A stretch of DNA of 64,000 bases, from assembly GCA_017460085.1 (NCBI GenBank), contig JAFUBQ010000021.1:9228-73227 (forward strand). Reading direction: 5' to 3'. The number at the start of each line of letters is the position of its first letter. Position 1 is the stretch's first letter. Source of the DNA: Alphaproteobacteria bacterium (GTDB lineage: Bacteria; Pseudomonadota; Alphaproteobacteria; RF32; CAG-239). A program made the translations under genes and the position numbers. A model generated the notes under the pieces. That model was not told the DNA's origin. It saw only the letters and a program-made list of their open reading frames with translations, and ran no database searches. Positions 1 to 64,000 of the stretch are shown here, one piece after another.

Positions 1-1289
1 CTGCCTTATTTTTACCTTATACAAATTTAGGTTTGATTGTAGTTGATGAATGCCACGATCATTCGTTTAAACAAGAAGATGCCGTTAATTATCAAGGGCG
101 AGATATGGCCATTGTGCGCGCTAAAATAGAACATTTGCCGATTATTTTGGCGACTGCAACGCCAGACTTGGAAACTATGGTTAATGTTGAAAACGGTAAA
201 TATGATTATGTGCAATTAAAAAGCCGTTATGCTCAAGCAGAATTGCCGGAAATTAAGGTTGTTGATTTAAAAAAAGATAAACCGCAAAAAGGAGAATGGG
301 GCGTTTCGTGGCTGTCGCCGAGTTTAGTGCAGGCGGTGCAAGAAAATTTAGCAAAAGGTGAGCAATCGGTGCTGTTTTTAAACCGTCGCGGATATGCACC
401 GTTGCTTATTTGCCGTGATTGCGGGCATCGAATACAATGTCCGAGCTGCAGTGCTTGGCTGACAGAGCATAAAGCATCATCACGGCTTATGTGTCATCAC
501 TGCGGTTATATTGATGACATTCCGACATCTTGCCCGCATTGCGGTTCAACAGAGGGCTTAACAGCTTGCGGTCCGGGGGTGGAACGTGTAGCTGAAGAAG
601 CTGCACAGCGTTTTAAGGGCGCAAAAATTCAAATTCTTTCCAGTGATAATGCCGGCTCTTTGCAATCTGTTTCCGATATTATTGCAAAAATGGAGCGGCG
701 CGAAATTGATATTTTAGTCGGCACGCAAATTATTGCCAAGGGGCACCATTTTCCAGAATTAACTCTAGTTGGTATTGTTGATGCCGATTTAGGATTAATG
801 AGCAGTGATTTAAGAGCAACTGAGCAGACCTATCAGCTTTTGAGCCAAGTTTCAGGACGAGCCGGCCGCGGCGCAAAAAAAGGGAAAGTTTTGCTGCAAA
901 CACTATATCCGGAAAATAATGTTCTAAAAGCACTGCTGAGCGGAAATCGGCAAGAATTTCTAAATTTAGAAAAGCAAAGCAGACAAATGCTCGGTTATCC
1001 GCCTTATGGAAAATTGGCAGCGTTAATTATTTCCGGAGCTAATCAAATGCAAACATCGCAAGTGGCAACGGCTTTTGGGCGCACAGCACCGCACACGGAA
1101 AATATTGAAGTGTTGGGACCGGCACCGGCACCGCTGTTTTTATTGCGTGATAAATATCGTTACCGCCTGCTTCTAAAAACAGCGCGCAACATTAATATTC
1201 AACAAGTTTTACAAACTTGGCGGCAAATGGTGCGTGTACCATCAAGCGTTAAAGTTGAAATTGATATTGACCCTTATTCTTTTTTATAA
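1..1289 (+). CDS. priA: Primosomal protein N' (PriA helicase), C-terminal ~430 aa; 5' end lies outside the window
   Basis: Frame is open from position 3: ALFLPYTNLGLIVVDECHDHSFKQED, a DExH-type motif (DECH). Cys-rich zinc-binding region CRDCGHRIQCPSCSAWLTEHKASSRLMCHHCGY typical of PriA. Helicase C-terminal motifs (LVGTQIIAKGHHFPELTLVG; SGRAGRG). Confidence 0.85.
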   Translation, partial: ALFLPYTNLGLIVVDECHDHSFKQEDAVNYQGRDMAIVRAKIEHLPIILATATPDLETMVNVENGKYDYVQLKSRYAQAELPEIKVVDLKKDKPQKGEWGVSWLSPSLVQAVQENLAKGEQSVLFLNRRGYAPLLICRDCGHRIQCPSCSAWLTEHKASSRLMCHHCGYIDDIPTSCPHCGSTEGLTACGPGVERVAEEAAQRFKGAKIQILSSDNAGSLQSVSDIIAKMERREIDILVGTQIIAKGHHFPELTLVGIVDADLGLMSSDLRATEQTYQLLSQVSGRAGRGAKKGKVLLQTLYPENNVLKALLSGNRQEFLNLEKQSRQMLGYPPYGKLAALIISGANQMQTSQVATAFGRTAPHTENIEVLGPAPAPLFLLRDKYRYRLLLKTARNINIQQVLQTWRQMVRVPSSVKVEIDIDPYSFL

Positions 1290-1319
1290 ATATATCTTTT
1301 GCAATAAAAACAATTAGAT

Positions 1320-2669
1320 TTATTTTTCAACGTACGGATTATTAGCTTTGCGCACTGTCACCCGCAACGGCACACCGCCTAAATCAAACGTTTGCCGCAA
1401 GCTATTGGTTAAATAGCGCAAATATGAATCCGGCAAGCCTTCGGGATTGCTGGAAAAAATAAAAAATGATGGCGGACGTGTTTTGGCTTGCGTAATATAT
1501 TTTAGCTTAATGCGGCGCTTATTTTTACCGAGCGGTGCCGGATTCTGCTCTTGCACAGCGGCAAACCATTGATTAAGCGGTGCCGTCGGAATACGTAAAT
1601 TCCAGCGTTTATACACCTTTTGTACAGCCCGCATTAACTTATCAAGCCCCTCTTTTTTTAGTGCCGAAATTGTCACCGTTGGCACTCCTACCACCTGCGT
1701 TAAAGAAGTTTCCAATTTATAATTCAGCTTTTCCAATGCTTCCTTGCGCTTAGCAATATCCCATTTATTAACCGCAATCACCAATGCCCTGCCCTCGTCT
1801 ATCACCTTGCGGGCAATGGTTAAATCTTGCTTATCCAAAACAGCATCAGCATCTAAAACGAGTACCACAACCTGTGCCATATTGGCCGCATATATTGTGC
1901 TTTCAACCGACATTTTTTCTAAAGAATCATTTACCTTAGCCTGCCGCCGCAAACCTGCCGTATCCACTAGCTTAAATCTTTGTCCCTGCCATTGCCACTC
2001 TGTTGTAATGGCATCGCGTGTCATACCAGCTTCCGGACCGGTCAGCATCCGCTCATCACCTAACAGTGCGTTAACCAAAGTAGATTTTCCGACATTCGGC
2101 CGTCCGACAAACGCAATTTGAATCGGCCTCTCACTATTTTCTTCATCACTTTTAGCGTTTTCTTCGGCGCTTTTTTTCTCATCAAGTTCAAGAAGTTCCA
2201 TATATAAATCATCAAAACCTATGCCGTGTTCGGCTGAAAACGGAATTGGCTGCCCCAACCCCAGTTTATACGCCTCATGAATAGCATCTTCCTGCCTTTT
2301 ACCTTCGCACTTATTCGCCAGCAAAATCACAGGTTTCTGCATTTTACGCACTAAAGATGCAAAAAGCTCATCATATGGTTGCAAACCGGCGCGGGCATCA
2401 AACATAAACAAGCAAACATCGGCATCAGATATTGCCATTTGTGTTTGCTTCCACATCCGGCTTTCCATATTGTCAACAGTAGAATATTCATAACCGGCAG
2501 TATCAATAATTTGCAGCTGTAAATTTTTCAGCTTACCTGCTGCCATTTTGCGGTCACGAGTTACCCCAGGCTTATCATGAACAATAGCCAGTTTTTTACC
2601 GGCCAAACGGTTAAAAAGTGTTGACTTCCCAACATTCGGACGCCCGATTATTGCCACAGATAATACCAT
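1320..2669 (-). CDS. der: Ribosome-associated GTPase Der (EngA), two tandem GTPase domains
   Basis: Two G1 P-loops GRPNVGKST (N-terminal and mid-protein), DTAG G3 motifs, NKCD/NKWD G4 motifs; 449 aa. Directly downstream of bamB, as in the conserved yfgM-bamB-der synteny. Confidence 0.9.
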   Translation of the reverse strand: MVLSVAIIGRPNVGKSTLFNRLAGKKLAIVHDKPGVTRDRKMAAGKLKNLQLQIIDTAGYEYSTVDNMESRMWKQTQMAISDADVCLFMFDARAGLQPYDELFASLVRKMQKPVILLANKCEGKRQEDAIHEAYKLGLGQPIPFSAEHGIGFDDLYMELLELDEKKSAEENAKSDEENSERPIQIAFVGRPNVGKSTLVNALLGDERMLTGPEAGMTRDAITTEWQWQGQRFKLVDTAGLRRQAKVNDSLEKMSVESTIYAANMAQVVVLVLDADAVLDKQDLTIARKVIDEGRALVIAVNKWDIAKRKEALEKLNYKLETSLTQVVGVPTVTISALKKEGLDKLMRAVQKVYKRWNLRIPTAPLNQWFAAVQEQNPAPLGKNKRRIKLKYITQAKTRPPSFFIFSSNPEGLPDSYLRYLTNSLRQTFDLGGVPLRVTVRKANNPYVEK

Positions 2670-2681
2670 TTTTTCTCCAGT

Positions 2682-3995
2682 CTATTGATATGCAATTATT
2701 TTTGCATTTTCCGTTACCAATAATACATAACCATTAACAGCAATCGGTGAAGCATTAAGGTCTTCCCCTGTATCAAAACGGTCTATTAAATTACCGTTTT
2801 GCGGATTATAAAACAGCAATTCGCCGTTTGATAAGGCTAAAACCAAACGACTATCTATCATCACCGGAGCAAATACGCGTTCACTTTTCTTTTTATCTCC
2901 AAAATCAATATTCTTAGCCCATAAAATACGTCCGTTTGTTTTATTAATTGCCACAAGTTCTTGCTTTTCGGTAGTAACATATAATGCATTTCCGGCTAGA
3001 AGCGGGGTATCTGTACCGCCAATAGATTTTTCCCAAATGCGTGAACCGGTGCGAATATCCGATGCCACCATCACATTAGAGCGCCCTAAAGCATAGACTT
3101 TGCTGCCTTCAACAACCGGCGAAGCTGTAATGGTATGTAAATAAGTCGAAGAATATGCCTGACGTTGCGAAATTAGCGTATCTGACCACAGCGGTGTTCC
3201 GATAGTACCGTTAAATGTTTGTAATTCACCATTAGCAAATCCGGCTATCACCACATCTAAACTCGGACTATATGCCGGTGCTGCACCGCCGACCATAGTG
3301 GTATTTTCCATGGCAATATCGTAATCCCACAGTTTTTCGCCATTTTTCATATCAAGGGCATAAAATTTATTGTCAACACTCTGAACTAGTATCTTTCCGG
3401 CAGCAATCACCGGTGCAATTCTGAACAGCGTATGCATATTTTTTTGCCATAAAATATTACCATCAGCAGAATTAACGGCAAATACAACCCCAAAACCGGT
3501 GGTAGCATAAATCACACCGCCTTCCATGGCCATACCCACACCTTTAATTGCGGTATCATCAACATTTTTTTCTTTAGATTCCAACAATGTTTTCCATATG
3601 GTTTCGCCATTGCGTAAACTGAAGGCACGCATTGAACCTTCGGCATCTAAGGTATAAACTTTGTCGCCATTAATCAGCGGTTGCGAAATTAAAAATTCGT
3701 GTTTAGAACTGCCTTTACCAAAATCAGATTTCCATATACGCATAAAACGCGCACCCGCTTGAATATTCGGAATTACGTGCTGCGCATTAACGTCTGTCTG
3801 CTTCCATGCGGAATTTGTCGTTACTGCCGGAATTTGAATCTGCGACGCTCCATCGGCAACTTCTGCTTTAATTGCTGTTTCCTGATCCAAAACAGAAATG
3901 CGCTGTCCCTGAGGCAAAACTTTGTTGGAACACCCACATAACAAAGATGCAGCCACAAAACCGCTCACCCAAACAAAAGATTTTGTACTTTTCAT
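2682..3995 (-). CDS. bamB: Outer membrane protein assembly factor BamB-like PQQ beta-propeller lipoprotein
   Basis: Signal peptide with Cys-containing lipobox-like end (AASLLCGCS). Repeated beta-propeller blades (YALD, YATT, YAVN motifs with G/W residues). Position between the yfgM-like gene and der. Confidence 0.7.
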   Translation of the reverse strand: MKSTKSFVWVSGFVAASLLCGCSNKVLPQGQRISVLDQETAIKAEVADGASQIQIPAVTTNSAWKQTDVNAQHVIPNIQAGARFMRIWKSDFGKGSSKHEFLISQPLINGDKVYTLDAEGSMRAFSLRNGETIWKTLLESKEKNVDDTAIKGVGMAMEGGVIYATTGFGVVFAVNSADGNILWQKNMHTLFRIAPVIAAGKILVQSVDNKFYALDMKNGEKLWDYDIAMENTTMVGGAAPAYSPSLDVVIAGFANGELQTFNGTIGTPLWSDTLISQRQAYSSTYLHTITASPVVEGSKVYALGRSNVMVASDIRTGSRIWEKSIGGTDTPLLAGNALYVTTEKQELVAINKTNGRILWAKNIDFGDKKKSERVFAPVMIDSRLVLALSNGELLFYNPQNGNLIDRFDTGEDLNASPIAVNGYVLLVTENAKIIAYQ

Positions 3996-4016
3996 TTTAT
4001 CCTCTTAATCCTATAA

Positions 4017-4784
4017 TTATATATCGCCTAAAGATGACAGCATATCCTGAATTTTAACACGGAACCCTTCCGGCAAATCTTTTATTTTCAAAATACTTTC
4101 ATAAATTTTTTGCGCCGTTTCCACATCTCCGTCACGAATAGCCACCATTGCCAGCAAATCTTGTGCCAGCGGTGTCCAAGATGTATTCGCTTCGGTTATC
4201 GGTTTCAACATAGCCTCAAATTCTGCTCGCGGCATAGTATCAACCTGATAAGTTGCTAATTTAATCAGTGCAACATTTCTAACTTCTTCCGCAATCTCAG
4301 CATCATTTGCCAGCGTTTGCAAGGCCGCAAGCGCCTCAGCATCTTTGTTTTCACTGAATAAAACATTGGCAATTTGTAATTTTGCAAAATCGCTGAAAAT
4401 TCCCTGATTATCTTCGGCAATTTTATGTAAAGCCGCTAGCGTATCTTCCGGATTTTCACGCAATTGCGCTGCCGACATATAATTTTCTGTATTTGTTTGA
4501 TTTTGCGCAATGCGCCAACTGCGAATTTTTTCAAATGAAACCGTAGCTGAAACTGCTAAAACTACAAATAGAATTACAAAAATGCCATAACGATTCCACA
4601 AAGCCTTGAAATTATCATTTTTTACGTCTTCACTTACTTCATTAATGAATGCGTCAGTATATTCCGGATTAATTTGCGATGTATCTTTCGCTAAACGGCG
4701 TGCTTTCAAAACCGCTGTATTTTCAGTTTTTCCCGTTGTTTTTTTTGCCGGCTGAGCTGCCGTTTTTTTCACATTTTTAGCCAT
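4017..4784 (-). CDS. YfgM-like membrane-anchored TPR-like protein (ancillary SecYEG translocon subunit family)
   Basis: Basic N-terminus, a single TM helix (GIFVILFVVLAVSATVSF), then a helical TPR-like C-terminal domain. Immediately upstream of bamB-der, as is yfgM. Confidence 0.5.
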   Translation of the reverse strand: MAKNVKKTAAQPAKKTTGKTENTAVLKARRLAKDTSQINPEYTDAFINEVSEDVKNDNFKALWNRYGIFVILFVVLAVSATVSFEKIRSWRIAQNQTNTENYMSAAQLRENPEDTLAALHKIAEDNQGIFSDFAKLQIANVLFSENKDAEALAALQTLANDAEIAEEVRNVALIKLATYQVDTMPRAEFEAMLKPITEANTSWTPLAQDLLAMVAIRDGDVETAQKIYESILKIKDLPEGFRVKIQDMLSSLGDI

Positions 4785-4862
4785 ATTATATTCCTTTTTA
4801 AAATCAAACTTTTATACCAATAACAAAAAAACCTGCATAAAGCAATTATTTTTTCATAACTT

Positions 4863-6047
4863 TTATTTTGTAATTTGCTTAATAATAAAACCGCGAACCC
4901 AACGTAAATCATTCACCGGCATATTTTTTCCGAAAATCAAACTTTGATTATCGGCAATCACGGATAAATAAAAACGGTCTGTTGTCGGATTATGCCCAAT
5001 ATCCACCGCTGCAATTTCATCTTTTTTAACATATTCGGCATTGCGGCGTAAAAACAAAATATTATGCCCCAATACAATTTCTTCATCGGTAATAATTAAA
5101 ACATCTTTGCTGAACAATACTATAATTGAAAACAGCGCTATTGCACCGCATAAAAACATAAATGCTGCAAAACCGCCAGCGCCAACATATGGAACAATAA
5201 CCGGATAATTATATATGGCATACCCCATCAGCGCTCCTAAAATAAGAACACCAAACAAGGCCAAAATGCTGTATATATCAAAAAATAGACGCCGCTCCTT
5301 AACAACAACTTTATGCGGCATAACTTTGCATTTTACCGATGACGGCATTGAATTATCTTCACGATACAATGAGTTCAAATGCCATTTAGCAGCCATATCG
5401 CCCAATGTCTTATTTAACTCGCTATGATGCCGTGAAATTAACCCGTGGTCCGTCATAAACAAAGCCGGAAGTTTTAATTTTTCAGCATAATACTCCCACA
5501 TTTTACGCACATTGCGACTGCTTGTTGTCAAATAAAGAGGAACGCGCTTATTTTTTTCCGGATGATATAATTCAATAATATAGCGATTACGGCTCATCAA
5601 TCCTAACTGAAAATATTCAACACGCAGCAAAACACCCAAATAATTATACAAGGCCTCAATTTCCGTCTTTGGCTGCTTAAAAGGCGAATAATAAGTCATT
5701 TTTATATTTTCACCATCAAAGAAAATTACTTTATGCCGTTTTAATGAAATAATGGAAACTACAACAATTATCAGCCCTAAAACCAATATAATTGCATCAA
5801 AAACATAGCGTTGCAATAAAATTTCGTTTGCAGAAAAACTGGTTGATAAATCCATAGTATCAATACTATCTGTGCCAAAATAAAAATATGACACTGCTTC
5901 AAAAACCGCTAATGCCACAAATGCTAAACCGAAAATAATACCTAAAACAGACAGTTTGCCGGATATTCTATCTTTCTGCTCGGCAGGTAAGCTGTCTATT
6001 GCAAATTTGAACTTATAGCTATAGTGATTTGGTGTGTTTTCAGCCAT
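4863..6047 (-). CDS. Membrane protein with two TM clusters, each followed by a bacterial PH-like (YdbT/bPH_2-like) domain; function unknown
   Basis: Hydrophobic pairs LSVLGIIFGLAFVALAVF / IILVLGLIIVVVSIISL and FDIYSILALFGVLILGALMGY / GFAAFMFLCGAIALFSIIVLF. The segments after them resemble bPH_2 topology. Family assigned by architecture only. Confidence 0.4.
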   Translation of the reverse strand: MAENTPNHYSYKFKFAIDSLPAEQKDRISGKLSVLGIIFGLAFVALAVFEAVSYFYFGTDSIDTMDLSTSFSANEILLQRYVFDAIILVLGLIIVVVSIISLKRHKVIFFDGENIKMTYYSPFKQPKTEIEALYNYLGVLLRVEYFQLGLMSRNRYIIELYHPEKNKRVPLYLTTSSRNVRKMWEYYAEKLKLPALFMTDHGLISRHHSELNKTLGDMAAKWHLNSLYREDNSMPSSVKCKVMPHKVVVKERRLFFDIYSILALFGVLILGALMGYAIYNYPVIVPYVGAGGFAAFMFLCGAIALFSIIVLFSKDVLIITDEEIVLGHNILFLRRNAEYVKKDEIAAVDIGHNPTTDRFYLSVIADNQSLIFGKNMPVNDLRWVRGFIIKQITK

Positions 6048-6127
6048 ATTAATCTCCGTTGTTTATTACACATATGCATTGTACACTGATAAAAAAAATT
6101 TTTCACTATTTTTTTTAAATAATATTT

Positions 6128-6160
6128 GTTTTTCGCTTAATTGCGTGTAGAATATAACAA
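6128..6160 (+). promoter_or_regulatory. Candidate sigma70 promoter for the GGDEF gene
   Basis: TTGTTT (6128) ... TAGAAT (6149-6154) about 30 nt upstream of the ATG; by eye only. Confidence 0.3.
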
Positions 6161-6183
6161 AATTAATAAATAAATGGTGAAAA

Positions 6184-7842
6184 ATGTTGATATTTGATAT
6201 TTCTGAATATATTTTTTCATGGCAATGCTTATTTTGCTTTGTTGCATTGGCTGTTCTGTTTAACCTGCGGAAAAATGAAAGTTTTGCAGGCTTAGCCTTT
6301 TTGTTAACCGGCGGGTTACTTTCTGTAGCAACTGTTTTTTTGGCTCGTGATGACCAAATTTTATATTCATTCGGTCTGGGTTATGATTTTGTTACATTTG
6401 TTAAATTAGTGCTAGTTTTGCTTATGTCGGTTTTATGGATTTCTGCCGCTGCTAAATTTTACAACAACCAAAGCTCTAATTTGGCAGCAATCGGTTTTTA
6501 TTTTACCTTTGGCTTAATTGTTTGTGTTTATTATTCTTTTTTCAACAAAGAACAAGAAGGGGCTAACACTATTGTTTCCATAATCACAAATTCCGGACTC
6601 TTACTTTTATCATGCGGAGTTTTCTTACGATTCGCAAAAAATAAAAACAGCGGTAATTTTTTGCTTTTTATTGTAATTTTACTACTTATCACTCAATCCT
6701 TATTGACGAACTTATTGTTTAAAAATTTCGCACAAACTGCTAATTTTTTAAACTGGCTATGGCTATATATTTTTCCTTTTGCTTCTATGCTTATCAAACA
6801 AAATTCTCAATCTACGGAGCTTAAAAAAAATCATAAAGTAATTGATACTTTAAATCTGCAAATAAATAATATGATTGATTCTTCGCCTTTCCCGATTGTG
6901 CTGGCAAAAATTACAGGCGATAAATTGCTATTAATTAATACACCGGCTGCATCGCTTTTAGGAATCAGCAAAAAAGAAGTATCTTTCCATAAATTAAAAG
7001 ATTTTTTTGTAGATGAAGCTAATCGGCAGAAGTTTTTCAATTTATTGGAAAAGCAACATGAAGTTCAAGATTTTGATATAATGGTGTGTGACTTAATTAA
7101 CGCAACACCATTTTGGCTTTCTGTTTCCGCCAAAACCATTGAATATAACAATGAAATAGCACTATATATGGCATTTCAAGATGTGACAATGCGCAAGCAG
7201 CGAGAAGACGGTTTGCAAGCTCAAGCCGATAAAGACCCTTTGACTATGGCATGGAACCGACGCTATTTTGAAAAATTGGTTCCGGAAAACATTAAAGAAT
7301 GCATACGAAAATCTCAGAATTTCAGCCTATTATTACTTGATGCAGATAAATTTAAGAATATTAATGATACATATGGGCATAAATTGGGTGATAAGGTGCT
7401 GATTGAACTTGCCGATATTTGCCGCACATCTCTCAGAACAGATGATATCGTGGCTCGATTCGGCGGAGAAGAATTTGTGGTGTTTTTAAACAATACCGAT
7501 ACCGATTCGGCACTTAAAGTTGCCGAACGTTTGCGCCAAAATATTGAAAACACTTCAGTTGATGACGATAATGGTAATGCCGTTCGGTTTACGGTAAGTA
7601 TCGGGGTTGTTTCATCTGAAAAAACATCAAGTTTAGATATATTATTGCGACAAGTCGATGATGCAATGTATTTGGCTAAAAAGCGCGGACGCAACCAAGT
7701 TGCACTTTATGATGAAGAAGATGCAAAAGTTTTTTTAAATAAAAAAACAAAACACCGTGAAGCCAATGTTCACCCGATTTTTCAAAATGAAGAAAATGAA
7801 GAAATATCTTTACTTGACAATTATGATAGCAAAATTTTATAA
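6184..7842 (+). CDS. Membrane sensor diguanylate cyclase (multi-TM N-terminus, PAS-like linker, GGDEF domain)
   Basis: GGDEF active-site motif RFGGEEFVVFL; upstream RYFE and DxLT motifs of the GGDEF fold; N-terminal ~200 aa very hydrophobic. RBS GGTGA before ATG at 6184. Confidence 0.8.
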   Translation: MLIFDISEYIFSWQCLFCFVALAVLFNLRKNESFAGLAFLLTGGLLSVATVFLARDDQILYSFGLGYDFVTFVKLVLVLLMSVLWISAAAKFYNNQSSNLAAIGFYFTFGLIVCVYYSFFNKEQEGANTIVSIITNSGLLLLSCGVFLRFAKNKNSGNFLLFIVILLLITQSLLTNLLFKNFAQTANFLNWLWLYIFPFASMLIKQNSQSTELKKNHKVIDTLNLQINNMIDSSPFPIVLAKITGDKLLLINTPAASLLGISKKEVSFHKLKDFFVDEANRQKFFNLLEKQHEVQDFDIMVCDLINATPFWLSVSAKTIEYNNEIALYMAFQDVTMRKQREDGLQAQADKDPLTMAWNRRYFEKLVPENIKECIRKSQNFSLLLLDADKFKNINDTYGHKLGDKVLIELADICRTSLRTDDIVARFGGEEFVVFLNNTDTDSALKVAERLRQNIENTSVDDDNGNAVRFTVSIGVVSSEKTSSLDILLRQVDDAMYLAKKRGRNQVALYDEEDAKVFLNKKTKHREANVHPIFQNEENEEISLLDNYDSKIL

Positions 7843-7851
7843 AGAGGGATT

Positions 7852-9006
7852 ATGAATTGTCCATATATTGAAATATGCGGCGGTTGTCCGCTACGAAATT
7901 TAACCGAAACGGAATATCAGCAAACCAAAAAAGTTTGGTTTGATAAGGTCTTGACAGCATTAAACCAACCGGAAATTGCTCAAGATAAACCAGTCTTTAT
8001 TGCCGATGGTTCGCGCCGCCGTGCAGAATTGACGTTTGAATATTCTCACAAAAAACTGTCTTTAGGTTTTAATGCCGCGCAAAGCCACAAAATTGCCGAT
8101 ATTGAATATTGCTTGGCACTAACCGAAAACTTGAATAATTTGCTGTTACAAGTGCACCGTTTTTTGGAAGATTTATGCCAAATTAATATCACTAAAAAAA
8201 TAAAAAACAAAATTATCACGGCAAACATTAACCAAGGTGAAATTTGGCTTACCGAAGCGGATAATGGCATTGATATTTTGCTGGAAATTAACGATTCGCT
8301 TAATTTAGAGCAACGTATGCTTATAAGCGAATGGGCAGCGGAAAATCCGAAAGTTATACGCCTTTCGGTGCGCGTTAACAATGGAAAACCGGAAACAATT
8401 ATTGAAAAACTGAAACCATACATCAATATTGCCGAATATCAGGTTTATATTGCTGCCGGAACATTTTTGCAGCCATCGAAAGCCGGCGAGCAAGCTTTAA
8501 TAAGTTTGGTTTTGCAATATGCAGGAAAAACAACCGGTAAAATTGCTGATTTATTCTGCGGCATCGGCACTTTTTCGTATCCATTGTCCGCAAATATGCA
8601 AAATAAAATTACGGCGGTAGATTCTTCTGCCGAATTATTGGCCGGATTCAAACAAACCATTAATGCGAATATGATTCCGAATATTGAAATTTTGCAGAAA
8701 AATTTATTTAAATATCCGCTTGATGCCGATGAATTAAAGCAATTTGCATTGGTGGTGTTTGACCCTCCGCGCGCCGGTGCGGCCGCTCAAGTTAAGCAAT
8801 TTACGCAAATGTTCGATGTTGATAAACCGCAAAAAATTATTGCTGTGTCATGCAATCCGCATACTTTTATTAACGATGCAAATACATTATTGTCTGGCGG
8901 ATACACTTTAGAAAAAATAACCATGGTTGATCAATTTGTATATAGCAAACACTGTGAATTGGTCGCCCTATTTATTAAAAAAGGAGAAAATAATGGAATT
9001 AAATAA
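7852..9006 (+). CDS. RNA (uracil-5)-methyltransferase, TrmA/RlmD (RumA) family
   Basis: N-terminal Cys cluster (CPYIEICGGCPLRN), class-I SAM fold, DPPRAG motif and catalytic SCNPHTF (family nucleophile Cys). RBS AGAGGGA before ATG. Confidence 0.75.
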   Translation: MNCPYIEICGGCPLRNLTETEYQQTKKVWFDKVLTALNQPEIAQDKPVFIADGSRRRAELTFEYSHKKLSLGFNAAQSHKIADIEYCLALTENLNNLLLQVHRFLEDLCQINITKKIKNKIITANINQGEIWLTEADNGIDILLEINDSLNLEQRMLISEWAAENPKVIRLSVRVNNGKPETIIEKLKPYINIAEYQVYIAAGTFLQPSKAGEQALISLVLQYAGKTTGKIADLFCGIGTFSYPLSANMQNKITAVDSSAELLAGFKQTINANMIPNIEILQKNLFKYPLDADELKQFALVVFDPPRAGAAAQVKQFTQMFDVDKPQKIIAVSCNPHTFINDANTLLSGGYTLEKITMVDQFVYSKHCELVALFIKKGENNGIK

Positions 9007-10957
9007 GCAAAAATTGCAGCAAATGGCCAATGCCATTCGTGTTTTAAGCGCCGAAGCTGTTGAAAAAGCCAATTCCGGACATCCGGGAATGCCGCTTGGT
9101 ATGGCAGATGTTGCCGCGGTCTTGTTCGGACAATATATAAATTTATATCCCGATGCTCCGCGTTGGTTTAACCGCGACCGTTTTGTGCTTTCTGCCGGCC
9201 ATGGCTCAATGCTTTTATATTCCTTATTTTATCTTTTGGGTTATCCCGATATTAATATTGATGACATAAAAAACTTCCGCCAGCTGGGCGCTAAAACCGC
9301 TGGACATCCGGAATATGGAAATTTGGGCGGAATTGATATGACAACCGGTCCACTGGGACAAGGTATTTCTTCGGCAGTCGGTATGGCTTTGGCTGAACGC
9401 AAAATTAACGCTAAATTCGGTGATAATCTGTGCAATCACTACACTTATGTCATTTGCGGCGACGGCTGTTTGATGGAAGGCATATCTGAAGAAGCAATCT
9501 CTTTGGCCGGACTATGGAAACTCAACAAATTAATTGTATTTTGGGATAATAATAACATTACAATTGACGGCACGGTGGATAAAAGCAATGCAACCGACCA
9601 ATTGGCACGTTTTAAAGCTGTCGGTTGGAACACCATCAGCATTAACGGGCATAATTACGATGAAATTGCCGCTGCCATTGAACAGGCACAAAAATCAGAT
9701 AAACCGACGTTGATTGCCTGCAAAACCACTATTGGCTACGGAGCGCCGCATAAAGAGGGAACTTCTAAAGTTCACGGAGCGCCGTTGGGTGCAGAAGAAT
9801 TGGCTTTATTAAAAGAAAATTTGGGCTGGACGGCTGAATCGTTCACTGTTCCGGCAGAAATTATGGCTTCTTGGCGCGCTGCCGGTCAAAGAGCTGCAAT
9901 TCAATATCAACAGTGGCAAAAATCAGCGGCACAAAATAGCGAATTTATAAAATACATCAATAACGAGTTGCCTGAAAATTGGGCTGTGGAGCTTGATGAA
10001 TTAAAAATAAAAACAATTAAGGAACAAACTAAAGTTGCCACTCGCAAAGCCTCGCAAATGTGTTTGGAAAATTTGGTAAAATATGTGCCGCAAATTATCG
10101 GCGGCTCTGCCGATTTGGCAGCCTCTAATTTAACTTTTGTTGACGGCATGCAAACCATAACTGCGGCTGATTATAGCGGCAATAATATTATGTACGGTAT
10201 CAGAGAACACGCCATGGGGGCTATTATGAACGGTTTAGCACTGCACGGCGGTGTTATTCCATACGGTGGAACTTTCTTTGTTTTTTCAGACTATATGCGG
10301 CCGAGTATGCGTTTAGCTGCCTTAATGGGTTTGCGCGTCATATATGTTTTAACCCACGATTCTATCGGCGTGGGCGAAGACGGACCGACACATCAGCCGA
10401 TTGAACATTTGGCATCATATCGCGCAATGCCTAATATTAATGTTTTTCGCCCGTGTGATGTGGTGGAAACTGCTGAAGCGTGGCAACTTGCCATTGCGAA
10501 TGAACATACGCCGAGCATTTTAGCCTTGTCACGGCAAAGTGTGCCTACTTTACGCACAAATGCCGATGAAAACAAAACCGCAAAAGGCGCATATATCATT
10601 TCAGCAGCAAGCGGAACCCCGCAAGCCACCATTATTGCCACCGGAACTGAAGTATCACTAGCCGTAGCGGCACAAAAGCAGCTACGCAATTTAGGCATTG
10701 AGGTTAATGTTGTTTCTATGCCGTGCCAAGAGCTGTTTCTCAAGCAAGCTACTGAATATCAGCAAGCCGTTTTAGGAACGGCACCGCGCATTGCCGTTGA
10801 AGCAGGTACAACATTCGGCTGGGAACGTTTTGTCGGGGCTAACAGCACCGTTTTAGGCATCGATTCGTTTGGCGCTTCCGGTAAAGGTGATGAAGTTTAC
10901 GAACATTTTGGTTTAACTGCTGATAAAATAGCAAAAGCAGTGCAAAAGTTTTTATAA
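8993..10957 (+). CDS. tkt: Transketolase
   Basis: Start chosen at MELNKQ (RBS AAAGGAG 6 nt upstream) rather than the longer ORF-track start at 8927. ThDP motif SGHPGMPLGMADVA, GDGCLMEG, and a transketolase pyrimidine-binding/C-terminal domain. Confidence 0.9.
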   Translation: MELNKQKLQQMANAIRVLSAEAVEKANSGHPGMPLGMADVAAVLFGQYINLYPDAPRWFNRDRFVLSAGHGSMLLYSLFYLLGYPDINIDDIKNFRQLGAKTAGHPEYGNLGGIDMTTGPLGQGISSAVGMALAERKINAKFGDNLCNHYTYVICGDGCLMEGISEEAISLAGLWKLNKLIVFWDNNNITIDGTVDKSNATDQLARFKAVGWNTISINGHNYDEIAAAIEQAQKSDKPTLIACKTTIGYGAPHKEGTSKVHGAPLGAEELALLKENLGWTAESFTVPAEIMASWRAAGQRAAIQYQQWQKSAAQNSEFIKYINNELPENWAVELDELKIKTIKEQTKVATRKASQMCLENLVKYVPQIIGGSADLAASNLTFVDGMQTITAADYSGNNIMYGIREHAMGAIMNGLALHGGVIPYGGTFFVFSDYMRPSMRLAALMGLRVIYVLTHDSIGVGEDGPTHQPIEHLASYRAMPNINVFRPCDVVETAEAWQLAIANEHTPSILALSRQSVPTLRTNADENKTAKGAYIISAASGTPQATIIATGTEVSLAVAAQKQLRNLGIEVNVVSMPCQELFLKQATEYQQAVLGTAPRIAVEAGTTFGWERFVGANSTVLGIDSFGASGKGDEVYEHFGLTADKIAKAVQKFL

Positions 10958-10981
10958 AACAATTGCACTGCAAATACTAAA

Positions 10982-20996: not shown

Positions 20997-21127
20997 TGGT
21001 GAAGGAAACTATCAGGCTACGTAGTTTTCTATACTTTTGAGCATATATTAAATCAGTGTATATGAAGATATTTATCTGGACTTTTCTTTATTTCCAAGCG
21101 TTGCTGACCATAACGAAAGGAAATGCC

Positions 21128-21394
21128 ATGAAAATAAAGAAATACCAAAATATAACACCAAGCAACAGAACAAATTTTGCAATGGTCTACCATCATGCCG
21201 GACGAACATTAACCCAGATTGAAACACTACTAAAAAACGCTTATGGTAAGCCTTTACCAACAAGACCTCAAAACCGACTTGATCGAATGAAATTTAAACT
21301 TGAACAGATGGCTGCTCGCCATAAACAGCGTGAAGATGAATTAAAATCAGCTTATAAAACAATCAAAAGCTATAAATCCGCTCAAGATATTTAA
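21128..21394 (+). CDS. Hypothetical basic protein (88 aa from MKIKKY)
   Basis: RBS AAAGGA 6 nt upstream of the ATG at 21128; no family recognised; convergent with the pyrD-like pseudogene. Confidence 0.3.
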   Translation: MKIKKYQNITPSNRTNFAMVYHHAGRTLTQIETLLKNAYGKPLPTRPQNRLDRMKFKLEQMAARHKQREDELKSAYKTIKSYKSAQDI

Positions 21395-22297
21395 TTTTGA
21401 CTCTTGACTAACATAACCGTTGACCATAACTTCAGTGTAGACCTGAACCGCATCGGCACCGACCGTCATATATTCCGCCGCATCGTGCCAATTAGAGATG
21501 CCGCCGATACCTAAAATCGGCAAACCGCTGTTTTGGCGGATTTGTGCCACGCAGCGCAGACCGATTGGCTTCACCGAAATGCCGGAATAACCGCCGAACG
21601 TTGTTTTGCCGTTCACATTCGGCATTGGCTCAAACGTATCCAAATCTACTCCCATTAACGACTGCACGGTATTGATGGCTGAAATGCCGTTACAACCTGC
21701 TTTTTCCACCGCTTTTGCAATTTCCGCGATATTCGTTACATTCAGCGAAAGTTTTACAAACACCGGCTTTTTTGCAACTTCCATCACCCAACCGGTAATC
21801 ATTGCTGAAATCTCTGCACTGGTACCGATTGCCATACCGATACCTTTTTCCGGCATACCGTGCGGACACGAAAAATTCAGTTCGAAGGCATCGACTTCGG
21901 AATTATTAAACGTGCGCACCAGATTTGGCCATTCTTCTTTTTTCACTGGAGCCATAATGCTGGCAATCTGCACTTTTGTTGGATGTTTTTGTTTCAAAAA
22001 TTTAATACCATCTAACCATTGTTGCACAGTTAAATGGCTTAAGAGTTCAATATTTTCAAAACCGCAAATTTTATTGCCGATTTTCCACGTGGCATAACGC
22101 TGAGAAGCTTCAATCATCTCCAAATCTCAGGTGTGATGGTTTTAAGCACCGCTCCGCCCCAACCGAGTGTAAAGGCTTCATCAATGCTTTCTATCTTAGC
22201 TGTCGGTGGCGCGGAAGCCAAGATAAACGGGTTTTCAAAATCTATTCCCAAAACAGATGTTTTTAGTGTTGCTATATTATACCTCCTAGCAGTTTTT
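21347..22297 (-). pseudogene. Dihydroorotate-dehydrogenase-family (PreA / dihydropyrimidine dehydrogenase-like) gene disrupted by a frameshift, with no canonical start codon
   Basis: The N-terminal piece (...TSVLGIDFENPFILASAPPTAKIESIDEAFTLGWGGAVLKTITPEIWR*) ends at a TGA near 22116. The remainder (EASQRYATWKIGN...NFSCPHGMPEKGIGMAIG...GGIS...) continues in another frame from a TTG at 22123. The SCPHGM active-site region is PreA/DPD-like. No ATG/GTG/TTG lies between the upstream gene's TAG and the conserved N-terminus. Confidence 0.55.
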
Positions 22298-22708
22298 CTA
22301 TTCTTTAATAATACTCAAACTGTCTTCTTTTTCGCCGACATAAGTAACAACGATTTCGGCATCTTCAGAGCCGGTGCTTTCGCCGTAGTGCCAAATGTCT
22401 ACCAATTCAACAATCGGATCACCAGGGTGTAAAACCAATACATCGCCGTTTTCCGAACGAACAGTTAATTCGCCCTTGGTCAAATAGCCGATATTCAAGA
22501 TCGGATGCTTGTGCATCGCCAATTTTTCGCCGGCCGGAATGGTAATTCTGAGCATCGTAATTTGCGGATGGTCAATGTTAATTGGCTTAATTGCCTGTTT
22601 ATTCCAATGTGCATCTGTTTGGATAACCGTTTCAGAATTAGCCGCATAAGCCGCAGATGACAGCAGAACACCGGCAGATAAAAATAAATATTGCATATAC
22701 TTTTTCAT
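22298..22708 (-). CDS. Secreted cupin-domain protein
   Basis: Signal peptide MKKYMQYLFLSAGVLLSSAAYA. Cupin-like His/Glu motif region (HKHPILNIGYLTKGELTV...HPGD...WHYGE). Confidence 0.6.
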   Translation of the reverse strand: MKKYMQYLFLSAGVLLSSAAYAANSETVIQTDAHWNKQAIKPINIDHPQITMLRITIPAGEKLAMHKHPILNIGYLTKGELTVRSENGDVLVLHPGDPIVELVDIWHYGESTGSEDAEIVVTYVGEKEDSLSIIKE

Positions 22709-22737
22709 AACAATTCCTTTCTCATGTGAAATCCATT

Positions 22738-25700
22738 TTATTTCTCGGCCATTTTCAGATATCTGTATGCAAGTTTGTTATAAACGCTTGCAGGCATATC
22801 CAAGAATTTGACAGTGGCATAATGCTTGTCAATACCTATTACTTTGCAATGAATAGCTGCCTTAACGTCATCAAACATCAAATTCAATACCTGTTCATCA
22901 CCAAGCTGCCAATTATCCTTATTAACAACAATGGCACTGTCACGCGTTAATTCTATAATTTTTACATTGGTCAACAGTCCGTTGTCTTTCCAAACATCGT
23001 ATTTAGCAACAGATGCTTCCGGCATCACGTATGTATTATAATAACCGTAGTAATCCTTAGCCTTTTGGCGAATTTCTGTTTCTTTCAAGCCTAAACGCAC
23101 GAAACTATTTTCATCGCCGAAGGTATTGACCAATTTATCCCAATCATAATGAACCACCGGTGCCATTGTATGGAATTTGATTTTTTCATCCATATTCAAA
23201 CCGAAACTACCGGTCTTTTGCGTATAAAGCTGAACATTAGACGGCACTAACCGGCGATAATCATTATCCACCACCGCTAAATATCTGTTGCTGTCAATAT
23301 CGCGATTGCCGTTTCTGATTTCGGCATAGTTATTGATATAGCTGTCGTGGATAATTAAATTTGTATCCATCGTGTTGATATAAGCATTGTCAGCATATAA
23401 TGTATTAAACTCAACACCGCGCTCGTCGTCAGCGTAATCATTCATCGAAATGACCGCGTTTTTAGTTTTAAAGCCATAATCACTTATATTATTTTCTTTG
23501 TTTTGGAAACGCGTCGGAATATTGTCAAACGAATACTGTTTTTCATAATCATTGCGCTGTGGATTATTCACCCATTCATTAACGACCTTATCATCAACAC
23601 CGGAAATATTAAGTCTGATAGCTTTACCTTCACCGAAAGTGTTAATTCCTTTTGCTTCGTATACTGTTCCGCTACCGCCGAACTGCGCATCCGAATAAGT
23701 TTTTTGAGTTTGCTTATATCCATTCGGATTATTTTTAGTGGAAACATCAGAATCCGGAGCTTTAGCCGAATTAACATAGATATTATCGGCCATCAATACT
23801 ATATCACTTTGATAATTTTCATCCTGAGTGCCGCGAACCGTCATTGAATAAATTTTCAAATTAGAATCACTGCGTTCCGGTGTATCAACAGCATCTAAAA
23901 CGCTGATATTCACATATTGCGGAACAACACTTTTTTCCGGTGCCGCCGAATCAAAACCGTAAACTAACTCATCGTGCGGATAAAGCATATCAGTAAATGA
24001 GGCAGTATCTTCAGCTGGCATACCTAAATTCATAATCGCCAAATTCTGAGCTTTTTGCATTATTATAAGCTCTTTGTTGGACGTTATTTCCTTGATGGTA
24101 GCATTAGATGTCAAATCTAAATCAATTGCACCGTGCTTAGATATCATTTGATAAATCTTCGTTTCATTGCCCGAATTCGCTTTGCCGCTCATATACAAAT
24201 CGTTCTCCGCTTCCAAGCTGACCGATGATTGCGAATCTGTTGCCGTATTTTGCAGATACGTCAGTTTTTTGCCTTTTTCCCCTATATTGTTGCTGGCAAT
24301 AACGGAAATATTCTGACCGCTGATATTGACATCATTATTATTCGCTGCATTCAATACGGAATATCCAATAAAATATGCCTCATCATCAGGTGTCGGACGA
24401 ACATCAGCTTGTTTCCAATCTGCCGCCGTTAAAATAACATTGCCATCAGTCGTTATATTCTGAACATTTAAATCAGAATCTTTAGCACGCAAGTTAATCA
24501 GACGATTGTCGGTCTTGTCATTGTTAGTCGCTTGCGCATTCACAACTCCGCTAACATTCACATTGACCGAATCCGTCCAATCACGAGTAGACGCATCAAT
24601 CGTAAAGCCAGGACGCGCGTTATCGGTGTATCCGATATCACCGTCCGTTACATTCATTGTCAAATCTCCGTTTGCCGTCAACAAGGTCTTATACGATTGC
24701 TCATTTTTACCCAAATCAGCATTTTGATGCAGGCTGCCAGATGTATCAATAATTCCATTCAAAACATTGCCGTTTTGCTGATTGATAGCAATATTTCCAT
24801 CTGCGGTTTCAACATAGTCATCATTATTGCTTACCAATTCGCCGATTGTTAAATCAGAATCTTTATTTGTTATCACAATATTTTGTTTATCAGCCAAAAC
24901 TTTGCCTTCAACCATTATTCCTTTGGCTCCGGTGTTTGAAATTTCAATATTACCGTCACTGTTATGAATTTGACCGGTTGTGGCAAGTTTCATACCGTCG
25001 GCAGACGTATTGGCAACAGTCGTTTTGCCTTTAGTATTAACGACATTACCAGCAATATTTAATGCACCAGCATTGGAATTTGAAATTTCAAGCTTACCGT
25101 TTGTAACAGACACACTGCCGGTTGTTGTAATATCTAAAGCTCCATTTCCGGAATTTTTAACATTTATATTACCGCTGCCTGAGTGTTCTACTAAACCGGC
25201 AAGTGTAAATTTACTACCATTATTTTCGGCCGTTATATTTCCGCTTTCAAGATTTTTAATTTCAGCGCCGTCTGCAACCGTCAAATCCCCTTTATTATTT
25301 GTAACTGTTGTATTACCTTTAGTATTAGAAACTTTTGCCGTGGCGGTAAATTCAGCACCTTTGGAACCATTGTTGGTAATTGAAATATTACCGTTTTTAT
25401 CGGTGATGCTGCCGGATACGGATATTTTATCACCGGTATTTACCACGGTAATATCACCTTTTTCATCAGTAATATTACCTGTAACATTCAAAATGCCGGC
25501 ATTGGAATTGGTAATTTTCACATTGCCTTCTTTTTCTTCCACATCGCCGTTAACATTCAATGCGCCTGTTCCGGTATTATCAATAGAAACATTTCCGGTA
25601 TTTAATATATTACCCAAAATATCCGTATTGCCAGAGTTTGTATTTATATCAACACTGCCGGCCGAAATTATGGAAGCAATAACATTATCATCTTCATCGG

Positions 25701-28700
25701 TCTGCTGCTTTATTATCAAACCATTGTTTGCCGTAACGGTTAAAGCACCGGCAGTATCAACATTGCTACCAACAAAACTATTTTTGATAACACCGTCCAA
25801 TACAAGTTTGCCGGTTGAAATAATCTGTGTATCAGCCTTGGCAACAATCTTAGCTGTTGTTTCACTATTGTCTTTAACGTCCTCAGTATAAGAATGAGAA
25901 TATCCGCCATCGCTCTTGTTATTGGCAATATTATAAACATTTAGCTGTTTATTCGTTTGGTTATCAATTTTGATATTTTGATATCCGCTATAGGTTTTAA
26001 TATTACCTTCAACATCACCGCCGGATGAAACGTTAATGTTCACTGTTCCTCTCTTACTGCTATCAACACCTTTAACAGGGTTATTGATATGGTAAACATA
26101 TATCTGCCCGTCTTTATAAAGTGCCTTTATGTTATTTGCCTCATTAGCCCACGGTGTTGTGCCTAAGTTAATCAAGATTTTTTCACCGGTAACTGGGTCA
26201 TCAAGCAAGTCAGAAAGCATTTCATCGGTAATGGTCAGCGTTAAGTCTTTGTTATAACCGGCTGTAATATTGGCATCTATATCAACATCATTACCGCTGA
26301 TATTAACCGAATTTGCAGCAAACACATTTAACTCGCCATTGCAACGCCAAACAGCCGGAGAAGTTAAATTAACATCTCCTTTTGTTGATATTAGATTTAC
26401 TATTGACATACCGGCCGGATTAAAATCTTTTGCCGTAATTGAACCGGAATCATTAAATACGCTAAGCTGATGTCCGCCGGTATTAACTGTTCCGTTAAAG
26501 GTAATATCCGCAGTATACTCGGGGTGCGGTATGTTCTGATTTAGAGCAAAAGGATTTGCCGTATCATAGTAATTATTAACAATCACTCCCGAAAATCCCG
26601 TTCCGTCTTCGCTACTCACATAATGCGCACCTGATGTCCCGACCTGATTAAAGTCCGTATCATAAATCATATGACCAAACATATCTGTTCTGCCATACTT
26701 ATATGCATAAGCATTACTGCCGTTAACCGCTTTTTCGCTATCTACAAATTCACCGAAATTTTTATCACCGATAATCAGTCCGCTTTGATGAGCAGAACCT
26801 AAATCAATATTGTTAAATATTACGGAACGAGTTGAATAGTTTTCCACCTTTACGCCGGCAGCGGCAATATTAAATATGCCTAAACCACTAAGATTATTGT
26901 TCGTCATACCATCAAGTTTAATACGAGCAGTATCTGTTGTAATATCATTAAAGAGAATAGAATATTCTTCGCCTTTAACAATGGCAAATTCAGAAACATC
27001 CGTGTTTTCTATTTTCGTTTTCTGGTTTCTTAAAGCCGCCAATTCACTATTTAAATCGGTTATTATATTACCGTAGTTCGTAATTTTTATATCTAACGCA
27101 TCAATTTTTTCAGCAGCATTTGCCAGCGTTGTATCAAGTCCTTTAAGTTCATCACAGGTTTTAATATTATCAATGGTTGTCGGGTTGGTTACGCCGGCAT
27201 ATTTTTTACCGTCAAATGCAGTATAAGTCATAAACTTTTTATTTGTACTTATACCAAGTTTACCTTGAACAGCATCAAAGGCCGTTTTAACTGTTGCTTT
27301 TTGAGCATCTGTTAATCCTAAACTATCATCGTTTGCCCAATATGCACTCAAAGTAGAATAAACATTAACTGCCTTTTCAGGATCTGCTTTATTAGCTTCA
27401 ACAATTTCTTTTATTTTTGCATCGCTTTTTTCCTTAAATAAAGTATATTTTTCCGCTGTGATTTTATCTGCGCCATCTCCTACAATTTGCGACTGAATAT
27501 CATTTTGTATTTGTTCTTCAAAAGCGCTGATCGTTTTGCCTTCTGCCACCTCAATATTTAAGAGTGTATATTCTCCATCTACTAATTCTTTGAAATCAGC
27601 TTTAATATTTTCGGCAGATGTTTTTTCTCTGACATAAATTGCTTTTTCGCTATCCAAAACTTCTTTTTGAGCGGTAACGTCAGCTAAAATTTCTTCTGCA
27701 CTGGTTATTTTGCCTTCAATAGAATTAAGTCTTTGCTCTTTTATTGTAGCACCATCAGCTAACTCGCCGCCTTCAAGAGTATATGCATCGGCAGAAAAAC
27801 CTTGCGTTTTTTCTTCATCAATACTACCGTCTTTCTTGATGACAATATATTTACGGTTACCTTCGCCTGCCACCATTTTGCCATTAAGCTCCAAAGATGG
27901 ATTTATGTATTTATAATCGGAGTACCAGTAATCATCATCGGAAATAAGCCCCCATCCGCTGTTCGTTTCCCATATTATTTTAGAGAATACAGATCCCGAT
28001 CCTTCTGAATAGCTGACTTCAATATCTTTATTTGAAACAATTTCAGCCCCGCTTGGAACGATAAGTTTATTATTTACAGTCTTAGTTAAATATCCGCCCT
28101 CTTCAGTGTCGGCAACCAAAGCGGTGCTTTCCGTACGGGCTCTGTTATATAAATCATTATATGAGTTGTTCATATAATTTACATCTACAAGTTTGCCCGC
28201 AGTAATAGAACCGCTATTGTTTAATTCATTATTTACCGTCAGCCTTAAATAAGAATAAGCCTCAGCCGGAGCGGCAAAACCATACGCCTCCGATACAGCT
28301 TCAGAGCTCAATGTATTGTTTGAATCAAAATTAAATATCGTCTGATTATCCGCCTTAATAAGAGAACTGCTATCCAAACTAATCTTATTTGTATTTGTTT
28401 CATTCAGTTCAATATCGGCAGACGGAGCACCAACGAAACCTCTGTTGTCATTATCTGAAAACTGTTTGAACCATGAGCCGGTTTTTACTTCTAATTTGGC
28501 ATCATTTTCCGCATAAAGTTTGCTTGAATTTCTCAAGTCAATTTGACTTGTCTGGGTGAGCGTATTATCAACATCCACATCACTAACCGAAACAAGACCG
28601 CCGCCACCGGCATCATAATAAAATGTTTTGTTATCTTTTGATTTTATATTCGAAAGCGTATTCATATTTATATCATTTGCACGTATTTCCGAATTTTCTA

Positions 28701-31700
28701 AATTCAAATACGCACCTGAAGTATATGACCTGCTAAAGTTGCCATGTAAAACAGAAACAACGCCGCCACCGTTGTTTGAACCGGAATCGGCAACAATGGT
28801 ATTGTTTGTAACATTATACGCAATCGTATCGTTTGAATTTATATCCGCATTTTTAACATTTGTCGTTGTACTTGTGTTAAGCTCGGCATGGCTTGCACTT
28901 GTGCTCACATTCACAACACCGCCGGAACCATGCTTTGATATGGTATCAAATGTATTGGTAGAAGTGTTGTTTATGGTGATGTTGTTATTTGCAACATCTT
29001 TATCGGTTTTTAATCCATCAACGGTCAGTACAGAGTTTCCTCTTAATCTGTTTGATGTTTCGCTTGAACCATCATCATTTACATTGATTATACCTCCCGA
29101 ACCGGTGCTTATATCGGTAACGGAATTTCTGGTTGTTTGAAAATCAAACGCTGCTTGACCGGCATTAAAATCACCACCCAAAGAACCTGTTGTGGAAGAA
29201 TTCAAATCGGCATCTATGCGTATCCGCTGTCCGGATCCGACTAAACCGAAATTAAAACCGTATAAACTTGATTTTATATCCGAATTATGAATTGCATTAA
29301 TAATAGCATTTCCGGTTATGGTATTCGTCCCTGCCATAACCAAATCAAGATTACTTGTATCTTTGGCATCAAAACCGATACTGTTTACACCAACGATTAC
29401 CGTAACCTTTGTAGAATCAACGTCGGCATAAGCTTTTGAATTCAGATAGGAGTTAATATCCAATGAATCCGCTTTATGTTCTTTTGCTTTTAAGTATGTT
29501 TGAGATTTTGCGGTATTTTCTGCATTTGCAAATGTTCCGGCATAAGCTCCCAAACCGGATACTTCAACGCTCGAAGCTTCACTTTCAGCTTTTATCTTTC
29601 CGGCATCACCCGATATCAGAGCTTTAGCGGTTTCAATTTTTGTTTTGCCGACATTATCTATGGTAAGCCCTGTCAAACTATCGATACCAGATGTAAAATC
29701 AGCATTCATTTTCGCTCCGGACGTTGCCTGAGCTGCAGCACTGGCAGCAACAACACGAACAACACCTGTTTCTTGATAAGCCCGCATCGTTTTATAATCG
29801 GTTATAATATCAAGCCCTTTTGTATTAACTGTTCCTATTGTATCCTTAAGCAGAGCCTTTGTTTCCGTATTGGCTGACACATTACTCTTATTTCCGGTAT
29901 AAACCTGTGTAATTTGAACTTTTGTTGTGTGATTTTCAGATTTTAATTCAGTATCAGAGGTTGCATGAATTGTGAGTTTGCCAAGCTCATCTGTTTTCAA
30001 ATTTCCATCTGCGTCTTTTTTAGAAGCATTATTGTTAATGTTTGTATTACCGGTAATTTGCGCATAAGCATGATTTGAATCTTGTAAATCAACAATATCG
30101 ACACCGGCAAAGTCACCTGTTGAAACCATAACATGCGTTGTATCAACTTCCGCCTTGCTTTCGGAATATGATTTCACCGTTATATCATCTTTAGCATTAA
30201 CTGTTGTGTTCTTATTATTTCCACCGATTTGAGCAATAGTTTCGGAGCTGTTGTTGATAATATCACTCGCGTAAGTAACAACAACACCCGTAACATCCAC
30301 TGCTGTTCCGTGAATTTTTGTTTTTGCGTGCGATTCTGCATCAACAGTAATACCGCCGTTTTTGCTTTCAACATTTCCATCAACAATTCCGGCAATAGTC
30401 TTATTTGAAAATTTTATATTCTTAACATTACCGGCGGCAGTTATTCCTGTCACATTGACATTTACATAACCAAGGTCAACCGTATCATTATCGCCCTTAC
30501 CTTTTAAGGTGGTTTTAGATTTAATATTTATATCATCTGTCGTTTTTAAGTTACCTTTAACTCTGGCAATGGTTCCTGTCTCTTTTTCTTCTGCAGACGA
30601 CGATGGACTATAATGTCCGTCACTTTCAAACAAATTATAAATTGTTTTTGTTGTATCAACAGCCGTATCTACCTTGCTGGCTTCATCATCACCGGTATAT
30701 GCAGGAACTTTTCCCAGACGCATAACCGTAACATCGGCAGCCAATGCACCGGCCCCCACAACAACACCTACTTTTGATGTGTCGGTTGAATGTGTTGATA
30801 CAGCGCTGACATCAGCACTCTTGGCGTTAATCTGACCATCGGTGGATGATGTAGTTTCCGCTGTCACAATACTATCGGAATAATATAAGTTAATATTACC
30901 GCCAATTGCTACAAGACCTCCTGCAACATTAACACCGGTTGTATCTAACAAAGTATTGTCGCTCGCCTTAACAATTAAATTGCCCAAAGTGTTTATTTTT
31001 TGTGATTTTGCATCAATATATGCCTGAACTGTCGAATCTACATTATGTACAACAGCAGAAACCCCGGCCGCACCGCCTTTAATTGTTGCGGCAACACCGA
31101 CCGCCAAATCATAAAATTCTTTATTCGAAAATGCCTGAACATCAATCGAATCCGATGAATCGATAGCTGTATTGTCTATTTTAGCAAAATTTTTATTATT
31201 ATAAACATTATAAGACACTAATCCTGAAACACTAACTCCTTGTAATGTCGCACTTACGCCGATGCTGTGATTATCTATTTCATCTCTTTTATCTTTATTG
31301 GTATTTAATACAATATTGCCGGCCTTTTTTATTTTTGAATCTAAAATACTTGTTTCAACAACAGAGGTAATTTCGTTTATTATGACATTTCCGGCTAAAG
31401 CAACACCTTGGCCGCCCGCGGCAACACCGACCAGCCAGTTATTAAAATCAATCGTTGAATCGGCATTCAAAATAACATTTTTTGCCGTATCTACAATCGA
31501 GCCGGAATCTATAACGGCTTTTGTGATTGTATTATTATTATTTTTTACGGCAACGCCTGTTCCGGAAACTCCTTGCATAGCAAAACCTGCACCGACAACA
31601 ATATCTCTGGTATCAATATCTGTATTGGCTTGCATGGTTATAGCCGCATCATTTATTGTCGAACCGGAAATTTCCGCAAGTGTTTTGCCTTTTTTCTTGG

Positions 31701-34700
31701 CTTCATCTGTTTCATCAGATGAATCGCCATAATAATTTATGACAGGAGCTACTGCTATTGCCAAATTTTTTGAACCGGCGGCACTCACAACAATGTCTGA
31801 AGCATTAATATCTTCATCAGCGTTTATTTTTATTTCACCGGCATTGACTGTTGAATTTGCGATTTTTGCCGTATTTGTATCTTCTACGATATTATGAAGA
31901 ACATTAACCGCACCGGCAAATTTAGCGGAAGCATCTGCAGCAACAACAATCCGATTGCTGTCTTTTCTGTTCCATGAAGCCATTTCCAACTTGTTGCCAA
32001 GTGTTATATTAGAATTATTTGAAATTAAACTTGAAGTATCACTACCGTCATTTGTTACAATAACCTGAGCACCGACAGCGCCGTTACTGGATGCCGAAAC
32101 TTGTCCTGCAACAATGTTGCTGACAGAGCGATCCGTTGCCATCAAACTCAAATTATTTGCCGCAATATCGGCAAAAGTAACTTCTGCTTTGATTGCATCT
32201 TCAATCGTTTTTACAATAACAGCGCCGGAAACAGATACTTTTGCTCCAATGGCAAAGTTATAAAACATATTCCAATTTTCAAAACTGTTATCATAATTCA
32301 AACCGGAATAATTACCATCCTCACCCTTTTGCATTAAGGTATCATTATACCCTTCAGCAGTTATTTCATCTCTTTCATAGACTCCGCTACTGTTTTTTGT
32401 TCCGCCGAGCGAATTAACGGAAGCCGCAGCAACAGATACATTTCCTGCTGCTTTTATTTCATTTTTTTCATCATAATGAACTGTATGTTCATTGCCATCA
32501 TCATCTTTATATTTATAATCTTCTCTACCGATTTTAGCTTCCACGGTTTTTGAAATTAAATCACGATTGAACGAGCCGCCGACATTAGCTACAGTATCAG
32601 CCGCCGCAATTGCAAGTGTGCCGCCTCTGGTATAAAGCGTTGTTTCATCATAAGCGTTAACATTGATATTGTTGACTTTATTTTCATCAGTACCGATATC
32701 GCCTCTGATATAAGCCCTAACCGAATTATCAATGATATTGACACCGACGGTTGCCGCTAACATTGCCAAATTTTTATCGGTTGAAACAGATAAACCTACC
32801 GGAATAACATTGGCTTTTTCTTCACTTCTCGCACTAACCGTAACATTATTGGCTTTTAAGATTTTTGAATCCGCATCAATTTGAGCAAATATATTGTTTT
32901 CATATTGATTGACATCAACACTTCCGTTAACACCGACACCGGTTTTTGCGGAAGAATAATCAAACGAACCTGCAACCTGCAGATTTTCACTATCAGACTC
33001 CGCATTTACATTAACATCATTATCAGCAGTAACGGTTGAATTAATCGTTTGTGCGCTGATGACATCATGGATATAATCAATATTCGCACTACCGGCAAAT
33101 TCTATACCCAAACCGGAACCTGATGTTCCTGTTAAAATAGCACCGGCAACAGCAAATTCCATCAGATCGTTTTCGGCCTGAGCTTTGATATCTAGATTAT
33201 TGATATCATTAAGCGTTGAATCCTTAACATAAGAATGTATGGTATTATTAATATTATTGTAATTTAGTGCTGCCCCGGCAGAAACTCCGGCACTTGATCC
33301 GCTTGAATAAGAACCACCGCCGGCAATATTATAGATGTCCAAATCATTCTTGGCTTCAAGTTTTGCATTAATTTTTCCACCGTTTGAACCTATTGTTGAG
33401 CTGTTTATATAAGTATCAATTTCCGGTTTTAAAACATTTGCTGAAGCACTGCCTCCAGCCACCGCTTTGAAACCGGCACTGTTTTGTTCATCATTTGTTG
33501 CGGCTCCGACACCGATTGCAATATTGATAAATCCATTCTTGTTATCAGCCGTCACATCTAATTTAGGCGTTTCTCCTTTAAATGTCACATTGGAACTGTC
33601 CACATAAGACTTTACCGTACCGCCTTGTTTATACACATTAACTGCCGCTCCGGCACCGATTTTTTTGGAACCGGCTACACCGCCTGAAATATTGAGCATT
33701 TTATTTTCTCGATCGGCATCAACAGTTACGGACTTTTTTGCATTGATATTTGAATAGTTAATAGAAGATTCAACCTTTGTATCATCATTTGTTACATTTA
33801 CCGCACCTGCAGCCGACAGAGAAAATGCCGAACTCGGATTATTCACTGCGCCGCCTGTCGGGTCTTTCTTTATATAGTCATTGATAACATTCAAATTATC
33901 ATTATTTCCATCATTTTGGGCATCACTTTTAAGTAACAGCGACTTTCCATTGCTGCTCAAAGCAAATTTATTGTTTGCATCGATACCGCTGTTAAGATTG
34001 CTGTCTATATCTTGAGAGGCAGCAAGATAATTTGCCGCATTGAAATTGTTTAATGAATTTAGAGCATTGAGATTATTATCAGCACCTTGTTGAGGATCGC
34101 TGTCCGCAACCATCATCCTTATTTGCTTATCAGTAAAACCGCCGTCTTTGTAGAACTGATACAGCCAATCTGAAATTCCGCCGGGGTTATTGGGGTTAGG
34201 ATCTTGGCTGAGATTATCAAGCCTTGAATTGCCGGAGTTATTCTGATTACCGCCTCTCATCTCACGCATAATTTGATTTTCGGTCAGTCCGGCATCAAGC
34301 AATTCTTGAAAAACTTTAATTTCCGCATCAGAAAAACCTTCGCCATGTAAACTCTGATATTTTTCATCAGTCATTCCGGCCGGTTTATTCGGATAAGGGT
34401 TAATATTAGGCTGTTGTCCGCCACCGAGTATTTCATTGCGCTCTTCTTCCGACATACTGCCAAAATACTCTTCTATTGCTTGATCAGACATCCCGTTTTC
34501 ATCATGCAATATCCTATATTGTTCATCAGTTAAACCGCCTGGATTTTTGCCGTCAGAACGGATAGCTGTCGCTATTTTGAGGGCTTCATTCGGTGAATAT
34601 CCCTGATCAATCAATATTTGATAATGCAATATTCTGTTATCGCTTATACCTTTTGCTACAAGTTCTTCATAAGTTGCATCAGACATACCTTCCGGCTTCA

Positions 34701-51262: not shown

Positions 51263-52033
51263 CTAGCTCATTTCCTCATAGGTAATGATTTCCGCCTTAG
51301 TTGCGTAAGTAGTTGTGATTACGTTACCACTTGCATCGGCCGTGGCCTTTGCCGCCGTTCCGTTAGCCGCCAATGCGCCGACATCCGATGCTGAAAGCGT
51401 AATATCACCGGTTAAGGCTTTATTGTTAATTTTTCGGCTTGTCGGTACGTAGCCGGTCAAATCAACTTTGCCGGTCTCCATTGCCGCAATTTTATAATAA
51501 CCAACCTGAACAGCACCAGTTTCCAAAGCTGAAATAAGAGCGTCATCGGTTGTGTAGCTGTAGCTTGAGGTTGTGCTTTCAACCGAATAAACCCATAAAT
51601 CCGGTACTTCTTTTGCCTGAATAAAGATATTATCGCCGACTTTATAGTCCGTGTTTGCCGCGCCATTTAAGGCTGTTACCAGAGCTGAATAGGATTCAAA
51701 CGAAACAGCACGAGCACGTCCCTCGGCAATGCTTTTGGCTGTGTTTGCCGTTGTTTCAACCGCCGACAAGGCTGTTTTTGTGGCATAGGTATTAACGATA
51801 TTGTTGCCACTTGCATCTGCTGTAGCTTTGGCCGCCGTTCCGGTTTTGTCGAGTTTGTTATCCAAAGCGGTTTTTGCGCCACCGGAAGTCAATGCTTTGG
51901 TTGAGCTTGCTGTCGGTGTTGCTTCCAGTTGAACGATACCTTTCGCGGATGTTGATGCGTCCGGTACGTTCGTGGTATACGGCTCTAAATAGTCGCCGGT
52001 TGCGTTTTTAAGTTTAATACGTTTTGTAGCCAT
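51263..52033 (-). CDS. Phage tail fibre protein, paralogue 1
   Basis: MATKRIKLKNATGDYLEPYT. Tail-fibre repeat ASTSAKGIVQLEATPTASSTKALTSGGAKTAL. TGTAAKATADASGN motifs. C-terminus ...IITYEEMS. RBS AGGAG. Confidence 0.65.
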   Translation of the reverse strand: MATKRIKLKNATGDYLEPYTTNVPDASTSAKGIVQLEATPTASSTKALTSGGAKTALDNKLDKTGTAAKATADASGNNIVNTYATKTALSAVETTANTAKSIAEGRARAVSFESYSALVTALNGAANTDYKVGDNIFIQAKEVPDLWVYSVESTTSSYSYTTDDALISALETGAVQVGYYKIAAMETGKVDLTGYVPTSRKINNKALTGDITLSASDVGALAANGTAAKATADASGNVITTTYATKAEIITYEEMS

Positions 52034-52054
52034 TTATTTTCTCCTAAAATTGAG

Positions 52055-52264
52055 TTAATCCATTTCTTCGTAAAAAATAACATCAGCAATCTTGGCATAG
52101 GTCTTGCTGATGTCGTTACCTTCGGCATCGGTTTTCGCTTCTTCTTTTGCTTGCTCAACCGCTGTCGCTACTGCATCAGAAGTGATAAGGTTACCACTTC
52201 CGACAACCGGCTCAGTATCAACCGCGATACGCGATGCCGGAATTTTGCTTTTATCTTCAGCCAT
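52055..52264 (-). CDS. Short fibre-repeat protein (69 aa from MAEDKS)
   Basis: Contains the SGNLITSDAVATA fibre-type repeat; ends ...VIFYEEMD; RBS GAGGTG 5 nt upstream. Confidence 0.4.
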   Translation of the reverse strand: MAEDKSKIPASRIAVDTEPVVGSGNLITSDAVATAVEQAKEEAKTDAEGNDISKTYAKIADVIFYEEMD

Positions 52265-52272
52265 GTTGCACC

Positions 52273-53301
52273 TCACATATCTTCATATAAAACCGCATCC
52301 AAGGCGGTACCCATTGACTGAAAGTCTGTTAAATATTTCACGCTCCACCGCTCATTTGCCGTAAGCGGATATTGCAAAACAACCGATTTTCCGTCATTTG
52401 AAAGCGTGTAGGTATCAGGCATAAGCGATAAGTTTTCAACGCTTACCATCAACACTTGGTCAATTGCACTGAGTGCTTCCGGTAATGGTAAAATTGTCTG
52501 ATTAGCCGTTGCCACACCGCTAACCGTGGTCGGAAAACTGCCTTTTGTTGTTTCTTCCGCTAATTCCACCCATTCACGCGCCGAGTGCCGTCCGCCCAAA
52601 GCCGCGACTTCCTCATCAGTGCCGTCAACCCATGTCTGTGCATCTTTTAGAGCTTGTTTACTCGCTGTTTCAGCCTCAATCGCTCGCAAAGCCGCCGATT
52701 TACTCTGTGTGGCTTGTTCGGTGGCTGTTGTTGCCGCTGTTTGTGCTTGTTCGACGAGGTCATTTGTGCCGGATTGAATGGTATTGCGAGTGTCTTGAAT
52801 AGCTTTCGCCACACTTGGCACATCGCCGTTTTCGGTGTGAACAACGGTGTCGGCATCGCCATTGGCTATGTCATGAAAAATTTGCGCATCGGCATCTAAA
52901 GCGGTTTGCGTGTCGTGAATAATTTTTGCGGCACTCGGTACATCACCATTTTCAGTATGGACGACAGTATTGACGTCGCCATTAGCAATATCGTGATAAA
53001 TTTGCGCCGACGCATCCATCGCCGTCTTTGTGTCGTGAATAATTTTTGCCGCGCTTGGCACATCGCCGTTTTTGGTATGCACAATGGTTGTGCTGTCGCC
53101 GTTGGCAATCAAATAAAGGATTGCCTCGTCAGCTTCCATTAAAACACGCATATCGTTAAGAACTTTGGCGACACTCGGAACTTTGCCGCCCTCGGTGGTC
53201 ACTTCGGTTGTGATTGAACCATGAACGACATTGTGCAGTAATCCGGTGTCTACCTCGGCTTTATCAACCGCGGCATCTAATCTTTCTTGCATATTTGGCA
53301 T
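52273..53301 (-). CDS. Phage tail protein with three tandem ~40-aa repeats (342 aa)
   Basis: Protein repeats NGD-x-TT(I/V)VHT(K/E)NGDVPSAAKIIHDT-x-TA-x-DA-x-AQI(Y/F)HDIA, three copies, from ~120-bp DNA repeats at about 52800-53100. C-terminus ...AVLYEDM. Confidence 0.5.
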   Translation of the reverse strand: MPNMQERLDAAVDKAEVDTGLLHNVVHGSITTEVTTEGGKVPSVAKVLNDMRVLMEADEAILYLIANGDSTTIVHTKNGDVPSAAKIIHDTKTAMDASAQIYHDIANGDVNTVVHTENGDVPSAAKIIHDTQTALDADAQIFHDIANGDADTVVHTENGDVPSVAKAIQDTRNTIQSGTNDLVEQAQTAATTATEQATQSKSAALRAIEAETASKQALKDAQTWVDGTDEEVAALGGRHSAREWVELAEETTKGSFPTTVSGVATANQTILPLPEALSAIDQVLMVSVENLSLMPDTYTLSNDGKSVVLQYPLTANERWSVKYLTDFQSMGTALDAVLYEDM

Positions 53302-53312
53302 TGGTAATTCCT

Positions 53313-53792
53313 TTAATTAAGTTTTTGCGGACACGATTTGTGAACGAGAATGTGGAGCTTATCGACCGTGAATTCCAACTTTTGGAAGTCGGAATCCATA
53401 ATAATAAGCATCGCATCTTCGGTAATTGTCGGACGGTCGCGGATTTCAAGTTCGGTTGTGATTTGCCACAAACGACCGGCGATTATGCTTGCCTCAAATT
53501 GTTGCGTAAAGCGCGCTTCTTGCTCGGTTAAGCCGATACCACCCAAAAGCGTGATGACGAACCATTCCGCACCTTCTTTGGCGTAATATTTGTACCAAGC
53601 CTCAAACAAGCAGAACTGCTCCGGCGACATAATCCATTTAACCGCGATTTTACTTGGTGTTTGCGTATATCTGCGCCGTTGCCGTGCGGGACCGGCTTCC
53701 ATATCGGTACGGATGATTGCTTCGTCCGGCCGTATAGAATAGCCCTCAACAGTCGGATAAGGCAGACGTTTTGGAAAGGTTATTGTTGTCAT
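53313..53792 (-). CDS. Phage minor tail protein (lambda gpM / GTA g12-like position)
   Basis: 159 aa; first gene downstream of the tape measure on the minus strand; assigned by synteny only. Confidence 0.35.
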   Translation of the reverse strand: MTTITFPKRLPYPTVEGYSIRPDEAIIRTDMEAGPARQRRRYTQTPSKIAVKWIMSPEQFCLFEAWYKYYAKEGAEWFVITLLGGIGLTEQEARFTQQFEASIIAGRLWQITTELEIRDRPTITEDAMLIIMDSDFQKLEFTVDKLHILVHKSCPQKLN

Positions 53793-53863
53793 ATAAAATT
53801 CCTCTTGACTCTTTATTGTATTTAATTTAGTATTAAATAAAATACAGAATAGGAGTCTATAAA

Positions 53864-54148
53864 ATGAACATTATTGAAGATATTATGCCTTTAAGCAACT
53901 TCCGCCAACAGGCATCGGAGATCATCAAAAAACTCGGTCAAGTTAAACGTCCGACATTTATTACCATTAACGGCAAGGTTGCCGCAGTTGTTCAAGATGC
54001 CGAAAGTTATCAGCAGATACTCGATAAAATTGATGAGCTTGAAACAATGCTCAGTATTCAGCGCGGTTTGGAAGATATTTCCGCCGGTCGCGTTTCAACT
54101 TTGGATGAAGTATCAGCAAGATTAAAGGCTCGCCATGAACAAGTATAA
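53864..54148 (+). CDS. Phd/YefM-family type II antitoxin
   Basis: 94 aa, MNIIEDIMPLSNFRQQASEIIKKLGQVKRPTFITINGKVAAVVQDAESYQQILDKIDELE is a typical Phd/YefM fold sequence. Overlaps the downstream toxin gene by 14 nt. RBS AGGAG. Confidence 0.8.
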   Translation: MNIIEDIMPLSNFRQQASEIIKKLGQVKRPTFITINGKVAAVVQDAESYQQILDKIDELETMLSIQRGLEDISAGRVSTLDEVSARLKARHEQV

Positions 54149-54464
54149 AATCATCATTTCTCAAGAGGCAGAGGATATTTTAACTGCCTCTTATGACTAT
54201 TTGTATGCGAGAAATCCGCTTGCCGCCGTTAAATGGCTTGACGGAATGTTACAAACAATTCAAAGCCTTGATACGTTTCCTGAGCAAGGAGCAATTATTC
54301 CAGAAGCCTCTTTAGATGCTTCTTTTGCCGATTTGCACCAAATATTTTATACAATGAATGCCGGAGGCAATACCTACCGTATCATTTATAAAATCACAAA
54401 TGATACGTGCAAAATCGTTGATGTTGTAACAATCCGTAGTGCGTATCAACAACCAATGGCATAG
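54135..54464 (+). CDS. ParE/RelE-family type II toxin
   Basis: 109 aa; ParE-like sequence (IIISQEAEDILTASYDYL...YRIIYKITNDTCKIVDVVTIRSA); translationally coupled to the antitoxin. Confidence 0.72.
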   Translation: MNKYKIIISQEAEDILTASYDYLYARNPLAAVKWLDGMLQTIQSLDTFPEQGAIIPEASLDASFADLHQIFYTMNAGGNTYRIIYKITNDTCKIVDVVTIRSAYQQPMA

Positions 54465-57107
54465 TTATCTGTAACTCCCATAAGCCGGATTAAGTCCGTA
54501 ACGTTGTTCCAAAAGCGGCGATAAGCCTTCGCCTTTGGAGATGTTTTTGCCGATTGCTCCCTCGATTTTTTCAATAACGACATCCAAGCTGAAATCGCCG
54601 TTACCGAGATTAGTCTTGCTGACAGAGGTTTTGACTTCCGAGGCGGCGTTATTAACGACGTTTACGTTGACATTTACTTCCGTTCCGCCGCCGTTTCCCA
54701 ACGCTTTCATCTGTTCCTTGGTAAAAACACCTTCACCGCGTTTAGCGATAATCGGCACTTCATCGCCGACAATACCACCTTTGTGGAACTTCGGCGCACC
54801 GGAAAACACCGCCGGACTGGCATAGGTTGTTTTTAAGTTATCCGCCCCGACAATGCCGCCGGTATGCGCCGCTCCAAATCCCATATATGCTGAAAGGCTT
54901 GCCATAAGCGGTTGCGTGACAGCTTGCCGCATTGCCAACTTGGCAAAATCTTGAACAATCGAATTAACCAAGTCCGAAATGTTCATTTTGCCGGTTGTCA
55001 CGAATGACACCAGCGCATCTTCCATGCTATGAAAAGCGTTTCTGACGGTGCTTTCAGCCAATGTTGCAAAGTCATCGACTTCTTTTTTAAGGCCGATAAA
55101 GCCACGTTTGAAGCCGTCTTCCATCTTTTTCGAAGTGGCAAGAGCTGTTTCATCGGCTTTTTTAACCATATTATCGTAAACTTGCTCGATTTGCTTTTTA
55201 TAATCCTCATAACCGCTCGCACTTGAACGCAGGTTTTTGAGCGCATTTTCTTTCCATTGGTCGGCTTTGGCCATCGCTTGTTCGTATGGCGTTTTAAGCT
55301 CCAACAGTTTGTTTTTAATGTCCTCAATATTGCGCTTATAAGCATTATCCGCCGATTTATCCGTTGTTTTCGGCGTGGTAAAGGTCGGTGTCGACGTTTC
55401 CGCTTTAACCGGCTCTTTCGGTCGCAACTCCGGATTTTCAAGATATTTAAGCTCTTGCTGAGCTTTATACGCATCTTGCTCGGCGGCTTTTAAGAGCAAC
55501 AGTTTATTCTGAATTTCCTTTGCTTGCGGCTGAAAATCCGGATATTCTGCCGCCACCGCCCAAATTTCTTTCTCATATTGCTCTAAGCTGATTTTGGATT
55601 GCCGGAGCGTTTCCGCCCATTCTTTGGCATAAATCTCGTAATCTTTAAGCAAAGACTTCGGCGAATACCTGATTCGGAACGATAAACCGCCGGTGTTTTT
55701 GATTTCGGCGGTTAAATCTTTGATATTTTGCTTGGCGGTTTTGAGTTTTAAGCCCCATTCGGCAAGCGACATATCTTTCTGCTGTTCCGCTGAAAACTTC
55801 GTCGCCTCCTCGGTGGTGGCTTTGAGTTCGTCTTGCAGTTTTTTAAGCGTTTCGGCGTGGTCATGTGCCGCACGTTTGGCGACATCATGGCTGTCGACGA
55901 GTTTGTATAACGCCATACACGCCAAAACAGCAAGTCCGGCGGGACCGCCAATCAGAGCAAGCGCACCGCGTAAAACGCCGGCCGCCGTTGCCAAAACGCC
56001 CATTTGTACCGCCGCCAACTTTGACACGTTACTCATCATGGCAATACCGGCCACCGCCGATTTTGCCTGTAAAGACATTCCGGCAAGCGAGGCTTGAACA
56101 TAACCGATACCGGCGCGAAGCAAGGTTAAACCGCCAAGCAGAGTCTTTGAACCTAATCGCACGGTTAACAGAGCGATTGCCAAATCAGCGTGCTTTGCCA
56201 GCAAGAAAAACGCATTTGCCGCCAAATTTACCGCGGTTGTCAGACCTTTACCGATAGAAGTCGCGGCATCTTCCGCACCGTCCACCATATCGTTGAACTG
56301 CTTCAGAGCGTTTTTAATGGCGGTTGTCAGTCCGGCTTCACCGATATTTCGGGCGAGTTTACCGAAAGCGTCCTCGATGTTTGACATTACACCACCCATC
56401 GTGTCCATTTGCTCTTTCATGGCTCCGGCAAATTGCACGTTGCCAAGAGAGCGCAAATAGGCCTCAATCGCTTTAGCATTCTTGGCAACCGTGGTCGTTA
56501 TGCCCTGAAAGGTAAAATTAACCTTGTCTTTTTCGGTGGTCGCCATAATTCCGAAAGAACGGAGCGAGCGGAAGTTGAACATCACAGCGTTTGATAACGC
56601 TTCCGTAAAGTCCATAATACCGCGCCCGAAAGCCGATGCGGTGTTGCCGTAACTCGTCAACGCTTCCATACTTGGCTCTAAGCCGAGAGCCTTAAGCCGA
56701 ATAAACGCCTCAACGATTTCTTCCAACTGATACGGCGTGTCCAGCGCGAACTTTTCAATCGTGGCAAACGCTTCCTTTGCACCTTCAGCCGAACCGGTCA
56801 CGGTTTTTAATGAGCCGGATAGGCTTTCAAATTCTTTGTTTATACCGACAATGCCTTTGAAAGTCCGCATTAAACCGCTTGCACCGAGATATGCGCCGAC
56901 TAAACCGGCGGTTTGTTTCAATATACCATTAAAGGTCTTGGCTGTGTCGCTTAAGGCAAGCAGATTGTCGTTCGCCGGAGTAATTACCTGCGTAATCTGC
57001 CGGAAAGCCTTTTGACCGTCCGTGCCAAGCGACTTAAACTCGCTTCGCACCTTATCGCCGCCCACCGCCTCAAGCCGTATTGATAATTTTTTCGCTGTTG
57101 CTGTCAT
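54465..57107 (-). CDS. Phage tail tape measure protein (lambda family), 880 aa
   Basis: MTATAKKLSIRLEAVGGDKVRSEFKSLGTDGQKAFRQI N-terminus typical of lambda-family TMP. Long Ala/Gly-rich helical middle with a hydrophobic segment. Located after the G/GT-like genes. Confidence 0.85.
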   Translation of the reverse strand: MTATAKKLSIRLEAVGGDKVRSEFKSLGTDGQKAFRQITQVITPANDNLLALSDTAKTFNGILKQTAGLVGAYLGASGLMRTFKGIVGINKEFESLSGSLKTVTGSAEGAKEAFATIEKFALDTPYQLEEIVEAFIRLKALGLEPSMEALTSYGNTASAFGRGIMDFTEALSNAVMFNFRSLRSFGIMATTEKDKVNFTFQGITTTVAKNAKAIEAYLRSLGNVQFAGAMKEQMDTMGGVMSNIEDAFGKLARNIGEAGLTTAIKNALKQFNDMVDGAEDAATSIGKGLTTAVNLAANAFFLLAKHADLAIALLTVRLGSKTLLGGLTLLRAGIGYVQASLAGMSLQAKSAVAGIAMMSNVSKLAAVQMGVLATAAGVLRGALALIGGPAGLAVLACMALYKLVDSHDVAKRAAHDHAETLKKLQDELKATTEEATKFSAEQQKDMSLAEWGLKLKTAKQNIKDLTAEIKNTGGLSFRIRYSPKSLLKDYEIYAKEWAETLRQSKISLEQYEKEIWAVAAEYPDFQPQAKEIQNKLLLLKAAEQDAYKAQQELKYLENPELRPKEPVKAETSTPTFTTPKTTDKSADNAYKRNIEDIKNKLLELKTPYEQAMAKADQWKENALKNLRSSASGYEDYKKQIEQVYDNMVKKADETALATSKKMEDGFKRGFIGLKKEVDDFATLAESTVRNAFHSMEDALVSFVTTGKMNISDLVNSIVQDFAKLAMRQAVTQPLMASLSAYMGFGAAHTGGIVGADNLKTTYASPAVFSGAPKFHKGGIVGDEVPIIAKRGEGVFTKEQMKALGNGGGTEVNVNVNVVNNAASEVKTSVSKTNLGNGDFSLDVVIEKIEGAIGKNISKGEGLSPLLEQRYGLNPAYGSYR

Positions 57108-57311
57108 TTAATCCCTGTTTCATAGCAAAAACACCGACAGACAACAATTCCGTCAGCGTTTCTTTATCAAAATTCAATGTTTCCGCGATTTTTAAGGCTG
57201 TTTCGAGATTCGGCTCGGAGAGTTTTAATAAAACTTCCCAAGCCTGGTAACCCTCGATTGTTTGCGGCGTTGTTTCGGTATAACGGCATTTATGAAACGG
57301 ACATAACGGAT

Positions 57312-57794
57312 TTAACTCTGTGCATCCGGCGCAGTAACTTCGCCCGTCACCGAAGTGCCACTTGGCTCGGGCGTAAAGTCGTTTTTTTCCGCATCCAACA
57401 ACTCACGCAAGCCGCAATATTGATTGCGAAAGTTCTCGGCAACCACCCAAAAATTCGAGAAAAGCTCGTCAATTTTGGTTTCCGTCAACGGTGCAACTTT
57501 CTCGCTGTCTGCCTCTTGAACACCTTGCCATTCCAAAATACCGGCAATACCTAAGCCGATAAGCAGAAACTTATCCGCCAAAGCCTCGCGTTTAACCGGA
57601 TTTTCAATGTCTTCCGATACTGCTAAGCCTGCATCTTTATTGGCTTTGTATTCCTTGGCCAAATCTGCCAGTTTTGCATTCATATAGGCTTTGGCCTCAT
57701 AAAATACCGCCGATGTGCAAGGCTTAACCTTGACCTTTACGCCGTAACCAATATCAAGCCAATACGGCTCTTTGTTAATCCTTAGCTTTAACAT
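57312..57794 (-). CDS. Tail assembly chaperone (lambda gpG-like); -1 frameshift extension (gpGT-like) predicted to continue to about 57070
   Basis: 160 aa, acidic C-terminus. Slippery heptamer A_AAA_AAC at 57387-57381 (minus). The -1 frame is then open for ~100 codons, through the 204-nt gap, to just inside the tape-measure start. Confidence 0.6.
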   Translation of the reverse strand: MLKLRINKEPYWLDIGYGVKVKVKPCTSAVFYEAKAYMNAKLADLAKEYKANKDAGLAVSEDIENPVKREALADKFLLIGLGIAGILEWQGVQEADSEKVAPLTETKIDELFSNFWVVAENFRNQYCGLRELLDAEKNDFTPEPSGTSVTGEVTAPDAQS

Positions 57795-58735
57795 TAGTAG
57801 CTCTCCACATCGTTGATTAACTTAATCGTCATCATCTTGCCTAATTCCTCGCTTTTTGCGCCTTGGAAGTCGTAGGAACACTCAATTCCATTCGGGCCGT
57901 CAATGGAACGTTTCGGTTTTGGCAAATACACTTCGTGGCATTCAATCACAAGTTTCATGGCGTCGGTTAGCTGATAGCCGAGTTCCACATCAACCGGTGT
58001 TCCTTCTCGTGCCTTATCAAGCAAGATATTGTCGCCGTAGCGGGCGGAAATACTGCCGGACAAGCTCGCCACACCCAAATCAATCGCTTCAACCAAGCCA
58101 TCGTTGCGGATGGTTTCGATTTTTTCCAAATTGTTGGAGTATGTGGCACTTGCCGCCGTGATATTGGCCAAGAATTCGCCACCGCTCTTGATATAGCCCT
58201 GGAATTGCGACACACGCGTGTATTTATAGACATCCGGCGCGGCATCAATCGCGGTTGTTGAGCCTTTTTCGCATTGCGCCATTAAGTTCAACGTCACTTG
58301 CGCTTCGCCGGAACGTTGAAAATTAAAGGCGATACTATTTGCACGAACACCTAAAAAATGAATAAACTGCGGCACTTCGGATAATCCGACTTCCAAAGAA
58401 TAACTCGGAATTGAGATTTTGCCGCTTTCAAAAACGTGATTATAAACTCCGTCAGTTTCTGTCGTAGTTGGCGCACCGTAAATTGCTTTAAGCCATACGC
58501 CGATATTTCGAATATCAACCGGAACAGCCATATCGCCGTCAACGTTAATAACATCTTGGAACGGCTGTGTCGGATCACGTCCCAAACCCAAGACATTGGA
58601 TGATAAAAGGTTTTGTTCGCTGTCGAGAGACGATGAGATAAACGGTATTTGATGATATCCGGTATCCGGCATAACGCCGTATTCGCTTTCTTCAGCGATA
58701 AGTAATTGGGCATTCCACCCGTATGCACGTGACAT
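57794..58735 (-). CDS. Phage major tail (tube) protein
   Basis: 313 aa; position immediately upstream of the chaperone/TMP genes; beta-rich composition. Confidence 0.5.
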   Translation of the reverse strand: MSRAYGWNAQLLIAEESEYGVMPDTGYHQIPFISSSLDSEQNLLSSNVLGLGRDPTQPFQDVINVDGDMAVPVDIRNIGVWLKAIYGAPTTTETDGVYNHVFESGKISIPSYSLEVGLSEVPQFIHFLGVRANSIAFNFQRSGEAQVTLNLMAQCEKGSTTAIDAAPDVYKYTRVSQFQGYIKSGGEFLANITAASATYSNNLEKIETIRNDGLVEAIDLGVASLSGSISARYGDNILLDKAREGTPVDVELGYQLTDAMKLVIECHEVYLPKPKRSIDGPNGIECSYDFQGAKSEELGKMMTIKLINDVESY

Positions 58736-58747
58736 ATTTTTTCCTTT

Positions 58748-59176
58748 CTAAGTTAAATTTGAATCTGAAACATATTCCAAAACAATAGGCACAACCGCGC
58801 CTTTGATGGTTAAGCCGCCGTCAACCGGCTGTTCGATAAACTCCGGCGGATCGGCGTGCATATAATCGATTAAACCGGACAGCGTGACATCAACTTTCAA
58901 AATCAAGCCGATTGCCTCCAAAATGCTGTCAAGTTTGGCATCATTGTCGGAATCCTCAACTTGCTGAATAAGCACTTCAATCTCGGCTTTGTGATGAAAG
59001 ACATAGCAAGCCGGAGACAATAAAATGTCCGGTTCGCCGATATCGCCGTCACGAAGCACCACAAGACCGTTGTCAGGGATTTTGACCGGCAACACGGCAT
59101 TGCGCTTTACTTCCACATCAGGCAGAGCCGACAACCGTGCCAATAAAGCATTTAAGACTTGTTCTCGTTTACTCAT
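58748..59176 (-). CDS. Tail terminator / tail completion protein (gpU / GTA g8-like position)
   Basis: 142 aa; position between the head-tail adaptor and major tail genes. Confidence 0.4.
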   Translation of the reverse strand: MSKREQVLNALLARLSALPDVEVKRNAVLPVKIPDNGLVVLRDGDIGEPDILLSPACYVFHHKAEIEVLIQQVEDSDNDAKLDSILEAIGLILKVDVTLSGLIDYMHADPPEFIEQPVDGGLTIKGAVVPIVLEYVSDSNLT

Positions 59177-59741
59177 CTTTCCAGTTTTCCATTATTAAAG
59201 TTGGGACTTGGGCTTGCCATTTTTCGCTCTCTGTTTCAAAGTTTATCAGCTTCGGCATTTTGACTTGAGGTACCAGAATAAAAGCGATAATCGTTTTTTT
59301 ACGCTGTTCATGCACCAAAAACGATGCTCCGTTCGCCCGATAAATAAAGCGCAAACGCACACCCTTGGACTTTTCATAAAGTGCCGGTGTCATCCGCTTG
59401 TTAAACACACGCTTTTTTATGGACAAAGTCGGAATGGCAAGCCAAAAGCCGTTTTGCGAGCGTATCACCGAAGCATACTCAAAACCCTCAAGGATTTTCT
59501 GCGCCTTAGTGTAAACAACACCAGCTGCCGAGATGCTGTTCTTGGCTTTCGGATAGACATCTCCGCGCCAAGTGTTGGCTAAACGAGAGCCGAGTTTTGA
59601 AGCTTTAACTTGCGAACGGAGCGACATCTTTAAGCCGTTGGTGGCGGTTTTAATACCGGCGGTCACAGCTTTGGCGGCGTTTTGGTACTCCTTATCGAGA
59701 AGCTCGTCCAATTTACCTTCCAATGCCGCTTTTAAGTGCAT
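59169..59741 (-). CDS. Phage head-tail adaptor / HK97 gp10-like protein
   Basis: 190 aa; 8-nt overlap with the downstream gene; position in the module. Confidence 0.35.
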   Translation of the reverse strand: MHLKAALEGKLDELLDKEYQNAAKAVTAGIKTATNGLKMSLRSQVKASKLGSRLANTWRGDVYPKAKNSISAAGVVYTKAQKILEGFEYASVIRSQNGFWLAIPTLSIKKRVFNKRMTPALYEKSKGVRLRFIYRANGASFLVHEQRKKTIIAFILVPQVKMPKLINFETESEKWQAQVPTLIMENWKDE

Positions 59742-59776
59742 TATTTATCCTTTTTTTGTTTTTTTGAAAAAAATAC

Positions 59777-59807
59777 TTGACTTTTGTCTATCGGGGGGGG
59801 GTAAATA
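59777..59807 (+). promoter_or_regulatory. Promoter with G9 homopolymer in the spacer, upstream of the antisense moron
   Basis: TTGACT (59777-59782), a 19-nt spacer TTTGTCTATC+GGGGGGGGG (G9 at 59793-59801), then TAAATA (59802-59807). Confidence 0.5.
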
Positions 59808-59837
59808 AAAGATTAAGAATTAAATTATTAAAATATA

Positions 59838-64000: not shown

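What the first reader, a model, noticed from the sequence alone, without database searches (positions are those of the whole stretch)
57300..57400. Programmed -1 ribosomal frameshift site (A_AAA_AAC) for a gpG/gpGT-like tail chaperone pair
About 23 codons before the stop of the 160-aa G-like ORF, the minus-strand sequence gcg GAA AAA AAC gac contains the canonical slippery heptamer A_AAA_AAC (57387-57381). The -1 frame from that point is free of stops for ~100 codons (VVGCGKKRLYARAKWHFGDG...LKIAETLNFDKETLTELLSVGVFAMKQGLNDSNS...). It covers the otherwise unexplained 204-nt gap up to the tape-measure ATG. This is the conserved G/GT translational frameshift of tailed phages. The annotation pipeline's ORF list shows only an antisense ORF there.
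Basis: partly seen in the sequence, partly recalled or inferred. Interest (0 to 1): 0.55.

Follow-up and report, generated by a model that had tools for sequence, protein, structure and literature searches.

The report
Phage tail chaperone G/GT frameshift site
This is an ordinary but real programmed -1 ribosomal frameshift, at A_AAA_AAC followed by a hairpin, through which a prophage of uncultured gut or rumen Alphaproteobacteria makes a short and a long tail-assembly chaperone from one gene; public annotation has missed it.

Summary
On the minus strand a 160-aa ORF (57794..57312) lies between the tail tube gene and the tape-measure gene. It matches PHROG 313 (tail assembly chaperone).

- **Slippery site.** The only in-phase X_XXY_YYZ heptamer in that ORF is A_AAA_AAC at 57387..57381.
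- **Extension.** From the next codon the -1 frame stays open for 103 codons (57381..57073). It has no usable start codon, fills the 204-nt gap and overlaps the tape-measure ATG.
- **Conservation.** In 64 of 65 related loci GAAAAAAAC is invariant although neighbouring synonymous sites vary. The extension is always in the -1 frame. In 18 loci a -1-frame TGA directly abuts the A-run, which fixes the shift site.
- **Selection.** pN/pS in the -1 frame is 0.27-0.38, against about 0.9-1.6 in the other frames.
- **Distant relatives.** Rhodobacter RcC-cluster phages (30% identity) carry an annotated joined chaperone CDS, with G_GGA_AAC at the homologous codon.
- **Hairpin.** A GC-rich hairpin starts 7 nt downstream. 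It is conserved and shows a compensatory change in three clades.

Verdict: a new member of a well-known kind, and low in surprise. The fusion is 241 aa, not about 260. One extra: the T domain opens with an invariant WHFG...Cys4 motif, possibly metal-binding.

The parts
57312..57794 (-). G-like tail assembly chaperone ORF (160 aa including the unconstrained C-terminal tail; stop at 57314..57312)
   Evidence: ORF. phrog_313 'tail assembly chaperone', E = 1e-6. All 28 homologues scanned hit phrog_313, best E = 1.8e-11. It lies between the tube and tape-measure genes.
57381..57387 (-). Slippery heptamer A_AAA_AAC (0-frame GA[A AAA AAC]; Lys in the P site, Asn in the A site)
   Evidence: Position and phase. 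It is the only in-phase X_XXY_YYZ in the ORF. GAAAAAAAC is invariant in 64 of 65 related loci while the flanking wobble positions vary.
57403..57405 (-). TGA that closes the -1 frame upstream; 5' limit of the region in which a shift can yield the extension
   Evidence: In 18 related loci the equivalent TGA directly abuts the A-run (gcTGAAAAAAAC), so the shift can only occur on the heptamer.
57070..57381 (-). T extension in the -1 frame: 103 codons (57381..57073) plus TGA (57072..57070). It overlaps the tape-measure start by 38 nt. The predicted GT product is 241 aa with the junction ...LLDAEKN|RLYARAKWHFG...
   Evidence: There is no ATG, GTG or TTG in this frame before 57177. pN/pS is 0.27 in the overlap and 0.38 in the gap, against about 0.9-1.6 in the other frames. 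Variability by codon position is 0.81/0.55/1.33 bits. The GT product is colinear with the RcBaka GT product, E = 4e-31.
57336..57380 (-). Downstream RNA hairpin. Core stem CGCCCG (57373..57368) pairs with CGGGCG (57346..57341), 7 nt after the heptamer. It has an inner helix and a weak outer helix (57380..57376 with 57340..57336).
   Evidence: Free energy -20.5 kcal/mol, z = -2.9. RNAalifold recovers the 6-bp stem. Each of its six pairs holds in 36-39 of the 39 distinct relatives. A G-C to U-A double change occurs in three separate clades. RcBaka has GCGCCC/GGGCGC with a 6-nt spacer, -26.9 kcal/mol, z = -4.8.
57286..57360 (-). Invariant motif at the start of the T domain: W8-H-F-G-x-G-x2-Y-C17-x2-C20-x6-C27-x4-C32 (possible metal-binding knuckle)
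   Evidence: Invariant columns in the alignment of 14 diverse T domains, including RcBaka, and in 49 distinct T sequences. AlphaFold gives low confidence for this part.
54465..57107 (-). Tape measure protein gene (880 aa), immediately downstream
   Evidence: phrog_1716, E = 8.6e-122.
57794..58735 (-). Tail tube protein gene (313 aa), immediately upstream
   Evidence: PF18906 Phage_tube_2, E = 2.4e-46.

Best explanation
A minority of ribosomes translating the tail-assembly chaperone gene (57794..57312, minus strand) slip back one nucleotide on A_AAA_AAC (57387..57381). tRNA-Lys in the P site and tRNA-Asn in the A site re-pair with AAA AAA. A GC-rich hairpin that starts 7 nt downstream probably helps by pausing the ribosome. 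Translation then continues at CGA (57381) in the -1 frame for 103 codons.

The result is a 241-aa GT protein (...LLDAEKN-RLYARAKWHFG...) alongside the abundant 160-aa G protein. By analogy with lambda gpG/gpGT, the shared G part would coat the tape-measure protein. The T part (a Cys4 motif plus a helical domain) would recruit the tail tube protein. Neither protein would end up in the virion.

Shown here: the site, its phase, the coding status of the -1 ORF, its conservation, the conserved hairpin, and homology to an annotated frameshifted chaperone. Inferred: that slippage is ribosomal, its efficiency, the roles of G and T, and metal binding by the Cys4 motif.
For: - **Phase and ORF geometry.**. 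The -1 ORF has no start codon before 57177, so the conserved N-terminal 68 residues of T cannot be made by separate initiation.
- **Conservation.** In 65 related loci (IMG/VR contigs and gut or rumen alphaproteobacterial MAGs, with G 59-96% identical) T is in the -1 frame in 64. GAAAAAAAC is invariant in those 64, although GAA, AAA and AAC all have synonymous alternatives and the base just before varies among G, T, A and C.
- **Site fixed.** In 18 loci a -1-frame TGA directly abuts the A-run. The invariant Arg codon of T follows the heptamer. Together these confine the shift to two codons.
- **Selection.** pN/pS is 0.27-0.38 in the -1 frame against about 0.9-1.6 in the others. Third-position variability peaks in the -1 frame even inside the overlap.
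- **Annotated distant relative.** Rhodobacter RcC-cluster phages such as RcBaka have a joined (j2) 'tail assembly chaperone' CDS. Their site is G_GGA_AAC at the homologous Asn codon, which is not a homopolymer, followed by R-x-x-A-x-A-x-WHFG. PMC8601537 says such frameshift signals are usual in these phages.
- **Hairpin.** It lies at canonical spacing, is stable in four divergent representatives (z from -2.9 to -4.8), and shows a compensatory G-C to U-A change in three clades.
Against: - No protein or RNA data exist, so the GT product has not been observed.
- In E. coli A_AAA_AAC is much less shift-prone than A_AAA_AAG (PMC5009743). Efficiency in this unknown host is uncertain, though a low level fits the lambda G:GT ratio of about 30:1.
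- The hairpin arms also encode conserved residues (Ala-Arg and Gly-Arg), so part of their conservation may be protein constraint.
- The whole-structure covariation measures are modest.
- One locus (L057) has only six A's.
- The heptamer is a 7-A run, so a contribution from RNA polymerase slippage is not excluded.
Confidence: 0.9

Rival explanations
1. Transcriptional slippage: RNA polymerase adds one A on the 7-A run (57388..57382). A fraction of mRNAs then encode G fused to T by ordinary translation, with the junction ...AEKK-RLY... in place of ...AEKN-RLY...
For: The site is a homopolymeric A7 run, invariant in 64 of 65 loci. Adding one A would give the same frame change. Bacterial polymerases do slip on A/T runs (PMC5009743).
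Against: - Efficient slippage in bacteria is documented for runs of 9 A or T (PMC5009743). Here there are seven.
- The homologous site in Rhodobacter RcC phages is G_GGA_AAC, a classic tandem-slippage heptamer with only three A's. The family as a whole therefore relies on tRNA re-pairing.
- The conserved structure lies 3' of the site at 6-7 nt, the geometry of ribosomal stimulators. From my own knowledge, known stimulators of polymerase slippage lie 5' in the nascent RNA.
Confidence: 0.06
2. No recoding: the -1 ORF is an untranslated intergenic remnant, or the downstream part is made separately from the internal TTG at 57177 as a 35-aa peptide.
For: A TTG-initiated 35-aa ORF exists in the -1 frame, 57177..57070. 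Gene callers in public data emit fragments of the region as small 'hypothetical proteins'.
Against: - Purifying selection acts in the -1 frame across the whole 103 codons, including the 68 codons upstream of any start codon.
- The strongest conservation (WHFG, four Cys) lies right after the heptamer.
- The ORF is open and the heptamer invariant in 64 of 65 loci.
Confidence: 0.02
3. A sequencing or assembly indel in the A-run: G and T would really be one in-frame gene.
For: Homopolymer runs are error-prone. One relative (L057) differs by one A.
Against: The same 7-A run and the same -1 relationship occur in 64 independently assembled contigs from different studies. The isolated and finished Rhodobacter phages have the same two-frame layout. 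In L057 the missing A puts T in the +1 frame, not in frame, and comes with loss of the invariant Trp. That looks like decay.
Confidence: 0.01

Closest known systems
Bacteriophage lambda gpG/gpGT (Levin, Hendrix & Casjens 1993; Xu, Hendrix & Duda 2004, 2013, 2014; summarised in PMC5009743)
   Same: - Two overlapping ORFs lie between the major tail/tube gene and the tape-measure gene.
- A -1 shift occurs on a canonical heptamer about 20 codons before the G stop.
- The extension has no start codon of its own and ends at the tape-measure start.
- The expected outcome is abundant G with a little GT.
   Different: - No detectable sequence similarity to lambda G or T: no Pfam tail-chaperone family is hit.
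- The heptamer is A_AAA_AAC rather than lambda's G_GGA_AAG (lambda's site is from my own knowledge).
- A conserved 3' hairpin is present here. From my own knowledge, lambda is reported to need no such element.
- The T domain starts with a Cys4 motif.
Rhodobacter capsulatus RcC-cluster phages (RcBaka gp16/gp17, MW677509; PMC8601537)
   Same: A true homologue. The GT products are 30% identical and colinear across the junction, E = 4e-31. The shift is at the same Asn codon. The R-x-x-A-x-A-x-WHFG-x-G-x2-YC-x2-C motif is shared, as are the GC-rich hairpin at a 6-7 nt spacer and the Phage_tube_2-type module order.
   Different: - The heptamer is G_GGA_AAC rather than A_AAA_AAC.
- Cys spacing is C-x2-C-x3-C-x2-C rather than C-x2-C-x6-C-x4-C.
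- T has an 11-residue insertion.
- The genome is high in GC, and the host is free-living.
g-t frameshift sites of haloarchaeal tailed viruses HCTV-1, -2 and -5 (Sencilo et al. 2013, cited in PMC5009743)
   Same: They use the same pair of heptamers (G_GGA_AAC and A_AAA_AAC) for tail chaperone g-t expression.
   Different: The hosts are archaeal. No sequence relationship was tested here.
E. coli dnaX -1 frameshift (A_AAA_AAG plus a 3' stem-loop)
   Same: An A-rich tandem-slippage heptamer followed by a stem-loop a few nucleotides downstream.
   Different: - dnaX uses AAG in the A site, which is far more shift-prone in E. coli (PMC5009743).
- From my own knowledge, dnaX also has an upstream Shine-Dalgarno-like stimulator. 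No consistent one is seen here.
- The dnaX shift truncates the product rather than extending it.

Membership tests
G/GT-type tail assembly chaperone pair with programmed -1 frameshift (Xu, Hendrix & Duda 2004) | Two overlapping ORFs located between the major tail/tube gene and the tape-measure gene | tested here: met
   Tube gene 58735..57794 (PF18906). G 57794..57312. T 57381..57070. Tape measure 57107..54465 (phrog_1716).
G/GT-type tail assembly chaperone pair with programmed -1 frameshift (Xu, Hendrix & Duda 2004) | The second ORF is in the -1 frame, lacks its own initiation signal and overlaps the 3' end of the first | tested here: met
   The -1 frame is open over 57402..57073 with no ATG, GTG or TTG before 57177. 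T is in the -1 frame in 64 of 65 relatives.
G/GT-type tail assembly chaperone pair with programmed -1 frameshift (Xu, Hendrix & Duda 2004) | A canonical slippery heptamer X_XXY_YYZ, in phase, within the overlap and conserved among relatives | tested here: met
   A_AAA_AAC at 57387..57381 is in phase and unique in the ORF. It is invariant in 64 of 65 loci, and the distant RcBaka has G_GGA_AAC at the same codon.
G/GT-type tail assembly chaperone pair with programmed -1 frameshift (Xu, Hendrix & Duda 2004) | The extension is a real coding sequence, under protein-level selection in the shifted frame | tested here: met
   pN/pS is 0.27-0.38 in the -1 frame against about 0.9-1.6 in the others. Variability shows three-base periodicity.
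G/GT-type tail assembly chaperone pair with programmed -1 frameshift (Xu, Hendrix & Duda 2004) | Both G and GT are made at a fixed ratio, both are required for tail assembly, and both are absent from virions | not testable with these tools
   This needs protein detection and genetics.
PHROG 313 (tail assembly chaperone) | Significant profile match of the G protein | tested here: met
   E = 1e-6 for the window protein. All 28 homologues scanned match, best E = 1.8e-11.
Pfam tail-assembly-chaperone families (lambda gpG-like and other Phage_TAC families) | A match at or near the gathering threshold | tested here: not met
   G, T and GT hit no Pfam tail-chaperone family at E <= 1, and neither did any of the 28 G homologues. 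NCBIfam gave only chance-level hits at E of about 0.1, and the PDB sequence search likewise found nothing convincing.
Rhodobacter RcC-cluster tail assembly chaperone (annotated joined CDS) | Homology of both the G and the T parts, colinear through the frameshift junction | tested here: met
   tblastn found two pieces in two frames, E = 3e-14 to 5e-14. The CDS is flagged j2. BLASTP of the two reconstructed GT products gave E = 4e-31 with the junction N|R aligned.
Pfam DUF7697 (PF24752) / DUF1799 (PF08809) | A profile match of the C-terminal helical half of T | tested here: inconclusive
   The window T domain gives no hit at E <= 1. Close homologues score below the cut-off (P0055, 25.2 bits against 27). 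The RcBaka-like relatives P0083 and P0092 pass.
Programmed transcriptional slippage sites | A homopolymeric run long enough for efficient polymerase slippage (about 9 A/T in bacteria, PMC5009743) | tested here: not met
   The run is 7 A. The homologous site in RcBaka has only 3 A.

The most novel reading that the evidence does not exclude
The frameshift-only T domain may be an undescribed class of tail-chaperone extension. It begins with an invariant WHFG-x-G-x2-Y-C-x2-C-x(3-7)-C-x(2-4)-C knuckle that would bind a metal ion, probably zinc, followed by a DUF7697-like helical domain. It is shared by prophages of uncultured gut and rumen Alphaproteobacteria and by Rhodobacter RcC phages. The RNA hairpin that would stimulate the shift is built from the codons of this same motif, so the recoding signal and the protein motif constrain each other.
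Probability: 0.3. Interest if true: 0.35.

Novelty: new member of a known kind. Interest (0 to 1): 0.25.

Why it matters
**Annotation.** This prophage lineage is common in uncultured gut and rumen Alphaproteobacteria: 65 loci were found here, and one protein cluster was seen on 150 contigs. In public data G, and the fragments of T that gene callers emit, are all labelled 'hypothetical protein'. The 241-aa GT product is absent from protein databases.

**Recoding.** The lineage adds a well-supported natural case of A_AAA_AAC with a 3' hairpin acting as a bacterial -1 site. The hairpin is backed by comparative evidence.

**Tail assembly.** It also points to a T domain with a conserved Cys4 motif that may be worth a biochemical look.

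None of this changes how tail assembly or frameshifting is understood.

Tried and rejected
- **Sequence libraries.** Pfam, NCBIfam and a PDB sequence search with G, T and GT gave nothing useful. The only hits were a chance HTH_3 match at E = 0.21 and E of about 0.1-1 noise.
- **T-domain structure.** In the AlphaFold model the helical C-terminal half is confident (pLDDT about 87-94) and the Cys4 part is not (about 50). Foldseek against BFVD and PDB gave no match at E <= 0.001. The fold stays unassigned.
- **G structure.** The AlphaFold model from a shallow alignment (73-95% identity) had mean pLDDT 51. It was too poor to search with, so the third fold-search job was not used.
- **Heptamer enrichment.** There is none: 52 copies against 50 expected. 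The heptamer alone is not evidence.
- **Upstream Shine-Dalgarno-like stimulator.** The upstream bases (..tGGa.Gc) vary and are too close to the site. Nothing consistent was found.
- **Pseudoknot.** This could not be tested properly. Only a weak 4-bp complementarity between the loop and downstream sequence was seen by eye, and it is not claimed.
- **Whole-structure covariation.** The outer and inner helices are poorly supported: several pairs are unpaired in most sequences. Only the 6-bp core stem is claimed.
- **Literature.** A search for a zinc- or cysteine-containing tail-chaperone T domain found nothing relevant. DUF1799 is mentioned in a single phage genome paper.

Full report
**1. What is in the sequence**

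The relevant genes are on the minus strand, in this order:

| Gene | Coordinates | Evidence |
|---|---|---|
| Tail terminator | 59176..58748 | phrog_4204 |
| Tail tube | 58735..57794 | PF18906 Phage_tube_2, E = 2.4e-46 |
| 160-aa ORF (G) | 57794..57312 | |
| 204-nt stretch with no called ORF on this strand | 57311..57108 | |
| Tape measure, 880 aa | 57107..54465 | phrog_1716, E = 8.6e-122 |

AAAAAAC lies at 57387..57381. Its first base is a third codon position, so the 0-frame reads GA[A AAA AAC], which is the X_XXY_YYZ phase.

The -1 frame is closed by TGA at 57405..57403. It then runs open through the heptamer for 103 further codons, to TGA at 57072..57070, and overlaps the tape-measure ATG by 38 nt. 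This frame has no ATG, GTG or TTG before 57177. The only long ORF a mechanical list shows in the gap is antisense, at 57177..57554.

The one correction is that the fusion is 138 + 103 = 241 aa rather than about 260.

**2. Is it more than chance?**

The heptamer alone is not. The window holds 52 copies against 50 expected. It is, however, the only in-phase canonical heptamer in this ORF. Among real genes of the window it is also the only one followed by a long -1 extension beyond the 0-frame stop. The decisive evidence is comparative.

**3. Relatives**

Scans with the 160-aa protein returned 28 IMG/VR loci and 37 loci in MAGs. Nearly all the MAGs are uncultured gut or rumen Alphaproteobacteria, for example 'Azospirillum sp. 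51_20' and roe deer, goat and human samples. G identity ranges from 59 to 96%.

- A tblastn search with the T sequence finds it in the -1 frame relative to G in 64 of 65 loci. The homology starts exactly at the codon after the heptamer.
- GAAAAAAAC is invariant in those 64 loci. Yet GAA, AAA and AAC each have a synonymous alternative, the base just before varies among all four nucleotides, and the codons after it vary freely.
- In 18 loci the sequence is gcTGAAAAAAAC, so a -1-frame TGA directly abuts AAA AAA. A ribosome can reach the T frame only by slipping on this heptamer.
- On the 3' side, the Arg codon immediately after the heptamer is invariant in T.
- The single exception, L057, has six A's, which would place T in the +1 frame. 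It has also lost the invariant Trp of T. It looks like a decaying prophage.

**4. The extension is coding**

I used a frame-agnostic nucleotide alignment of 50 distinct sequences.

| Measure | -1 (T) frame | Other two frames |
|---|---|---|
| Column entropy by codon position 1/2/3, gap | 0.81/0.55/1.33 bits | n/a |
| Column entropy by codon position 1/2/3, G/T overlap | 0.48/0.39/0.87 bits | n/a |
| pN/pS against the window, overlap | 0.27 | 1.23 and 0.87 |
| pN/pS against the window, gap | 0.38 | 0.93 and 1.57 |

Past the heptamer, then, it is the T frame that is under protein-level selection, not the C-terminal tail of G.

**5. A distant, annotated homologue**

A tblastn search of the reconstructed GT protein against GenBank phages hit 11 Rhodobacter capsulatus phages. 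The six characterised RcC-cluster phages (RcBaka, RcDormio and others) are among them. Each hit came as two pieces in two frames lying under two 'tail assembly chaperone' features. In RcBaka the longer CDS is a joined (j2) feature of 722 nt, the length expected for a -1 shift.

Its site is G_GGA_AAC at the homologous Asn codon. The two GT products align colinearly across the junction...DAEKN|RLYARAKWHFG against ...RQEGN|RISALAEWHFG, at 30% identity and E = 4e-31. The paper describing these phages treats the programmed frameshift in the chaperone genes as the norm (PMC8601537).

[quoted passage not shown] In E. coli A_AAA_AAC is less shift-prone than A_AAA_AAG (PMC5009743). That fits a low GT:G ratio like lambda's, which is about 1:30.

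**6. Downstream structure**

Seven nucleotides after the heptamer lies a hairpin. Its core stem is CGCCCG (57373..57368) paired with CGGGCG (57346..57341), with an inner helix and a weak outer one.

- The 54-nt cassette folds at -20.5 kcal/mol, z = -2.9.
- Three other divergent representatives fold the same way, at -16.5 to -26.9 kcal/mol and z from -3.2 to -4.8. One is RcBaka, with GCGCCC/GGGCGC and a 6-nt spacer.
- RNAalifold recovers the 6-bp stem from 39 distinct sequences. Each of its six pairs is standard in 36 to 39 of the 39 sequences.
- At pair 21/51, five distinct sequences (six loci) carry U-A instead of G-C, and no sequence carries only one of the two changes. These loci fall in three separate clades of an NJ tree.

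Three caveats apply. The arms also encode conserved Ala-Arg and Gly-Arg. The whole-structure covariation measures are modest. The outer and inner helices are not well supported. I therefore rate the hairpin as likely functional but not proven.

**7. What the proteins are**

- **G.** It matches phrog_313 'tail assembly chaperone' (E = 1e-6), as do all 28 homologues scanned (best E = 1.8e-11). It hits no Pfam or NCBIfam family and no solved structure by sequence. Public records call it 'hypothetical protein'. The AlphaFold model was too poor to use, at pLDDT 51.
- **T.** It begins with the invariant motif R-x3-R-x2-W-H-F-G-x-G-x2-Y-C-x2-C-x6-C-x4-C, four cysteines that RcBaka also has. A helical domain follows that is predicted with confidence (pLDDT about 87-94). 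Its relatives reach or approach Pfam DUF7697 and DUF1799. Fold searches found nothing significant.

**8. Mechanism and rivals**

The best explanation, at about 0.9, is tandem -1 ribosomal slippage on A_AAA_AAC, stimulated by the 3' hairpin. It yields G (160 aa) and GT (241 aa). The functional division is inferred from lambda: G binds the tape measure and T recruits the tube protein (PMC5009743).

- **Transcriptional slippage on the A7 run (about 0.06).** It would give the same frame with Lys in place of Asn at the junction. It is disfavoured because efficient bacterial slippage needs about 9 A/T. The homologous RcBaka site is not a homopolymer. The conserved structure is 3' of the site at ribosomal spacing.
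- **Separate initiation or an untranslated remnant (about 0.02).** This is contradicted by selection on codons upstream of any start codon.
- **An assembly indel (about 0.01).** This is contradicted by 64 independent assemblies and by the finished phage genomes.

**9. Verdict**

The finding is right and is now well supported by comparative evidence. It is the conserved G/GT recoding of tailed phages, in a prophage lineage where it has not been annotated. That makes it a new member of a known kind and of low surprise. The Cys4 T domain, and the overlap of the hairpin with the codons of that motif, are the only mildly novel aspects.

Noticed in passing
window 22738..39462 (- strand): A single giant ORF of 5574 aa, outside the tail module. 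It was not characterised.
   Followed up: no
window 53864..54148 and 54135..54464 (+ strand): A Phd/YefM antitoxin (PF02604, E = 5.8e-10) and a ParE toxin (PF05016, E = 1.2e-9). The pair sits on the opposite strand, directly after the tape-measure gene and before the distal tail genes. It looks like a moron-like insertion inside the tail operon.
   Followed up: partly
window 57286..57360 (- strand, -1 frame); also L001 (RcBaka) about 2885..2950: The T domain opens with the invariant motif WHFG-x-G-x2-Y-C-x2-C...C-x(2-4)-C, four cysteines conserved down to 30%-identical Rhodobacter phages. It may bind a metal. AlphaFold is not confident about this part.
   Followed up: partly
L057 (CAKQMH010000005.1), locus about 3400..3420: This is the only relative with six rather than seven A's at the slippery site. 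It also has the invariant Trp of T changed to Arg. It is probably a decaying prophage.
   Followed up: partly
P0029 (196 aa, ENA contig of 3525 nt): A natural variant in which G is fused in frame, right after ...EAEKN, to the C-terminal helical half of T, with the Cys4 region deleted. It is either a viable frameshift-free short GT or an assembly artefact.
   Followed up: no
P0002 and P0013 (short ENA/Logan contigs): The N-terminus of the DUF6441 protein (the homologue of window 59741..59169) is joined directly to the T frame through ...ELLD|AEKKRLY.... These are probably assembly chimeras at a short shared sequence, but they could be deletions.
   Followed up: no
window 44357..45550 (- strand): A 397-aa protein with a class I SAM methyltransferase domain lies next to the gpJ-like tip attachment protein at 47937..45607. 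No tRNA gene is present anywhere in the window, so the prophage end and attachment site were not located.
   Followed up: no
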